Shown here piece after piece: positions 1-64,000 of a DNA stretch of 64,000 nucleotides (position 1 is the first letter of the stretch; the number at the start of each line of letters is the position of its first letter). The translations under genes and the position numbers were made by a program. Origin of the DNA: an uncultured archaeon (lineage in GTDB: Archaea > Asgardarchaeota > Lokiarchaeia > Sigyniarchaeales > SOKP01); contig CAZALK010000008.1 of assembly GCA_964486045.1 (NCBI GenBank), forward strand, positions 139,611-203,610, read 5' to 3'. A model generated the notes under the pieces. It saw nothing but the letters and a program-made list of their open reading frames with translations, had not been told where the DNA came from and did not search any database.

Positions 1-1
1 A

Positions 2-151
2 ATTTTTCATCATATTGATGTATCTGCATTTGTATATTGTGATGCGTTAAATTATATCGAAATTAATGGATATTCTACTTTTGATAATTTTGATGTAGCA
101 GCCTCTGACGATAAATTTAATCAACTAACGATTGAGTATCTAGATATTTAG
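2..151 (+). CDS. 3' end (partial, window edge) of a paralog of the 1365-1922 membrane-anchored beta-rich protein
   Basis: Not in ORF track. Frame 2 reads IFHHIDVSAFVYCDALNYIEINGYSTFDNFDVAASDDKFNQLTIEYLDI*, which aligns with the 1365-1922 C-terminus (YHSVDSFAFVYSNGTNYIEINGES...ADDLFNQLTIEFVAI). Confidence 0.85.
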   Translation: MFHHIDVSAFVYCDALNYIEINGYSTFDNFDVAASDDKFNQLTIEYLDI

Positions 152-292
152 TGGAAGATTTTTAATACTTAACTCTTTTTTTTTTCAATTCTTCATAAGC
201 AGGGATTTCCATCTCAGAAAGTTTAAAAATTAAATAAATAATTTAATATCTAGTAAACGAAAATTAAGAAATTGAGTAAAATAGTTAGTTGA

Positions 293-1174
293 GTGAAAAT
301 GATCGCTAAACAGAAATTTGGTAACACCGGACATATGAGTACCAGAATTATTTTTGGAGCTGCGGCGCTCAGTAATGTTACACAAGCTGAAGCAGATCAA
401 ACATTTGAAGTACTTCTTAAGTTTGGAATAAATCATATCGACACTGCTGCGGGTTATGGGGAGTCAGAGTTACGAATCGGTCCTTGGATGGAAAAACATC
501 GCAATAAATTCTTCCTTGCTACAAAAGTATTTAGGCGTTCCTATCAAGAAGCCCTTGATCAGATACATAGTTCACTTGAACGAATGCGTGTATCTTCAAT
601 CGACTTAATTCAATTTCATAATTTGACATCTCCTAATAGCTGGAAAAAAGTAATGGGTGAAGATGGAGCCTTAAAGGCCGCCGTTGAAGCCCGTGAACAA
701 GGAGTGGTAAAAAACATTGGTGTAACAGGGCACGGATATACTGTAGCTGCCATGCATAAACAAAGCTTAGAGCATTTTGAATTTGATACGGTTCTATTAC
801 CATACAACTACATGATGGTACAAAATTCGGAGTATGCTGCAGATTTTGAAAGCCTTTTGAAACTATGTAAGGAACGAAATGTGGCAGTTCAGACAATAAA
901 ATCTCTCGCACGCCGTCCTTGGGGTGGGAGCAAAAGGATCCGAACCACGTGGTACGAACCTTTTGAGGATCAGGTTGATATAGACCGTGCAGTTCATTGG
1001 GTTTTAAAAAAAGAAGGAATTTTCCTCAATACAAGCGGTGATATTCATATTTTGCCCAAAATACTTGATGCTGCCAGTCGTTTCAATATCGGACCCCCCG
1101 AAGAGGAAATGCAGGAAAAAGCTACTCAGCTAGAGATGAAACCAATATTTGATGGAAGATCCTTAATTTTATAA
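293..1174 (+). CDS. Aldo/keto reductase family oxidoreductase
   Basis: [31 protein letters not shown] and IGVTGH AKR motifs. Start is GTG 293 or ATG 299. Confidence 0.93.
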
Positions 1175-1364
1175 TGAGTAATACTTTTTTTTAGCCCATT
1201 AAATGAGAGTTTTATTTACCTTCTAAGAGTTTTATACAGTTTAAAACAACTGGAAGAAGTAGACATTCATAAAATTAAATTTCTTAATAGCAATAAAATC
1301 ATCAATTCTCTTGTAAGAAGAAAGAAAAAAAGAAAAAAAAGAGTTAAGGGTTAAAAATCTTATG

Positions 1365-1922
1365 CTAAATAGCTACAAACTCAATCGTTAGTTGATTAAA
1401 CAAATCGTCAGCACGAACAAAAAAGTTATTATCTCCTAATAAAGACTCTCCGTTAATTTCTATATAATTTGTACCATTACTATATACAAACGCAAATGAA
1501 TCAACAGAATGGTATTGGGAATTCATTGCTAATGATGTCTCATAATAATCTAAAAAAAATTCGGTAATACCATCTTTTAATAATTTTATCGTATAAATAC
1601 TAGCAGGATTGATATCCATCAATACCATAGAGAGGTGGATTCGATACCAACCAGGTTTTAATAAAGTAATACGAGTATTAGTGTTTGAAACAGAGATAAA
1701 GTTAGGATTACTCAAGCTATTGTCTCCAAATTCTATAAGCCAATTATCTAGCGCATTATGAGGGGGATAACCTTGATTGTCCGCAAGCGAATCCCATACT
1801 CCCACAACGATAGTCATATTATTAGTGGTATTTTGACCGTTCCACACTACAAATGTAAATCCTATTGCTCCAGCGGCTAAGATTATCCCTATAACCCCTA
1901 AAACTGCTCCACCACGTCCCAT
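1365..1922 (-). CDS. Membrane-anchored surface protein, possible C1q/TNF-like jelly-roll domain
   Basis: N-terminal hydrophobic helix, then a beta-rich domain with ITLLKPGWYRIHL, LLKDG and NGTNYIEI spacing reminiscent of C1q/BclA-C domains. The fold call is tentative. Confidence 0.6.
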   Translation of the reverse strand: MGRGGAVLGVIGIILAAGAIGFTFVVWNGQNTTNNMTIVVGVWDSLADNQGYPPHNALDNWLIEFGDNSLSNPNFISVSNTNTRITLLKPGWYRIHLSMVLMDINPASIYTIKLLKDGITEFFLDYYETSLAMNSQYHSVDSFAFVYSNGTNYIEINGESLLGDNNFFVRADDLFNQLTIEFVAI

Positions 1923-2230
1923 TATTTATCACTCATAATTTTTTTTTAATTTCATTTTTTAAATATTAGTTAAGAATTGGATTATATTTCTAAATATTTT
2001 AAAATTATACTAATAAATTAGAACTTTTTTAGAAAAAAGTTATGAAATAAAGCTAAATTCAGCTTCTATGACGAACAAACTTTAACGATTAAACAGAGCA
2101 CATTTAATAAAGTTTAATATCATTACGAATCAAAACCTTATTTTTAACCTACATCAAAAATACTATTATCAAATTTAGGTCAAGTCATGATTGTGAAACT
2201 ATCGAGATCTTCAGCAATTTCATTCAAAGA

Positions 2231-2536
2231 TCACGAAAGATTTTGAAAAGAAATTAAATCCATCTGAATTGATCTATGGTTAATATTTGAGACTAGGTCT
2301 TCAAGATCAGGGAACTCAAAAGGGAAGATGTTTTCAAAAGCTCTTTTTAACAATTCAACGTACTTCTTCTTGTCATATTTGTGCTTTTTATCATCAAATA
2401 AGTCTGAAAGGATAACCTTTTTTTCAGGAAAACTTGGATCCGCATCGGCATTAAGAATAATATATCTTACGTTTTTACCTGCTGATGCAATAACACCAGA
2501 GCGTTCTAACTGTCTTGCGGCAACTGCCTGGTAACT
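2231..2536 (-). pseudogene. Isolated 3' fragment (101 codons plus stop) of a PolB2 gene
   Basis: Reverse translation SYQAVAARQLERSGVIASAGKNVRYIILNADADPSFPEKKVILSDLFD...QMDLISFQNLS* matches the 13294-15717 C-terminus (83 of the first 98 aa identical by hand count). No start codon, and similarity ends abruptly at 2536. Confidence 0.93.
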
Positions 2537-3101
2537 AGTTTTCCCTTCTCTAAGTTAATCTGAGTTTAGGTTTTGCGAAGAAAAACTTATGTAATAAACC
2601 CTCGAATGCTTTCCTCTAAAATAATACTGTGCCTTTTATAAGAGGGAGAAATAGAAAAGAAGTGCAAGGAAAAAAAGCTAAAAACTTGGAATTGCTTAAA
2701 GATAATTAAAATAAAATCACGAGATTATCTTGACTTTTTTCTTCAATATTCTGAGTAAAATAAGAGAGAAAAAAAAAATGCTCGGGAGTTTGTTCAGCTG
2801 CGGGTGGGATAACTATAATCATAACACCATTCGATAAATATTTTAATATGCGTTTATCAATTGCATGGATCTTAATAAACTCAAGAAATTATCTTTGGCC
2901 AAAATAACCATCATTAAACAAAATGAGCTATTCAATGCAAATAGTAAAAGGTACAGAGCTTTTAGGGGAAAACTGTGACAATATTCTCAAATGTATTAAA
3001 AAAATAGAAGAACCGTATTATAAGACAGAAACTCTATCAAGTTAAATTATTCCCTAATAGTTAAAAGATGATTTCAACACCCTCTATAATATCTAGATTT
3101 A

Positions 3102-5159
3102 CTATTTTATTGAAGCCATGAATTTCAAAATAGTATCCATAATAGGAAGAGAGTTACAAATTATTCCAATTCTTTTAGCCCGAAAATCAAAGGCTTTCCT
3201 TCCAATAGGTGCGAGGTATGGATAATTGGAGATAATTATTACTTCATCTCCAGCCAGTATTGCATTAAATTTAACATTTTTACTCAATTCAAGGAAATTA
3301 CAATTTTCACATTCTTTTGTTATCATTTCTAATTTTCTTATCCCCTCTTCCCATTGAATTGAGCTTTTTATAAGTTCCGTCTTATTTAATAATATAGAGA
3401 AAGAAGGGATCTCTTCTAGGTGTGATTGAAATATTGGACCAATTCTTTTCTGACTTAGCTTTTCAGTAATTAATTGGAATGGCGCTTGTATCTCTCTCAT
3501 AGCATCTATTAGTATATCTTCATGTTCATAATCATATAATAATGATATACATTCTATATTCACCAAAGTGTTAATTTTTTCTTTGATTTCATATAGTAAA
3601 CCATTTGTACTCTCTATATTCTCGTTTAATATAAAAAATTCAAGGTCCTCAATTTTTTTTTCAAAAAAATTGATAATATTAATTCTGTAATCGGACAAAT
3701 TATTACAATAGACTTGAGTGGATTTTGCTAAGTATTTGTTTAAAACTTTTTTTCTATCAAATGAATCAGGTAAAAAATCGATAACAAATTGCAAAAGGCT
3801 TAAAGGTGTCTTTCCGCCCTCTAAATAAATGTTTGGAGTAATTAAACCCTCCTCGTTGTAATTATAACCAAGGAATGATAAACAATTGTAAAAGACTTTG
3901 TTGTTATCAATGATTAAAAAATTTGCATCAATCATATTATCCGATATAGTAAAAAATACTCTATTTTTATCTTTTCTTTCTAGTCCAGAAGATACTCCCA
4001 GTCTAAACTCCTTGATCTTTTCACGCTGTTCGCTAGGTGAGATCTCTTCTACACCCCCCCAAATAAACGTAATAGGTACTTCATTTTGACTAGATTCATA
4101 TATAATACTCTGAAGAAATGATAAATTGTTTAAGTTTAAATTATCAGAACAGATAACAATAAAATCTTGTGCATTTTTAACGTGTTCAATAATAAGATTT
4201 TTTACTTCTAAATTTTGATATTTAAATACTATTTTATTTACACTTTCAATTCGTTCTTTTAAAATTTTAAAATCTTTTTTTATTCTATCAAACCTATCCT
4301 CTAACAATATTTGAAGGCTCAAATTCTCTTCAAGATTATTAAAAGAGTTAATTTCTTCCTGTAAAAAGTTAAGGTTGAATAGAATTTGGGTTATAAATTT
4401 TTTATTTGACAAAATAATCGGTGTTTCAAGAGTTAAATCTTCTTCTATTTCTTCTGATTCCATAAGTTTTGATTCAAAAGCTTTCTGCCAATATTTTTGG
4501 ACGACTCTGGGGAATATATCAAAATCCAGATTAAATAAAATACCTTCTTCCTTTTTAATTGGAATATATAATTTATCTCGATGTAAGGGATATAAGAAAT
4601 TAATTTTTTCGACATTTTCTAAATCTCTAACTCTTGATTTAACACATTGAGTATATTTTAGTAAAGAATAACTATATATATGTTGAAATGTCTCTGAAGG
4701 TGAAGATTTTAAATCAATGAAATTCGTTTTATCAGGATTAGGTGTCTTTAAATAATCATTAACATCATTTTGAATAAAGAGTTCCCCCCCAATTTTTTCT
4801 TGAAGAATTATTACGGGATATTTATAGACAGTAGTATCAACATCCAAAAATTCATCTAGTTTATCTTTTTCAACATATTCAATAATCTTTTCGCTAAGTG
4901 TTACTAATCCACTATTTAAATCAATATGGATTAATCCTGAATATATTAATGGTGTTAATATATAATTCATAATATGTTTTCCAACATTAAAGGCTTTAAC
5001 TATGTTTATTAGTGAATTATCTTTACTTATTAATTTTAAAACTAATTTCTCAAGATGAGAAAGCATCTTACTTTTACGAATCACAATTTCACATTTTTCC
5101 ATTTGAATTGGAACAGTAATAACATCATCTTTTTTAACCTCCAGATTTTCCTCAGACAT
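3102..5159 (-). CDS. wHTH plus tandem degenerate PLD-like domain protein (MkoB-like)
   Basis: N-terminal winged-helix-like segment. PLD-fold pattern (AQDFIVICS...ITFIWG...IDANFLIIDNN and KFNAILAGDEVIIISNYPYL) with HxKxxxxD degenerate. Lies 1 nt downstream of the kinase-helicase gene. Confidence 0.65.
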   Translation of the reverse strand: MSEENLEVKKDDVITVPIQMEKCEIVIRKSKMLSHLEKLVLKLISKDNSLINIVKAFNVGKHIMNYILTPLIYSGLIHIDLNSGLVTLSEKIIEYVEKDKLDEFLDVDTTVYKYPVIILQEKIGGELFIQNDVNDYLKTPNPDKTNFIDLKSSPSETFQHIYSYSLLKYTQCVKSRVRDLENVEKINFLYPLHRDKLYIPIKKEEGILFNLDFDIFPRVVQKYWQKAFESKLMESEEIEEDLTLETPIILSNKKFITQILFNLNFLQEEINSFNNLEENLSLQILLEDRFDRIKKDFKILKERIESVNKIVFKYQNLEVKNLIIEHVKNAQDFIVICSDNLNLNNLSFLQSIIYESSQNEVPITFIWGGVEEISPSEQREKIKEFRLGVSSGLERKDKNRVFFTISDNMIDANFLIIDNNKVFYNCLSFLGYNYNEEGLITPNIYLEGGKTPLSLLQFVIDFLPDSFDRKKVLNKYLAKSTQVYCNNLSDYRINIINFFEKKIEDLEFFILNENIESTNGLLYEIKEKINTLVNIECISLLYDYEHEDILIDAMREIQAPFQLITEKLSQKRIGPIFQSHLEEIPSFSILLNKTELIKSSIQWEEGIRKLEMITKECENCNFLELSKNVKFNAILAGDEVIIISNYPYLAPIGRKAFDFRAKRIGIICNSLPIMDTILKFMASIK

Positions 5160-5160
5160 T

Positions 5161-8100
5161 TTAATATGGAACCTCGTCGTGTGAGATTATTTTTCCTTCT
5201 TTTTGAAAAAAGACTGCCACCTTACTAAATTTTTCCATAATTGGATTTCTACGATGATTTAAACACATTTTTAAATCACCTACAATTATTTCTACTTTTC
5301 TCGCTCTTGAGAGCATTACATTTAGTCTTTGAGGATCAGGAATAAAACCCCAAGCTGATCTGATTCCTTCTTTATTGTTACTTCGAACAAGTGATATAAT
5401 CACTAAATCTGCCTCTTGACCCTGAAAACTATCAACAGTATAACAAGAATTTTTAATATTTATCCCCCCCAAGTTTGGAAGGTTGTTTGGTAAGTGAGTC
5501 TTTAAAACATTTACTTGCTCATTATAAGGGCTTAAAATAGCCAAGGAGAATTGGATATACTTCTTATTAACTCTAATTTTTTTTAATATTCTATTAATTA
5601 ATTTAACTTCAGAAATGTTGTAAAAATCTGTACCAGCCCGTTTTTCTCCATAGATTCTTTCATTTTTTGTATTGATCCAAATTAATTGTTCATTTGACAT
5701 CATAGTTGGTTCTAAAATTAAATCATCTATTTCATGAATTTCTTGTCTAAAAGCTCTGTCATAGAAAATTGTTGAAATCATTTTACTAATTTTTGAAGGA
5801 AGTCTATGTTGGCCTATGAGTGTATTACAAGATCTCCTTTCATCAGCAGAATCATATGAAGGGCTTATTTTTTTAAATCGTTCGAACATAGATTGGAAGA
5901 TTTTTACTTCTCTAATTGTTAACTTTCTAAATTCTAAGAAATCTCTTTCATTAAAGGTTATTTCTTCTTTAGATTCCTCTTCTATTTCATCTAATTCTTC
6001 ATTGATTAGTTCAATAATATCATTTAGTTTAAATGGAGGGAGTTGGTTTTGATCTCCAATTAGGACCCACTTATTCCCTAGCTGCAAAGGTCGGAATAAT
6101 TCAGAAGGATATGTTTTAGCAGCCTCCTCGATTATTACTAAATCAAAATTAGGTCTTGATTCCAGTTTACTCAAATCATTAGACGTACTAGTACAGAAAA
6201 CTAAGTTTGAACTCTCTCTAATACTATCTGTCCATTCACGACTTGGTGCTTTACCTTCGTATTTTATTATGTTTTCAATTTCGGCTAAAATGTCATCATA
6301 TTTTTTAAGATTAGGATTCCATTTTTCAATATTCTCTAACATTTTAATAGCCATTTGTTTAGGAAAATGCTTAAAGGCTATTGATCCTGGCGGATAATTA
6401 CGTTCTCTAAATGGATTAATTAGTCGAACAATTTTAGGTTTTGGATTAATGTTTAATTCCTTGCACATGTCATAAGTCTTCTCTAGAAGGTCATCTAAAG
6501 CCGCATGCTCTTTACTTGAGACTAGAATCCTTTTATAAGGGTCTCTTTCAAGAGTTAATCTAATTAATTCCTTTGCAGACCATGTTTTTCCCGTTCCTGG
6601 AGGTCCTTGAAGAAGGAATATTGGAAAAGTGTAGAAAATAAAATTTACGATATCACTCTTATTGTCTTTCAAAAAATATTGATGTATCGCAGCTGGATTT
6701 AAAATCGCATCAATTAAATAATCTTTATCTTCTAAATTTTGAATAGTCATAAATTTCCTTTTTAATAGATGCAATGTTGGTTTTAAATCCCAAAAACGCA
6801 AATAACCATTTAAAGAAGGACTATCATTTTTTCTAACTTCTTCCCATTTTACAACAATATTGAAATCATCAGGTTCATCAATAATTTCAATAAATTTCCA
6901 TTTTCTTCGTTCTTTAAACCTTTGTTTTAAATCTGGTGAATCTGTTAGTTCTACAGTTTGAGTTTGAGAATTTCTTAAGACTTGTATGAACCGGGTCCTT
7001 TCAGCTTTGTTAAAAATGTTTATACTAATTTGTCGTTTACTTTTTTTTGGACTCTCTTTATCGAATGAATCGTTTATAAGTTCATATTCGAATATGTATC
7101 TTTTTTCAATATTTTGCTCTACTTTAGTAATAAGTTTTAATGCTTCTAACCATCTTTTCTTATCTAGTTCATAATCTGATGGTTCTTCATCAATAGTTCT
7201 TATTTGTGTTAAAGCATTTGCAAATATCCGATCCCAAGTAGAATATGATTTTTCTTTAAGATCTTGCCAATATAACTCATTTACTTTACAGACACAAATA
7301 TCATTTTTCAATCCAAAACTTCTCTCTTCATTTTTATTTAATAAACTTACTATTGCAATTTTTCTATTATTACGACCCCTCTGAAATTTATACTTTCCAT
7401 TTTTACCAATTGCCCATAAGGGCCAATCTCTATTATTCGTTAAATAAAAAGATAATTCTGAAAATTCATTTTTTAAAAAAGCATCTGGATATTCTCGAAT
7501 ACCTTGAATATTTACATCAACCTTCCGAGCAATCCAGTTGAGAAAATGACTATCTCGGTCTATATTGAAGTATATTGGTAATTTAGGTGTTGTAATTGTG
7601 AGATATTTAAGTTCGTTCACAAAATCTCTAATCTTTTCTACAAATTCATCAATGCTTTCAAATCTGTCTTCGTGATTCAATTCGGTTGCTTTTAAAATTA
7701 TTTCTTTTTCTTGTTGTAATCCCTCTTGAAAATGTATATTATCACGGATTTCATTGTATAATCTAGCTCTATCTGAAAACTCAGTGTCTTCATATTCAAT
7801 CATATCTAAATCAAAAATTAGAAAAGCCATTACTAATCCTAAAGAAAAAATGTCTGATTTAAAAGTCTCCATCTCTAAGCACTCAGGTGCTCTAAAAAAA
7901 TGCAAGTTATTTTGAATAATATTTTTTGTAATCTCATCAGAGATTAGATTAGATATTGAATATAAATAAATACTCCAGTTAAAATCACCTAATCTAAAGA
8001 TATGATCTTCACCTTCTCGATAAGCTTCCCTGTTAAAATAAACCGTATCAAGAGAGATGTTTCTATGTAGGAGTCCTGCGTTATGAATCGCAAGTAATCC

Positions 8101-8550
8101 CTCTGATAATTTTAAAATTCCTTCCCAAATTTTTTTTTTTGAAAGATTTGAATTCTTTAATTGATCAAATAGTTCGATATCTTCATTCTCCTTTTTAGAT
8201 AAGAGAATCTCCCTTAAACTTGAACCTCCTGCCTCAGTTATTAAAATAAAACAATTCTCCTCCTTATCGTACTCACCATCAATTAATTTTAGTAATGTAT
8301 TTCCTCTAGAAATATTAATTGCTCTTTGATTTAAAGAAATTTCATAATGCCATAGATATTGAGCTAACTCTTGAATACGAGGGTCCTCTTTAACGTTAAT
8401 TTTTTTTAATATAACTCTCTGTTGTAGACCACGATCTTCGGCGATATATTGATTTATTTCAATCTTATCACTAAAAGGGATCGCAATATTGCCTGTAATT
8501 TCTTCAATAATTCTATATCTTGTTTTCCATGAATCATAAATTGAGGTCAT
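5161..8550 (-). CDS. Ser/Thr kinase-like domain fused to SF1 (Upf1/Dna2/NAM7-like) helicase (MkoA-like)
   Basis: Kinase motifs: VILKK, LLHRNIS, LGDFNWS, RAPE, KSDIFSLG. Helicase motifs: LQGPPGTGKT, IIEEAAK, LIGDQNQLPP, ILSPYNEQV, TVDSFQGQEAD, RLNVMLSRAR. Confidence 0.9.
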   Translation of the reverse strand: MTSIYDSWKTRYRIIEEITGNIAIPFSDKIEINQYIAEDRGLQQRVILKKINVKEDPRIQELAQYLWHYEISLNQRAINISRGNTLLKLIDGEYDKEENCFILITEAGGSSLREILLSKKENEDIELFDQLKNSNLSKKKIWEGILKLSEGLLAIHNAGLLHRNISLDTVYFNREAYREGEDHIFRLGDFNWSIYLYSISNLISDEITKNIIQNNLHFFRAPECLEMETFKSDIFSLGLVMAFLIFDLDMIEYEDTEFSDRARLYNEIRDNIHFQEGLQQEKEIILKATELNHEDRFESIDEFVEKIRDFVNELKYLTITTPKLPIYFNIDRDSHFLNWIARKVDVNIQGIREYPDAFLKNEFSELSFYLTNNRDWPLWAIGKNGKYKFQRGRNNRKIAIVSLLNKNEERSFGLKNDICVCKVNELYWQDLKEKSYSTWDRIFANALTQIRTIDEEPSDYELDKKRWLEALKLITKVEQNIEKRYIFEYELINDSFDKESPKKSKRQISINIFNKAERTRFIQVLRNSQTQTVELTDSPDLKQRFKERRKWKFIEIIDEPDDFNIVVKWEEVRKNDSPSLNGYLRFWDLKPTLHLLKRKFMTIQNLEDKDYLIDAILNPAAIHQYFLKDNKSDIVNFIFYTFPIFLLQGPPGTGKTWSAKELIRLTLERDPYKRILVSSKEHAALDDLLEKTYDMCKELNINPKPKIVRLINPFRERNYPPGSIAFKHFPKQMAIKMLENIEKWNPNLKKYDDILAEIENIIKYEGKAPSREWTDSIRESSNLVFCTSTSNDLSKLESRPNFDLVIIEEAAKTYPSELFRPLQLGNKWVLIGDQNQLPPFKLNDIIELINEELDEIEEESKEEITFNERDFLEFRKLTIREVKIFQSMFERFKKISPSYDSADERRSCNTLIGQHRLPSKISKMISTIFYDRAFRQEIHEIDDLILEPTMMSNEQLIWINTKNERIYGEKRAGTDFYNISEVKLINRILKKIRVNKKYIQFSLAILSPYNEQVNVLKTHLPNNLPNLGGINIKNSCYTVDSFQGQEADLVIISLVRSNNKEGIRSAWGFIPDPQRLNVMLSRARKVEIIVGDLKMCLNHRRNPIMEKFSKVAVFFQKEGKIISHDEVPY

Positions 8551-8635
8551 AATTATCCTTTTTTTGTCTCTAATAAGTATTAATATTTGTTTTGTATTTC
8601 AGCTGTATTTTATTCGTTTTTCGACTTTAAAAACC

Positions 8636-8797
8636 TTAGCTTAATTTTTGGTATTTGGTGTTGGTAATATATGAAATGTTGGGTTTTAGATCTCTAAGCA
8701 CAAAACCATAGCCATTCAAGCCTACGGCGCCTTCCTTAAAGTTATCCTTTCCTCCCGCCGCGTCTGTTGCGAGTTTAATAATTTGCTCGATTCTCAT
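8636..8797 (-). CDS. Possible 53-aa small protein or gene remnant upstream of the kinase-helicase
   Basis: Not in ORF track: MRIEQIIKLATDAAGGKDNFKEGAVGLNGYGFVLRDLKPNISYITNTKYQKLS*. It accounts for a locally GC-rich patch in an AT-rich intergenic region. Confidence 0.35.
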   Translation of the reverse strand: MRIEQIIKLATDAAGGKDNFKEGAVGLNGYGFVLRDLKPNISYITNTKYQKLS

Positions 8798-8841
8798 CTC
8801 TTAAAGATAAACAAAGTAACCCATCAATTTAAATTTATGGA

Positions 8842-11721
8842 TTGACATTGATTAACGATTTATTAAAATTCTTCTATACTGAACCAAGCGATTTAGACTA
8901 TTCTCCTGGTAATGAGATGACGACAGCATTTATTTATGACGAAATTCGAGAAATTGGAGATAACATTTTTACATCTAATATAGATCCTAAATTTTATAAA
9001 GAGACCGCTGAAATATTCTTAAAAGACATTGATACTCTATTACAAGATACTCCGGATGGGAAAAGATTAGTATGGGAAGAATCATTAGTGGCACATCTAC
9101 CCGCTTTGGACGAGAATGGTGATCAAATTATTTTAAGACCTTCAATGCTACCTTCTAAAGATACCGGCTTCTTTATCTGGGATGAAGGAAAAAAGAAATC
9201 CTCTGACGAATTAACAGATCAATGGGGAAACGAAGGCGGATGGGGTTATTTTCAGGGAAAAGGCTCCCCATTTATTTTTGTTCACGATGACGATGGCAAT
9301 AATGGAATTATGCCCGTAAGTTTAATGGGTGATACCATGCCTGAAGGAATAAATCTAGGATATAAGAGTTCAGGTACAGGAGATGTGATAAAAGGAGTGT
9401 ATCTAAGCGACGAAGGAGGAGGACTTTTACTATCACAAATTGGGCTCATATCTGAAACGTTCTATGCTAAGGGTAAGGAATGGTTCAAAGATCCATTAGC
9501 CATCCCAAATCACATTAACCCGAATTATGAAATAGAAATAAATGGTAAGGTTGTCATGGTTCCTAGACTAATTTATTACAGATCTTCTACGAGACAGACT
9601 GGTAACCATATCCATGGATTCCTTCAGAAGGTAGTATCCACTATGGTACCTCGGAACACGTACAAACCGCTCATAAAGGCTGAAGTTTCTCTAACAAGTA
9701 GACTGAAAAGCATCTTAAAAAGTAGCGAGTTTTCTTATCGGTTTGAATTCGATAGGGATTTCTCATCTAAGCAATTATTCGAAATACTTAGTTTACTTCC
9801 TACTGTTGCTCAGAAAGGCTCTTCAGGTGCGATTGATTCAACTGCTTTAAATTTACTTAAATATTTTAATGGTCGATTTATAGGTAAAAAAACATTGACG
9901 AATTTTATTCCAGGTCCAGACAAAATTGAAATTAATGACATGATTAGGGCGTTAGAATTCACTGCCTTAGAATTAAAGCGATTAGCATGGAAAAATAGTG
10001 ATAATACTTTCATCGGGGCAAATCAATATCTTAAAGAATGGTTAATGTTAATCTATAATAAGATTATGACATACGATAAAACTCAACCCAATGCTGACAC
10101 TAGCATAATACGAGAGCAAGAAAAACTAACAGACCTCAGAGATAACCATGCCACAACTTATTCTGAACTAGTTACCTCAATTGAGCCAGAAAAATGTACT
10201 CCAAAGGAGTGGAATATGGCCATTAGTATTTTTGAGTCAGCATCAAAGTTATTTGGTCATGGGACAGTCAGATTAATGCTTTCAAATATGGTGAATTTCA
10301 ATAAAGATAAGAGCATAAAAATATATAATACTCCTCCAAAAGGTGAACTCGCAGCAATTCATAATCATATAGGTTTTGCTTCTATGGGCAATTTGCCAAT
10401 TTCTGATTATACAACCATCGGTAACTTTTACGAACATATGGTTGGAATATTTCTTCTAGATTCTCATGTTATCATACCGAGGACTGATATTATAATTAAT
10501 TCAAAAGAAAACTCATACATATTTCCTTTCGGACCAATAACATTTAATAATCCGACCGAAATTGTCGAAGCCAATACCATAGGTTCATTTTCTTGGTCTT
10601 TAGCTAAAAAGATTTCTGGCGAATTCAAAATATATATGAATAGCAAAACGAAGATAGATAGTTTTATATCCTCACAAACAAATCTATATAACGCCTTTTC
10701 TGATTTATTAGATGAACAAATAATAGATCAGAGACTCTATAACAACTTCAACACCCCTGAAAAGACTTGGAAGGAAAGGAAAGGAATGAATATCTGGCTT
10801 TCTAGAAGAACCAAACAAGTCGCAAGGACAGAGCTCTTTTCTATTCAATCCGGTGGCTTAAGAAACAATATTGATGAATTTAGGGCATTATTTGATTATT
10901 TAACTGACATACCATTTAATGTCCTTAAGGCGGGAGCTACTACTACATTCTCTCTATCACTAACTCAGCCATTTTTAGAAAATATAGACTATTTGAGTTG
11001 GCCAAAGGACGCCATTGCCAAACTTATCGAGGATTCTTATCAACGTTTCAAAGATGAAAATATTGAAAACTTTTTTGACCAAACTAGAAAGATAATTTCA
11101 GAATTTGGAACCGACGGTAAGAAAGTGCTAATTCAACCTATATTTTCTACAAACGATCCAGATCTAGGATATCAACACCTAATATCTGCTGAAAATCTCG
11201 CTAAAAAGAGGTGGTTACCAAGAGAAAAAACGGTATTTGAAGTTGACCTTACCAAACCCGAGGAAGCACATTATGTTTTAGAACATATAGCTCATCTTAT
11301 GGCTACATTTAATATCGCTTTTGTATTTAGAGAGTGGATTGACCTAGATACTGACCCCCGTTATAAAGATATTTATTTGAGGACAGAAAAAATGAAGAAA
11401 TATTTTGAAGATAATCAAGAAGTAATTACAGCGGTTGATTTTGAGGGTTATTTACGCATTGACGAAATCTATTCAGGGTCTTCTTCTGGTGAACAAGTCT
11501 TACTTAATGGCTATACCACAAATTCAGAGGGAAAAACATTTTTTGATGCTGAAGTTTTTAAGACATACGATGAATGGGACAAAGTATGGAAACATAAAAT
11601 GGGTTTCTTTTCGATTTCATTTGGTAAATTTAATTTTAACGCATTAATGTCTGGCACTTCTGATCAAGCGAATACCCTAAGAGAGATATTAGATCCAACA
11701 GGAACAAGATTTAGAAATTAG
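8842..11721 (+). CDS. Large hypothetical protein (959 aa), no recognised domain
   Basis: Long uninterrupted ORF with TTG start (uncertain, possibly 5' truncated). Stop overlaps the stop of the convergent LRR gene. Confidence 0.8.
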   Translation: MTLINDLLKFFYTEPSDLDYSPGNEMTTAFIYDEIREIGDNIFTSNIDPKFYKETAEIFLKDIDTLLQDTPDGKRLVWEESLVAHLPALDENGDQIILRPSMLPSKDTGFFIWDEGKKKSSDELTDQWGNEGGWGYFQGKGSPFIFVHDDDGNNGIMPVSLMGDTMPEGINLGYKSSGTGDVIKGVYLSDEGGGLLLSQIGLISETFYAKGKEWFKDPLAIPNHINPNYEIEINGKVVMVPRLIYYRSSTRQTGNHIHGFLQKVVSTMVPRNTYKPLIKAEVSLTSRLKSILKSSEFSYRFEFDRDFSSKQLFEILSLLPTVAQKGSSGAIDSTALNLLKYFNGRFIGKKTLTNFIPGPDKIEINDMIRALEFTALELKRLAWKNSDNTFIGANQYLKEWLMLIYNKIMTYDKTQPNADTSIIREQEKLTDLRDNHATTYSELVTSIEPEKCTPKEWNMAISIFESASKLFGHGTVRLMLSNMVNFNKDKSIKIYNTPPKGELAAIHNHIGFASMGNLPISDYTTIGNFYEHMVGIFLLDSHVIIPRTDIIINSKENSYIFPFGPITFNNPTEIVEANTIGSFSWSLAKKISGEFKIYMNSKTKIDSFISSQTNLYNAFSDLLDEQIIDQRLYNNFNTPEKTWKERKGMNIWLSRRTKQVARTELFSIQSGGLRNNIDEFRALFDYLTDIPFNVLKAGATTTFSLSLTQPFLENIDYLSWPKDAIAKLIEDSYQRFKDENIENFFDQTRKIISEFGTDGKKVLIQPIFSTNDPDLGYQHLISAENLAKKRWLPREKTVFEVDLTKPEEAHYVLEHIAHLMATFNIAFVFREWIDLDTDPRYKDIYLRTEKMKKYFEDNQEVITAVDFEGYLRIDEIYSGSSSGEQVLLNGYTTNSEGKTFFDAEVFKTYDEWDKVWKHKMGFFSISFGKFNFNALMSGTSDQANTLREILDPTGTRFRN

Positions 11722-12989
11722 TGGATTTTTATCCCTTTTTTTTTTAATTTTTGAATAATGAGATTACCACTTTCTGTAAGGTTGTTTTCATCAATAAATA
11801 AAGTTTTTAGATATTTTAGATTTAGCAAGTTTTTTGGTAAATCTCTAATTTTATTTCCCTTTAAATTAAGAAGTTCGAGATTTTCAAGTTTACCTATAGA
11901 TTCAGTTATTTTTTTTATCCGATTCTTTTGTAGGTGCAATGTCTTTAAATTTCTTAACAAAAAGACGTTAACGGGTATTTGAGTTAAAAGATTATTACCT
12001 AAATACAGATATTCAAGTCTTTTCAATTCGATAATTGAATCTGGAATTTCTTCAACCATATTACCCAGAGAAAATAATTTAAGCCTATTTAGAGCACCTA
12101 TTCTTTTTGGGACAAATTTTAGACAAGCACTTCGGATTCTTAACTTTTCAATCTTGTATAGGTCAAATATTGAGTTTGGAAATTCCTCCAAAATACTACT
12201 TTCCACTGATAATTCTTGTAAATTCTTTAATTTTACAAATGTTTTCGGTATTGATGGTATTTTATCTCCAAAATAACGTAAAACTTGTAAATTTTTAAAG
12301 TTAGAGACTGAACTCGGGAGGGGTTTTGCGGGTTTATTATACCAATATAACAGTAGTTTAATTACGGACTTATCTTTTACCATAAACTGTTGACTCTCAT
12401 CCAAGCCGTCACCAGTGTCAAATTCCTCCCAATTTACCTTTTGGTTTATAGGCTCATCTGTAAACTTTTCAAGCTCAAGCAACGATTCAGCTTCCACAGG
12501 ATTTAAAATAGACATAAAATATTGATCACGGTCTAAAAAATCGACATAATGTTCGCTGACTAAAAATTTAATAACTGAATCATTCCCTGAAGCGAGACGT
12601 GTTGCGATTTCTCCTTTAAAGACTTGTTTTGCGATTGCATCACCGGCTTTAGTGAGAGCGTGAAGTAGTGGAAATGCCAAATTTCGATGGAGCAGTCGTG
12701 TGTCATAATTGTTCTCATACCATACTTGTAAATTTGAACAGTGTGCCCAAAACTCAGTTCTAGGATCTATATAGACATCTTCTCGCTCACCAGGGTGTTC
12801 TAGGGTATTATCAAGTTTTTCAGTGATTTCATCAAGAGACTTAAGTTCTTCAAGCGATTTAACTTTGTTAATTGGGATGTTTAAAAGTAAGAATTTGCAT
12901 TGAATGAATCTCTTACCAGCAACATAAATAATTGTTCGAACACCCTCGACTTTTAGCGTTAAATATCTATTAATTCTAAATTCGCTCAT
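11718..12989 (-). CDS. Leucine-rich repeat protein with Lokiarchaeia-type conserved N-terminal domain
   Basis: C-terminal LxxLxxLxLxxNxLxxIP repeats and N-terminal EFWAHCSNLQVWYENNYDTRLLHRNLAFPLL motif. ATG 12989 is preceded by GAGGAG (ORF track extends to 13040). Confidence 0.88.
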   Translation of the reverse strand: MSEFRINRYLTLKVEGVRTIIYVAGKRFIQCKFLLLNIPINKVKSLEELKSLDEITEKLDNTLEHPGEREDVYIDPRTEFWAHCSNLQVWYENNYDTRLLHRNLAFPLLHALTKAGDAIAKQVFKGEIATRLASGNDSVIKFLVSEHYVDFLDRDQYFMSILNPVEAESLLELEKFTDEPINQKVNWEEFDTGDGLDESQQFMVKDKSVIKLLLYWYNKPAKPLPSSVSNFKNLQVLRYFGDKIPSIPKTFVKLKNLQELSVESSILEEFPNSIFDLYKIEKLRIRSACLKFVPKRIGALNRLKLFSLGNMVEEIPDSIIELKRLEYLYLGNNLLTQIPVNVFLLRNLKTLHLQKNRIKKITESIGKLENLELLNLKGNKIRDLPKNLLNLKYLKTLFIDENNLTESGNLIIQKLKKKGIKIH

Positions 12990-13293
12990 GATCTCCTCAA
13001 TATAAAGAAAAGTTGTCTTTATATAATTAATCGAAATCAAGACATAAAAAAATTATGTGTAAGTATATTTTTTGATTTTATAAATACCAAAAGAGCCAAT
13101 ATTAAATTTTTCTTTCTTATTGAAAATGTTATAAAAAAGCCATTAAAAGAGTTCAGACTAAAGGAAAAATACAAATTAACCAAAACTTGACTAATCATTA
13201 AAATTATAGGAGAGATAATCTCAGAAATTTTTTTTATTTTTTTTAAATTTAACTTAAAATTCACTACCCAATGCACTTAATCTTTACATAACT

Positions 13294-15717
13294 TTAAGTT
13301 TTTTTACGGGCGGTTTGAAATGACAGCAAATCCATTTGAGTTGATTTTTGGTTGAAGTTTGCTACTACTTCTTCAAGATCGGGAAAGCTAAATGGAAAAA
13401 TGCTCTCAAAAGCCCTTTTTAATAGTTCTGTGTACTTCTTTTTATCATACTGGTGCTTCTTTGGATCATACAAATCCGAAAGGATCACTTTTTTTTCGGG
13501 AAAACTGGGGTCTGCTTCAGCGTTAAGGATAATATACCTTACATTCTTTCCCGCAGAAGCAATTACACCCGAGCGTTCTAGCTGTCTAGCCGCTACTGCT
13601 TGGTAAGAGTTCACCTTGTATTGTGAAGGTCGTCTTGAAATCTTTTGTTTTATCGTAAGCTCATCCCCCGATACATTACCACTTGTGATTTTGTTAATAT
13701 ATTCATAGAGCTTCTTTTTTGCTTCGGGAATTTTTTTCATAAACTCTTCGACGGAAACGACTCCTTGGAATACATCAAAAAAAGCATATTGGGCATCTTT
13801 GACGATCTTTGGTATATCTCTACGTCTCACCTCAACGCCTCTGACCTTTAGTTCTCCATTAGTTTTGATACCCCAATAATGAGTGAGGGCTGGAACGTTA
13901 CGTTCGGCTCGAGAGGGCAGAAAAGCAATGACATTATAGCATCCATCCCAGCTCATCGGGACTCTAGTATGATCCGTTATTTCTTCAGCTATCTTCTTAG
14001 TTACTTTTTCAAACTCCTCGGGAGTTCTTCCTTTCGTGTCTTTCACATAGATTGAATCAACAATTCCGTGAATAATCTTGCACCCGTGACTTCCAGCGAT
14101 TTCAGCCGCACGCATTAAAAATTCTCGGGCAAATGCACACACTGTTTGGTGTGCCTCAATTTTACCAAAACGCGCATTTTTGAAGCCTAAATAACCAAAA
14201 CTTACTACAAGCACCCATTTTAAAGCGATATCTGTGAACTTGTATCGAAGATCATCGTGTGTTTTGTTATATGCTTTGCACTCTAAACGTTTTCTAAGGG
14301 GTAGACTAATCGATTTTGAGATAATTCCTTCTCTTTTGGAACAGATATGAAAACCTCCTCCTCCGGGTACTCTAATTCCCGTTCCATCATCTTTGCAACA
14401 TTTGCAGTTAATTGTTTCAGATGAAACGTTAAGATTGGCCATAATGGAAGGATACATTGATGAAAAATCGAGTTCTACAACTTGATCAAAGACTCCGATT
14501 ATTGGCTCGAATATATGGCCTCCCCGGTCATTAACGATCAGATCCATGCCATTTCTAAATCCTTCAGGACTTTTCTTGAAAGGTGGAATAAGATGACCTA
14601 GCTTGTAGGCATTATAATATTGTATCGACTGAAGCGCACCTCCAATTGTTATTCTACATAGTCTCTGCATCGCTACTCGAGAAATCCTCGCAACTTCAAT
14701 AATTCCTGGTATATTTCCTTCACTAAAGTGCAAACTCCCATAAGAAGATGTATCCATATGAAAACGACCAGTCAAATACACTTGCGTTTTAGAGCGACGC
14801 ATTATTATCCCATATGACATATAATGATCTGAGTTTCCTGAAAGGTTAAAAATACAGTTTTTTAGCGGTGTTTTATTCCGAGAAAGGTAGAGATCCTTTG
14901 ATACTCGATTCACTGATGCCCGAGCAACTAAGTATGGAAATACGAATTCGTCTCCTCCACTAGTTAATATAATATCAGGATCTAATTTCTCGATTACTTT
15001 ACTAATCATTTTAATGGTTTCTGCTTCATCAGCTTCATCGATAAGAATCGTTCTTTTTCTCTGACCGTCTGCCCTTGGCACATTATTTTCATCATTTTCA
15101 ACAATGCTCACCTCTGCGTATACCAAACAGTCGTTAAAATATGATCTCATCCCATGTTGTTCAACTTTTATATCCAGCCATACAGATTTTAACGGAGGTA
15201 ATTCATAAAATAGTTCTTCGTTGTCATCTTTTAAATCTAAGGATACCAGCTGCATTGAGTGACCATCAGCATTTTTCTTCTTTTTAGGTTTGACCTTGAA
15301 ACTGCAAAAAGACATAGGAAAGAGATCATTTACGTAGAAATACATCTGAGCGATTGGAAGATCGGTGTTATATAACGTAAACAGCCCAATCCCATCAATA
15401 GCTTTAATAGTTTTCTTAAATACTGAAGGCTTCACCACAGAGACTCCAAAGATTTTTGTCTTCTTATGGTCTTCTAGCTTCACATATTTTTCGCAGATTC
15501 GTACACCTTTAACGTCGTGATGGGATAAAAGAATAGTCTCTAGCCTCCTAAAATCGTTACCCATGTGTTTCTTTGGCACAGCAAAAAATTCGGGGCAGAA
15601 ATCATGAAATATTTTTACAATCTTTTGCTCTTTTGCAGTTTTCACCCAAAGAATGACTCCATTGCCATGAGTGGAGACATCAAAAAGCCAACCGTCAAAT
15701 TGTTCTTGAAAGCTCAA
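13294..15717 (-). CDS. polB2: Family B DNA polymerase, PolB2 subgroup
   Basis: Motif A ELDFSSMYPSIM, motif B KWVLVVSFGYLG, motif C HGIVDS (PolB2-type in place of YGDTDS), KVRGVEVRRRD, degenerate exonuclease motifs and C-terminal PIP-like QMDLLSF. TTG start overlaps the upstream TGA. Confidence 0.9.
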   Translation of the reverse strand: MSFQEQFDGWLFDVSTHGNGVILWVKTAKEQKIVKIFHDFCPEFFAVPKKHMGNDFRRLETILLSHHDVKGVRICEKYVKLEDHKKTKIFGVSVVKPSVFKKTIKAIDGIGLFTLYNTDLPIAQMYFYVNDLFPMSFCSFKVKPKKKKNADGHSMQLVSLDLKDDNEELFYELPPLKSVWLDIKVEQHGMRSYFNDCLVYAEVSIVENDENNVPRADGQRKRTILIDEADEAETIKMISKVIEKLDPDIILTSGGDEFVFPYLVARASVNRVSKDLYLSRNKTPLKNCIFNLSGNSDHYMSYGIIMRRSKTQVYLTGRFHMDTSSYGSLHFSEGNIPGIIEVARISRVAMQRLCRITIGGALQSIQYYNAYKLGHLIPPFKKSPEGFRNGMDLIVNDRGGHIFEPIIGVFDQVVELDFSSMYPSIMANLNVSSETINCKCCKDDGTGIRVPGGGGFHICSKREGIISKSISLPLRKRLECKAYNKTHDDLRYKFTDIALKWVLVVSFGYLGFKNARFGKIEAHQTVCAFAREFLMRAAEIAGSHGCKIIHGIVDSIYVKDTKGRTPEEFEKVTKKIAEEITDHTRVPMSWDGCYNVIAFLPSRAERNVPALTHYWGIKTNGELKVRGVEVRRRDIPKIVKDAQYAFFDVFQGVVSVEEFMKKIPEAKKKLYEYINKITSGNVSGDELTIKQKISRRPSQYKVNSYQAVAARQLERSGVIASAGKNVRYIILNAEADPSFPEKKVILSDLYDPKKHQYDKKKYTELLKRAFESIFPFSFPDLEEVVANFNQKSTQMDLLSFQTARKKT

Positions 15718-15992
15718 TCTTTAGTCTTTCCTTTTATCATTTCTTCTAATTTATTTACTTTCTTTTCTAGCATCTCAATTTTCTTTTCTTGTTCTACGGC
15801 AAAAGAAAGGAACAATATTTCTGATAGCATTGGACGTGCGCTCATGCTGCCAGCATCTGCATGTATTCGAGCATAATTCATTAATTTATTAAATATTTTT
15901 TGTCCTTCAGGCCTTAAAGCTCTTTTAAAGCCTTTCCAGCTTTCAATCTCATGTTCTAACGCAGGCCTGAAAGAAGGTACAGTTCTTCCCAT
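15714..15992 (-). CDS. Small helical PolB2-associated protein (PPB2 / arCOG07300-like)
   Basis: MGRTVPSFR...WKGFKRALRPE...F signature, translationally coupled to polB2. Probable start 15992 (track gives 16043). Confidence 0.8.
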   Translation of the reverse strand: MGRTVPSFRPALEHEIESWKGFKRALRPEGQKIFNKLMNYARIHADAGSMSARPMLSEILFLSFAVEQEKKIEMLEKKVNKLEEMIKGKTKD

Positions 15993-16170
15993 ATTAAAAA
16001 CCAAGTAAAATAATTCGAATAGAAATTTAAGGGGAAATGGCATCGAAATTTTTTGATTTTCTGAAGAATTTTAAAATTTAATTTTGAATCAAGAGGGTTA
16101 TAGATTTTTTTTAGTTAGCAAAAACTTTATTTAAGGGGTTAATTTACACTAGCTAAATTAGAGTTAGGTT

Positions 16171-16560
16171 TTGTTCTTGAGTGAAGAATTATTACGATGG
16201 CATGCGCCTTGCGGAATTTTTTGTAAAAGATGTTTGGCTTCAGAACGCCTTGGATGCGAAGGTTGTAGGGAACGAGAAGGGAAAGTCTTGAAGGGCCCCC
16301 TATGTAAAACTTATGAATGTGTTACAAATAAAGGACACGAATTCTGTTATGAATGTAATGATTTCCCCTGTGAAATGCTCCAACCAATTGTCCATTTTGA
16401 ACAGTTTCTTCCCCATAATTCAAAACTTTATAATTTATTAATGATACAAAAACTCGGTTTAGATGAGTGGAATAAAATGTGTGAGGAAAAATCAACACTT
16501 TACTATAAAGGAAAGAAGATTAAACGTGGTGGCGATCCCCTTACACTTGAAAAAGATTAA
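16171..16560 (+). CDS. DUF3795-like Cys-rich protein
   Basis: APCGIFCKRC...CEGCR...CKTYEC...FCYECNDFPC pattern. Confidence 0.8.
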   Translation: MFLSEELLRWHAPCGIFCKRCLASERLGCEGCREREGKVLKGPLCKTYECVTNKGHEFCYECNDFPCEMLQPIVHFEQFLPHNSKLYNLLMIQKLGLDEWNKMCEEKSTLYYKGKKIKRGGDPLTLEKD

Positions 16561-16642
16561 AAAAAAAGTCTCATTAATTATAGCAAAGTGTTCATAAATC
16601 TAATTTTAGCAAAATTTACACCAGAATTATCTGGGAACTATC

Positions 16643-17290
16643 ATGAATTCTAAAAAAGATAATTTTGGACCTTCAGCTGATGTTAAAAGTTATGTATTAG
16701 CATCAGGAGCAGATATCGTAGGGATTGCAGATCCTTTCAAATTAGCTGAGATTTCTGGAAAAAAAAGCCCATTTTCAGCCATGGAAAACACCAAATCAGT
16801 AATTATTTTTGGAATTGCTATGCCAAAAGAAATTATTGAAGAAGCTCCTGAAGCAGAGTACCAGAGAAGGCTTGCAAATTACTTCGATAAATTAAGAAGA
16901 ATAGCTAAAAAAGTAGCAAGACAGCTTAAAGAACAAGGATTTAATAGCTATCCTTGCCATGATCAAGATAATATTGAACACAAAAAGGCAGCTGAGCTGG
17001 CTGGACTCGGTAGAGTAGGAAGTCATACTCTTTTGATTACACCCCTTTATGGCCCAAGGGTGCATTTAAACTCAGTATTAACTGATCAAATTCTTCAATT
17101 TGATACTATTATAGAAACTAAAATTTGCGATCAATGCGACGAATGCATCAAAGGTTGCCCCCCTGCTGCTTTAAAAAAAGGTTTAGAAGTGGATCGCCAA
17201 AAATGCCTAAATTATCGTTACACAAAATTAAAAAGACGTTATTGTGGTTTATGCATGAAAATTTGCTGGGAACATCTTGGATGTCCTTAG
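16643..17290 (+). CDS. Epoxyqueuosine reductase-like (QueG family) 4Fe-4S protein
   Basis: GADIVGIA, HKKAAELAGLG, LITPLYGPRV, CxxCxxCxxxCP and CGLCMKIC. Confidence 0.82.
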   Translation: MNSKKDNFGPSADVKSYVLASGADIVGIADPFKLAEISGKKSPFSAMENTKSVIIFGIAMPKEIIEEAPEAEYQRRLANYFDKLRRIAKKVARQLKEQGFNSYPCHDQDNIEHKKAAELAGLGRVGSHTLLITPLYGPRVHLNSVLTDQILQFDTIIETKICDQCDECIKGCPPAALKKGLEVDRQKCLNYRYTKLKRRYCGLCMKICWEHLGCP

Positions 17291-17357
17291 TATATTTTAC
17301 CCCAACTCTAAATTTCTAAAGAAAATTTTTGATAGATTAAGGTTTTATCTCATAAAG

Positions 17358-18107
17358 CTAAATCCAACAATCTATCGTAGCATTTTTTAGAGGAATTTTC
17401 TTTTTTGATGTACGAGGCTTCCATTTTAATAACCGCTTTTCAGGCATGTAAGGATGCTGAAAGAGGGTGTATTCTGCATAACGTTCGTCATCATTTATCA
17501 TTACGAGCACACTCCCAAAATGAGAAAGAATTTTTCCCCCTTTTGGCCTGAAAAGAGAATGTTCATGTAAAGGTGCTGTTATAATAATGAGGGGATTTGT
17601 CTTCCAAAGGATCTTTCTAATCCCATCTAAGGTTCTTAGTAGATCTTCAAAAGTCTGTTTTTCGTAGGCCTCAAACAGAGTTGTAATTCCCGAGATCATC
17701 ACAACTTTCACATCTTCAAGTATGGAAAGTTTGTTCTCTAAAATTTCAACCATTTGCTCCCAAGTGAAAGCTCTGCTTATGAGAATATTTTTCAAAACCT
17801 TTTGGGGGGACAGGTTTTGAGTAACTGCAAATTTACTTACATTATAAGGGTTAAATCGATTATTTCCATCGACAAATGCAACTTTGATACCTTCTCCAAG
17901 TCCTCCATTACTAAACGCTTTTTGGGCAATAACGGCAGTTGTTAATAAAATATTTGTCGTTAATTTCTTGTCTCCATAAAGCAGATAGACTAAATCTCGG
18001 TGAAATCCTCCGGAAAGCAACTCATCGAGAGTTTTATCTCCGCTTGAAATGAGAGGAGAATGAATATTCCTTTTGTACACCTTGAATCCTGAATCAAACG
18101 TCATCAT
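17358..18107 (-). CDS. Inactivated RadA/RecA-like ATPase (iRadA), PolB2 partner
   Basis: ISSGDKTLDELLSGGF, degenerate Walker A (LYGDKKLTT), FVDGNNRFNPY, LKNILISRAFTWEQM. Probable start 18107 (track gives 18140). Confidence 0.85.
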   Translation of the reverse strand: MMTFDSGFKVYKRNIHSPLISSGDKTLDELLSGGFHRDLVYLLYGDKKLTTNILLTTAVIAQKAFSNGGLGEGIKVAFVDGNNRFNPYNVSKFAVTQNLSPQKVLKNILISRAFTWEQMVEILENKLSILEDVKVVMISGITTLFEAYEKQTFEDLLRTLDGIRKILWKTNPLIIITAPLHEHSLFRPKGGKILSHFGSVLVMINDDERYAEYTLFQHPYMPEKRLLKWKPRTSKKKIPLKNATIDCWI

Positions 18108-18412
18108 ATGAAGAAACAATTCTTCAAAATAAAATAACAATACACCGACAATTTTCTGAAATTTATGGGTTTTGTCTAGAGTTAAACAATATTGTTTCCT
18201 TTTTAAGGATATAATGACCTTTTAAAAGTAAGGTTGTTTCATAGAGAGAGAGAGGGGGGTGATTGAAAATAAAAATTTAAGTAATAATATAGAGAAAGCT
18301 TTGATATTATCGAAAAAATTCAGAAAGCAAGATTTTTGTATTTTTTATATCAAAAATTTTTATTTTATATCTTCAATATAAATTATTAATACTAATTTTA
18401 AGTGAATTTTTT

Positions 18413-20128
18413 ATGGAAAGTCCTTATACAAGTCGTTTTTGGAAGAAAAATTGGGATAGTTTCATTTCTGACTTAAAACCGGAGGAATATGATACTACCA
18501 TGGTCGATATGTTTAAACCCACATTTAAAGATTACCCGAATGTTATGGCTTTAGAATATTTTGGAAGAGAAATTACGTTCGCAGAATTAGATAAATATTC
18601 TAATCAATTTGCGAGAATGCTAAGTGAAAACGGTTTTAAAAAAGGGGATATTGTTGGAATCAACTTACCCAATACACCTCAATATGTTATAGCCGCTGTG
18701 GGAACATTAAAAGCTGATTGTATTATTTCTGGCGTTTCTCCCCTTTTAGCAGCAGTTCAGATGCAATACCAATTAAACGATTTAGGTACAAATGGAAAAC
18801 AGGTTGCCTTGATAACCCTTGATTCAAGTTTTTCTAATAATGTAGTAAAAATCGCGGATTCTATTAAGCAACTAAATCTAGTTATTACGACTAATGTAGC
18901 GAGTTTTCTCCCAACAATAACTGAAGAATTAATCAAATCTTATGGGGAAATTTCTGAAGTAGAAGTCCCCCAAATAGAAGGAAAGATGGTTCTAGACTTA
19001 CATGATGATATTTTAAATGAAGTTTCGTCAAAACCGGTAAATACTGAAACGACTCCTGATGATATTGGATGGATTCAATATACAGGTGGGACGACTGGTC
19101 CACCTAAGGGGGCGATGCTTACTCATAGAGGTCGGGCTTCAAATGTGATTAGTCTAGCAAGGTGGCTCCAATGGAAAAGGGCAGCAGAAATAACTTGTTC
19201 AGGATTCCCTTTTTTTCATATCGCTGGAGTAAATACATCTGAGATCAGCATTTATACAGCAACCAGCCAGCTATTAGTTCTGAATCCACGCGATATTGAT
19301 TATATTGTTAACCTTATAGAGAAATACCGTCCAACGAATCTATCAAATGTACCTTCGTTATACCAACTTTTAATGCGAAATCCCAGATTTAAAGAACTAG
19401 ATCATTCTAATTTACGATTTTGCTTCTGTGCGGCATCACCTTTTCCAAAAGAATCCCAAGGGGAATTAGAAAGTATAATCGGCAAAAATAAGCTCATAGA
19501 AGTGTACGGAATGACTGAACTTTCACCTGTGGCGACAGTGAACCCCTTTATGGGTGTGAAAAAGCTAGGTACGGTTGGATTACCAATCCAAAATGTTGTG
19601 TTAAAGATTGTAGACCCAGAAACTGGAGAGGAGGTACCTATAGGAGAACCGGGAGAAATTCTCGCTGCAGGTCCACTAGTAATGCCCGGCTATCATAATA
19701 AACCAGAAGAAACTAAAAATGCTATAGACAAGGATGGTTATATGCACACAGGTGATGTAGGAATTATGGATGAGGATGGATACATCAAAATAGTTGATCG
19801 TACAAAAGATATGATAATTGTTGGTGGGTTCAAGGTTTTTTCTGCTAAAATCGAAGATGTTTTATCTAAAAATCCCGCAGTAGGTACGATCGCTTTGATT
19901 GGTACTCCCAACCCAAACCGCCCGGGTTCTGAAATTGTTAAAGCTTATATACAACTTCATCCGGAATATGAATATAGTGGAGACGACGACGCTGTTAAAG
20001 AAGATATAATAAAGTTTGCTAAAGAGAATTGTGCTCCTTATGAAGTTCCAAAGATTATTGAGTTTGTTAAGGAATTACCGCTTACGCCTGTTGGGAAGAT
20101 TGATAAAAAGGTCCTACGAAAAAGGTAG
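18413..20128 (+). CDS. Long-chain fatty acid--CoA ligase (AMP-binding family)
   Basis: YTGGTTGPPKG, YGMTE, HTGDVG, DRTKDMI and GKIDKK adenylation motifs. Confidence 0.93.
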   Translation: MESPYTSRFWKKNWDSFISDLKPEEYDTTMVDMFKPTFKDYPNVMALEYFGREITFAELDKYSNQFARMLSENGFKKGDIVGINLPNTPQYVIAAVGTLKADCIISGVSPLLAAVQMQYQLNDLGTNGKQVALITLDSSFSNNVVKIADSIKQLNLVITTNVASFLPTITEELIKSYGEISEVEVPQIEGKMVLDLHDDILNEVSSKPVNTETTPDDIGWIQYTGGTTGPPKGAMLTHRGRASNVISLARWLQWKRAAEITCSGFPFFHIAGVNTSEISIYTATSQLLVLNPRDIDYIVNLIEKYRPTNLSNVPSLYQLLMRNPRFKELDHSNLRFCFCAASPFPKESQGELESIIGKNKLIEVYGMTELSPVATVNPFMGVKKLGTVGLPIQNVVLKIVDPETGEEVPIGEPGEILAAGPLVMPGYHNKPEETKNAIDKDGYMHTGDVGIMDEDGYIKIVDRTKDMIIVGGFKVFSAKIEDVLSKNPAVGTIALIGTPNPNRPGSEIVKAYIQLHPEYEYSGDDDAVKEDIIKFAKENCAPYEVPKIIEFVKELPLTPVGKIDKKVLRKR

Positions 20129-20512
20129 TTAAATAAAAAAATCATTCTATTGTCTTTGTAAGAAATGAGATACGGTAGCCAACAAAAATAATCTAATATT
20201 CTTAAATAATCCTATCAAGAAAAGTAAAATAGTTGTTTTATAATTGAAAAAAAGTTATGAAAGCAATATTATGTCACAACTTTTAAATATTAAAGGATAA
20301 TATGTATTGGATGGGTGTAAAATAAAAAATTTCAACCTTAAATAGCATGTAGATAGCATAGTTTAAAGACTTTTCCTTTTTTGAATAGAACTGTTGAGAT
20401 ATACTGACTACAACAGCCTAAAAGAACCATGGATTTAAATATTTGTATTTACTTGAGTTAAGTTACCAATCCAAATGGTGTTTTAAACATAATAAATCAA
20501 ATTTGATTAATT

Positions 20513-20932
20513 ATGATAGCAATATTAAAAAAATTTAAAAAAAATAAGTTTAGCAATTTTTCTCCAAACTATAATTTCAGTGCTCCTCCTTACAATATGT
20601 TGAGTACATTTCAACCAGGGGCTTATTATAGAATGTATCACCGTGTTCAAGCGGAAAAAATGAAAAGATCTTATGAGTGGGTAAAGTTAATGTCGAGGAC
20701 TGAACAAACCTATAGTCTTGTTGATATTATAAAAATAATCCAAGAAGGAATGCCCCGAGTAAAGACCTACATTAAGGATGGAGTATTAAATGTTATAATT
20801 GGGGAATATAATGAAGAAATCTTAGAAGAATTTCCATTAATCAGTCAAATCATTGAGGAAGGAACGTTAAAAGTTGAATTAGGAGATGATAGGAACACAA
20901 AAATTGTAAATATCGATGTAAAAGGATATTGA
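20513..20932 (+). CDS. Hypothetical protein
   Basis: 139-aa ORF with protein-like composition, no recognised motif, start uncertain. Confidence 0.6.
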   Translation: MIAILKKFKKNKFSNFSPNYNFSAPPYNMLSTFQPGAYYRMYHRVQAEKMKRSYEWVKLMSRTEQTYSLVDIIKIIQEGMPRVKTYIKDGVLNVIIGEYNEEILEEFPLISQIIEEGTLKVELGDDRNTKIVNIDVKGY

Positions 20933-21103
20933 AGTATAATAAAATAAAACTTATTATCAAATTGAGCTGTAAAAATAAATCTTAATAATTAAAATTCTTT
21001 TTTTTTAATATCTACTTTTTGAATCATATAAAAAATTGAAATAACAATTCCAATTTAAATTAATCTAAGTTAAATTCTAAAGATTGCTTTTTATGTCTAA
21101 CCT

Positions 21104-21736
21104 TTAGAAAAAGAAGTCCATCAAATCGTAAAGCTCTATTAATTTCTCGACCGTGAGGTTGCTGAACCCTTTTAATTCATCAATAGGTTTATTTTGGAGC
21201 TCCTTTTGATCTTTCCAATACATTGTAAAAATCATACCAAGATATTTACCATAGATTATCGTCCCACCATTTTCGTTTCCATCCCCCTCAAAGGTCATGA
21301 GTCCAAATGTGTTTTCATCCTCATTCTCACTTAGGAATTCTATTAATTGGGTGTAGAATTTAGAACTCATTAATGTTCTATCTTTAACACCCGACACAAA
21401 TTTATGATCGAACCCGCGCCCTTTATTTCTTGGGACTTTGAGATGGTAGAATCTCAACGTATCTTCTAATTCATTTATGCTGCCACGAGCGTTTTCGAGA
21501 AATTGACCATTTATAGACTCCTCTTCATCTTCACTATCTATTTTTTGAGAACCTCTATGTCTTCCATTACTGTCTATAAATGCAATAAAGGGAGGACATT
21601 CTTCCCCTTTGGGATGATTTTTTATTAAGATCGTGAATAATCCTGTCTTTTTTTGATAATCCACTTGTTTTCTGAAACTCTCTTTACAGTAAGGGCAGAT
21701 CATATTTACTAATGCTGTTTCCTCGGAGTCGATCAC
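21104..21736 (-). CDS. Hypothetical protein with N-terminal Zn-binding module
   Basis: CPYC...H...CPPFIAFIDSNG N-terminal module. Confidence 0.75.
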   Translation of the reverse strand: MIDSEETALVNMICPYCKESFRKQVDYQKKTGLFTILIKNHPKGEECPPFIAFIDSNGRHRGSQKIDSEDEEESINGQFLENARGSINELEDTLRFYHLKVPRNKGRGFDHKFVSGVKDRTLMSSKFYTQLIEFLSENEDENTFGLMTFEGDGNENGGTIIYGKYLGMIFTMYWKDQKELQNKPIDELKGFSNLTVEKLIELYDLMDFFF

Positions 21737-22415
21737 AGTCTTATCATAAGGATAATCTAATTCAAATTTTTAAGTTTTAGTAATTAGATAACTATAAATC
21801 GAAAACGTTGAAAATTTTAGTTGTTTTGTACTGAAGAATTTAGAAGAAACGGGAAAAGCTAATAAGTAATTAATTAGAAAACTACCCAATGTTATTTTAA
21901 CCTTTACAAAAAATTAAAACGAAATTAAAATATTATCAAAATCTAAATGGATATATTAATCTTGATGAAATATAATCAGCATCCAGTGGTAGAAAAGGAA
22001 ATTCTTTTTCCCGTAAGCTCACTCTCACGGTTAATTGAAGATCCTAATAATCCAGGAAATAAGATAGAATTCTATGATTTAGTTGGTGAATATAATATAA
22101 AAAATGGGATAATCTATGGAGTCATCATATTGGTTACTCAATTTCAAATCAAGGCGTATGGTATAAAATTTATCTTGCTAATTTACAGAAAAAATATCTT
22201 ATTTTTTTAAGTTCACAGCCCAATGCATTTATTATTTTTTTCGTCTTGGAAGAGCAATTGAAATTATTAAAAAAGATTTAATATATGTGTCTTTATTAAT
22301 TTTATATTAAAATTATAAAATAATTCTCAAGTAACTAAAACCATGACTTTTTCTATATTGTAGGGAATGTTATGGAAAGTCTGCTTGGGTTGAGTTAATT
22401 AACCGGATTGAGGAG

Positions 22416-22970
22416 TTGGCTAAGCTGGGGAATTCTACAAGGTCATTTATCTATAAGGTAGTCGTAGTTGGTGACGGGGGCGTAGGGAAAACTTCAATGG
22501 TTCTGCGTTATTGTGAAAACGCATTTAAAGAAAATTATATCATGACAATTGGATCAAATTTTTCTACGAAGTCAGTGGAACTAGAAGAATACCCAAATTA
22601 CCTGGTAAAGCTTCAACTCTGGGATCTCGCAGGACAGAAGCATTTTAGCTTCGTTCGCCCTCCTTTCTATAGAGGAGCGACAGCTACGGTATTTGTGTTT
22701 GATATTACACGAAGAAGCTCGTTTCAAAACATCTTAGAGTGGAAAGATGAAGTAGAGAGAGTAATCGGTCAAGGAAAACCATCAATGTTAGTGGGAAATA
22801 AAATTGATCTCGCAGACAAGAGAGAAGTTGGAGAAAAGGAAGGGGAGGCATTAAAGGACGAGATAAATGCTCTTTCTTATTTTGAGACAAGTGCGAAAGA
22901 AGGTCTTGGTGTTCATCCTGTATTTAAAGATATAACCTTAGCCATTCTTAAAAATAGCCATAAAATCTGA
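22416..22970 (+). CDS. Rab-like small GTPase
   Basis: G1 GDGGVGKT, G2 TIG, G3 WDLAGQ, FYRGA, G4 NKID, G5 ETSAK. GAGGAG precedes the TTG start. No C-terminal Cys. Confidence 0.95.
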   Translation: MAKLGNSTRSFIYKVVVVGDGGVGKTSMVLRYCENAFKENYIMTIGSNFSTKSVELEEYPNYLVKLQLWDLAGQKHFSFVRPPFYRGATATVFVFDITRRSSFQNILEWKDEVERVIGQGKPSMLVGNKIDLADKREVGEKEGEALKDEINALSYFETSAKEGLGVHPVFKDITLAILKNSHKI

Positions 22971-23080
22971 TTTAATGAATTTTATTTAGTATAAACAATA
23001 AATTAAAATTCTTTAAATTATTTAAAAAAACTAAGTTCAATCTATTATTATCAAAGAATAAAAAAGGTTAGAATTGAAAA

Positions 23081-23800
23081 ATGTTTGGTGGGCAAGGTAG
23101 GGCTTATGACAGGGCGTTAACGGTATTCTCTCCAGAGGGTCGTTTGTTTCAAGTAGAATATGCCTTAGAGGCTGTAAGACGTGGAACTTTAGCAGTCGCA
23201 GTGAAATCTAAAGATGATGTATGTTTAGTAGCTCAAATTAAAGTCGCTTCGAAGTTAATGGTCGCCGATTCTATAGACAAACTTTTCCAGATAGACGAAC
23301 ATATTGGAGTAGCCATATCAGGGTTGCATGCGGATTCACGAACACTTATTAATTATGCACGAGTTCAAGCCCAATCATTTAGACTGACTTACGATGAACC
23401 TGTTCGGCTAAATATATTAGCAAAGGCAATAGCTGACCTTAAGCAACAATATACACAGTTTGGTGGTACGCGTCCTTGGGGCTGCGCCTTTTTCTTTATC
23501 GGAATTGATGCTTCGGGAGCACACATTTACACGACTTCACCGAGTGGTATTTACAGGCCTTTCAATGCTTATGCTTTAGGAAACGGCGAGGCTACAGCGA
23601 GAGAGTATCTTATCGAAAATTACAAACCTGATTTGCCATTCGAAGGAATTATCAGTCTGGCGCTAAAAACTCTCAAGGAATCGATTGATGAGGAATTAAC
23701 AAAAGAGAACGTACGTCTGGCTTATGTAAAAGGAGACACGAAAAAATTTCACATGGGCTCTAAAGAAGAAATTGAAGGTTTTCTAGCCAAATTAGAATAA
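23081..23800 (+). CDS. psmA: 20S proteasome alpha subunit
   Basis: YDRALTVFSPEGRLFQVEYA signature, SGLHADSR and YTQFGGTRPWG. Confidence 0.96.
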   Translation: MFGGQGRAYDRALTVFSPEGRLFQVEYALEAVRRGTLAVAVKSKDDVCLVAQIKVASKLMVADSIDKLFQIDEHIGVAISGLHADSRTLINYARVQAQSFRLTYDEPVRLNILAKAIADLKQQYTQFGGTRPWGCAFFFIGIDASGAHIYTTSPSGIYRPFNAYALGNGEATAREYLIENYKPDLPFEGIISLALKTLKESIDEELTKENVRLAYVKGDTKKFHMGSKEEIEGFLAKLE

Positions 23801-23901
23801 TTCTCATTTTTTCACTTATCATAAAAGGTTTTATTTTCTAAATTTATAATCTAGTTAGTTATAGATAATCACAAATTTTTCCCAAAACTATAATTTACTG
23901 T

Positions 23902-24303
23902 GTGTTAACAATGGCAAAGAAGAAGATTAGAGAACAGTTTGATGCTGTTTATAAGAATGGTGATGAACAAGCTATCAAAAAGATGTTAAAGAAAAACCCG
24001 TGGCTAGGTGAAGAGATGAAAACTTCAATGGACGCAAGCATGACCAAGCAAAATCAAATTCTTGTTGCTTTAGGTGTTATGGAGGATGAACTTGGGGGAT
24101 CCGTTCCTATCGATGAAATAGTTTTTAGCCTTAGAGTAGATTTTAATATTCGTAAAGATGAGGCAGAAGTTCATCAGATATTAGGGGGTATCGAAGATTT
24201 GAAGCTGGTAAAAAGAGACGCTAATGGTTGGGGTTTGACAAGGGAAGGAGGAAAAATTTGCGATGAATTTCTTAACAAGAATTTAGGAAAATTCGATCTG
24301 TGA
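23902..24303 (+). CDS. Hypothetical protein with C-terminal winged-helix-like domain
   Basis: VHQILGGIEDLKLVKRDANGWGLTREG resembles a wHTH wing. Confidence 0.65.
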   Translation: MLTMAKKKIREQFDAVYKNGDEQAIKKMLKKNPWLGEEMKTSMDASMTKQNQILVALGVMEDELGGSVPIDEIVFSLRVDFNIRKDEAEVHQILGGIEDLKLVKRDANGWGLTREGGKICDEFLNKNLGKFDL

Positions 24304-24423
24304 TTAATTAAATTTTTATTTATGATTTATGAATTCTAGATAAAGTATATTACATTTATTTTAGATTGAAATTATTTATTATAATTATTAGGGTATCTTA
24401 TTACTAATTCTTCTTAAAAACAG

Positions 24424-27400
24424 ATGAATTTTATGAACGAGCGAAAAGAAGAGGATTCAGATGAGAACGGTTTTGATCCAACTAAAGATGCTTTTTTTTC
24501 TGATTTAATGGGAATGGAAGAAGAAGTTGCTTCTGAGGCTTATGAGTTAGTTGAGCATGCAATCCATTTAACAGAAACAAAGTATTTTGATGATAGTATA
24601 GAAATCTTACGCCAAGCTATTGGATTATATTCTCAAATCAATAGAGTAGATGAAATTAAAGCTATAAATGAAAAGATTTCTGAGATATATTTACTAAAGG
24701 AAGAACTATTTAGAGAAAGTGAGGGTAAATCTGAAAAACATGAAGTAGAAGAGGAAGATGTAAAAATTTCTGATGTAGAAAAAGACTCTACTCTTGAGCC
24801 AGAATTAATTCAGAAAGAAATTGAGGTAGATCCAAAAATACAAGCTGAACAACTAGTTAGAGAAGGTAAAGAATTATTAGAAACAAATAATTTTGAAGAA
24901 ACTCTTAATAAGTATGACCAGGCTGTTGAAATCTTGGAAGAGGCTAAGAATTCTGAAGAGATTGAACGGATATTTGAGTTAATCGAAGTATGCTATAAAA
25001 AAAAAGCAGAATTTTTACGAAACGTGAAAAAAATTCCACTTTCAGCTGAGGTTGAGAAAGAAGAAGAACAAAAAGAATTAACTGAAGTAGAATTAAAAGA
25101 AGAAAAACTAAAGCAATATCTCATTTCAAAGAAAAAAGAAGAAGAGATTTCGTCCCACGCTTATGAAGTCTTAGGGAAAGCAGCACAATTAGCTTCTACC
25201 AAACAATACGATAAAGCTCTACAATTGTATAAAGAGGGCGCTAAATATTTTCAAGATTTAAATTGGACATACGAAGTAAAGAAAGTTCAAGACACAATAA
25301 TTCAATTGGAAAATGAAAAATTAGTATTCTTAAAGAGGTTTGATGAACAGAGAATAAGAAGAGAAGAGAAGCTTCAGAGCCAAACTGAGGAGGTAGAAAC
25401 TATAGGGCAGAAAGAAATGGATCTAGAGGAACAAGAAAAACTAGCCAAACTGGAAAGGCTAAAGGCAATTGAAAATCAAAAGATGGAAACTGATTTTTTC
25501 AAATCTCAGATTGATAACATGGCTACGGAGGCATTACGTATGGCTCGAGAATATGAATTGTCAATGCAGAAGGCAATAAAAAAAGGAGACTTAGTTGAAG
25601 ATTGTATTTACCCCCAAGTGATTAAAGCATATGAAAAAATAAAGGAGTTGTTAATTGATAAGGGGTGGAATAGTGAAGTGGCTATTTATGATGATACCAT
25701 TCAAGTATATCATCAAAAACTTAAGCAAGATAATAAAATTAGACAAATCGAAACTGAAAAAGTGTTAAGACAGTTGAAATCGGAAGAATTTATAAAACTT
25801 AAAAAAGAAAATGAAATTCCGGCTCCAACTGAGTCACAAGTTCAAGTTTCAGAAGAACAACATAGAAGAGAAATTGAAGAACAAAAATTCAGAACTAATA
25901 TTGATGAAATAACAATAAGGGCAGAAAGGTTGGCAAGAGAATATGAGGTAGCGCTAAGAAAAGGTAAATTTGAATTAAAATGTCCCTATCCTGAAATTAT
26001 AAAGATTTACAATACAGCAATGCAGAAATCCCAAGAAAGAGGTTGGGAGACTGATATAGCAATTTTTTCTAGTCAAATTCTAGCCTTCACAGAAAAGTTG
26101 GAAAAAGATAAAAGGTTGCGACAGATTGAAGCTGAAAAAATCCTAAAGCAAAAAGAAATGGGAGAAATATTAAAAATACAGAAAGATGACAAATTAAGTG
26201 GTTTAGAGGAGGCAAAATTAAGTACTTCTAAGGTAAAGACAGATAAAGAAGTGGAAGACCAAGAATTTGAACAATTAATAAATGACATGGTCAAAAAAGC
26301 TGAGCTTTTGGCACGTGAGTATGATTTAGCTATGAAAAAAGCAGTAAGGCAGGGAAAATTAGCTAATAATCCACCATTTGCTGAGATAATAAAAATTTAT
26401 GAGAAAGTAAGACAGATGGTCGTCTCCAAAGAAAGAAATGAGGAAGCTGCAGCTTATAAGAACCAAATAAATTTTTACTCCCAAAAATTGCAGAAGGATA
26501 AAAATTTGCGTGATATTGAGGTTAAAAAGGCGGAACGACGAAAAGAAATTAAGGATATGCATAAAGTGGACCGAAAAGTTGGAATCGATGAGGAAAAATT
26601 AAGCACTACTGACCGAAAAAAGGAGGAAGAAGTGGAGTTTGAAAGATATATAACAAATAATATTGATAACGCAGAAAAGTTAGTACGGGAATATGAAATC
26701 TCAATGAGAAAAGCGATGAGGAAAGGTGAAATTTTAGAAAATACACCTTATTCTGAAGTAATTGATATTTATAAAGATATTCTAGAGAAAGTATATGCTA
26801 AAGGTTGGAAAGAACAAACCGAGGTATATACAAACCAAATTAAGATCTACCAAAAAAAATTAGATAAACATGTAAAATTACTTGAAATTGAGGCTAAAAA
26901 GGTAGAAAAACAGAAAGAAATTGATGAAATGCATAAAGCAGATCAAAAAGTTGAAGTTGATGAGGAAAAATTAAGCGCTATTGAAAGAAAAAAGGTGGAA
27001 GAAGAGGATTTTGAACGGAATATAACCAACATGATCGATGAAGCTGAAAAATTAGTGCGAGATTATGAATCAAATATGAGAAAAGCGATGAAGAAAGGTG
27101 AAATTTTAGAAAATACCCCTTATTCTGAAGTAATTGACATGTATAAAGAGATTAGGGAAAAAGTTTACGCAAGGGGTTGGAAGACCCAAGCTGAAGTTTA
27201 TGCAAATCAAATTAAGATCTACCAAGAAAAATTAGATAAACACGTAAAACTTCATGAAGTTGAGGCTAAAAAGGTAGATAGACAAAAAGATATCGATGAT
27301 ATGCTTAAAATAGGAAAACAATTTGAAGTAGATCATAAAAAATTAAAATCTTTAAAAAAAAAAAAGGAAGGGGATGTATTCCAAAAATATATTTCTGATT

Positions 27401-29709
27401 TGGTTGATAAAGCAGCTAAATTGGAGAGAGAACATGATTCAGCTTTGAAGAAGGCATTAAAAAAGGGAGAAGTTATTGATAAAACCCCTTATCCGGAAAT
27501 TATCGAGATTTACAAACAAATTAAAAACGATTTAACTGATAAAGGATGGATAGAACAAGTACAGATTTACTCAAATCAAATAAAAATTTATGAAAAGAAA
27601 TTAAAAAAAAGTGAAAAGTTACACCAAGTCGAAGCGAAAAAAGCAGATAGACAAAGAGATATTGATGAAATGCATAGAGTCAGAGAAGAATTAAAACCAG
27701 AAAAAGTAAACGAAACAGTGGGAGAGATTAAAGAGGAAGATATATTATTAGATAATGCTATGAGCCTAATAGATGAAGCTGAAAGATCCGTCAAAAATTA
27801 TGAATTAAGTATTAAAACAGATGTCTTATTATACGAAAGTCCTTATGAAAAAGCTATTGAAAATTACCAAGAAGCGAAAAAACTATTCCAAAAGATTGGT
27901 TGGAATGAAGAAGCTTCTCGGTTAGTTAATACCATCAAATTTTATAAGAAAAAAAATGAGAAGGATGAAAATTTAAGGCAATTAGAGAAAAAGAAATTAG
28001 AAGAATTAACTATTGAGAAAGTTTTAGTTAAGGACGACACAAAAAAAGGCAATTTCGCACGTGAAAAAAGGATTTTAGAATTTGAGAAACAAAAGAAAGA
28101 GAAAAGTGAAGCAGCAGAAAAGATTTTTAACGAAATCCAGAAAGCTGAAAAAATGGCACAGGAGTATGAAATAAAGAAAAAGGAGATTATCTTTGATCAT
28201 AAAGCACCGTATGATGAAATTCTAAAGATCTATCGTGAAGCTAGAAAAAACCTCGAGGAAATTGGTTGGATAGAGGAATCTATGCATATTGTAAATACAA
28301 TAAGATTCTATAAAGAAAAATTTGAGAAAGATAAAAGATTACGTGCGTTAGAAATTGCGAAAGGTGAAAAACGAGATGAGGAATTATTACAACAGCAAAC
28401 TTTGTTAAAACAAGCAAAGAAAGAGCAAGAAACACTCCTCAAAAGAAGAAAAGAGTCAAGGTTACTACAAAAAGAAAAGGTGAATACATTTGAAACAGCA
28501 AAAGATAAAGCATTTATTTTAATGGATAAAGCAAAAGTTGAATTAAATTCAAATAATTTTGAAAATGCCATTCAATTTTATAAGGAAAGTGAAGAAATAT
28601 TCTCTGAAATTAGCTGGCAAGAAGGAGTTAATATGGTAATAGATTCGATTGCAATGATCAAGAGAAGAAAAAAATCCTTTGAATTTGAACAAGCGAACAT
28701 TGAAAAGGAAAGACTAGAAAAATTGAATATCGAGTCAAAATTAGAAGAGAAGTTTGCTAAGGCTGAAGAATTAAGGAAACTTCAGCAGGAGGAAAAGAGA
28801 AAAGAATTCTTAAAAATCCAAAGTGAGAAACAATGGGAAAGAGAAATATCAGAGGAAGCTTACAAACTTTTAGAACAAGGGACATCACTACTAGAACGCA
28901 AAAAATTTGAAGAAGCGAATGAAAAGTATATAGAAGCTCGCAAATTATTTGATAAAATTTCATGGAAGCGAGAAGTTTCTCGTATAAACAATGAACTTCT
29001 TTTCGTACTTAAACGAGAGAAAAAGATTCATGAAGTTCTTGGGGATATAAAAAAGAAAAAAGAAGAAGAAGAAAAACAAATGGAGAAGTTGAAAAAAGAA
29101 ACTGAAAGAGAACGTCGTGAATTAAAAAAGCAGAAGAAAGACGATAAACGCAAATTAGCTAGAGAAGAATTTGATAAGAAAATATTTAGAGAATTAGAGA
29201 GAGCAAAAAGATTTATTAATGATTTCAAATATAATGAAGGAATTCTTCTTATGATTAGAGAGAAGAAAAAGTTAAGAAAATTAGTAAATGATGAGGAAAT
29301 AAAGAGGATCGAAGAAATAATTAACGATGTGAAAGATAAAGCAGAAATTCCATTAGTTACATTTGAACCCCTAGGTAACATTGGAAACCATGAAAAATTC
29401 GAAACCACATATAAAGCACTAGATAAAGCCCAAGTTTCATTGGAAAATGATCAGCTCATGAAAGCTGTTTCTGAATTAAACGAAGCAAAGGCCAACCTCA
29501 AAGTTCTTAAAATGGGTAAAAAATATATCAGTGATATAGATAAAAAGATTCGTGAATTGCAGGAAAGATTAGGGAAAAAACCTCCTAAAGAAGACTTTGA
29601 AGCTAAAGAAAAAGAACATGACGCTGAGATGGACAGGTTAAAGGCTCGAATTGCAGCGAGAAGAGAAGAAAGAAGAAAAAAAGTATTAGACTTATTAAAA
29701 AAAGATTAG
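24424..29709 (+). CDS. Giant (1761 aa) all-helical repeat protein with MIT/TPR-like units joined by charged helices
   Basis: Eight ~124-aa repeats (AEKLxREYE...PYxEIIxIY...GW...NQIxxYxxKL) plus about seven AYxLLxxA...FxxAxxxY units. E/K-rich. Confidence 0.85.
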   Translation: MNFMNERKEEDSDENGFDPTKDAFFSDLMGMEEEVASEAYELVEHAIHLTETKYFDDSIEILRQAIGLYSQINRVDEIKAINEKISEIYLLKEELFRESEGKSEKHEVEEEDVKISDVEKDSTLEPELIQKEIEVDPKIQAEQLVREGKELLETNNFEETLNKYDQAVEILEEAKNSEEIERIFELIEVCYKKKAEFLRNVKKIPLSAEVEKEEEQKELTEVELKEEKLKQYLISKKKEEEISSHAYEVLGKAAQLASTKQYDKALQLYKEGAKYFQDLNWTYEVKKVQDTIIQLENEKLVFLKRFDEQRIRREEKLQSQTEEVETIGQKEMDLEEQEKLAKLERLKAIENQKMETDFFKSQIDNMATEALRMAREYELSMQKAIKKGDLVEDCIYPQVIKAYEKIKELLIDKGWNSEVAIYDDTIQVYHQKLKQDNKIRQIETEKVLRQLKSEEFIKLKKENEIPAPTESQVQVSEEQHRREIEEQKFRTNIDEITIRAERLAREYEVALRKGKFELKCPYPEIIKIYNTAMQKSQERGWETDIAIFSSQILAFTEKLEKDKRLRQIEAEKILKQKEMGEILKIQKDDKLSGLEEAKLSTSKVKTDKEVEDQEFEQLINDMVKKAELLAREYDLAMKKAVRQGKLANNPPFAEIIKIYEKVRQMVVSKERNEEAAAYKNQINFYSQKLQKDKNLRDIEVKKAERRKEIKDMHKVDRKVGIDEEKLSTTDRKKEEEVEFERYITNNIDNAEKLVREYEISMRKAMRKGEILENTPYSEVIDIYKDILEKVYAKGWKEQTEVYTNQIKIYQKKLDKHVKLLEIEAKKVEKQKEIDEMHKADQKVEVDEEKLSAIERKKVEEEDFERNITNMIDEAEKLVRDYESNMRKAMKKGEILENTPYSEVIDMYKEIREKVYARGWKTQAEVYANQIKIYQEKLDKHVKLHEVEAKKVDRQKDIDDMLKIGKQFEVDHKKLKSLKKKKEGDVFQKYISDLVDKAAKLEREHDSALKKALKKGEVIDKTPYPEIIEIYKQIKNDLTDKGWIEQVQIYSNQIKIYEKKLKKSEKLHQVEAKKADRQRDIDEMHRVREELKPEKVNETVGEIKEEDILLDNAMSLIDEAERSVKNYELSIKTDVLLYESPYEKAIENYQEAKKLFQKIGWNEEASRLVNTIKFYKKKNEKDENLRQLEKKKLEELTIEKVLVKDDTKKGNFAREKRILEFEKQKKEKSEAAEKIFNEIQKAEKMAQEYEIKKKEIIFDHKAPYDEILKIYREARKNLEEIGWIEESMHIVNTIRFYKEKFEKDKRLRALEIAKGEKRDEELLQQQTLLKQAKKEQETLLKRRKESRLLQKEKVNTFETAKDKAFILMDKAKVELNSNNFENAIQFYKESEEIFSEISWQEGVNMVIDSIAMIKRRKKSFEFEQANIEKERLEKLNIESKLEEKFAKAEELRKLQQEEKRKEFLKIQSEKQWEREISEEAYKLLEQGTSLLERKKFEEANEKYIEARKLFDKISWKREVSRINNELLFVLKREKKIHEVLGDIKKKKEEEEKQMEKLKKETERERRELKKQKKDDKRKLAREEFDKKIFRELERAKRFINDFKYNEGILLMIREKKKLRKLVNDEEIKRIEEIINDVKDKAEIPLVTFEPLGNIGNHEKFETTYKALDKAQVSLENDQLMKAVSELNEAKANLKVLKMGKKYISDIDKKIRELQERLGKKPPKEDFEAKEKEHDAEMDRLKARIAARREERRKKVLDLLKKD

Positions 29710-29715
29710 AGTTAT

Positions 29716-30603
29716 TTATTCTGCCAATTTTTCCTTAATCTTGGCAACTAATTTTCCAGATTCTTCTGAATCTGTGATAAATTCGATTTGATCTGGTGAG
29801 GAAACCCCGATTTGCAGTTCTACTGCTCGTTTAATTTGTTCTTGGTCAAAGATAGAGCCGTTAGATACTTCAGGAGTTGTCCCAAGAATTCGAAGTATAG
29901 CAACTCCAACAGCATCAATGGCTACCTTATCTGTACCTGCAACAAAGACATTTGCTTCTTTTCGAGTTCCTTCCATTGGGCCACGATCTACAAAGCTAAT
30001 AATACCATCCATAATAATTAAATCTGGTTTATAGACCGCATTAATTTCAGCGATCATTTTCCTTTGATCTTTTGATGAATGGAGCTCAGGCATGTATTTC
30101 TTATTTACTAATCCAACGGCATTCTTTAATGATAAGGTAAAGTGACCCCCAAACATATGGGTTTTTAAACAACAAGTTTCCACAATGCATTCTGCTTCAT
30201 CATAAATTTTGGGAAATAGAAACCCATCTTTCCAGTGGGAATTTTCTGGTTTTTTGAGAATAAAATCTTCATCAGGTACTCCTGTGAGATCTACTGTCGT
30301 AAAATCTAATTCTTCTGCTAGTTTGTACAATCCTTTTTTCTTAAATGTTTCAGATGTGTTAGCTGGACCAGCACGTTCTGCAACTACTATAGATTTCGCA
30401 CCCATTTCTTTTACCTTGATAATAAGCTTTTTTATAGTCTCCATTGAACTAGAAGCCGGAGGAGGATCTGCAGTGTTAAAGTTTGGTTTGAAAATTACAT
30501 TTTTATTTTTTACAGGATTGATACCTAATAGCTCTATGGCTTTATCAACGCCATAAACACGACTATTAGTCGATACGACTGCTATTTTAGAAATTTTATC
30601 CAT
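29716..30603 (-). CDS. DUF362 family protein
   Basis: VIFKPN, LKTH...FTLSLKNAVG, IMDGI, GP and DKVAIDA motifs. Confidence 0.88.
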   Translation of the reverse strand: MDKISKIAVVSTNSRVYGVDKAIELLGINPVKNKNVIFKPNFNTADPPPASSSMETIKKLIIKVKEMGAKSIVVAERAGPANTSETFKKKGLYKLAEELDFTTVDLTGVPDEDFILKKPENSHWKDGFLFPKIYDEAECIVETCCLKTHMFGGHFTLSLKNAVGLVNKKYMPELHSSKDQRKMIAEINAVYKPDLIIMDGIISFVDRGPMEGTRKEANVFVAGTDKVAIDAVGVAILRILGTTPEVSNGSIFDQEQIKRAVELQIGVSSPDQIEFITDSEESGKLVAKIKEKLAE

Positions 30604-30727
30604 ATTAGGTAGTAAATTGTTATTTATTGAATTAAAATTTATCTGGTAACCAAATTAAGTAGCTAAAAAGTCTTTAGGACATGTTTGACAAGGATTAAAT
30701 ATATAAGGAAAAAATAAGAAAAGAAAA

Positions 30728-30958
30728 CTAAGCAAATAATTTTTCATGAATTTCATTTTCTATTTCTGGCTCTATCGAGCTTAGAGGTGTATTTCTATTT
30801 ATAGATTCTTCAATCAAATATTCCGTTTTAATTAGATCACGAATTGCTACGCGTATAGCTTCTGATCGATTAGGGAATTTACTTTCTGATACAAAAATCT
30901 CTAAAATTTTTAGATAAGATTCAGGCAGATTTACTGAGATTAATTTTATAACAATCAC
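30728..30958 (-). CDS. Ribbon-helix-helix (CopG/Arc/MetJ) transcriptional regulator
   Basis: LISVNLPESYL...FPNRSEAIRVAIRDLI. Confidence 0.9.
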   Translation of the reverse strand: MIVIKLISVNLPESYLKILEIFVSESKFPNRSEAIRVAIRDLIKTEYLIEESINRNTPLSSIEPEIENEIHEKLFA

Positions 30959-31156
30959 CTTGGCAATATTTGTTTAATTTTATAAATATATATCACTCTC
31001 ATATGTATTTAAAGATTTAGTGGAAATAAACCCCAAGAAATCCGACTAAATATTGAAATGTTTTTTTTGTTTTCCTCTTTGGAGTAATTTGTAGATTTTT
31101 GCATTGGTTATTTCCCAGAACTTTAAATCATATACAAGATTTTTTTTTTACAAAAA

Positions 31157-31196
31157 TTTTTATATATGTATTACATGTTACACGTAACACATGTAA
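31157..31196 (+). promoter_or_regulatory. TATA box followed by an imperfect palindrome (candidate operator)
   Basis: TTTTTATATA, then TTACATGTTAC-AC-GTAACACATGTAA (31171-31196), lying between the divergent RHH gene and the 31231 ORF. Confidence 0.5.
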
Positions 31197-31230
31197 GAAA
31201 TGAATTAAAAAAAAATCTAAACGATAAATC

Positions 31231-31554
31231 ATGGCAACTATTGAAACCCAGCTAAAAGAGCACTTAAAAAGTGGAGCAGATTGGGAAAAAATGGAGACTC
31301 CTATAGAAGGAGTAAATGTGGTAAAAGTCCCCGCTACTAAGACAAGACCCCCACTTTTATTTCTAGAAATTAACCCTTTGAAGGAGGATGGTAAGCCATT
31401 AAAAAGAAAAGGGTTATTTGTTGGCAGTAAAGAAATGCTAATAAAATTTAGTGAAGCTTTAAATGATGATAAGACATTTCAATTAATTGGAGAGTTAGAA
31501 AAAATCAATCCAAAAGTGTCTAGGAATGGAATAGCCAAAAAATTAGAAATGTAG
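31231..31554 (+). CDS. Hypothetical protein
   Basis: Clean 107-aa ORF with upstream TATA box and downstream T-tract. Confidence 0.8.
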   Translation: MATIETQLKEHLKSGADWEKMETPIEGVNVVKVPATKTRPPLLFLEINPLKEDGKPLKRKGLFVGSKEMLIKFSEALNDDKTFQLIGELEKINPKVSRNGIAKKLEM

Positions 31555-31677
31555 ATTAAAAATTTTTTTATTTACTTATTTTTTTTGTATATGGATCTAA
31601 TTAAGTCAGAAGATCACAAATCAACCTCTCCCTCCCTGATTATACTTGTACTAATGGCACTAATTAATTAATATATC

Positions 31678-32637
31678 ATGTTAGAGACATTTACTGATTT
31701 TATGATTTTTGAAGTTAAAGACAACGGAGAATATCCTAGATTAAACATTTCAGAAAAGACTTTCCGTCAGAATAATGGAAATAATGTATTAAAGCCATTA
31801 CAATCGGTAATAATTGTTAAAGAAGAACTTAGAAGAATATATTTATGGAAAGGAATGTCATCTACGGTGAGAAAGAAATTCATAGCATCTCGGGTTGCAT
31901 CAGAAATACAAAGAGAATTAACAAATTCATCAAATTTTCATCGGTGCAAGATTGTTTCAGTTGATCAAGGAGACGAACCTAAAGAGTTCCTGAAAAGTTT
32001 TGATTTCCAAAAGAACCCTATTATTATTGATAATGATGTACCCATCGTTTATAATATTGGAAATATTGATACATCAAATAATGGAGCTCAATTACGGGGA
32101 GAACGTTTTATAATTAAGGATAGGCAGTTAGAATATAAAGAAACTAAAGATTTTACTTACTCCACCGAAAAATCTCCTTCGTATGAATATTTAAAAAAAA
32201 TTCAAAAAACAGAAGAGATTTTAGAGAAAGTTTTAAAATCTAGTACCCCTGAGCATTTCACACGCAAAAACATTCTAATTGGAAATAGCATCCTCTATGG
32301 TGAAATTATAAAAAAAGCAGAAGTTTTTAGTAATCAAATCGAAGAAAAAGGGTGGGAAGAAATTTCAAGCTTTCCAACAGATATCTTTGAAATCGAGGGA
32401 GCTAAACTCCGAATCCGCATTAATAAAGAATTAAGAGAAATTGAAGCGATAGAAATATTAGAAAAAACACAAATATACGAAAATCTAATAGAAAAACATA
32501 AGAATACTGATTATAAAAAATGGACTGTAAAGCAATTGAAGCAATACTGTCACAAAAATGCTATAAAGATTCCATCTTCTTATCGAAAAGCAGATATAGT
32601 TCGTTTGGTTTTAAACTTTAATTCATTACAAAAATGA
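31678..32637 (+). CDS. Single gelsolin-domain protein with C-terminal HeH (Rho_N/SAP/LEM-like) module
   Basis: IYLWKGMSSTVRKKFIASRVASEI...VDQGDEPKEFL gelsolin signature and C-terminal WTVKQLKQYCHKNAIKIPSSYRKADIVRLV. Confidence 0.8.
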   Translation: MLETFTDFMIFEVKDNGEYPRLNISEKTFRQNNGNNVLKPLQSVIIVKEELRRIYLWKGMSSTVRKKFIASRVASEIQRELTNSSNFHRCKIVSVDQGDEPKEFLKSFDFQKNPIIIDNDVPIVYNIGNIDTSNNGAQLRGERFIIKDRQLEYKETKDFTYSTEKSPSYEYLKKIQKTEEILEKVLKSSTPEHFTRKNILIGNSILYGEIIKKAEVFSNQIEEKGWEEISSFPTDIFEIEGAKLRIRINKELREIEAIEILEKTQIYENLIEKHKNTDYKKWTVKQLKQYCHKNAIKIPSSYRKADIVRLVLNFNSLQK

Positions 32638-32781
32638 AAACATTTATTGTAAAAACACTTCAGTACTTTGAAGGAGAAAATAAAACTGTCATTGGTTTGA
32701 TTTTCGAAATCGTTTAATTTTTAATTAAGTATTTTATTTATTAATATAACATAGAAATTGTAAAAAATAAGTGTAAAAAAT

Positions 32782-33066
32782 ATGGTTCAAGAAGATGGTC
32801 ATCACTGTATTGCCTGTGGAAAAGATCAATTTTCTCTTGCACATGATGAATGGATGAGGAGAGCTTTTCTTTTCGTCGAACAAGGACAATTAAAGATGTG
32901 TGCGGGATGTGGGGCAAAGTATTTAGTCTGCAAGCAATGTGGGGGTTTGTTTACTCGAGTACATCCTGCATTAGAGAGTTGGGAAGTCAATCAGAAATGT
33001 CCGGCTTGTGGAGCTGAAGATCCTGCTGTAAAAGCTTGGGATGGAACTTCAGCAAGGCACACATAA
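32782..33066 (+). CDS. Small double zinc-finger protein
   Basis: Four CxxC pairs (CIAC, CAGC, CKQC, CPAC). Confidence 0.8.
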   Translation: MVQEDGHHCIACGKDQFSLAHDEWMRRAFLFVEQGQLKMCAGCGAKYLVCKQCGGLFTRVHPALESWEVNQKCPACGAEDPAVKAWDGTSARHT

Positions 33067-33315
33067 ACCAGTATTTAAGAGGATCTTATAGTTTCTAATC
33101 CTTAAATGGGATAAAGATATAACTTTTATTGAATCTTAATTCTGAGATAATCAAAAAATTAAATATTTTTAAGAGAGTGTAAATTTAGAAATTATTTCAA
33201 TTTAAAGAAAATTACAGAATATCGGTTTTTTATTAAATAAAAGTCAAGTAAATTTAAATTTTAATGTATCAATACTTATTTTATTAGAATTAAGTCATAT
33301 GAAAATTTTTCAGAA

Positions 33316-33780
33316 ATGTCGAACGTTAGAGTTGAGATCGCTTCTCCAGAGAATATCGAGGAATTAAAGAGTTTAACCAAATTTTTGGTAGAAGAATTAG
33401 GTCAAGTGTTTGATCCACAGCGATTTGATTGGGGAATTCGCCGTAGAATATTTGATCCCCTTCAAAGACACGGTATACTCCTTGCTATTGATGAAGATGA
33501 TAACTCCGTAGTAGGAATGATTGTTGCAGAACTTCGAATTGATCCTTTTGGATCATCTGAAGGATACATCAAACAATTCTTTTTAAAAGAAGAATATCGA
33601 CGAAAGGGTACGGGGAGCGTTTTATTAAAGAAAGCAATGGAGCATCTTAAAAGAATCAAAGTCGAAAAGGTTAAGGTAAATATAAAGGATAAAGCTTTAG
33701 AAGCCGCAAATCTTTATGAAAAAATGAATTTTAAGAAAGTTTATGAGGTTTTACAATTAGATTTAGCACATAAGGATTAA
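33316..33780 (+). CDS. GNAT family N-acetyltransferase
   Basis: EEYRRKGTGSVLL and ANLYEKMNF. Confidence 0.9.
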   Translation: MSNVRVEIASPENIEELKSLTKFLVEELGQVFDPQRFDWGIRRRIFDPLQRHGILLAIDEDDNSVVGMIVAELRIDPFGSSEGYIKQFFLKEEYRRKGTGSVLLKKAMEHLKRIKVEKVKVNIKDKALEAANLYEKMNFKKVYEVLQLDLAHKD

Positions 33781-33804
33781 AGGCATAAAACATACGTTAC
33801 AAAA

Positions 33805-34773
33805 ATGAGCTTAGAAATCCCTTGGGTTGAAAAATATCGACCTACAGATTTTATCGATATCGTGAGTCAAAATGTTGCCGTTAGCTGTTTAAAAGAATTT
33901 ATAACAGCCCCTAATATGCCTCATATGGTCTTTACGGGGCCAGCAGGAACGGGAAAAACTAGCACTGCTTTAATAATCGTAAAAAAATTCCTCAAAGGGG
34001 AAGATCTAAGCACGAAACTCTTGGAAGTGAATGCCTCTGATACAGTGAGGATTGATTTCGTTCGAAATGTTTTAAAGAACTTCATTAATCAAAACCTCAT
34101 AAAAGACGGTTCCTTAAAGTTCGTAATTTTAGATGAGGCAGATAACATTCCTAGTCAAGTTCAACAAGCCCTTAGAAGAATAATTGAGAAAGCATCATCA
34201 AATATAAAATTCATTTTATTATGCAATTACATAAACCGAATTATAGATCCAATTATATCACGATGCGCCGTTTTTAGATTCGTACACCTCCCCAAAGAAA
34301 AGATTATTGAAAGATTGAAATATATTGCGAAAAAAGAGAATTTACAAATTCCTACAGAAAAATCCGAACAATTTTTTGAAATACTATTTTTCATATCTGG
34401 AGGAGATTTAAGAAAAGCAATTAATACTCTTCAAATGTCGGTATCACTAGAACTTATAGATAATTTAGAATTGAACGAAATTTTAAGAATTTCCGGTTTT
34501 TTGGATAAGAATACTTTGGGAGATTTAATAGGTGCTCTTAAAAATAAAGATTTTGTGAAATCAAGAGAAATTATTGAAAGTACGGAAACTCTTGACAGCA
34601 GAAACTTTATTAGGCAATTAATAGAAGCCCTATCAAGTATCATTATTACCCCAAATAATATTCCCGCTTTAATATCCTTTATTGGAGAAATCGACTTTCG
34701 AATAACTCAAGGGGCTAATGAGAAAGTCCAAGTTTCTGCACTTTTAGCTGAGATTATAGGAAACATTAAATAG
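33805..34773 (+). CDS. rfcS: Replication factor C small subunit
   Basis: PWVEKYRP, GPAGTGKT, EVNASD, ILDEAD, SRC and GDLRKAIN. Confidence 0.95.
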   Translation: MSLEIPWVEKYRPTDFIDIVSQNVAVSCLKEFITAPNMPHMVFTGPAGTGKTSTALIIVKKFLKGEDLSTKLLEVNASDTVRIDFVRNVLKNFINQNLIKDGSLKFVILDEADNIPSQVQQALRRIIEKASSNIKFILLCNYINRIIDPIISRCAVFRFVHLPKEKIIERLKYIAKKENLQIPTEKSEQFFEILFFISGGDLRKAINTLQMSVSLELIDNLELNEILRISGFLDKNTLGDLIGALKNKDFVKSREIIESTETLDSRNFIRQLIEALSSIIITPNNIPALISFIGEIDFRITQGANEKVQVSALLAEIIGNIK

Positions 34774-34816
34774 TAACTTTATATTTTAATCAAAATTAGA
34801 AAAAACTTATAGAAAT

Positions 34817-35863
34817 TTGACTGAAGAAATCCCAATTTGGAGAATAAAGTATTATCCAAAGAGTCTAGACCAATTTTGTGGTAGAGTGGAGATAAAAGAA
34901 GCGTTAAAAAATATTATTATACAAAGAAATTTTCCCCATATGTTATTTGTTGGATCTGAGGGCATAGGAAAGAAAACTCTCGCTTCTTTATTTTCTAAAG
35001 AATTTCTCGGAAAAAATTTTGATGCAAATTGCAAATTAGTGTATGCAAATGTCCCTTTAAGTGAAGAAGAGAGGAAACAAGCAAGATCTGAAGCATATGT
35101 CTCAACGAGTAAACTAGGGAGCATAGCAGGTAGAAGAATAACAACTCCGGCTTTTATACAAGTTAAAGTTAAACCATTTGTACAACTGAAAGTCCTAGGA
35201 GATGCGCCCTTTAAAATTTTGGTTGTAAAGAATTTCGAAGCTTTAGGATCAACCCAACAGGGTTTTAGAAGGTTAATGGAAAAATATGGCTCAAACTGTA
35301 GAATGATATTAATTACTACTAAGATTTCAAGTATTATCGATCCTATAGCAAGTAGATGTCAAATTTTTCTAATTCCTCGAGTCAGATATGGAGATTTTAA
35401 AAATTTGGTTATCGATATTGCTGATAAAGAGTCATTACAAGTTACAGATGAAGTCATTGAAGTTTTATACAAAATTTCCGAAGGTAAGATAGCTCACGCG
35501 ATAGATATTCTACAATTAGGAAGTGTTACGGGAAATGTAATTGATAAAAATGTTTTATATGAAAATGTTCTAAAATTTCAGAGTGATCTACTAAGAAATC
35601 TTCTATTTTCATCTTTAAACGGCAATTTTCCAAAATCAAGGGAATTAGTCCGCAAAATAATTTCAACCTATAAATATAGTTCTCACGAAATATTTAAGAA
35701 CTTACTTGAAGAGTTAAATAAATTACCTTTGAGTAAATATGTGAGATGTAAAATAATCGATCTAATAGCTGAAGCAGATTTTAGAGCGCTAGATGGAAGA
35801 GATGGTGATATTCAAATATCGGCTTTATTATCAAAACTCTGTTTATTTAGTGAGTATCTATAG
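34817..35863 (+). CDS. Second, degenerate RFC small subunit (Rfc5/RFC-E-like features)
   Basis: WRIKYYP, Walker A GSEGIGKKT, degenerate Walker B (VVKNFE), intact arginine finger ASRC. Confidence 0.88.
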   Translation: MTEEIPIWRIKYYPKSLDQFCGRVEIKEALKNIIIQRNFPHMLFVGSEGIGKKTLASLFSKEFLGKNFDANCKLVYANVPLSEEERKQARSEAYVSTSKLGSIAGRRITTPAFIQVKVKPFVQLKVLGDAPFKILVVKNFEALGSTQQGFRRLMEKYGSNCRMILITTKISSIIDPIASRCQIFLIPRVRYGDFKNLVIDIADKESLQVTDEVIEVLYKISEGKIAHAIDILQLGSVTGNVIDKNVLYENVLKFQSDLLRNLLFSSLNGNFPKSRELVRKIISTYKYSSHEIFKNLLEELNKLPLSKYVRCKIIDLIAEADFRALDGRDGDIQISALLSKLCLFSEYL

Positions 35864-37225
35864 GTGAAAAAAATGTCTAAAACAATTGAGATGCCATGGG
35901 TTGAAAAATATAGACCTAAAAGCCTTAAAGATATGGCTTTACCTACAGCCAAGGTAAATGGGCAAAGAGTTAAACTTATTGAAGAATTAACAAAATTTGT
36001 AAAAATTTTCTTCCAAGAACGAAATAGAATAAATCAAGAAAATAATAAAATCAAAGCATTTAATAGAACGGTTATAGAAAAGGATCAAAAAGTAAAATTG
36101 GAAATTAATTTTGAAAAAGCAGCCATATTATTAGAAGGACCTCCTGGTATTGGTAAAACCTCCATCGTATATGCACTTGCTAACGATTTTAATATGGAGG
36201 TTATAGAGACTAACGCTTCTGATACACGAACGAGAGCCGCGTTGGAAAGAAGATTGAAAGAAACTACCAAATCTCGGGGTATAATGGATTTCATAACTCA
36301 ATCGAAAGAGAAGCTTATACTCATTGATGAAATAGATGGCATCTATGGAGTAAAAGATCGAGGTGCTGTCCCAACTATTATAGATTTAATCCAAAAAACT
36401 CAATTTCCCATTATAATGTGTTCTAACGAGTATAAAACTAATCTCCAGTCCCTCTATAATAAAATTCGCAGATTCGAAGTACATCCTTTATCTAAAGGGG
36501 AATCATTAAGGATTGTTCAAAACATTCTCAAAAAAGAAAATATTACTCAACTTAAAGAAGGGGATTTAGAATTAATAATAGAGAAGAATAATGGGGATCT
36601 CCGAGGTGTAATTAACGATATTCAAGGTATTAGCCAAGGTGAAATAGAGGGTAATATCAAGGAATTGATTCTTAGTTTACGACGAGATTCTTTAGAAGAG
36701 ATTTTTTCCTTAATTAGTAACCTATTTAAAGTGTCCTCTTTAAGAGAAGCTCGAAACTTAACAGATAAATCTGACGTTGATTATAATTTTCTATATAAAT
36801 GGGTCAATGAAAATCTCCCCACATTCATAAAAACTAATAGAGAACTTGCTGATGCTTATGAAAATCTCTCGTTAGCAGACGAGATCTTTGGAAGAATACG
36901 TATTAATCAGTATTGGGGTTTATTGCCTTATTTCTTTGATCTTTTTGCGGGAGGTGTTGCATTGTCTAGGAAGGAAACTCCTGAGGCTAAAGGCTTTCGA
37001 AGAGTTGTTTTCCCTAGATATTCTTCAGGAGGATTCTTCTCTTTAACTAACCCTCAGAAAGAATTGGTTGAAAAATTAAATAAGAAATATGAGATTTCTC
37101 AGATAGATTTCATTCAAAATTTACTCCCGTTTTTAAAAATTTTGTGTGGATCTTCACGAAAACAACTCAAAAATATTAGTGATTGGTTGGATTTGGACGC
37201 GAAGGAGAAAAAATTATTAAAATAA
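35864..37225 (+). CDS. rfcL: Replication factor C large subunit
   Basis: PWVEKYRP, GPPGIGKT, ETNASD, LIDEIDG, GDLRGVIND, WVNEN and LSLAD. Confidence 0.93.
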   Translation: MKKMSKTIEMPWVEKYRPKSLKDMALPTAKVNGQRVKLIEELTKFVKIFFQERNRINQENNKIKAFNRTVIEKDQKVKLEINFEKAAILLEGPPGIGKTSIVYALANDFNMEVIETNASDTRTRAALERRLKETTKSRGIMDFITQSKEKLILIDEIDGIYGVKDRGAVPTIIDLIQKTQFPIIMCSNEYKTNLQSLYNKIRRFEVHPLSKGESLRIVQNILKKENITQLKEGDLELIIEKNNGDLRGVINDIQGISQGEIEGNIKELILSLRRDSLEEIFSLISNLFKVSSLREARNLTDKSDVDYNFLYKWVNENLPTFIKTNRELADAYENLSLADEIFGRIRINQYWGLLPYFFDLFAGGVALSRKETPEAKGFRRVVFPRYSSGGFFSLTNPQKELVEKLNKKYEISQIDFIQNLLPFLKILCGSSRKQLKNISDWLDLDAKEKKLLK

Positions 37226-37286
37226 ATAAAATTTTTCTAAAATTAATCAAAATAAATCATTATCTAATTAGAGGATTGTAGAAAAG

Positions 37287-37781
37287 ATGGAGGTGATTAG
37301 AATTGAGAATGCTACTCCCGATGATCAAAAACAACTAGAAGAGACATTTCAACATTTTAAGGATAAATCTGCCATGAGAAAAAGGGCTGAATGTTATCTT
37401 TTCCATAATAACACCGTTCTTGCTAAAGATGGAAATTGTATGATAGGGAAAGTGTTATGGTATGTTAAAGGAAATCCCAATGATGGACTTGTTGAACTTG
37501 AGGAGTTATACGTACTTGAAGAATATAGAAGAAAAGGAGTAGGATCGGAGTTGATAAAATTCTCTATTAATTCTGTCCAAAAACATTTTAAAAGCATCGG
37601 AATAGAACCCAGACGGATTTATCTTTTTACAAATGAAGATAATCAAAGTGCTAGAAAGCTTTACGAAAACTTTGGATTTAAGTATATAGCAAATTTGGGT
37701 CATTTACATGCTGATGATGAAAGTGATCTATTTTATATTTTAGATCTCACAAAAAAGCATAATCTCTCCAAAAATGAGTAG
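37287..37781 (+). CDS. GNAT family N-acetyltransferase
   Basis: LYVLEEYRRKGVGSEL and NQSARKLYENFGF. Confidence 0.92.
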   Translation: MEVIRIENATPDDQKQLEETFQHFKDKSAMRKRAECYLFHNNTVLAKDGNCMIGKVLWYVKGNPNDGLVELEELYVLEEYRRKGVGSELIKFSINSVQKHFKSIGIEPRRIYLFTNEDNQSARKLYENFGFKYIANLGHLHADDESDLFYILDLTKKHNLSKNE

Positions 37782-37998
37782 ATTAAATATTAAAAAATAT
37801 GGCCATTTTGAAATTTTATATGAAATTACCATATTTTTAAACAGGTTTTTCTGATTTAATTAGAGATTCCTTAAAAATATTCCTAATAATTGTTCGAAAA
37901 CTTACAAATATCAATGTTAACTAGATTTACACCTACCCATAAATTTAAATAAGATCTTTTGACTTTAACAAATAAACTATTATTTAGGTTAACAAAAA

Positions 37999-38613
37999 AT
38001 GTCTGAAATTAAACAAGGAGAATTGGAATTTACCCTAACTAAAAAATCACAATTAACTATCCAAATAGTAGGAGGAGCAATCTTTGGTGCCCTATCTTTA
38101 GTTTTTTCTCTTTATGTGGTACCATATTTACCTAGAACTCCGGAAGGCTTCGCTTATTTCGATCCTGTTTCAATTATATGGGTAACAAGTTTTTTAATTT
38201 TTGGCCCCTTAGCAGGAATTTTAAGTTGTGTAATTGGAATGGTAGTACTTTTTCCTTTTGATCCTTTCACCCCAATTGGTCCTCTTATGAAGTTTTCAGC
38301 AACTTTTTCATTGATAATTATCCCCATACTGTTACTATATCTGTTTAAACGGCAAGCAGGAGAGCGAATGAGTCAAAAATTGAAAAAGCCAAAAATTTAT
38401 ATAATTTATGGAGCATTAGGCGTATTAGTTAGAATAATCGTGATGATAATTCTAAATATTATAGTGTATTTGGCGTTTTATGGTCCAGCTGGATTGGAAT
38501 ATTGGATAATATTAGTAATTCTACTTAACGCTCTAACCAGTTTATGGGATTTATTAGTTCCTTATTTACTTGTATACACAACTAAACTTGATGAAAAATT
38601 CGAAATTTGGTAA
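37999..38613 (+). CDS. ECF transporter S-component-like membrane protein
   Basis: Five to six TM helices with FDPVSI...FGPLAG...GPLMKFSAT pattern. Confidence 0.75.
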   Translation: MSEIKQGELEFTLTKKSQLTIQIVGGAIFGALSLVFSLYVVPYLPRTPEGFAYFDPVSIIWVTSFLIFGPLAGILSCVIGMVVLFPFDPFTPIGPLMKFSATFSLIIIPILLLYLFKRQAGERMSQKLKKPKIYIIYGALGVLVRIIVMIILNIIVYLAFYGPAGLEYWIILVILLNALTSLWDLLVPYLLVYTTKLDEKFEIW

Positions 38614-38926
38614 CTAAAATACTTTTTTTTATCTCTTATTTAAATTTTTAATGAAAGAAAGAAATTAGATTTAATTTAATCAATGCTCTAGCAATTTCTC
38701 TTTAATAAAATTTTTCTACTTTAAACTCATTTCAAATAAGAATTAGAGGATAATGTTTTTCATACTTCGTTATTGATGACTTTTTTTCTTTATTCATAAT
38801 AAAAACAACCTATACTATTCTATCGGAAATAGTTGGTCAACCTTTTTTAAACAAGTTTCCAAATAAATATTAATCAAAGTTTCACAATTTACAGTAATTT
38901 AAAAATTAAAAAATTAGGAGAGATTA

Positions 38927-39727
38927 ATGATTTCAGAAAAAAATTATAAAGATATTATTTTCAGGACAGAAGCAGGCGTCTGTACAATAACTCTCAATCG
39001 CCCAAACAAACTAAATGCTATACGATATCTTACAATAATGGAAATTCTAGATGTTATCGAATCAATAATGAAAGATAATTCTATACGGGTAATAGTTTTT
39101 AATGGAGCTGGTAGAAGTTTTTGTTCTGGTGATGATTTAGTAAGTATGGGCACTAGAGGTGATGAATTTCCACCAATTGATCCCAAATTTAAACTACCGC
39201 ACCATAAGCTAATATTCCTAATAAGAGAGATTCAAATACCTGTCATAGCATTATTACATGGACATTGTTTAGGAGCGGGATTTGAGCTAGCACTTGCTTG
39301 TGATTTTAGATTAACTGCCGATGATCTTGAAATTGGAGACCATCGAACTACAAGAGCGATCTGTATGTTGCATGGAGCAAGTTGGTTTCTTCCTAGATTA
39401 ATAGGGTTTGCGAGGGCAACAGAAATAGTTCTTACTGGAAAACATTTAGATGCAGAAGAAGCATTGGAAATTGGTTTAGTAAATAAAGTCTATCCTGCTT
39501 CCCAGTTCAATGAAGATTCTAAAGAATTCATACGAAAAATAGCTAAAATGCCCACAAAATGTCTCGGTTACAATAAAGCTATGTTCAATTATTCATTTAT
39601 TAACGATCTTCCCAGTTCTTTGCAAAACGAATTCAATTTGTTTACTGAAAACACGAAAACAAGTGATTCTAGAGAAGGCAATAAATCATTTATTGAAAAA
39701 AGGGCACCACAATTTAAAGGGAAATGA
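38927..39727 (+). CDS. Enoyl-CoA hydratase/isomerase (crotonase) family
   Basis: ITLNRPNKLNA, FCSGDDL, GAGFELALACD and F..KRAPQFKG. Confidence 0.93.
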   Translation: MISEKNYKDIIFRTEAGVCTITLNRPNKLNAIRYLTIMEILDVIESIMKDNSIRVIVFNGAGRSFCSGDDLVSMGTRGDEFPPIDPKFKLPHHKLIFLIREIQIPVIALLHGHCLGAGFELALACDFRLTADDLEIGDHRTTRAICMLHGASWFLPRLIGFARATEIVLTGKHLDAEEALEIGLVNKVYPASQFNEDSKEFIRKIAKMPTKCLGYNKAMFNYSFINDLPSSLQNEFNLFTENTKTSDSREGNKSFIEKRAPQFKGK

Positions 39728-39871
39728 GTTCTTTATGGTGTTACATATCGATTTAAAAGTCCATAATTAAAGAATACTTTAAGGACTGCTCTAGTTAACG
39801 TATAAATTTTTAAAGGAAAACTATCCCAAAAATATCATTCAATTTAAAATTTAAGATAAATTTTCAATTAT

Positions 39872-41134
39872 ATGGAAATAACAAAAGAAATACAAGAATT
39901 TCTTCTTAACGATGCATTAGAGCGTTTTTTACGGTATGTAAAAATTTGGACTACTTCTGATGAAACTATAAAAACAGTCCCAACAACTCAAAACCAATTA
40001 GAATTAGGAAGGGTATTGGTGGAGGAATTAAAAGAATTAAATCTTGATGGGGTAATTCATGATGAATTTGGATTTGTCTATGCACGTTTACCTCCAAGTA
40101 AAGGCTTTGAAAAAGCAAAACCTATAGGTTTGTTAGCTCATATGGATACTTCTTATGCTGTTAGTGGTAAAGATGTGAAACCTATTATTCATAAGAACTA
40201 TGATGGCAAAGAGATAAAATTTATTCAGGATAAGGATTTAATCTTAAATTTTGATGACTCTCCTCACTTAGAAGAATTTATAGGTCTTGACATAATCACA
40301 ACTGAAGGGGATACTCTATTAGGAGCTGATGATAAAGCAGGCATCGCTGAAATTATGGCTACTTGTGCCGCGTGGACTAGATATTCAGAGTTAAAACACG
40401 GTCCAATAATCATTTGTTTTACAACAGATGAAGAAACAGGAATAGGAATAGATAAAGTTGATAGAAAAAAGTTACCTGATATATGTTATACGGTAGATGG
40501 AGGTGTAATTGGTGAATTGGAATATGAATGTTTTGATGCATGGCGAGCTGATTTTAGATTTAAAGGTTTAAGTGTGCATCCCGGTTATGCCAAGAATAAA
40601 ATGATAAACTCAATTCAATTAGCAAGTATGTTTTTTAGCGACTTTCCTGAATCTGAGACACCAACACACACCGAAAAGAGAGAGGGATATTTTCATTTAA
40701 CTAAAATGAAAGGAAAAGCCGAAGAAACTACAGCAAGAATGATAATTAGAGATTTTGATGCAAAAGAAACCCAAAGACGGGTGGATTATATAAAAAATTT
40801 GCAAAATACCTTTGAGATTCGCTATCCTGGATTAAAGATTGATATTGAGTTTACTCATCAGTATCAAAATATGGCTAAATTTATTAAGAAAAAACTATTT
40901 ATAGTTGAATTAGCTAAACAGGCTATAGAAACTGCAGGCTTAGAAGTTAAAATTCATCCCATTAGAGGAGGCACAGATGGGGCCAGATTAAGTGCAAAAG
41001 GGATCCTAACTCCAAATCTGTTTTCTGGAGGATCATTACATCATTCAAGGAAGGAACATATTCCTACTTTAGCTCTACAAAAAGCAGCTGAAGTTTTGAT
41101 ACACTTAGCTGAATTATGGACTAACAAAAAATAA
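39872..41134 (+). CDS. pepT: Peptidase T (M20B tripeptidase)
   Basis: ERFLRYVK, AHMDT, LLGADDKAG, TDEE, VHPGYAK, IRGGTDG and HSRKE. Confidence 0.93.
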   Translation: MEITKEIQEFLLNDALERFLRYVKIWTTSDETIKTVPTTQNQLELGRVLVEELKELNLDGVIHDEFGFVYARLPPSKGFEKAKPIGLLAHMDTSYAVSGKDVKPIIHKNYDGKEIKFIQDKDLILNFDDSPHLEEFIGLDIITTEGDTLLGADDKAGIAEIMATCAAWTRYSELKHGPIIICFTTDEETGIGIDKVDRKKLPDICYTVDGGVIGELEYECFDAWRADFRFKGLSVHPGYAKNKMINSIQLASMFFSDFPESETPTHTEKREGYFHLTKMKGKAEETTARMIIRDFDAKETQRRVDYIKNLQNTFEIRYPGLKIDIEFTHQYQNMAKFIKKKLFIVELAKQAIETAGLEVKIHPIRGGTDGARLSAKGILTPNLFSGGSLHHSRKEHIPTLALQKAAEVLIHLAELWTNKK

Positions 41135-41148
41135 AAGATACAACCTAC

Positions 41149-42381
41149 TTAATCTTTTTTTAGAATTTTAGAGAAATCTGTTATCGCAAACACAATGATA
41201 AATATAAATAAGAGAGTTGCGGTGTAAGTAAAAGCCCATGTGAATGAAAGAGCATCATAGATAAAACCAAATAGTAAAGATTCCCCTAAAGATATTAACC
41301 CAACAGATAGGTAATAATACCCATATGCTCTGCCCCTTTTGTTTTTGCCTGCTAAATCAGCAATGTAAGCTCTAGATATAGGATCCACAGATGCCAAATA
41401 GAAACCAAAAAGGGCGTATATAATTATTATAACTATAAGTGAAAACGGTGAAGGAGTAAAGGGAAGTGCTAAAATAACACAAGAAAACAACAAAACAGAT
41501 AACCCAATAATAATTATTGGTTTACGCCCAATTTTATCCGACAAGGAACCTGTAACAGGAGAAAGGAACATGTATATTACATTTGTGAGTAAGTAAAAAA
41601 TAGGTATTAGAAAAATAAAGCCAGCAGAAATAAAATCTAATGACCTAGCTTGAAGGAAAACAATATCTAAACTGGCAAATTCAATTACGCCTAGGATTAT
41701 AATAAGTTTTACAAATTTTTTACTGATTTTGTCCACTTTAGGTTCTCCATAATATTTTAATTTCGTTTCATCTAATTTTGCTGGATCAACATCTTTTATA
41801 AAAAATATTAATACAACTGCACAAATCCCGGGGAAAATTGAAAAAAGTATTATTTGAGAATAAGTCCATTGCCGAAATAAGAAAAGAAATGCTAGAAGTG
41901 AACCGACAACCGCTCCCAATGTATCCATAGCGCGATGCATTCCAAAGGCTTTTCCTTTCTTAACAGCATAATAAGAAATTAGAGTATCTCGCGAAGATGT
42001 TCTAAGTCCCTTACCAAATCGATCAACGGCCTTTAACCCTAAAATAGATTGCCAAGAGGGACTAAATGCGATAAACGGTTTTGAAAGATTTGATACCGTA
42101 TATCCCGCAACCACAAACGGTTTTCTTTTATTTATCTTATCACTCGCCCATCCCGAAACTCCTTTCAAAACGTTAGCAAGAGCGGTTGTTATTCCTGCGA
42201 TTAAACCTAAAACAAAGGTAGGATTATCTTTAACTAGATCTATAATAAATAAGGGTAAAATACTCTGGATCATCTCGCTAGAGACATCAGTAAAAAAAGA
42301 AACTAGTCCCATTATAAAAACGGGTAAAGAAACCCCTAAAATTAGTTTTGTTTGAAGATGGGACTTATTTCCTTCGCTCAT
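41149..42381 (-). CDS. MFS transporter
   Basis: About 12 TM helices with GWASDKINKRKP, DRFGKGLRT and GSLSDKIGRKP. Confidence 0.93.
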   Translation of the reverse strand: MSEGNKSHLQTKLILGVSLPVFIMGLVSFFTDVSSEMIQSILPLFIIDLVKDNPTFVLGLIAGITTALANVLKGVSGWASDKINKRKPFVVAGYTVSNLSKPFIAFSPSWQSILGLKAVDRFGKGLRTSSRDTLISYYAVKKGKAFGMHRAMDTLGAVVGSLLAFLFLFRQWTYSQIILFSIFPGICAVVLIFFIKDVDPAKLDETKLKYYGEPKVDKISKKFVKLIIILGVIEFASLDIVFLQARSLDFISAGFIFLIPIFYLLTNVIYMFLSPVTGSLSDKIGRKPIIIIGLSVLLFSCVILALPFTPSPFSLIVIIIIYALFGFYLASVDPISRAYIADLAGKNKRGRAYGYYYLSVGLISLGESLLFGFIYDALSFTWAFTYTATLLFIFIIVFAITDFSKILKKD

Positions 42382-42441
42382 GATTTCAGAAATTTTTTAA
42401 TAAGGAATAAATATAATAAAAATAATTGAATAAAATAAATT

Positions 42442-43137
42442 GTGATTCCAATGAATGAAGAAGATAAAACTCTAAATGTGATTGATGAGACTATTCAAGC
42501 TGCTGAGACAAGTTTTAAGGAATTCATCGAAGTATTAGAAACATCAAGAACAGCATTGTTACACCTTGAAAGCGATAAAGTTGAACTGAGCAAAGAAAAA
42601 GAGACGCTTGAAAAAGAAAAGGTTCAATTAGAAGAAGAAAAAATCAAATTAGAAGGAGAGGCCCAAAAATTAGAAATCGATAAAAAAAAACTAGAAGAAG
42701 CAACTGAAAAGCTTGAATTGGAGAAACAGGAAAGAGACCAAAAAATCGGTTCATTGACAGAAGAACAAGTGAAATTATTAGATGAGTACCAAAAAGTTAA
42801 AGTTGAATTGCAGAAATTTATGGAGGCAACTGCCGAAGCAGAATCGGCAGAATTTAACTTCGAAAGAGTTCGAGCTTTGCTTTCAATTTATACTGTATTA
42901 GTTTCTGATATTTGGGCGGGACAACCTCATTATAGAATACTACTGACTCTTCATGGAGATAAAGAAGAAATGACCAGAGACGAAATAAAAAACACTACTG
43001 GAATTGGAGGTGCTTTTGTATTACGATCTGTTCAAGAATTAGCAAAAGTTGGTCTAGTTGAGTACGATATGGATACTCAGACTGCAAAGTTAAAAAAACG
43101 CCTATTTCCAAAACGAGCATTAGAGGAAAAGAAATAA
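42442..43137 (+). CDS. Coiled-coil protein with C-terminal winged helix
   Basis: LExEKxx heptads, then MTRDEIKNTTG...SVQELAKVGLVEYD wHTH. Confidence 0.75.
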   Translation: MIPMNEEDKTLNVIDETIQAAETSFKEFIEVLETSRTALLHLESDKVELSKEKETLEKEKVQLEEEKIKLEGEAQKLEIDKKKLEEATEKLELEKQERDQKIGSLTEEQVKLLDEYQKVKVELQKFMEATAEAESAEFNFERVRALLSIYTVLVSDIWAGQPHYRILLTLHGDKEEMTRDEIKNTTGIGGAFVLRSVQELAKVGLVEYDMDTQTAKLKKRLFPKRALEEKK

Positions 43138-43147
43138 GATTTCTTTT

Positions 43148-44134
43148 TTATCTTTGTTTGGGCTTTAAAGCTTCAGGATTTTTAGCTTCAAATCCAGCAT
43201 TTACTCCTAAATCATCAACAATTATGTTCTTATTCTTCCTATCAAACAATTTCAACTTAATTTTTGAGTTAATACTTTCAGCTATACGCCCCGACATTAT
43301 CCCTCCTTGTGGAGCCTTTAGAGATATAGATTCAATACCTTTTTTAGAAACTTCAAAATAAAGGATATGTTTCTTATCTTCTACTAAAATTTTAATATTA
43401 TTTGGATTGACATCTAACGATTTTACCTTTGCGCCGGTATAGGTAGCAAATATAAAGAATTTTCCTTCAAACCAAATTGCACTTAAGAACCCATTAATTT
43501 GCTTTCCGAGTAAAGGTATTTTAGCAATTGAAAACATAAAGGATAGATTTTGATTTGAAAAGTGATTTGATTGTATCCAAATCCATGCTACAGGAAAAGA
43601 TTTACCCCAATCTTTTTCTACATACCCCCTCCCATTGTTAAAATTCACGGTTTCTCCATTAATTGATATTTTACCTTGTATCTTATGATTCATACTCACT
43701 ACAGCATGGTAGGTTTCCAAAAAGGGTATATACGAGAGCCATCCCATTGCTCCAGGTTGCAAGAATTTTTTGGGCCAAGGGATTGAATCAATATACTTAA
43801 GATCTCCAGTAATTTTATATCCTTGTTTATCAATATCAAGGTGAACTCGCTCTATTGAGAAATAATTTTTTTCTATAGAAATCTTGAATTTTTTATTTGA
43901 TAGATTTTTAAACTCATCTATAGGAAACTTAAAATATACAGTCGTTGCATTAACCGCGTCAAAATATTGAATAGCACAGTGTGAAGTTTGTTCTTTCTTG
44001 TTCAATGCTACTGTTGGAATTATGGCGTATATATGTTCTGCTGATGCATCGATTATTTTGTTATACCACCCTTCAAAATAGATTTTTTTCTTCATGTTTC
44101 CTTGAAATGCTTCAGGGTTGCTTTTCTTCACCAT
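43148..44134 (-). CDS. Tocopherol cyclase family protein
   Basis: YFEGWY, GAMG, HAVVSMNH and GRGYVEKDWGKSFP..WIWIQSN. Confidence 0.88.
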   Translation of the reverse strand: MVKKSNPEAFQGNMKKKIYFEGWYNKIIDASAEHIYAIIPTVALNKKEQTSHCAIQYFDAVNATTVYFKFPIDEFKNLSNKKFKISIEKNYFSIERVHLDIDKQGYKITGDLKYIDSIPWPKKFLQPGAMGWLSYIPFLETYHAVVSMNHKIQGKISINGETVNFNNGRGYVEKDWGKSFPVAWIWIQSNHFSNQNLSFMFSIAKIPLLGKQINGFLSAIWFEGKFFIFATYTGAKVKSLDVNPNNIKILVEDKKHILYFEVSKKGIESISLKAPQGGIMSGRIAESINSKIKLKLFDRKNKNIIVDDLGVNAGFEAKNPEALKPKQR

Positions 44135-44288
44135 ATTATTCCTCTTTTGATTATTATAACTTTCTTAATAATTAGGTAAAACACAATTGGGGACAATTCA
44201 TAAGGATAAATCTCAAAATTCTAAGATAAATTTTGATCCAATAGGTTCTGTGATATCAACATTCTAAAATGATTTAAAATTTATCATT

Positions 44289-44759
44289 ATGAATTTAATT
44301 GAAATTATTTTTACATGGTCTAAACCTTCACCACACATGAAATTAAGATCGAGACTGCTAGTCATTATACTTGTCATTTCTGGGTTTGGGTTTGTTTTTT
44401 ATGCAGGATTTCTTGTTTTTCCCTACCTTAATCTTGGAAATGAGGGACCAAACATTAATTATTTAGCTCCCTATATTAACAATACTCATTCTTGCTCTAA
44501 ACACAGTTTAGGCTGTACTGCAGAATTACCAAATCAAATAATCAACTATACAGTTTGGAGTACAGATGGGATTATAAATAAAACGAGTTATGCTACAACT
44601 GGTGATAATGGATTTTTTAAATTAGATCTGGAAGTAGATAAAAGTTATGTGATTCTTATGCAAGCAATTGTTAATAATATCTTCTATAAGGGTATAGCAA
44701 GTTTTAGTACAGTAGTTGGAAGTGCTAATTGTATTACTACTGGTCAATTAATGTCATAA
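44289..44759 (+). CDS. Membrane-anchored CueP-like metal-binding protein
   Basis: TM helix, then APYINNTHSC..HS..C..EL, NGFF.L.L and CITT. Confidence 0.7.
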   Translation: MNLIEIIFTWSKPSPHMKLRSRLLVIILVISGFGFVFYAGFLVFPYLNLGNEGPNINYLAPYINNTHSCSKHSLGCTAELPNQIINYTVWSTDGIINKTSYATTGDNGFFKLDLEVDKSYVILMQAIVNNIFYKGIASFSTVVGSANCITTGQLMS

Positions 44760-44885
44760 TTTATTAAGTTTAGTGGCAGGAATTTAATTTACTCCCATAT
44801 AACATATTAATAGCATTAAATTCATTCCTTACCTTTCATTAATTTCCAAAAGTAGTTCTTTGAGATTATTTAAAAAAATTGTTTT

Positions 44886-45647
44886 TTATTGTCGTTTGAG
44901 GAATTTCAAGACCTTTTTTTTAAATCTTTGATCAGCTACAACGTTAAGGTGATTTTTATTAGGTATTCTAATCAATTGAGAACCAGGTATTGCATCAGCG
45001 AGTTTTTTATCACTTTTGACGTAAGGGTAGTCATCTTCACCGTTTATTATGATGACTGGAATGTCGACATTAGCTAGACCATCACCTCCGAGTTGGACAG
45101 GATATCCTTCAGGCCACATTTGTAGGGCTGATAATGCAAGAGCCTCACGATCGTTATTTGGGTTTGAATCAACATAATCCCGATAAATACGACCTAAACG
45201 ATTAGTGATTTGAGAGGGATCTTCTGCCCTTAAGGCATCAGCGATAAAGTGTACATCCTTACTTTCTTCAGTTTCATCGCCTATACCACCTAAAATCACT
45301 GAAGTAATTCTTTCTCTATTATGACCTAGCAGATGAACCGCCATAAAAGCTCCCATGGAATAGCCAAAAAGATCAACCTTAGGTAAGTTGAGATGATCCA
45401 TCAGGTGTAGAACATCCTGAGCCATGATACTATAGCTATAAACCTTTTGATTGTGAGGTTTATCGCTTTGTCCATGACCTCTACAATCCATAGCAATAAC
45501 CATCCGTATCGATTGAATTTTCTTCACCCAGCCTGATTCTATCCAATTTTTTTTTAGATCAGAGCCCCAACCGTGTACTAGAATAATGGGTTTCCCTTGG
45601 CCAAATGTCTCGTAATAGATTTGTAAACCGTCTGAAGGAGCATATGC
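44886..45647 (-). CDS. Alpha/beta hydrolase, canonical start codon missing
   Basis: DCRGHGQS, GYSMG nucleophile, GEDD and NH. The in-frame N-terminus SDGLQIYYETFGQGKPIILVHGWG lies upstream of the track's start (45527). The 5' end given here is approximate. Confidence 0.8.
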   Translation of the reverse strand, partial: AYAPSDGLQIYYETFGQGKPIILVHGWGSDLKKNWIESGWVKKIQSIRMVIAMDCRGHGQSDKPHNQKVYSYSIMAQDVLHLMDHLNLPKVDLFGYSMGAFMAVHLLGHNRERITSVILGGIGDETEESKDVHFIADALRAEDPSQITNRLGRIYRDYVDSNPNNDREALALSALQMWPEGYPVQLGGDGLANVDIPVIIINGEDDYPYVKSDKKLADAIPGSQLIRIPNKNHLNVVADQRFKKKVLKFLKRQ

Positions 45648-45815
45648 TTTTACGATACTTTTACACTTCTTGCCTATTTTATTGTTACAAACTTGAGATT
45701 AGGAAATTTCTAATTGCATAAAATTGTATCTAATTAAAATTCCTATTCTTAATTTTAAAAGAGATTGGATCAGAATAAACTTATCTACTTAAAATCATAA
45801 ATTTTAATCGGAATT

Positions 45816-46709
45816 TTATTCCATTTCTAAAAGGTGTTCCCAAAATTCTTTTATATTCAATTCTTTATCGCTTTTTATTGTGGATGCGATTTTAACAAGA
45901 ACATCTTTTATTGCTTTGGATTGTAAATAATGAGAATTAGGTGTGATTGCACAAAGCATAAAGGATTCAATCCCACTCTCATTAATATTATCTCCTAAGT
46001 TATCGACTAAGGCATAGGCATCGACTAAATCCCTTACGACTCTGATAGTGAACTGGTTTGTTTTTGATAATTCTTCGAATTTATAAATTTTTATTAATGT
46101 AGAATATAATTGAATTGTGAGATCTTTTAGATTTAGGGAAGGAATTTCGTTTTTAGGAAAGAAATCCTTTATTTCTGGCCCATTCTTCTCTTTATCCCAA
46201 ACTAAATAAAATATGTAAAAGAAATCCGCTCTACGATGCTTTTTTAAAGAAGGTTCTTCAAATTTCAATATATCCTTTAATTCTTCTTCAATAACTTTTG
46301 ATGTTTTTCTAATTTCTCTATCTTTTTTAATTGTTTCTTCAATTCTTCTCAATAACTCTTTGGGCTTAAACGGCTTGGTAATATAATCATCAGCTCCCAA
46401 AAGCTTACCAAATCTCACGTCATCAGGTTCTGCTTTTCCGGATAAGAAAAAGAACGGGATTCTTGACCACTCTGAATTTTCAGAGACTTTCATGTACAAA
46501 TCATATCCATCCATTTCTGGCATAAGTATATCACTTAGGATGAGATCTGGCTGTTGCTCAAGATTCGAAAGAGTTTCTAATCCTTCTTTTCCATTAGATG
46601 CAGAGAAGAATTTAAATTCATTCATTTCCAAAAAGATTTTTAAGTTCTGGACTAGTGCTTTATCATCTTCGATTAAAAAAACAATGGGTTCCATATGCAG
46701 AAAGCTCAT
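45816..46709 (-). CDS. Response regulator (REC) with atypical, possibly longin/uDENN-like output domain
   Basis: IEDD, SDILMPEMDG, LSG and DYITKPF receiver motifs. C-domain begins IFYLVWDKEKNGPEIKDFFP. Confidence 0.85.
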   Translation of the reverse strand: MSFLHMEPIVFLIEDDKALVQNLKIFLEMNEFKFFSASNGKEGLETLSNLEQQPDLILSDILMPEMDGYDLYMKVSENSEWSRIPFFFLSGKAEPDDVRFGKLLGADDYITKPFKPKELLRRIEETIKKDREIRKTSKVIEEELKDILKFEEPSLKKHRRADFFYIFYLVWDKEKNGPEIKDFFPKNEIPSLNLKDLTIQLYSTLIKIYKFEELSKTNQFTIRVVRDLVDAYALVDNLGDNINESGIESFMLCAITPNSHYLQSKAIKDVLVKIASTIKSDKELNIKEFWEHLLEME

Positions 46710-46879
46710 TTATTTAAAATTATGATATTAAGACTCATTTATAATAAAAGAATGAATATTTAATATTTGTGAAAATGAAGATTTTAAAAAATCTTTTTTT
46801 TCTTATAATTCCATTAATTAAGATGGTTTCATTAGAAAAATTAAAATACAAGACATAAATTACTATTAGAATATCTTAG

Positions 46880-47338
46880 GTGTTAATATTGTATAAAAAA
46901 ATACTGCTTGCAACTGATGGTTCTCTTCATGCAAATAATGCTGTTAAAAAAGCAGTTGGATTTCAAAAGATATGGGGTAGTAAAGTTACGGTAGTTCACT
47001 CAATTAAGGATAATAGATTACCATCAGATATTTATCCAAACATAGAGGCTTTATACTCGAAATATAGTACCCTTGAAGAGGTATACCAAGAAGCAGGAAA
47101 AATACTACTTGATAGGACTAAGAACATGTTTGGTCCAAACCAAAATTCAGTAGAAACTCGTTTGATTGAGAGTGAATCCCCTGAGGATTATATTAGACGG
47201 GTTGTAGAAGAAGAAAATTTCGACCTTGTTATTTTGGGAAGTAGAGGGCAGCACTCTAAAGTAAAAAAAGTCTTATTAGGGACAGTTTCCTCTAAAGTTT
47301 CCAAAAATACCCCATGCGATGTTTTAATAGTTAAGTAA
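46880..47338 (+). CDS. Universal stress protein (UspA family)
   Basis: KKILLATDGS, DLVILGSRG, LLGTVSSKV and PCDVLIVK. Confidence 0.94.
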   Translation: MLILYKKILLATDGSLHANNAVKKAVGFQKIWGSKVTVVHSIKDNRLPSDIYPNIEALYSKYSTLEEVYQEAGKILLDRTKNMFGPNQNSVETRLIESESPEDYIRRVVEEENFDLVILGSRGQHSKVKKVLLGTVSSKVSKNTPCDVLIVK

Positions 47339-47455
47339 TTACGAGTTTTTCTGAAGAATTTTTAAGTATATAGAAAGAGACATTATTATTCTTTCCAATA
47401 TTTTAATTGAAAGTAAGGAATTAAATTGAAGAAGAAAAAAGAAGGATAGATTTAG

Positions 47456-48259
47456 ATGTTAAACCGAAGAAAATATGTTGATTTGAGCTTGGAAATCAAG
47501 GAGGGTTTAGGTGATTTACCACCTGAATTTAAATATCTTGAAAAAAACTTATCTGCTAAAGTAAAACATTCAAATCATAAAGATAGCATACCCATAATGC
47601 TTAGTTCATTTCCAGGTATTACAGCTGAAGATCTTCCAGAGGGATTAGCTTGGGCTGATGACTTTTTATCATTAGGAGTCCATATGGGTACCCATATGGA
47701 TGCTCCGTGGCATTATCATCCCACTAGCGAAGGGAAAAGATCGAAAACTATTGATGAAATCCCAATTGAATATTGTTTTAGTGATGGGGTCGTGCTGGAT
47801 ATGACCCATAAAGAAGTAGGTGATTTAATAAGCCCAGAAGACATACAGAAAGCTCTTCAAAAAATAAATTATTCCCTGAAACCATTGGATATTGTCTTAA
47901 TTAGAACGGACGCCGACAAATTTTGGGACTCAATAAAATACTGGACAGATTATAGCGGAGTGGGAAGAGAAGGAACGATTTGGTTAGTCGATCAAGGAGT
48001 AAAAGTTGTTGGTACTGACGCGGCGGGTTGGGATCGTCCTTTTCATTTTCAAGCTAGAGAATTTCGTGAGACAGGAAATAAAAATTTAATTTGGGAAGGA
48101 CATTATGCAGGTATTGAGAGAGAATACTTTCAGATGGAAAAATTAACCAACCTAGATAAACTACCCCCCTATGGTTTCAAGGTTAGTTGTTTTCCTATTA
48201 AGATTTTAGAAGCAAGTGCTGCATGGGTAAGACCTGTTGCAATACTCGGAAATAAGTAA
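47456..48259 (+). CDS. Cyclase family metal-dependent hydrolase (kynurenine formamidase-like)
   Basis: HMGTHMDAPWH, VGTD and MEKLTNLDKLP. Confidence 0.92.
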   Translation: MLNRRKYVDLSLEIKEGLGDLPPEFKYLEKNLSAKVKHSNHKDSIPIMLSSFPGITAEDLPEGLAWADDFLSLGVHMGTHMDAPWHYHPTSEGKRSKTIDEIPIEYCFSDGVVLDMTHKEVGDLISPEDIQKALQKINYSLKPLDIVLIRTDADKFWDSIKYWTDYSGVGREGTIWLVDQGVKVVGTDAAGWDRPFHFQAREFRETGNKNLIWEGHYAGIEREYFQMEKLTNLDKLPPYGFKVSCFPIKILEASAAWVRPVAILGNK

Positions 48260-48404
48260 TTTACACTTTTTGTTTTACTTTCCAAGTATTACTTAAGGGT
48301 AATGAAGGTGAAAATAAAGAGAACATAAAGATATTTCTTAATGTTTAAAATCTAGACATTATTAGCATAAATGTTAAATTGGTTGTATCTAAGGTATTTC
48401 GTGT

Positions 48405-49385
48405 ATGGATAATATTGACTTTGGAATAAGCATGATGTTATTAGTGAATTCTCGAATTCCTTACCGAGAACTCGCTGAAATTTTTAATATGAGTGTAAAT
48501 TCCATCCATAAGCGTATAAAATCAATGGTAGAACTAGGTATTATTCAGAAGTTTAACACAAAACTTAGTCTGCTTAATTTCCCTAATACTGTTAATATAC
48601 TGTTGTTTGGGAGGACACTTAAAGAAAATAAAGCGAATTTGCTCCAAAACCTCGGAAACCATGAAAGCATTTTTAATGTAACTCAAGCTAGTGGTGATCT
48701 TTTTTATATTCATGGTAATTTAAAAAAATTTAATGATTTAGATCCTCTGCTTTCATTCATAAAGCAAAAAGGTGAATTTCGTGATCTTGAAATAGGTTTA
48801 GTTAGTGTTGCACCTATGCCTAATACGCCCAAAACATCGGAAACATTTCTTGAATTAAGAACGGACTATTTAGAAGAGCTAAGTGATATTAAACTTTCCA
48901 ACTTGGATTTATTGATTATTAATGCATTGAAAGACAACTCACGAAAGTCTGTTACTGATATTTCAGATGAAATTGGGGCATCAACAAAAACGGTAGGACG
49001 ACATTTAAGCAGATTAGAAGACAAAAAATTGATTGATAATTCGATTGACTGGTATCCAGACAAGTCAGCTGTTGTCATGACTATTATTATTCTAAAACTT
49101 AATCCTAATACCGAAGTCGATAAATCTAAGTTTATAATAGAATTACGTAAGAAACATGGACAAGTTATTCTGTTTACTTGGGATTTTGTTAATCTCCCAA
49201 ATTTAATTCTCGTCTGTGTTTGGACCCACACTATGAAAGAACTCCAAGAAATAGAATCCTCACTATTGTCTCAGGATTTCGCTTCGGTTAAAGTAACAAT
49301 ATTAGTTAATGGGAAAATGTTTCCGACTTGGAGAGATACTTACTTAGAAGATAAAGTAAGAGATATTAGAAGTCAGTCAAAATAA
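48405..49385 (+). CDS. Tandem-duplicated Lrp/AsnC family transcriptional regulator
   Basis: Two AsnC HTH units (NSRIPYRELAE...KRIKSMVELGII and NSRKSVTDISDEIG...RLEDKKLI). Confidence 0.88.
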   Translation: MDNIDFGISMMLLVNSRIPYRELAEIFNMSVNSIHKRIKSMVELGIIQKFNTKLSLLNFPNTVNILLFGRTLKENKANLLQNLGNHESIFNVTQASGDLFYIHGNLKKFNDLDPLLSFIKQKGEFRDLEIGLVSVAPMPNTPKTSETFLELRTDYLEELSDIKLSNLDLLIINALKDNSRKSVTDISDEIGASTKTVGRHLSRLEDKKLIDNSIDWYPDKSAVVMTIIILKLNPNTEVDKSKFIIELRKKHGQVILFTWDFVNLPNLILVCVWTHTMKELQEIESSLLSQDFASVKVTILVNGKMFPTWRDTYLEDKVRDIRSQSK

Positions 49386-49567
49386 CTTATTTTAATTAAA
49401 AGTTATGGAATTGAAATTTGATAGGGATTTTTTCAAACCTCTAAAGTTGAAAAATGGGAACCTTATATCTAAAATTTATTTAAATATAATTGCTTAAAAT
49501 TTTAAAATAATTCCTTATTATGATTATAAGAAGCAGTTTTGATAAAAAAATGATCTTATAATGGTGT

Positions 49568-49595
49568 AATTTCTCACCCATTAAGGTGATAAATT
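49568..49595. promoter_or_regulatory. Imperfect inverted repeat, candidate operator of the ABC exporter operon
   Basis: AATTTCTCACC-cattaa-GGTGATAAATT, 11-bp arms with one mismatch. Confidence 0.5.
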
Positions 49596-49707
49596 GCCCA
49601 TTTTCTAGACCTTATTTCCCTATTTCACACCCAGACGTAACCCATCAATATTATAAACGATTTAGAATAATTCTTATTTAGAGATTAATTCTCGGTGATT
49701 TAAAAAA

Positions 49708-49893
49708 ATGAAAAATGAAAAAATACCAGAAAATATTGTATCTATAGTTTTGTATGCTGTTGCTTTAGCAATGGGGATTGTAAGTATAGTTCTTAATGTT
49801 CTAGGACAATCTGTAGATATAATAATGCTTGCAATTGGAGTAACGGCATTAGCTATTGCCGGTTTAAATACAATTGATAAGAAACCTAATTAA
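49708..49893 (+). CDS. Small two-TM membrane protein
   Basis: 61 aa, two hydrophobic helices, upstream GGTGA, first gene of the ABC operon. Confidence 0.75.
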   Translation: MKNEKIPENIVSIVLYAVALAMGIVSIVLNVLGQSVDIIMLAIGVTALAIAGLNTIDKKPN

Positions 49894-49898
49894 TAAAA

Positions 49899-50702
49899 GT
49901 GGTGATAAAAAAAGTGACATCCAAATTGAAAAACCCAGAAGATATCTTTGATCCAGACGGTGATAATGCAATCATTATCAAAGATCTTGTAAAAAAGTTT
50001 GGTGATATTATCGCTGTTAATGGATTAAACCTTGAAATAAAAAAAGGTGAGTTATTTGGCCTTTTAGGACCAAATGGTGCAGGTAAAACCACGACAATAA
50101 ATGTTCTTAGTGGGTTATTAAAACCATCTGAAGGAACTGCCTATGTTGGTGGTTATGACGTAAGGAAGGATCTTAAAAAGATCAAAGAATTAATTGGCGT
50201 TTGTCCTCAAGAAGCATCTGTCTTTAAATTTCTATCAGGAAGAGAAAATATTGAACTTTTTGGTAATATCCATGGGATGCCGAAGAAAATTATTAAGGAG
50301 CGAACCAATAGTCTCTTAGAATTAGCCAATTTTACCGAAACAAGTAAGAGAAAAGCAAAGGGCTATAGTGGTGGAATGGTTCGTCAATTAAATCTACTAA
50401 TAGCATTAATTAGTGATCCAAAAATCGCATTTCTTGATGAACCAACAGTAGGGATGGATGCAAGAGCTCGTAGAAAAACGTGGGAGTTTATTGGATCTCT
50501 TAAAGAGCAAAATAAAACTGTAATCTTGACTACTCATTACATTGAGGAAGCAGAAGCTCTTAGTGATAGAGTGGGAATTATCGATTATGGTGAGTTAATA
50601 GCTCTTGGAACCCCAAAGGAGTTAATGGAAAAACACGATGCTAAAAATTTAGAAGAAGTTTTTTTGAAAATAACTGGAAGAAGAATAATGGAGGGAATTT
50701 AA
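49899..50702 (+). CDS. ABC transporter ATP-binding protein (DrrA/CcmA-like)
   Basis: GPNGAGKT, YSGGM, LDEPT and TTH. Confidence 0.95.
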   Translation: MVIKKVTSKLKNPEDIFDPDGDNAIIIKDLVKKFGDIIAVNGLNLEIKKGELFGLLGPNGAGKTTTINVLSGLLKPSEGTAYVGGYDVRKDLKKIKELIGVCPQEASVFKFLSGRENIELFGNIHGMPKKIIKERTNSLLELANFTETSKRKAKGYSGGMVRQLNLLIALISDPKIAFLDEPTVGMDARARRKTWEFIGSLKEQNKTVILTTHYIEEAEALSDRVGIIDYGELIALGTPKELMEKHDAKNLEEVFLKITGRRIMEGI

Positions 50703-50703
50703 A

Positions 50704-51462
50704 ATGAAAATACAAAAAATAGTAGCTCTGGTAAAGATGGAGCTTAAAAAATTGATTAGAGAGCCAGCAACATTATTTTTAATGATTTTATTTCCCCTTA
50801 TACTGACCTTTTTTTTTGGATTAGGGTTTAAAGGGATCATACCGGATCCAATCAGTAACCCTGGGGTGTCTCAGTTTGACGTGATGGTACCAGGCTTGTA
50901 TGCTTTTGTATGCATCTTTATAATAATGACCGTAGCTATGACTTTTAGTGAAGACAGGGAAAAAGGCTTGCTAAGGAGATTAAATACAACACCTTTATCA
51001 TCAGGAGAATTCATAGGAAGTCACCTCCTAACAAACACGTTAATTTCAGTTTTGCAGGTAATAATTGTCGTCGTTCTTTCTTTTCTTATGGGATATAAAG
51101 GTGACATTGGAGGATTAGGAGTCGCATTCATATTTATGATTTTTCTTTCTGTATGCTCAGTCGGACTAGGGCTTATCACTGCGACTATTGCTAAATCTCC
51201 TGGAGCTGCTACAGGAATTTCATTCATATTTATAATGCCACAAATGTTTTTGGGAACCTATATCATCCCCCCTACCGGTACCACTCAAGTGATATCAATG
51301 TTTCTTCCTAGCTCTTATGTTACTGATGGCATTACAATGCTTTTTAATGGCGTTCCCTTAACAAATCCTCTTATCTGGATAAAATTAGTGACTGTTGCAT
51401 TAATAAGTGTTGTAATTGCCATTGTTGGTATACAATTGTTTAAAAAATATGGTAATAAATAA
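50704..51462 (+). CDS. ABC-2 type permease
   Basis: Six TM helices with EDREKGLLRRLNTTP. Confidence 0.92.
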   Translation: MKIQKIVALVKMELKKLIREPATLFLMILFPLILTFFFGLGFKGIIPDPISNPGVSQFDVMVPGLYAFVCIFIIMTVAMTFSEDREKGLLRRLNTTPLSSGEFIGSHLLTNTLISVLQVIIVVVLSFLMGYKGDIGGLGVAFIFMIFLSVCSVGLGLITATIAKSPGAATGISFIFIMPQMFLGTYIIPPTGTTQVISMFLPSSYVTDGITMLFNGVPLTNPLIWIKLVTVALISVVIAIVGIQLFKKYGNK

Positions 51463-51577
51463 TTACCGTACCTTTTTTTTTTTACTTTTAATACTCTAAA
51501 ATTTCATGAATGAATTGATTTTGAATTTAGAAAAAACAATTAACGAAGAGAAGAGTACTTAAAAAAAATTTTGAAGA

Positions 51578-52459
51578 TTATATAGTTATATTTAATTTCT
51601 TTTTCAACTCTTTATACCTGGAACGAAGAGTAACCTCTGTGATTCCAACTGAGTTGGCTATCTGTAATTGAGTAAGCTCTATATTTTTTAACTTACAAGC
51701 TACATAGATTGCTCCAGCACACAATCCTTTTGGGTCTATTCCACTAATGGGAAAGTTAGAAATATACGTTGTTAAAATTTTACTTGTGAGCGCCATGATT
51801 TCTGAATCTAATCCTAATTCCGTGACATATCTAGGAATTAATGCGACAGGATCTGTGATGTGGGTTTTTAATTTAAATTCCTTCATTAAAATGCTTACAC
51901 TTCTTCTTACATCTTTGGGTGATACTGATGATTCATCTAAAATTTCTTGAAGTGTTCTTGGTATCCCCTTTTGTCTACAAGCTAAATATAAACAGGCAGC
52001 AACCATAGCATTAATAGACCTACCTCGAAGCAATTTTCTTTTAAATGCCCTAATATAAAGACGCATACCCTCTTCCTTAACATGATTTGGTAAGTTTATG
52101 TTACCACTAATCCTTTTTAATTCCGTGGTAGCAATTAATAAATTTCTTTTTTGCCACGTAATTCGAGTATTCCACTTTGCTGCTCTCTTTAAATCAGGAT
52201 TAGTTATTTTTTGTGTATCAATCACAGTGGTTAAACCCATATCAGGTAACAAGATTGAAATGGGTGCACCTGTCTGCTCACGATTATTCCTTTCTTGGTT
52301 TGTATAAGCTCTTTTTCCACTATGTGAAATATCTACTTGTCGTTCCTTCATTATTAATCCACATTGAGTACAAACATCCTCCCCTTTTTCTTCTATAAAC
52401 ATAATTGAGCCCCCACATTCGGAGCATAGATTTGAAAGTTTACTTCTTTTTGTCATCAT
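51578..52459 (-). CDS. tfb: Transcription initiation factor IIB (TFB paralog)
   Basis: Zn ribbon CSEC...CTQCG, LRGRSI, AACLYLACR..IPRTLQEI, PKGLCAGAIY and TEVTLRSRYKEL. Confidence 0.94.
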   Translation of the reverse strand: MMTKRSKLSNLCSECGGSIMFIEEKGEDVCTQCGLIMKERQVDISHSGKRAYTNQERNNREQTGAPISILLPDMGLTTVIDTQKITNPDLKRAAKWNTRITWQKRNLLIATTELKRISGNINLPNHVKEEGMRLYIRAFKRKLLRGRSINAMVAACLYLACRQKGIPRTLQEILDESSVSPKDVRRSVSILMKEFKLKTHITDPVALIPRYVTELGLDSEIMALTSKILTTYISNFPISGIDPKGLCAGAIYVACKLKNIELTQLQIANSVGITEVTLRSRYKELKKKLNITI

Positions 52460-52492
52460 TCCCTACACATACCTCCTTATTTTTCATCCTTT

Positions 52493-53521
52493 TTATACAC
52501 CTACTGCCCTTAATTTTTCTAACAACTCTTTTTGGTTCCCATTTAGTTTTTTAGGAACTTTAATTCTTATCTTAACTAACAGATTACCTCTCTGTTCTGA
52601 ATTAATTTTATAAAACCCTTGATTTTTTAATCGCAATAAAGTTGAATCATTAGTTCCCACCGGAATTGATACATTCAAAGTTTTGTCAATTCCTTCAACT
52701 TGAACCTTACCGCCAAGTGCAGCCATAGTAAAGGGTACCTCTAACTCATGATAAAGATCATCATCCCTTCTTTCAAATTTGGGATGGCTTTTTATATGGA
52801 CTGCGATATATAAATCACCAGGATTTCCTCCATTCTCTCCTGGCATACCTTTCCCCTTCAACCGTAATTTCTGATCGTCTTTAATTCCTCTCGGAATCTT
52901 TACATTAATATTATTAAGCTTTCCTGTAGTAGGATCTTTATATTGTACTTTTCTTTTTCCGCCCTTGAAGGCATCTATAAAATCAATTTCCATATCATAT
53001 CGTAGATCTTCTCCTTCCCTTGGAAAATTTCTAGACTGGGTTGATCTCCCCCTTGTACCCCCTCCACCTCTCCTGTTAAACACATCAAATATATCTCCTA
53101 AATCATTGAAAAAATCAAAACCTCCACCGTTGCCCCTTGAATTCTTATTATTACCAAATGCCTCACCAAAGTCAAAATTTCCTGGTGAACCAGATGTAGA
53201 ATAATAATATGTTGTACCGTCAGGACTTCGATAACTTCTACCCCCTCTTGATCCACCAAATCCACCAGATGAACCTCTATATTGTTGATAAGTAGATGGA
53301 TCTCCTTCTACAACTCCAAATTTATCATACATCTCCCTCTTTTTATCATCGTTAAGTATACTATAAGCCTCATTTATTTCTTTAAATTTTTCCCCAGATT
53401 TAGCCTCATCTGGATTTACATCTGGATGATATTTTCGCGCCATCTTTCGGAAGCCTCTCTTGATTTCCTCCTTTGATGCGCCCTTTGAAATTCCTAATAA
53501 TTTATAATAATCCTTAGCCAT
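52493..53521 (-). CDS. dnaJ: DnaJ co-chaperone, class B (no Cys-rich zinc finger)
   Basis: J domain KYHPD, G/F-rich linker and C-terminal domain. No CxxCxGxG repeats. Confidence 0.92.
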   Translation of the reverse strand: MAKDYYKLLGISKGASKEEIKRGFRKMARKYHPDVNPDEAKSGEKFKEINEAYSILNDDKKREMYDKFGVVEGDPSTYQQYRGSSGGFGGSRGGRSYRSPDGTTYYYSTSGSPGNFDFGEAFGNNKNSRGNGGGFDFFNDLGDIFDVFNRRGGGGTRGRSTQSRNFPREGEDLRYDMEIDFIDAFKGGKRKVQYKDPTTGKLNNINVKIPRGIKDDQKLRLKGKGMPGENGGNPGDLYIAVHIKSHPKFERRDDDLYHELEVPFTMAALGGKVQVEGIDKTLNVSIPVGTNDSTLLRLKNQGFYKINSEQRGNLLVKIRIKVPKKLNGNQKELLEKLRAVGV

Positions 53522-53632
53522 AATCCTTCCCCGTTTTTAACCATTTTAACTATATTAGCTTGAATTTTACCAATTCTAAATAAAAAAAATAAAATAAAAA
53601 AATATTAATAATTATATAAAAAAAAAACTGAG

Positions 53633-55540
53633 TTATTCATACTCAGCATCCACTACATCATCTTGACCTGTTGCCCTTCGGAATTGCTCAGCCTCAACCT
53701 CATCTTGGGTTTTACCTTCGTCTCCGTAATTACTCCCAGCTGGCATATCTCCCATACCCCCTGGTGGTGCTCCTTGATGTTCATGCGGTGCCCCTTGTTG
53801 TTGCCCATAGATTCGAGATGAAACTTCATGTAAAGAGCTCTGTAAAGCTTCTATCACACTCTTGATTTTTGGTACATCATCAGATTCCATCGCACTTCGC
53901 AAATCAGATATCTTATCAAGTATATTTGATTTCAAATCACCAATGACCGCTTCATTTTCATTCAGGAGCTTCTCAGTTTGATAGATTAATGACTCACCCT
54001 GATTCTTTGATTCAGTAAGCTCTTTAAATCTTTTATCGTCGTCAGCATTTCTCTCAGCTTCGCGAATTTTCTGTTCGATCTCATCGTCAGCCATCTTTGT
54101 TGATGATGTAATTGTTATTGATTGACTCTTGCCAGTACCCATGTCCTTCGCTGAAACATTTAAAATTCCGTTTTGATCAATATCATAGGTTACCTCGATC
54201 TGTGGCACTCCTCTAGGCGCTGGCGGAATACCAGTTAAATGAAATTTGCCTAATGTAATATTATCTGCCGCCCTTGGTCGCTCTCCTTGTAGTACATGAA
54301 TCTCTACTGCCGGTTGATTGTCAGCTGCTGTCGAAAATATCTGTGTTTTATGCGTAGGTATCGTAGTGTTTCTCCCAATTAGCGTAGTAAAAACCGCTCC
54401 TAAGGTCTCAACTCCTAAGGATAATGGTGTCACATCGAGTAATAATAAATCCTTAACTTCACCCGTTAGCACACCTCCCTGAATTGAAGCACCCATCGCA
54501 ACACACTCCATCGGATCAATGCTACGCTCAGGTTTTTTCCCTAAAAGATCCTCGAATTTCTTCTGAATCACTGGCATCCTCGTTGGTCCACCAACTAAGA
54601 TAATTTTGTTAATCTCATCCCTCGCAATACCCGCATCTCTTAATGCCTTTAGAATTGATGTGTCTAACCTATTAGTGACTGGTTCGATTATTTGCTCCAG
54701 CTTGGCCCTCGTAAGTGACATATTAAGATGTTTTGGACCTTCACTCGTCGCTGTTATATAAGGCAGATTAATATCTGTCTTTACTGATGTTGATAATTCG
54801 ATCTTAGCCTTTTCTGCTGCGTCTCGAACTCGTTCTAATGCCATTGAATCACTTCGCAAATCTGCGCCTTGATCCTTCTTAAATTCCGACACTAAATAAT
54901 CCACCAACAGTTTATCCATATCAGTACCGCCTAATTGTGTATCCCCAGCTGTCGAAATTACCTCAAATACCTGATTATCAAGCTCCATAATGGTGACGTC
55001 AAAAGTTCCACCACCTAAATCTAACACCGCGATCTTTAAACTTACGTTCTTCTTGTCCAATCCGTAAGCTACCGCTGCGGCCGTTGGTTCGTTAATTAAA
55101 CGTTTCACATTTAATCCCGCGATCTTGCCCGCATCTTTGGTAGCTTGTCTTTGATTGTTATTAAAATAAGCCGGAACCGTAATTATGACATCTATAACCT
55201 CTTCACCTAAATACGCACTCGCATCTTCCTTGATTTTTCTCAAAATCATCGCTGAAATCTCCTGTGGCTTATAATCCTTTCCATCAATCGTTACCTTGTA
55301 CGATGTTCCCATTTTACGCTTAATTGCCGTGATTGTCCTATCCGGATTTGAAATTGCTTGCCTTCTTGCTGGCTCCCCGATTAACCGCTGACCATCCTTA
55401 GTAAACGCAACCACGGATGGAAATGCCTTACCACCTAAGGTTAACCCCTCAGCACTCGGAATTATTGTCGGTTTACCACCAACCAATACCGATGCCGCTG
55501 AATTTGAGGTCCCTAAGTCTATTCCTATTATTTTTCCCAT
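53633..55540 (-). CDS. dnaK: Chaperone DnaK (Hsp70)
   Basis: [44 protein letters not shown] and GVPQIEV. Confidence 0.98.
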
Positions 55541-55552
55541 ACTTCTTACCTC

Positions 55553-55675
55553 TCTTTTACTTTAATTTTTAATATCATTTTTTTTTAATCTTAAATTTGG
55601 TTTTAATTTTTAATTTTTTTTTAATTTTTTTTTTAATTTTGATTTTAATTTTGGTTTTAGTTCTAATTCTTAATT
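55553..55675. repeat. Low-complexity T-rich degenerate tandem repeat (TTTTAATT units) between grpE and dnaK
   Basis: Repeated ttttaatttt / ttttggtttt units. Confidence 0.6.
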
Positions 55676-55679
55676 AGCT

Positions 55680-56453
55680 CTAATTAACCTCTACTTTTTT
55701 TGTAAAGTCTTGTAAATTTGATAGACTTGATTGGTTTGACCGATCCGAAGGCTTCGATATTTTTACCTTCGCTGGTCGTAAAACCATTTCACATAAATAA
55801 TAACCCTTATCTAACACTTCCACTATTGTATTCTCCGGAATGTCATTACGACCCTCCTCAACCAACATTACTTCATGCTTATACGGATCAAAAAGTTGAC
55901 CCTCCGAGTCCATCGGCTTAATTCCCTCTTTCTCCAGTACTTTCTCGAAATTATGAAGTACTATTTCAAATCCCTTCCGGACTCCCTCCATTCCTTCAAG
56001 CATCTTCATAAGGTTTAACGCTCGCACCAAGTCGTCATAATGACTGAGAAGCTTTAGCAGTAATCCTTCCAGAACGTACTGTCTATATCGAGCCCCCTCA
56101 CGAGCCTCGCGTTTCTTGTGGTTCTCAAAATCCGCCCGAATCTGTAAAAGCTGCTTCAGAAATTTCTCGTTCTCTTCCTGGAGCTTCTTAAAACCACGAG
56201 CGTCATCCTTCATGTCATCCAACTCCTTCAATAACTGATCGTTCCACGTCTTTATTTTCTTATGTTCCTCCATTAAAGCCTTATATTCCCCTGCTTTCGT
56301 CTTTAAGGCTTGATAAGCCTCCTTCGAAATGGTCATGGTTTCCGACAAACGACGCCCTCTGTTACCTCCGCGTTCGCCGGAATAACGGTCAAAAAAATCC
56401 TCGAACACCATCGATCTCATATCTCCCTTTTCTCTTCTAGACATAAATACCAT
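55680..56453 (-). CDS. grpE: Nucleotide exchange factor GrpE with extended N-terminal coiled coil
   Basis: RADFENHKKR, FDPYKHEV, KGY.L..MVLRPAKVKI. Start uncertain. Confidence 0.93.
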   Translation of the reverse strand: MVFMSRREKGDMRSMVFEDFFDRYSGERGGNRGRRLSETMTISKEAYQALKTKAGEYKALMEEHKKIKTWNDQLLKELDDMKDDARGFKKLQEENEKFLKQLLQIRADFENHKKREAREGARYRQYVLEGLLLKLLSHYDDLVRALNLMKMLEGMEGVRKGFEIVLHNFEKVLEKEGIKPMDSEGQLFDPYKHEVMLVEEGRNDIPENTIVEVLDKGYYLCEMVLRPAKVKISKPSDRSNQSSLSNLQDFTKKVEVN

Positions 56454-56490
56454 ATTTTTTGGTTTTTTGCTATATTATTAATAGAATTAT

Positions 56491-56548
56491 TTCTTGTCAA
56501 TTTAGGTTTCTTGACAATTCTTTGTTTATCGTCAATGTTTTCTTGACA
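56491..56548 (-). promoter_or_regulatory. Repeated GTCAA/TTGAC motifs upstream of grpE (candidate heat-shock operator)
   Basis: TTGTCAA-N10-TTGACAA (56494-56517) and GTCAA-N7-TTGAC (56531-56547), downstream of a TTTAAATA box near 56578-56585. Confidence 0.55.
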
Positions 56549-56748
56549 TACTTTAATATAGAAGTATTAACTCTGGTATTTAAATATTATGATTTTAGAA
56601 AATAAAGGGAAAATAGGGAAAAGTTATGTGTAATAGGCATTGATTGGATTTTAATTTTGCGGTATATGCAAAAAATCGTGTTGAAGACAGAGCTATTTTT
56701 TTATTCCCCGTGATAATGGTTATAAAGAGGGTTGCGTAAAAACCACAA

Positions 56749-57132
56749 TTACGTAGTGCTCTGTTGCTCTCGCGGTATTTTATGAGTTTGATATACATAG
56801 TAAATAGAAATAAATAAGAATATTGAGCTGATAACATTGAGTATGGTAAACATACCACTCAGAAAAGATATTATGGTCATTACGAGTGAGACGGGAAGAC
56901 CTAGGGTGATAAACAGAGTAGTTGTGAGAAATGGATAATTAACTGCAAAATATATGATGTTTGGGACAATCGAGAATATTGCGGAGATCATAAAGTGAAG
57001 GCCGTAGGTGTATCCATTATTTTTACGGATGAGATACCCAAAGGCAAGCATAGCTATTGAGAAAGTGGTGGAGATGGTTACGGGTAGGTAAATGAGAATA
57101 TATGACAAAATTTCAGGGAATTGGTATAACAT
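56749..57132 (-). CDS. Hypothetical membrane protein
   Basis: 127 aa with three to four hydrophobic helices. Confidence 0.65.
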   Translation of the reverse strand: MLYQFPEILSYILIYLPVTISTTFSIAMLAFGYLIRKNNGYTYGLHFMISAIFSIVPNIIYFAVNYPFLTTTLFITLGLPVSLVMTIISFLSGMFTILNVISSIFLFISIYYVYQTHKIPREQQSTT

Positions 57133-57230
57133 TTTTTTTTTGCTTCCTTTTTTTTTTTTTGTTTCCTTTTTTTTTTTTTTTATCTATAAATGTGTTAAGT
57201 TAAGTTAAGTCAAGTTAAGTCAAGTTAAGT
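57133..57230. repeat. Poly-T runs followed by a 5-bp microsatellite (YAAGT)x7
   Basis: Duplicated T9+-g(c/t)ttcc units, then taagt/caagt seven times at 57196-57230. Confidence 0.8.
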
Positions 57231-57421
57231 TATGGTAATGTGATGGTTATGTATAGAGTTGTGGCATAACTGGATTTACTATTTTTAAGTCGTTATTATT
57301 TATAAATTATCTGGAATTGGGAAGGATATAGGGGGTGAGAGGATGATTTATATATGCCTTAGGTATTACTACTAATATTGAGAGGATTTACAATCGAAAT
57401 TTTTGATATGGTATTCGTCGT

Positions 57422-57772
57422 TTGTGGGAGTGTGACTATATGAGTGAGTTGAAATTGAAGTGCTATTCTTGTGAGTATGAGCGTGTTATTGGAGAGAGGG
57501 AGTTAATAACAGATTTACAGGATTGTCCTGAGTGTGGTTCAGAAGATATCGAGATTGTCGCGAGTGAGGAGACCTACAGTGGCCCCCCTCTTGACCCTTT
57601 AGAGAGGGAACGGATCGTCAAGCGGAGGATGTGGGTAATTGGGGTAATTGGCTTTATATTTCTGATGGTTGGGATACCGCTTGTATCGGTTGGAGTAGGG
57701 ATAGTGTTTATAGTGGTTGGTTTTTTATGTTTGGTGGTCGCTTCTGGTGGCAAGCTTTTATGTGGGTTTTGA
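57422..57772 (+). CDS. Zinc-ribbon protein with C-terminal TM hairpin
   Basis: CYSC...CPECGS and two hydrophobic helices. True start is probably MSELKL. Confidence 0.75.
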   Translation: MWECDYMSELKLKCYSCEYERVIGERELITDLQDCPECGSEDIEIVASEETYSGPPLDPLERERIVKRRMWVIGVIGFIFLMVGIPLVSVGVGIVFIVVGFLCLVVASGGKLLCGF

Positions 57773-57933
57773 TATTAATTACCAGGGTGCTTTCTATATG
57801 CATTTAAATTTATACTGTGAGAAATAAATTTTATTTTTAAGTTGAAAGTATAAAATGAGGTGAATAAAGAAAGAATTTGAGACAAATTATCACCTATACC
57901 CTTATTTACGATCTTAAATTTTAAGTCTTAATT

Positions 57934-58203
57934 ATGTCAAGATATAAAGTTTCTATCGAAATTACTGATATTCTTGAAGAGGGGAATTGTCCCGTAGGCC
58001 ATGCAATTGGGCAAACCTTCACTTATCCTGAAGATCGTGGGAAAATATGTGCCGCCGCATTTAACTCTATTTTTCCATATATCCGTGTATTAGAGTCAGG
58101 TGGGTCATATCCCTTTTTTGAAGATGATGGCAACACTCATAAAGCGTGCTGTCCTGATTATAAACGCCCTGTTGTATTTAAAATGACTCGAAAAACAATT
58201 TAA
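57934..58203 (+). CDS. TIGR04076-like small Cys protein
   Basis: GNCPVGH..G..F...ICAAAF.SIFP...CCPD...PVVFK. Confidence 0.82.
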   Translation: MSRYKVSIEITDILEEGNCPVGHAIGQTFTYPEDRGKICAAAFNSIFPYIRVLESGGSYPFFEDDGNTHKACCPDYKRPVVFKMTRKTI

Positions 58204-58457
58204 TGACTAAAACTTATTTTAATTTTTATCTATTAGTTTAATATTTGGATAGTAAGACACAAAGTCGTTGAATCTTGCATTTCTACAATTTTCCTTGTAT
58301 GCCTTATCTAAGTGAAATGAACTTTTGGATATGTTTCGGCATTTTTCTACAAAGGCAAGATTTGAGTTTGAATTAATATTTCTATGCCATTAAAAATACT
58401 TTTAGATTAAATAGTAGGTTATGGAATTAAATCAAGAACTCTTTGAGTTGATTTTTT

Positions 58458-59027
58458 TTGATAGTTGATTATATTAATAAAACATTAAACCTCAAGGTAG
58501 TTTATTACGGTCCTGCCCTTTCTGGTAAGACAACAGCTGTTTTAGCCCTTTTTTCCCATTTTGGCAAAAAGGAAGCAGTAGAGAGCATAGAAAATACAGT
58601 ATTAAGAACAATTTTTTTTGATTATGGGACGTTATCATTTCAAAACAGTGAGTGGGTTACTAAAATTCATGTGTACGCGACGACCGGTCAAGATTACTAT
58701 GCTATCACTCGCCCAATTACTTTGGAAGCGGTTGATGGCATCATTGTAGTTTTAGATTCGCAGCAAGTTGTATATAAGCGCAATTTAGCCTCCTGGAATG
58801 AGTTGCTTTATTTATATGAAGAGAAGGCTATTAACGAACTTCCAATTATTATTGCATTTAATAAGCAAGATTTAACAGGAAAATTACAAGTAGAGCCATT
58901 TTTAGAAGAGATTAATGCATTTCATTTTAATACGATGAGTATTAAATTTTGGATTGCTATAACTGGAGAAGGGATTTTAGGGAGTTTCGAAGAGCTCTTA
59001 AGAATGATATGGGTGAAAAATAGTTAA
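58458..59027 (+). CDS. MglA-like small GTPase
   Basis: LKVVYYGPALSGKTT, RTIFFDY, ATTGQDYY, VDGIIVVLDSQ and NKQD. Confidence 0.88.
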   Translation: MIVDYINKTLNLKVVYYGPALSGKTTAVLALFSHFGKKEAVESIENTVLRTIFFDYGTLSFQNSEWVTKIHVYATTGQDYYAITRPITLEAVDGIIVVLDSQQVVYKRNLASWNELLYLYEEKAINELPIIIAFNKQDLTGKLQVEPFLEEINAFHFNTMSIKFWIAITGEGILGSFEELLRMIWVKNS

Positions 59028-59433
59028 AATTTTTTAATTCCTGAGATGAATTTTTCCAGTAAATAGGTTTTTAAGAATATGTTGATAAAGATTATTTTAA
59101 GGGGAAAGGGGGAATTATATGTGTTGTAGGCAAATATCGTGTGTTCATTTTGAATTAATAGCAAAGAATTAAATTTAGAGTATTCCTAAGAGTTCGAACT
59201 TCGCTAAAAGTTCATGGAACTAAACTATATATGATGCGTTTTCTATTTTAATATTAAGAAAAAGAAAGAAAAAAAATATCAAATAAAAGGTTAAAAAAAT
59301 GAAGAAAAAAGCGACCAAAGGATTGATAAAAATAACCAAGTATGGTAATCATAATTTATTCAGCAATTTAATGAAATAATTATTTTTTTTTTATTTTTAT
59401 TATTTAGTAAAACAAACGTGAGGGAAATTAAAA

Positions 59434-59529
59434 ATGTCAAAAAAGAATGGAAAAGGAAAGGAAGCAACTTTCGAGGATTATCTTTTACATCCAAAAAAGT
59501 ACAGTTTTGGATGGAAAGACCTAAAATAA
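59434..59529 (+). CDS. Putative 31-aa micropeptide
   Basis: Not in ORF track: MSKKNGKGKEATFEDYLLHPKKYSFGWKDLK*, with upstream GTGAGGG and a T-tract directly after the stop. Confidence 0.55.
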   Translation: MSKKNGKGKEATFEDYLLHPKKYSFGWKDLK

Positions 59530-59533
59530 AATC

Positions 59534-59550
59534 TTTTTATTTTTTTTTTT
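59534..59550 (+). terminator. Oligo-T archaeal terminator
   Basis: TTTTTATTTTTTTTTTT immediately after the 59434-59529 ORF. Confidence 0.5.
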
Positions 59551-59625
59551 ATTTCTGTATATTCGATATTTCTAAAATTTCTATTTTTGTGATATTGTCT
59601 TATTTAAAGCTATAATTTATTGAAC

Positions 59626-60078
59626 TTAGCCAATTTTTTTCCCAAATTCTTTACACTTTTCAAGTTCTCCATCTATGAGTGGTCCTTTTATTCCGTGGAC
59701 CCCAACTTGCAGAATCTCAACCGGTTTTTTGATCCCGGATATTTTTTTCATAACCTGTTTTTCCATCTTAAAAACGGCTTTCCTAAGAAATTTACCTTCT
59801 CCTTCAGAAATATGGGTGTCGAATGCAGCTATAGACTTACCCTCTAAGTTTATTTCAGACATTTTTTTAATAAGTTTCTTTATACTTCCCGCAGGGCTTC
59901 CAGCATAGGTAGGAGAACCTAAAATAACCAAATCAAAATTATTAATCTCACTAACATCAATTTCTTTAACATGTTTCACGATAACATCATGTCCCTTTTC
60001 AGTTAATCCCTCTCCTATAGCTTCTCCGGCCAATTTAGTATTTCCAAATTTAGTTTCATAAACAATTATTACTTTCAT
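59626..60078 (-). CDS. Flavodoxin
   Basis: IVYETKFGNT, LGSPTYAG and AAFDT. Confidence 0.92.
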   Translation of the reverse strand: MKVIIVYETKFGNTKLAGEAIGEGLTEKGHDVIVKHVKEIDVSEINNFDLVILGSPTYAGSPAGSIKKLIKKMSEINLEGKSIAAFDTHISEGEGKFLRKAVFKMEKQVMKKISGIKKPVEILQVGVHGIKGPLIDGELEKCKEFGKKIG

Positions 60079-60194
60079 TTTATCATCTCTCCTTTTCTTC
60101 TCTTGAACAAAATAAATTAATTAAAGAAAATGATTTTTCGTTAATAATTATAGGGATATTAATCCAATTTTTTTTTACCCTAAAATTTCGTTTC

Positions 60195-61580
60195 TTACCA
60201 CTCAGGGACATGAGTACCTAGAGGTACAGGAGGTCTACTCCATTTGGGTGGGGTTTCAGACATTTGAACTACAGGCTTAAGATGGGTTAGACGTCCCCAT
60301 TGGGTATCTGATTCTTCTTGGATTTCAGTAATATCACCCATACCCGATATACTTGTTGTGTCCAGAGTGGCACCTAGGCGTGTGAGCCACATGCCAGTTT
60401 GACATAGTGACGCTCTAACATGCCAGCTCCCACCATCTTTTGCTCGACGAGAGAGAGCATTCATAACACCATAGGCTGCCAAATAACCTGTTGTATAATC
60501 TGTAGGTGCGGCGGGAATTAACTGAGGTTTTTTATTATTTGTACTCTGTGCATGTGCAATACCAGTGGCACATTGAGCAAGTTGTTCCCATCCTTTTCGA
60601 TTAACCCATGGACCGACGTGCCCATAACAATTAATTGAAACATAAATAATCCCTGGATGGGTTTTTGCTAGTTTTTCTGACCCAAATCCCCGATCTTCTA
60701 GGGTTCCTGTACGATAACCTTGTGTAAAAATGTCGGTTTTTGAGATGAGATTTTCCAAACATATTACCCCTTCATCCGTATTTAGATCAACAAAAACGCT
60801 TCTTTTCCCATGACCTGTTTCAATAACAAATGGTTCAAAACTCGGAAGCTTTGGTGACCCAATCCGCATTACATCAGCACCATATGAAGCGAGGGTGCGA
60901 CCACAAGCGGGACCAGCTAATACCCTAGTTAAATCCATTACTCGTATCCCATCGAGAGCAGATTCACCGTCAGATAATGGTTGTGGGGGTCCATCCCCAA
61001 TTCGAGAGATCTCCACAACTGGTATGTTTGCTAATGCTAATCCTTGAGGATGAGCACTCCATTCATCGATTGAGCGCACTAAAACGCCGCATGAACTGTG
61101 TTCAGCAATACTTTCCTCAAGATCTTCACCATTCCAGTTTTTTACTGCAGATTTGATGCATCTTTGATCAGGATTTTCCTTACATTCTAGAGTTTCTAAT
61201 AACCCTTTTGCCAAGTTGGGAAAACCACCATGAAGATGAATCCAGCGCTTATCAGCTGTTTTATAAAGTCCTACGGTTGGATTACATTTAAGCGTAAATT
61301 TTCTTTCAATATCAAATTTTTGAAATCCAAATCCAAGCAGTGTTGCTGATGCATCCCTCACATCAACCCTAATTTTTTGATGTACACCTCTACGTTGAAA
61401 CCATAATTCCTCAGCTGCAATACCGGTAAGACCTAGAGCGAATGCTGCAACTTCCCCAACGGGAAACGGTGTTGAGATTATTGGATCTTCTCCAGTGATC
61501 TCCAATTGAGTTTTTTTTGGGAGATTAAGTTTTGTAGCCTCTGAAATTTCCTCAAAACGAGATTTTTTCATGAATTTCAA
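60195..61580 (-). CDS. CoA-transferase family III (CaiB/BaiF), duplicated-domain type
   Basis: LDGIRVMDLTRVLAGP, GKRS and AAPTDYTTG. Confidence 0.92.
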   Translation of the reverse strand: MKFMKKSRFEEISEATKLNLPKKTQLEITGEDPIISTPFPVGEVAAFALGLTGIAAEELWFQRRGVHQKIRVDVRDASATLLGFGFQKFDIERKFTLKCNPTVGLYKTADKRWIHLHGGFPNLAKGLLETLECKENPDQRCIKSAVKNWNGEDLEESIAEHSSCGVLVRSIDEWSAHPQGLALANIPVVEISRIGDGPPQPLSDGESALDGIRVMDLTRVLAGPACGRTLASYGADVMRIGSPKLPSFEPFVIETGHGKRSVFVDLNTDEGVICLENLISKTDIFTQGYRTGTLEDRGFGSEKLAKTHPGIIYVSINCYGHVGPWVNRKGWEQLAQCATGIAHAQSTNNKKPQLIPAAPTDYTTGYLAAYGVMNALSRRAKDGGSWHVRASLCQTGMWLTRLGATLDTTSISGMGDITEIQEESDTQWGRLTHLKPVVQMSETPPKWSRPPVPLGTHVPEW

Positions 61581-61820
61581 TCCTAATATTAAACTACATA
61601 AATTTACATAAATTGATTAAAGATAAAGAGGAACAAATAATTTAAAAGGTTTTTGAGCTAATAGCAGATTCTTGCTGTACTGATGTCAATCCTAAACTAC
61701 TATTTATAATTGATATAGAAAATTTCATTGACATCTATTCTATATAATAAAAGTTTAAATTTCATATAATAATTTTTATCCATAAACTACAACTATCAAT
61801 GATTTTAAGGTTTAATAAAA

Positions 61821-62324
61821 ATGAAATATAAAAGAAACCAATATTCTGAAGGATTAAGTGTTTGTTCTTTCATTATCGCCGGTATTTTAATTTATTGGGG
61901 ATTAAATGATCTATTCTTTAGACCAATCTGGTATGGATGGGCTGTTAGTTGGTTTGGGATTGTGTGGCTTGTTATAGGTGTGGCAATTGTAGGAGGTCAA
62001 GTGGCAGCATTCGCTAACCGAGGAAAGTTGAGAAATGCCGTCTTATATGAGTATGAGGCGCATCGTGAGGCAACTATTGAGGAGATAAGTAAAAATACAG
62101 GAGTTAGCTTAAGAGATGTGAGATCAATCATTTTAGATTTAAAATCAAGAGGGTTATTACGCGGTAAGTTTTCTTCCACTACAGGCCAGTTGACTCATGG
62201 TGAAGTGATAACCAAAACTCAAACAACAGTTCCAGAAGGAAAAGTAAGTTATTGCCCTAATTGTGGAACAGCTAAATCTAAAGATTCAGCAGTGTATTGT
62301 TCATATTGCGGATCAAAACTGTAA
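61821..62324 (+). CDS. Two-TM protein with PCI-like winged helix and C-terminal zinc ribbon
   Basis: Two TM helices, IILDLKSRGLLRGKFSSTTGQL and YCPNCG...YCSYCG. Confidence 0.72.
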   Translation: MKYKRNQYSEGLSVCSFIIAGILIYWGLNDLFFRPIWYGWAVSWFGIVWLVIGVAIVGGQVAAFANRGKLRNAVLYEYEAHREATIEEISKNTGVSLRDVRSIILDLKSRGLLRGKFSSTTGQLTHGEVITKTQTTVPEGKVSYCPNCGTAKSKDSAVYCSYCGSKL

Positions 62325-62526
62325 ATAATAATTTTTATTTTTATTTTTTCTATCTCTGGAAGCGATTATTTAGATAAATAAATAAAGAAATCGTGAAGGG
62401 AATTTGTAAGTGATATATCTCAATTAATAGGATCATTAAGTTTAGGCATGTAAAGATATTTATTCACACGATTTATTAATTAATTAAATAATAAACTAAT
62501 AAATTAATTAAATCATATAATCTAAA

Positions 62527-62778
62527 ATGACGTTTACGACTATATCAATTAAGGAGAAAACAAAAAAAGAGCTAAAAAAACTGCAGGAAATGTATGAGGT
62601 AAAGTCCATGGATGAATTGGTTAAAAAATTAATCATTCAAGCTAAAAAAGAGTATATTACTGGATTTACTAAGGATTTCAAGAGTAGATTGAAGGAAAAG
62701 GGGTTAACATTGGAGGATATAGTTAAATCCGGTGAAAAAATAAGAGAAGAAATCTTAAAGGCAAGGGATTTAATGTAA
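62527..62778 (+). CDS. Putative VapB-type antitoxin (RHH-like)
   Basis: TTISIKEKTKKELKKL...SMDELVKKLI, 6 nt upstream of the PIN gene. Confidence 0.78.
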   Translation: MTFTTISIKEKTKKELKKLQEMYEVKSMDELVKKLIIQAKKEYITGFTKDFKSRLKEKGLTLEDIVKSGEKIREEILKARDLM

Positions 62779-62784
62779 GAGATA

Positions 62785-63222
62785 ATGATATCCTTAGTTA
62801 TCGATTCTAATATTTTTTTCTCAGCTATATATAATGAAAAGGGACTTGAAAGAAAAATCCTGAACCTTTCAATTGAAGAAGAAAAAATTCAAATCTTTGC
62901 TCCCGATATATTTTGGGAGGAAATTAAACGAATTCTGAATAGAAAATTAGGATATGAAGAGGAAGAAATAGATCAACTCATTACAAAATTCGATATTATC
63001 GAAATTCCTGAGGATAAATATAAAAAATTTAGGGATCAAGCAGAAATGATTATTTCTCATAAAAGTGATATAGCATTTGTAAGCACTTCGCTATTTCTTA
63101 ATTGTCCACTCTGGTCAGGAAATGTTAAACATTTTCAGAAGTTAATAAATTCAAAAGAAGTAATCTGGTTTACATCAAGAGAATTATTTGATTTTCTAAA
63201 CAAAAAGTATAATATTAAATAA
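62785..63222 (+). CDS. PIN-domain ribonuclease (VapC-type toxin)
   Basis: LVIDSNIFFSA, EEIKR, SDIAFV and LWSGN.KHF. Confidence 0.87.
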   Translation: MISLVIDSNIFFSAIYNEKGLERKILNLSIEEEKIQIFAPDIFWEEIKRILNRKLGYEEEEIDQLITKFDIIEIPEDKYKKFRDQAEMIISHKSDIAFVSTSLFLNCPLWSGNVKHFQKLINSKEVIWFTSRELFDFLNKKYNIK

Positions 63223-63380
63223 TTAAATCAAATAAAATAAATTTGTATTTTGAAATAATAATTATAATATTAATTCCCACTAACAACAGTTTTGAAAAAA
63301 CGGATTGAATTAAATGCAACAATACAAAATATGCATATTTTAAATATGCTGAATTTATTACATTTTTAGGTGTAAAAATT

Positions 63381-63947
63381 ATGGTTGGAACAAAAGTTCA
63401 TGTAGCGTATGAGATTAAGAATCCTCCGTTAATTGTTAAACCCAATGATGAAATTGAAGGCAAAATTATAGTAACCAATGGAGAAAAAAAGGATAAAAAG
63501 TTAAAAAAGTTGTTTATTGAACTTTATGACATGCATACGGCATTGGTTACCAGTACAGACCCCCAGTCCGGCGAAGAAACTGAATCTTGGAGAGATCAAA
63601 AAAAAGAATTAAAACAATGGGATATCGCTTCGGGAGATAAAATAAAGTCAGGGGAAAAAAAAGAGTATCCCTTTAGTATTAAATTGCCAAATTGGCAACG
63701 AAAAAAGGGAAAAGGAAAAGAAGATGATAAATTTAATAATTGGCGTTTGCAGTTACACTTCAATCAAAAAACGGGTATGGTAGCTTCTAGGGGTTCTGAG
63801 AAGAATGATGCAACTTGCATATTACCAACAAAAGGTACAAAATATAACCCTTCATTTGGAGATATTAAGCTAGCAAAGAAACAAAAGAAACAAAAGAAGG
63901 CAGAAGAGAAAACAAAGGCTTCTAAAAGTGCTGACGGTGGAAGTTAA
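63381..63947 (+). CDS. Arrestin-N / Spo0M-like fold protein with basic tail
   Basis: DEIEGKIIV...KKLFIEL...IKSGEKKEYPFSIKLP pattern and Lys-rich C-terminus. Confidence 0.65.
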   Translation: MVGTKVHVAYEIKNPPLIVKPNDEIEGKIIVTNGEKKDKKLKKLFIELYDMHTALVTSTDPQSGEETESWRDQKKELKQWDIASGDKIKSGEKKEYPFSIKLPNWQRKKGKGKEDDKFNNWRLQLHFNQKTGMVASRGSEKNDATCILPTKGTKYNPSFGDIKLAKKQKKQKKAEEKTKASKSADGGS

Positions 63948-64000
63948 CTTATAAATTCTTGTTGTAAATGTTACTTCAAGATTTTTTTTTTTTGTTTAAT

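What the first reader, a model, noticed from the sequence alone, without database searches (positions are those of the whole stretch)
2231..13608. ~11 kb defence-like island bracketed by two diverged copies of the polB2 3' end
Seen: 2231-2536 is a stop-free, start-less, same-strand copy of the last ~100 codons of polB2 (13294-13608). It is ~85% identical in protein, with many DNA differences at third codon positions, and breaks sharply at the SYQAV codon. Inference: the two copies diverged under purifying selection in different lineages, so this is not a recent local duplication. The layout resembles an element that integrates into a coding gene and supplies a replacement 3' end, or a homology-facilitated insertion. 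The mutagenic polymerase gene may be a landing site for defence cargo, and the intact polB2 may be a chimera with a swapped PIP-bearing tail. No integrase is present, so mobility would be in trans, lost, or recombination-driven.
Basis: partly seen in the sequence, partly recalled or inferred. Interest (0 to 1): 0.88.

Follow-up and report, generated by a model that had tools for sequence, protein, structure and literature searches.

The report
Gene island displacing a polymerase gene's end
An 11-kb block of accessory genes, including a Mokosh antiviral system, was recombined into the end of a DNA polymerase gene of a Lokiarchaeon; it brought its own replacement gene end and stranded the original end downstream, a tidy way of gaining genes without breaking the target that seems to recur at other genes in the same genome.

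Summary
Window 2234-2536 is a start-less, stop-free copy of the last 101 codons of the family-B polymerase gene at 13294-15717 (77% nt, about 84% aa, dS saturated). An independent 11.7-kb contig and a second sample span both junctions.

A close relative (L078; flanks mostly 96-100% identical, apart from short diverged patches) has the predicted empty site: polB2, then the 185-aa gene, then the aldo-keto reductase. G000 carries 11,072 extra bases.

The displaced fragment is the native-type end. The intact gene is a chimera: identity to the relative falls from about 97% to about 70% at 14164-14206, which is 560 nt upstream of the duplication boundary. In trees this part groups with a Loki's Castle contig, not with the relative.

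The cargo is composite: a Mokosh type I module that occurs at 91-95% identity in other contexts, a 959-aa orphan, an LRR gene, and a relic of a JAB/MPN gene. I found no integrase and no att core.

Best reading (0.55): one-sided homologous recombination with an illegitimate far joint, as in C-terminal displacement at rhs/T6SS loci. Rival (0.2): a decayed integrase-borne element.

At least eight other genes in this genome carry similar displaced 3' ends, and one of those islands holds a tyrosine integrase. I rate it a new variant of a known kind, of moderate interest.

The parts
293..1174 (+). Aldo-keto reductase gene; native right-hand flank
   Evidence: Pfam PF00248. Collinear with L078 at 92-100%.
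1365..1922 (-). 185-aa membrane-anchored protein of unknown family; native flank, which follows polB2 directly in the empty site
   Evidence: Orthologue is the 183-aa gene at L078 12725-13276, between polB2 and the reductase. No family hit.
2231..2536 (-). Displaced native-type 3' end of polB2: 101 codons plus stop, no start codon
   Evidence: 90% aa identity to the closest relative's end. Both halves are closest to G013 among genus genomes (0.86-0.88 nt). Collinear with L078 from about 2400 downwards at 92-100%.
2537..3041 (.). Non-coding spacer of foreign origin; the joint at 2536/2537 is the non-homologous (illegitimate) junction
   Evidence: No homology to polB2 or L078. Not shared with the other Mokosh contigs, whose similarity ends at 3042-3109.
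2778..2873 (-). Relic: 32-codon internal fragment of a single-copy JAB/MPN (HSHPSGN motif) gene
   Evidence: About 89 nt at 75-93% identity, one copy per genome, in 70 of 134 family genomes. tblastn gives 78-81% over aa 106-137 of a 166-aa protein. The genome's own full copy lies at C1, about 425.8 kb.
3042..8650 (-). Mokosh type I module: MkoB 3102-5159 and MkoA (kinase-like N-terminus plus SF1 helicase) 5161-8550
   Evidence: PADLOC MkoA E 1.5e-166 and MkoB E 5.5e-21. Pfam AAA_11, AAA_12 and Pkinase. The same module occurs at 91-95% nt in four metagenome contigs with unrelated flanks.
8842..11721 (+). 959-aa orphan (g959), convergent with the LRR gene
   Evidence: No Pfam, NCBIfam, PADLOC or Atlas hit. 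Patchy relatives in 15 of 161 class genomes, some as parts of giant open frames.
11718..13040 (-). 440-aa leucine-rich-repeat protein
   Evidence: Pfam LRR_14, LRR_4 and LRR_8.
13037..13276 (-). 79-aa ORF of doubtful reality, directly after the polB2 stop
   Evidence: No family hit. Low-complexity hydrophobic translation.
13294..14164 (-). Imported 3' part of polB2 (about aa 518-807), itself a fine mosaic
   Evidence: Identity to L078 is 60-85%, against about 97% upstream. aa 526-702 groups with P0155, not P0002. 13905-13700 is 90-98% identical to L102. The tail EEVVANFNQKSTQMDLLSF resembles P0155.
14164..14206 (-). Interval holding the left (homologous) crossover
   Evidence: The last isolated mismatch to L078 is at 14206; dense mismatches run from 14164.
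14207..15717 (-). Native 5' part of polB2
   Evidence: 94-99% aa identity to P0002. dS 0.20 and dN 0.017 against L078. Sister to P0002 at 100/98.

Best explanation
A linear piece of DNA from a diverged relative (same genus or nearby; the donor is not sampled) was recombined into the polB2 gene of a recent ancestor of this organism. The piece carried the last 870 nt or so of the donor's polB2, followed by the donor's downstream genes. On the left, a homologous crossover inside polB2 (window 14164-14206) used the conserved polymerase core as an anchor. On the right, the non-homologous end was joined illegitimately to the recipient's own polB2 at the SYQAV codon (2536/2537). The result is about 11.6 kb of foreign DNA replacing about 560 nt of native sequence, a net gain of 11,072 bp. 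The polymerase gene stays intact but is chimeric and has a foreign PIP-like tail. The native last 101 codons are stranded downstream as an untranslated relic. This is the same outcome as homology-facilitated illegitimate recombination, or C-terminal displacement, in bacteria. Shown: the empty site, the chimerism, the native-type nature of the fragment, the composite cargo and the lack of an integrase. Inferred: that the incoming DNA was linear, that a single event did it, and the direction of the change (gain in G000 rather than loss in the relative).
For: Empty site: in L078 polB2, the 183-aa gene and the reductase are contiguous. L078 5536-12404 matches window 20218-13314, and L078 12112-14463 matches window 2534-177, with a background identity of 96-100%. 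A foreign tract within the gene runs on into the cargo: identity to L078 falls from about 97% to about 70% at 14164-14206 and stays low to the stop, apart from one 90-nt patch. Trees place G000 with P0002 over aa 366-520 (100/98) but with P0155 over aa 526-702 (94/100). P0002's segment is typical of its clade (88-91% to others), whereas G000's is at most 86% to anything sampled. The foreign tract begins about 560 nt upstream of the duplicated part; a one-sided homologous anchor predicts this, and integration at an att site or a single crossover within the repeat does not. The fragment is native-type: 90% aa to P0002, closest to G013 in both halves, and collinear with L078 downstream. Contigs of two other studies (X3, X4) join the reductase's end to a fragment-like polB2 end at 92% identity. 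No recombinase: no integrase or transposase domain in any island ORF, and no integrase remnant by tblastn. The longest identical run between the copies is 11 nt. The cargo is a patchwork with a gene relic at a module joint (JAB/MPN fragment), and its Mokosh module is found elsewhere with other flanks. G000 and L078 differ by many short diverged patches, so recombination with diverged DNA is frequent in this population. The mechanism and its orphan 3' ends are described for bacteria (PMC5361080, PMC3240628).
Against: Inside the foreign tract, 13560-13472 is 92-94% identical to L078. Conversely, the first 135 nt of the fragment are only 77% identical to L078. This needs one more event. The simplest is a short recombination patch in the L078 lineage, which one search supports but does not prove. 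The donor is unknown, so microhomology at the illegitimate joint cannot be checked. In the same genome an island with the same layout does hold a tyrosine integrase, and its flanking repeats also lack a long identical core. Absence of a core is therefore weak evidence. The 600-nt tract upstream of the repeat could be an independent recombination patch: patches cover roughly a fifth of the compared flank. Homology-facilitated illegitimate recombination has not, to my knowledge, been demonstrated in archaea.
Confidence: 0.55

Rival explanations
1. The island is a decayed site-specific integrative element. A circular element with a tyrosine integrase and an attP embedded in a SYQAV-to-stop copy of the polB2 end integrated at the matching site. 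The integrase was later lost, perhaps when the Mokosh module was inserted, or it acted in trans.
For: The layout (intact target with an element-borne end, and a displaced 5'-truncated native end) is what such elements produce. On contig C23 of the same genome, an 8.2-kb island lies between a VWA gene's end and a 62-codon copy of it (82% nt, dS saturated). That island holds a 413-aa tyrosine integrase (PF00589), and next to the target gene it has an LRR gene (38% to the window's LRR) convergent with a weak relative of g959, the same order as here. A strand-exchange core needs only a few identical bases.
Against: There is no integrase gene or remnant in the island or window. The foreign sequence starts 560 nt upstream of the supposed att region. 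No excision or circle joints appear in the source sample's contigs, although contigs cannot show rare forms. The C23-type integrase occurs in only four other genomes of the family, with no such flanking repeats within 20 kb. No other genome of 54 in the genus has a confirmed second polB2 end.
Confidence: 0.2
2. The island, with a displaced fragment already in place, was formed earlier in another lineage. It was then moved into this genome as a cassette by ordinary double-crossover homologous recombination. The left arm lay in the polB2 body (about 14.17 kb) and the right arm inside the fragment (about 2400).
For: Identity to L078 switches at about 2400 within the fragment: L078 agrees with the intact copy at 18 of 26 informative sites before that point and with the fragment at 39 of 49 after it. 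Both arms then lie in polB2 sequence, which makes transfer between relatives easy. Homologous transfer of complex arrays is proposed for T6SS and rhs loci (PMC5361080).
Against: The first 135 nt of the fragment are closest to G013, as is the next segment. The fragment therefore looks like one contiguous clade-typical sequence, and L078 looks like the one with the odd patch. No second genome with such an island was found.
Confidence: 0.1
3. Reversed polarity: the common ancestor of G000 and L078 already had the island, and L078 lost it by recombination between the two diverged repeats.
For: L078's end looks like the intact copy in its first part and like the fragment in its second part, as a crossover between the repeats would give.
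Against: L078's segment aa 526-702 is clade-typical and unlike G000's, so a further replacement would be needed. The parts that L078 shares with either G000 copy are only 88-92% identical, against 96-100% in the flanks. Most of the genus has no island here.
Confidence: 0.08
4. Assembly or binning chimera that joins two strains' polB2 ends.
For: Many assemblies break inside the 3' third of polB2.
Against: One Logan contig spans 1903-13560 with no differences at flat depth. A second sample has an identical contig across 2536/2537.
Confidence: 0.02

Closest known systems
C-terminal displacement at rhs, CdiA and T6SS effector loci (Jackson et al. 2009, cited in PMC5361080; Kirchberger et al. 2017, PMC5361080)
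   Same: A conserved 5' part of a gene acts as the homologous anchor. Incoming DNA brings an alternative 3' end plus downstream genes. The old 3' end is shifted downstream as an orphan fragment. No integrase is involved, and the loci are mosaic.
   Different: The target here is a DNA polymerase gene, not a polymorphic toxin. The new end is an orthologous replacement, not a new toxic domain. The cargo is a defence system and unrelated genes rather than an immunity gene. There is one displaced end, not an array. The host is an Asgard archaeon.
Homology-facilitated illegitimate recombination (described for naturally transformable bacteria and for E. coli conjugation; PMC3240628)
   Same: One homologous end and one illegitimate end. 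Foreign DNA without a homologue is added next to the anchor.
   Different: It is known from laboratory transformation of bacteria with short DNA. Here about 11.6 kb is inferred from comparative data in an archaeon, and microhomology at the joint could not be examined.
Prophages and elements that integrate inside a protein-coding gene and carry a replacement 3' end, such as e14 and phage 21 in E. coli icd (recalled from memory, not checked here)
   Same: The target gene stays intact with an element-borne end that differs mainly at synonymous sites, and the native end remains as a truncated copy at the far side.
   Different: Those use a site-specific integrase and a fixed att site. Here there is no integrase, and the foreign tract overruns the repeat.
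Mokosh type I defence system (PADLOC MkoA/MkoB models; reported in Asgard archaea, PMC11291487)
   Same: A MkoA-like kinase-plus-helicase protein and a MkoB-like partner in one operon, with a patchy distribution (8 of 161 class genomes).
   Different: MkoB shows no canonical HxKxxxxD motif and no Pfam PLD domain. No kinase HRD or DFG motif was found by simple pattern search. Activity is untested.

Membership tests
Site-specific integrative element (tyrosine-integrase type) | Integrase gene within or beside the element | tested here: not met
   No recombinase domain in any island ORF. tblastn of the genome's five tyrosine recombinases against the window gives only chance hits with E above 2.
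Site-specific integrative element (tyrosine-integrase type) | Identical core sequence at both ends (attL and attR) | tested here: inconclusive
   The longest identical run is 11 nt. The integrase-bearing C23 island has only 17 nt, so a short core cannot be excluded.
Site-specific integrative element (tyrosine-integrase type) | Foreign DNA confined between the att sites | tested here: not met
   The foreign tract runs from 14164, about 560 nt upstream of the repeat boundary at 13608.
Site-specific integrative element (tyrosine-integrase type) | Excised circle or empty site within the same population | tested here: inconclusive
   No such joint appears among X1 contigs, but contigs drop rare variants. 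Raw reads were not available.
Homology-facilitated illegitimate recombination / C-terminal displacement | Empty site in a close relative, with the insert next to a conserved anchor gene | tested here: met
   L078 has polB2, the 183-aa gene and the reductase in a row.
Homology-facilitated illegitimate recombination / C-terminal displacement | Donor-type sequence starts inside the anchor gene and continues into the new DNA | tested here: met
   The switch lies at 14164-14206, and the two gene parts give incongruent trees. A 90-nt patch of L078-like sequence interrupts the tract.
Homology-facilitated illegitimate recombination / C-terminal displacement | Recipient sequence resumes at a joint without homology, leaving an orphan 3' end | tested here: met
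   Sharp break at 2536/2537. The fragment is native-type.
Homology-facilitated illegitimate recombination / C-terminal displacement | Microhomology at the illegitimate joint | not testable with these tools
   The donor sequence is unknown. No relative of the spacer 2537-3041 was found apart from the JAB relic.
Mokosh type I | MkoA and MkoB homologues adjacent in one operon | tested here: met
   PADLOC PDLC03920 E 1.5e-166 (22-1092 of 1112) and PDLC03922 E 5.5e-21 (8-511 of 610).
Mokosh type I | PLD (HKD) nuclease motifs in MkoB | tested here: not met
   No HxKxxxxD motif; a single HVKNAQD at residue 326. No Pfam PLD hit.
Archaeal PolB2-type family-B polymerase | Family-B polymerase and exonuclease domains, distinct from the replicative PolB of the same genome | tested here: met
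   Pfam PF00136 and PF03104. The second PolB (978 aa) is only 25% identical.
Archaeal PolB2-type family-B polymerase | Assignment to the PolB2 subgroup by a curated model | tested here: inconclusive
   The best NCBIfam hit is NF004416 (314 bits), below its cut-off of 516. The motif C region reads HGIVDS.

The most novel reading that the evidence does not exclude
Displacement of gene 3' ends by recombination with diverged DNA is a general and mostly integrase-free route of gene gain in this Lokiarchaeon, and perhaps in Asgard archaea at large. At least eight further genes in the same genome, including the second family-B polymerase, are followed by an insert of 1 to 8.5 kb and then a stop-terminated copy of their own last 60-125 codons that differs from the gene mainly at synonymous sites. 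The retained old end would then serve as a homology arm, allowing precise loss of the insert or its transfer as a cassette to relatives.
Probability: 0.3. Interest if true: 0.72.

Novelty: new variant of a known kind. Interest (0 to 1): 0.55.

Why it matters
It gives a concrete, well-bounded example of how an Asgard archaeon gains a defence system and other accessory genes without any visible mobile-element machinery and without breaking the gene it lands in. The empty site, the donor-type tract and both joints are all mapped. It shows that a polymerase gene, including its PCNA-binding tail, can be a population-level mosaic. If the other displaced-end loci in this genome arose the same way, they point to a recombination habit that could explain much of the accessory-gene flux in these organisms, which have few recognisable mobile elements. 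The process itself (one-sided homologous recombination with orphaned 3' ends) is known from bacteria, so this extends a known principle to a new domain and a new kind of target. It is not a new principle.

Tried and rejected
1. Extra polB2 ends in G019 (contig C86) and G063 (C90) looked like further cases. Both are followed by the canonical downstream genes and sit at contig ends, so they are probably second strains or broken contigs.

2. Short ORFs matching the fragment (P0124-P0152): all those looked up start at contig ends.

3. The apparently split polB2 of G022 is a 100-N scaffold gap.

4. My first inference, that everything downstream of polB2 is variable in the genus, was wrong. Most genomes share one conserved gene order, and the reductase and the 185-aa gene are themselves small variable inserts.

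5. A single-crossover (Campbell) model with the crossover at about 13472/2400 explains the A/B mosaic neatly. It is disfavoured because the whole fragment is closest to G013 and because short mosaic tracts are everywhere, including in L102.

6. Donor search: relatives of g959 (47% or less) and MkoA (59% or less) in 161 class genomes are not next to polB2. The metagenome scan found the Mokosh module only in other contexts.

7. g959 gave no Atlas, Pfam, NCBIfam or PADLOC hit.

8. No tRNA in the window. The conserved 89-nt element in the spacer is not an Rfam RNA; it is a protein-gene relic.

9. No excision or empty-site joint in the source sample's contigs. Contigs cannot show rare forms, so this says nothing either way.

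10. Other genomes with the C23-type integrase showed no flanking gene-end repeats within 20 kb.

11. The dN/dS of the fragment against L078 (0.11 for the orthologous half) is too imprecise to date the event or to show decay.
Full report
OBSERVATION. It encodes 807 aa with Pfam DNA_pol_B and DNA_pol_B_exo1. Also on the minus strand, 2234-2536 plus a stop at 2231-2233 is a copy of its last 101 codons. The copy begins exactly at SYQAV and has no start codon and no internal stop. DNA identity is 77% over 293 nt and protein identity is 83-85%. dN is 0.10-0.12 and dS is saturated, the same level as between species of the genus. Both copies keep a PIP-like motif (QMDLLSF and QMDLISF), whereas most of the genus has QKDLSCFI. 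The assembly is sound. A Logan contig of 11,658 bp from the probable source run covers 1903-13560 with no differences at flat depth of about 270. A second sample of the same study has an identical contig across 2536/2537.

CARGO. Between the copies lie:
- MkoB (3102-5159) and MkoA (5161-8550). PADLOC gives E 5.5e-21 and 1.5e-166, and MkoA has a kinase-like N-terminus and an SF1 helicase.
- A 959-aa orphan on the other strand, 8842-11721, with no hit in any library.
- A 440-aa LRR protein and a doubtful 79-aa ORF.

MkoB has no canonical HKD motif. Mokosh is already reported in Asgard archaea (PMC11291487).

The Mokosh module (8650-3042) recurs at 91-95% nt identity in four metagenome contigs. 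In each the flanks differ and no polB2 piece is present. The 505-nt spacer between the module and the fragment holds a 32-codon internal piece of a JAB/MPN gene. That gene is single-copy in most genomes of the family, and its intact copy in this genome lies on another contig. The island is therefore a patchwork. It has no integrase, transposase or tRNA.

EMPTY SITE. A search of 5.8 billion proteins found P0002, which is 90% identical to polB2. Its 89.5-kb contig (L078) carries polB2, a 183-aa orthologue of the 1365-1922 gene, and the aldo-keto reductase in direct succession. L078 aligns with window 20218-13314 and with 2534-177. Background identity is 96-100%, interrupted by several short diverged patches. 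dS in the conserved part of polB2 is 0.20. G000 thus has 11,072 extra bases.

In the genus at large (45 genomes with the gene), the upstream neighbours are conserved. Most genomes also share one downstream gene order, with no insert or a small one after polB2. None has this cargo. I first read the downstream region as generally variable; one search corrected that.

WHICH COPY IS NATIVE. P0002 is 90.6% identical to G000 over the first 703 residues. Its last 101 residues are 90% identical to the fragment but only 80% to the intact gene's end. At DNA level the fragment's two halves are both closest to G013, the nearest sampled species (0.86-0.88). From about 2400 downwards the fragment is collinear with L078 at 92-100%. 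Contigs of two other studies join the reductase's end to a fragment-like polB2 end at 92% identity. The fragment is therefore the resident end, and the gene's present end is imported.

EXTENT OF THE IMPORTED TRACT. Mismatches to L078 are sparse down to 14206 and dense from 14164 to the stop. Identity falls from about 97% to 60-85%. Over aa 366-520 G000 is sister to P0002 (100/98). Over aa 526-702 it groups with P0155, a partial gene from a Loki's Castle metagenome contig (L102), and is separated from P0002 (94/100). P0002's segment is typical of its clade (88-91% to others), whereas G000's is at most 86% identical to anything sampled. P0155 also shares the unusual tail EEVVAN.NQKS.Q..LLSF. The foreign tract thus starts about 560 nt upstream of the duplicated part and runs on into the cargo. 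In L102, polB2 is followed by a type IIG restriction-modification gene.

FINE MOSAIC, AND WHAT IT LIMITS. Inside the imported tract, 13560-13472 is 92-94% identical to L078. Conversely, the fragment's first 135 nt are only 77% identical to L078. L078 agrees with the intact copy at 18 of 26 informative sites in the first part and with the fragment at 39 of 49 in the second. L102 shows yet another mosaic: 90-98% identical to G000 only in 13905-13700. Short tracts are evidently exchanged often among alleles of this gene. This may also be why many assemblies break in its 3' third. The patches therefore cannot be used to place a single crossover with confidence. Because the whole fragment is G013-like, the simplest reading is that L078 acquired a short patch resembling the allele that G000 imported.

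MECHANISM. The best-supported account is one-sided homologous recombination. Linear DNA from a diverged relative paired with the conserved core of polB2 and crossed over at 14164-14206. Its far, non-homologous end was joined illegitimately to the recipient's polB2 at the SYQAV codon. This explains four things in one event: the chimeric but intact gene, the foreign tract that overruns the repeat, the sharp joint at 2536/2537, and the stranded native end. It needs no recombinase. It is the outcome described for homology-facilitated illegitimate recombination (PMC3240628) and proposed for orphaned 3' ends at rhs and T6SS loci (PMC5361080). I give it 0.55.

The main rival (0.2) is a site-specific element that has lost its integrase. 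It gained weight from a genome-wide scan (see the next section), but it requires the upstream tract to be a separate event. By my rough estimate from the patch density, that has a chance of about one in five. Transfer of a pre-formed island by double crossover (0.1) and loss in L078 (0.08) each need more steps. An assembly artefact is excluded for practical purposes.

RECURRENCE IN THE SAME GENOME. I scanned all ORFs of 200 aa or more for same-strand downstream copies of their last 120 residues lying outside long ORFs. Besides polB2, at least eight loci turned up. The genes are an AMP-binding enzyme, a VWA protein, a transglutaminase-like protein, a 368-aa protein, an HGD-D protein, a DUF362 protein, a metallo-beta-lactamase-fold protein, and the second family-B polymerase. 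The inserts are 1 to 8.5 kb. The copies are 62-124 codons long, and most reach the stop codon and are free of internal stops. dS ranges from 0.09 to saturated, with low dN.

Their cargo is varied: PIN toxins, PAS histidine kinases, a homing-endonuclease-like ORF and unknowns. Only the VWA locus holds a tyrosine integrase. It also has, next to the target gene, an LRR gene convergent with a weak relative of g959, the same order as in the polB2 island. Its repeats differ mainly at third positions and share no more than 17 identical bases. I did not test these loci against close relatives, so whether they arose by the same route remains open.

COMPARISON AND VERDICT. The thing works like C-terminal displacement by homology-facilitated illegitimate recombination. 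Three defining features were tested and met, and one (microhomology) could not be tested. It is not shown to be a member of the integrase-type integrative elements: two defining features were tested and not met, and two were inconclusive. The process is known in bacteria. The novelty lies in the host (an Asgard archaeon), the target (a polymerase gene whose tail is swapped), the cargo, and the hint that it is a habit of this genome. I rate it a new variant of a known kind, with interest 0.55.

Earlier first-reader notes on overlapping windows describe the same stretch. One adds that polB2 sits in a RadA-like / small-protein / PolB2 cassette. The neighbours listed for L078 are consistent with that, but I did not test it.

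Noticed in passing
window 105-183 and 1333-1411: A 79-nt inverted repeat (86% complementary) brackets the aldo-keto reductase gene. This gene sits at different places relative to polB2 in different genus members, so it may itself be a small mobile or recombining cassette.
   Followed up: partly
window 2778-2873 (-): A 32-codon internal relic of a single-copy JAB/MPN (HSHPSGN) gene lies in the spacer between the Mokosh module and the polB2 fragment. It is closer to other species' genes (about 85% nt) than to this genome's own copy on C1.
   Followed up: yes
G000 contigs C13:129682-133159, C23:49483-60114, C15:53354-55872, C4:66087-68696, C7:56460-59351, C15:87409-91387, C6:144744-154261 (loci L114-L120): Seven further genes are followed by an insert of 1-8.5 kb and then a diverged copy of their own last 62-124 codons, which in most cases runs to the stop codon. 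The layout is the same as at polB2, and the cargo is varied (PIN toxins, PAS kinases, unknowns).
   Followed up: partly
G000 C23:49483-60114 (L114 483-11122): The island in the VWA gene's end holds a 413-aa tyrosine integrase about 1 kb from the displaced copy. At the other end it has an LRR gene convergent with a 327-aa weak relative of g959, mirroring the order in the polB2 island. It may be an intact relative of what the polB2 island once was.
   Followed up: partly
G000 C8:54219-63544 (L113): The genome's second family-B polymerase (978 aa) also has a downstream copy of its last 120 or so codons (61% aa, one stop). A 6.1-kb insert separates them and includes a LAGLIDADG/intein-like ORF (495 aa) and four unknown ORFs. 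Both family-B polymerases of one genome therefore carry displaced ends.
   Followed up: partly
window 1188 joined to 16036 (run X1, depth 12 against 270): A low-depth contig in the source sample joins the reductase's end to the start region of the 109-aa gene upstream of polB2, with 26 other letters between. This may be a co-occurring strain that lacks polB2 altogether. Nine of 54 genus genomes gave no polB2 match, some of them 96-99% complete.
   Followed up: no
polB2 3' third in many assemblies (G001, G021, G022, G060, G063, G064; L098-L101): Contigs and scaffolds often end inside the last third of polB2, and G022 has a 100-N gap exactly where G000's foreign tract begins. This is consistent with several co-existing alleles of this segment in natural populations.
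   Followed up: partly
L102 2770-5736: In the Loki's Castle contig whose polB2 is nearest to G000's imported part, polB2 is followed by a 988-aa N6_Mtase/Eco57I (type IIG restriction-modification) gene. This is a second lineage with a defence gene beside polB2.
   Followed up: no
window 3102-5159 and 5161-8550: MkoB lacks a canonical HKD motif, and simple pattern searches find no kinase HRD or DFG motif in MkoA. The helicase Walker A (GPPGTGKT) is intact. The module is nevertheless conserved at 91-95% nt across four other contigs.
   Followed up: partly
window 8842-11721; G131:C23, G045:C47, G000:C9: Parts of the 959-aa orphan recur inside giant open frames (13,906, 14,557 and 3,425 aa) in related genomes. 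It may therefore derive from a domain of giant surface-type proteins.
   Followed up: no

What the first reader, a model, noticed from the sequence alone, without database searches (positions are those of the whole stretch)
3102..8550. Mokosh type I-like kinase-helicase plus PLD operon in a probable Asgard archaeon
Seen: a kinase/SF1-helicase fusion followed 1 nt later by a wHTH plus two-PLD-fold protein. Established: this architecture matches the bacterial anti-phage system Mokosh type I (MkoA/MkoB), whose components have been related to the eukaryotic piRNA factors MOV10L1 and PLD6. Inference: this is an Asgard antiviral system relevant to the origin of eukaryotic RNA-based immunity.
Basis: partly seen in the sequence, partly recalled or inferred. 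Interest (0 to 1): 0.8.

Follow-up and report, generated by a model that had tools for sequence, protein, structure and literature searches.

The report
Asgard Mokosh with nuclease-dead partner
This Asgard archaeon carries a known two-gene antiviral system (Mokosh type I), but in its lineage the nuclease subunit has lost all of its cutting residues while staying conserved and predicted to bind the helicase, so it probably works differently from the tested E. coli version and is not a plausible ancestor of animal piRNA proteins.

Summary
Confirmed: mkoA (8550-5161, 1129 aa, kinase-fold plus UPF1-like helicase) lies 1 nt before mkoB (5159-3102, 685 aa, wHTH plus two PLD folds). PADLOC hits: MkoA 1.5e-166, MkoB 5.5e-21. 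The host is probably a Lokiarchaeia archaeon. Mokosh in Asgards is already published, so the basic call is not new.

The loss marks one clade of 21 MkoB proteins (monophyletic in both trees) nested among HKD-intact relatives. The gene is under purifying selection (dN/dS 0.20-0.29), the old pocket is re-conserved (Lys to Asn in both domains), and MkoB is predicted to dock on the helicase (ipSAE 0.63, controls 0.00). The kinase is a probable pseudokinase, as in E. coli MkoA. No shared third gene was found. Only the helicase motor is recognisably active.

The piRNA link is unsupported: the pair is patchy, no closer to UPF1 than E. coli MkoA, and lacks the very site PLD6 uses. A verified HKD-less MkoB exists (SEC470), but its MkoA carries a NERD nuclease. 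The scan noted a similar dead-motif pair in another genome.

The parts
5161..8550 (-). mkoA, 1129 aa: pseudokinase, small alpha/beta domain, stalk plus beta-barrel, UPF1-like SF1 helicase
   Evidence: (PDLC03920 1.5e-166, residues 33-1110)
7603..8532 (-). Kinase-fold domain (aa 7-316). K49, E70 and RAPE kept; catalytic loop HRN instead of HRD, DFN instead of DFG. Probable pseudokinase; E. coli H10407 MkoA is also degenerate (HRH, GFE)
   Evidence: dN/dS 0.10-0.14
7261..7596 (-). Unassigned alpha/beta domain (aa 319-430), basic, also present in E. coli MkoA; candidate RNA-binding or cryptic effector domain
   Evidence: no Pfam, PDB-sequence or Atlas hit
5164..6690 (-). SF1 helicase core (aa 621-1129) with intact Walker A GPPGTGKT, Walker B IIEEA (EE is family-typical), motif III GDQNQLPP, motif V DSFQG, motif VI RLNVMLSRA
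6205..6342 (-). Helical insertion after Walker A (aa 737-782): predicted docking site of the MkoB wHTH
   Evidence: same arrangement proposed for CnuH/CnuE in PMC11090510
3102..5159 (-). mkoB, 685 aa: elongated wHTH, helical bundle, two PLD-fold domains without HKD
   Evidence: (PDLC03922 5.5e-21)
4455..5129 (-). MkoB N-terminal wHTH region (aa 11-235), most conserved part; aa 34-67 form the predicted interface
3906..3929 (-). Degenerate PLD motif 1, DANFLIID (aa 411-418), aligned with HAKIIVCD of E. coli H10407 MkoB
3249..3272 (-). Degenerate PLD motif 2, KFNAILAG (aa 630-637), aligned with HAKILSWD of E. coli H10407 MkoB
2240..2536 (-). Non-coding fragment of the 3' end of a family-B DNA polymerase gene (84% aa identity to aa 704-802 of the intact gene at 13294-15717); one edge of the variable block that holds the pair

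Best explanation
A derived, still-selected Mokosh type I variant of Lokiarchaeia in which MkoB has become a non-catalytic partner. MkoA is an ATP-driven UPF1-like helicase, most likely tracking RNA or RNA/DNA hybrids (motifs shown; substrate inferred from the family). MkoB docks through its wHTH on the helical insertion of the helicase (predicted). Its paired PLD domains cannot do classical phosphohistidine cleavage (residue loss shown; inactivity follows from PLD chemistry). The remodelled pocket (N413, N632, N645, usually R/K647) most likely binds a nucleic-acid end or small phosphorylated ligand and regulates the motor (inferred). The pseudokinase is a scaffold or sensor, as across this subfamily (inferred). 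The antiviral output would come from the helicase itself (unwinding viral transcripts, displacing ribosomes or polymerases, or consuming ATP), possibly helped by a host nuclease in trans (inferred, untested).
For: Full-length MkoA/MkoB profile hits. H, K, S, N of both motifs are replaced in all 14 non-redundant clade members but nearly invariant in 23 HKD-intact relatives; 21 distinct MkoB sequences lack both motifs. One origin, nested among intact relatives, in the MkoA helicase tree (100/100) and the MkoB tree (SH-aLRT 100). The clade spans 22-65% pairwise identity, so the loss is old. dN/dS of mkoB 0.20-0.29 overall and 0.16-0.32 in the PLD domains; mkoA 0.13-0.19. N413, N632, N645 are among the 6.9% of PLD-region columns conserved at 85% or more. 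Complex score 0.63 against best control 0.00; runs share at least 73% of contacts, partner pLDDT at least 69; that mark was reached by 58 of 80 solved and 2 of 110 mismatched pairs. The pair is adjacent in 10 independent loci, and no third gene is shared among the 8 clade loci with flanks that were compared. Patchy occurrence (3 of 400 phylum genomes), variable locus and defence-type neighbours in L133 fit defence. A verified type I system already has an HKD-less MkoB.
Against: No experiment exists for this clade. PLD active-site mutation abolished defence in a tested Mokosh (the text does not say which one). The verified HKD-less system has a NERD nuclease in MkoA, which this one lacks, so no effector is identified. 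Two clade loci have a broken mkoA (frameshift near codon 140 in L130/L131, in-frame stop in L135), and L130 mkoB still shows dN/dS 0.29, so the ratio records past selection. Conserved pocket Asn residues could be structural. The window itself is not a defence island.
Confidence: 0.55

Rival explanations
1. A cryptic nuclease in MkoA is the effector: the unassigned domain at aa 319-430 is a RelE/colicin-D-like RNase, like the RTL domain placed before the helicase in CoCoNuT CnuH, which made the PLD site dispensable.
For: Position before the stalk and barrel matches RTL in CnuH (PMC11090510); well-modelled alpha/beta domain with conserved basic and aromatic residues; parallels SEC470, where MkoA carries the nuclease.
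Against: No sequence support; the domain is also present in HKD-intact MkoA; no invariant His or clear catalytic cluster. The fold was not tested alone.
Confidence: 0.17
2. MkoB is still a nuclease or phosphodiesterase with unusual chemistry in the remodelled pocket.
For: Both PLD folds and their pairing are kept; pocket positions are re-conserved; the same Lys-to-Asn pair arose separately in an Acidobacteria MkoB.
Against: No His at either nucleophile position; position 630 is fully variable (K, N, L, I, M, V, P) and position 411 is D, N or S. PLD catalysis needs the two histidines (established knowledge).
Confidence: 0.1
3. The pair is no longer a stand-alone antiviral system: it is an accessory RNA-remodelling or regulatory module, or a slowly decaying one.
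For: Two of three catalytic modules are dead; 2 of 10 loci are broken; neighbours in the window are not defence genes.
Against: Long persistence and purifying selection argue against decay; rare, patchy occurrence at changing loci argues against housekeeping.
Confidence: 0.15
4. This Asgard pair lies on or near the line leading to eukaryotic MOV10L1 and PLD6.
For: UPF1-like helicase and PLD fold are shared; the clade sits in an archaea-rich branch rather than among proteobacterial MkoA.
Against: PLD6 is an HKD nuclease with one PLD domain and this protein has lost the motif; Zucchini ranks 39th (Z 10.5) among fold matches. Similarity to UPF1 is about that of E. coli MkoA and half that of another Asgard helicase. 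Full-length mkoB was found only in the host's own class among 400 phylum genomes searched. The published MkoA tree suggests bacterial origin with eukaryotic homologs elsewhere.
Confidence: 0.03

Closest known systems
Mokosh type I of E. coli ETEC H10407 (SG202; MkoA 1215 aa, MkoB 602 aa; Millman et al., 10.1101/2022.05.11.491447)
   Same: Same two-gene order, same PADLOC subfamily, degenerate kinase fold plus UPF1-like helicase with EE Walker B, wHTH plus two PLD folds; 24% (MkoA) and 15% (MkoB) alignment identity.
   Different: E. coli MkoB keeps two HxKxxxxD motifs (H368, H554); this one keeps neither, and has an added helical bundle.
Mokosh type I of E. coli SEC470 (SG199; MkoA 1652 aa, MkoB 478 aa)
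   Same: Verified type I system whose MkoB, labelled only 'HTH' by the authors, has no HKD motif.
   Different: Different subfamily, outside this branch in the tree; its MkoA carries an N-terminal NERD nuclease domain, absent here; its MkoB is much shorter.
HKD-intact Asgard MkoAB (G008, G020, G057)
   Same: Nearest relatives in both trees; about 700-aa MkoB; HRN pseudokinase.
   Different: Both HKD motifs intact; natural positive controls.
CoCoNuT CnuH/CnuE, type III-C (PMC11090510)
   Same: UPF1-like helicase followed by elongated wHTH fused to two PLD domains; wHTH predicted to bind the helical insertion after Walker A.
   Different: No McrBC-like CnuB/CnuC genes here; CnuH has no kinase fold.
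Animal MOV10L1 and PLD6/Zucchini
   Same: Shared UPF1-like helicase and PLD folds.
   Different: PLD6 is an active single-domain HKD nuclease without wHTH; MOV10L1 has no kinase fold; no special closeness found.

Membership tests
Mokosh type I | Two adjacent genes, helicase then PLD | tested here: met
   10 loci
Mokosh type I | MkoA: UPF1-like SF1 helicase with intact ATP-binding motifs | tested here: met
Mokosh type I | MkoA: serine/threonine kinase-fold domain | tested here: met
   Fold present; HRN/DFN, degenerate as in the tested E. coli MkoA
Mokosh type I | Match to MkoA and MkoB profile HMMs | tested here: met
   PDLC03920 1.5e-166, PDLC03922 5.5e-21; PADLOC's own system rules and DefenseFinder were not run
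Mokosh type I | MkoB: PLD fold | tested here: met
Mokosh type I (H10407-like, nuclease-active form) | Intact PLD HxKxxxxD active site | tested here: not met
   not universal in type I, since verified SEC470 MkoB also lacks it
Mokosh type I (SEC470-like form) | NERD nuclease at the MkoA N-terminus | tested here: not met
   Kinase fold starts at residue 5; no NERD hit
Mokosh type I | Protects against viruses | not testable with these tools
   needs plaque assays
CoCoNuT type III-C | McrBC-like CnuB/CnuC genes in the operon | tested here: not met
   neighbours
PLD6/Zucchini | Single PLD domain with catalytic HKD | tested here: not met
MOV10/MOV10L1 orthologues | Phylogenetic grouping with MOV10-family helicases | not testable with these tools
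   no eukaryotic sequences could be brought into the tree; only bit scores against PDB chains of UPF1, IGHMBP2 and others
Asgard archaeon (Lokiarchaeia) host | Genome placed with Asgards | tested here: met
   Indirect: same-class genome G060 matches the Ca. Helarchaeota contig L009; homologs named Promethearchaeota

The most novel reading that the evidence does not exclude
A nuclease-free Mokosh: two pseudo-enzymes (pseudokinase and a paired pseudo-PLD whose pocket became a ligand or RNA-end sensor) control a UPF1-like motor that alone provides immunity. This would show that the Mokosh helicase, not the nuclease, can be the effector, and give a natural separation-of-function pair with HKD-intact sisters in the same genus.
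Probability: 0.3. Interest if true: 0.65.

Novelty: new variant of a known kind. Interest (0 to 1): 0.42.

Why it matters
I found no mechanistic study of Mokosh in the library searched, and the working model is helicase-fed PLD cleavage. A long-lived clade that keeps the complex but has lost every recognisable catalytic site except the ATPase tests that model directly, with HKD-intact relatives in the same genus as controls. It also warns that HMM-based counts of Asgard Mokosh include nuclease-dead forms, and that the kinase of this MkoA subfamily is probably a pseudokinase. It does not bear on the origin of piRNA.

Tried and rejected
Pfam and NCBIfam gave nothing useful for MkoB. A genome-contig scan with MkoB found nothing; the scan with the MkoA alignment gave three full-length relatives and many distant helicases. 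A conserved third (effector) gene was sought by all-against-all BLAST of neighbours and not found. The 959-aa divergent ORF has no family and no copy beside other mkoAB loci. 'Kinase loss is Asgard-specific' rejected: HRN/HRH/HRA occurs across bacterial members; only the Bacillus plasmid protein keeps HRD/DFG. 'Recent transfer from Proteobacteria' not supported: the clade sits in a separate, archaea-rich branch with some high-GC contigs of unknown host. Other Asgard PLD hits of 680-696 aa (L144-L150) are not MkoB and have no MkoA beside them. A search of 301 genomes of the Acidobacteria phylum found no further MkoB at 1e-20. The SEC470 record itself was not held; strain TUM1886, whose MkoB has the same length and reads the same as the 400 residues printed in the supplement, stood in.

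Full report
Observation. The first has a kinase fold (aa 5-316) and a UPF1/IGHMBP2-like helicase with stalk and barrel (aa 460-1129). The second has no Pfam hit, but its model (mean pLDDT 70) matches two-domain PLD proteins at Z about 21. PADLOC gives MkoA at 1.5e-166 over nearly the whole length and MkoB at 5.5e-21. The host is very probably Lokiarchaeia: a same-class genome carries the contig labelled Ca. Helarchaeota.

What is already known. Type I Mokosh is a kinase-helicase plus a PLD protein; mutations of the helicase ATP site or the PLD active site abolished defence (10.1101/2022.05.11.491447). Mokosh in Asgards was reported in 2024, with a bacterial origin proposed for MkoA and eukaryotic homologs elsewhere in the tree (PMC11291487). 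The PLD6/MOV10L1 structural comparison used the fused E. coli YjhR (10.1101/2022.12.12.520048).

The active sites. I located the tested H10407 system (identity confirmed against the supplement) and aligned it. Its MkoB has HAKIIVCD and HAKILSWD; the window protein has DANFLIID and KFNAILAG. The downstream Ser and Asn of both motifs are also replaced. By established PLD chemistry this cannot form the phosphohistidine intermediate. The kinase has HRN and DFN, but this is a subfamily trait: E. coli has HRH and GFE, and other bacteria HRN or HRA. All helicase motifs are intact.

A clade, not an accident. A profile search of 1.84 billion representatives found 53 hits. Twenty-one distinct MkoB proteins lack both motifs; the next relatives, including three Asgard genomes, keep both. 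The dead set is monophyletic in the MkoA helicase tree, which does not use the trait (100/100), and in the MkoB tree, nested among intact forms when rooted on more distant helicases or on proteobacterial MkoB. An Acidobacteria MkoB lost the motifs separately. The clade spans 22-65% identity. Pairwise dN/dS for mkoB is 0.20-0.29, including both PLD domains (Nei-Gojobori, three close relatives). The pocket is re-conserved rather than random: Lys to Asn at 413 and 632 (13 of 14), Ser to Asn at 645 (12 of 14), Asn to Arg/Lys at 647 (12 of 14; Pro in the window), while only 6.9% of PLD-region columns reach 85%. Hosts are named for only a few clade members (Promethearchaeota, Helarchaeota); the rest are unassigned low-GC contigs, one at 47% GC.

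Complex. The MkoB N-terminal part is predicted to bind the MkoA helical insertion after Walker A: score 0.63, best control 0.00, contact agreement at least 73%, partner pLDDT at least 69; this mark was reached by 58 of 80 solved and 2 of 110 mismatched pairs. This supports but does not show binding. The same docking was proposed for CoCoNuT CnuE on CnuH.

Context. The pair is adjacent in ten independent loci and no third gene is shared among the eight with flanks that were compared. Neighbours range from restriction-type and other defence genes to housekeeping genes. Among 400 genomes of the phylum, full-length mkoB appeared in six, all in the host's class, three dead and three intact; incomplete genomes limit this count. 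In the window the pair lies in a block of about 12 kb between a core family-B polymerase gene and an aldo-keto reductase gene that are direct neighbours in one relative and 5-6 kb apart in two others, with a diverged fragment of the polymerase 3' end at 2240-2536. This suggests insertion at a variable site. Two clade loci have a broken mkoA.

Precedent. I checked it: its MkoB is labelled only HTH and has no HKD, but its MkoA has a NERD nuclease domain and lies outside this branch. An HKD-less MkoB is thus precedented; one with no recognisable nuclease in either gene is not described in the papers I could search.

Mechanism. Shown: motifs, folds, clade, selection, gene pairing. Predicted: the complex. 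Inferred: RNA substrate, a regulatory or ligand-binding role for the pseudo-PLD and pseudokinase, helicase-based output, and the antiviral role itself. I put 0.55 on this, 0.17 on a cryptic RNase in aa 319-430, 0.15 on an accessory or decaying module, 0.10 on unusual PLD chemistry and 0.03 on piRNA ancestry.

Eukaryotic link. Against human UPF1 (2xzo) the window MkoA scores 75.6 bits, E. coli MkoA 66.3 and an unrelated Asgard IGHMBP2-like helicase 142.7. Zucchini is a middling fold match. A derived loss of the HKD site in a patchy lineage is a poor candidate ancestor for an HKD nuclease. A tree with eukaryotic sequences could not be built here.

Verdict. Real; a Mokosh type I system by architecture and profile, but not of the nuclease-active form; a new variant of a known kind.

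Noticed in passing
window 2240-2536 and 13294-15717: A diverged copy (77% nt) of the 3' end of the family-B polymerase gene bounds the block with mkoAB; similar 3' fragments appear in G025 and G019. The polymerase 3' end may be an insertion hotspot in this genus.
   Followed up: partly
window 8842-11721: 959-aa ORF divergent from mkoA, no Pfam or NCBIfam family and no PADLOC hit below E 0.05, single copy in the genome, not found beside other mkoAB loci.
   Followed up: partly
window 1365-1922: 185-aa protein with an N-terminal hydrophobic segment; at least three paralogs in the genome, one just outside the window in inverted orientation.
   Followed up: no
window 15714-16043 and 17358-18140: Small ORF and a RadA-like-looking ORF upstream of the polymerase on the same strand, resembling the archaeal PolB2 operon layout (from recall, not tested).
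   Followed up: no
L010:9387-11147: Acidobacteria MkoB with an independent Lys-to-Asn loss in both PLD motifs, followed by a gene that looks like a nucleoside-phosphorylase effector.
   Followed up: partly
L009:11527-13947: AAA_15/AAA_21 ATPase with a nitrilase-like-looking tail directly after the dead mkoB in the Helarchaeota genome; not shared by other loci.
   Followed up: partly
L132:3524-6446: Zc3h12a-type RNase and PD-(D/E)xK-HerA genes directly upstream of the dead mkoAB in the same direction; possible local nuclease partners.
   Followed up: no
L089:4953-9887: Bacillus thuringiensis plasmid pair has the reverse pattern: canonical kinase (HRD, DFG) and an MkoB-like partner without HKD.
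   Followed up: partly
L012 and L013: Kinase-less helicases of a Promethearchaeota genome and a Patescibacteria bin are close sisters in the tree (branches about 0.07): transfer or misbinning.
   Followed up: no
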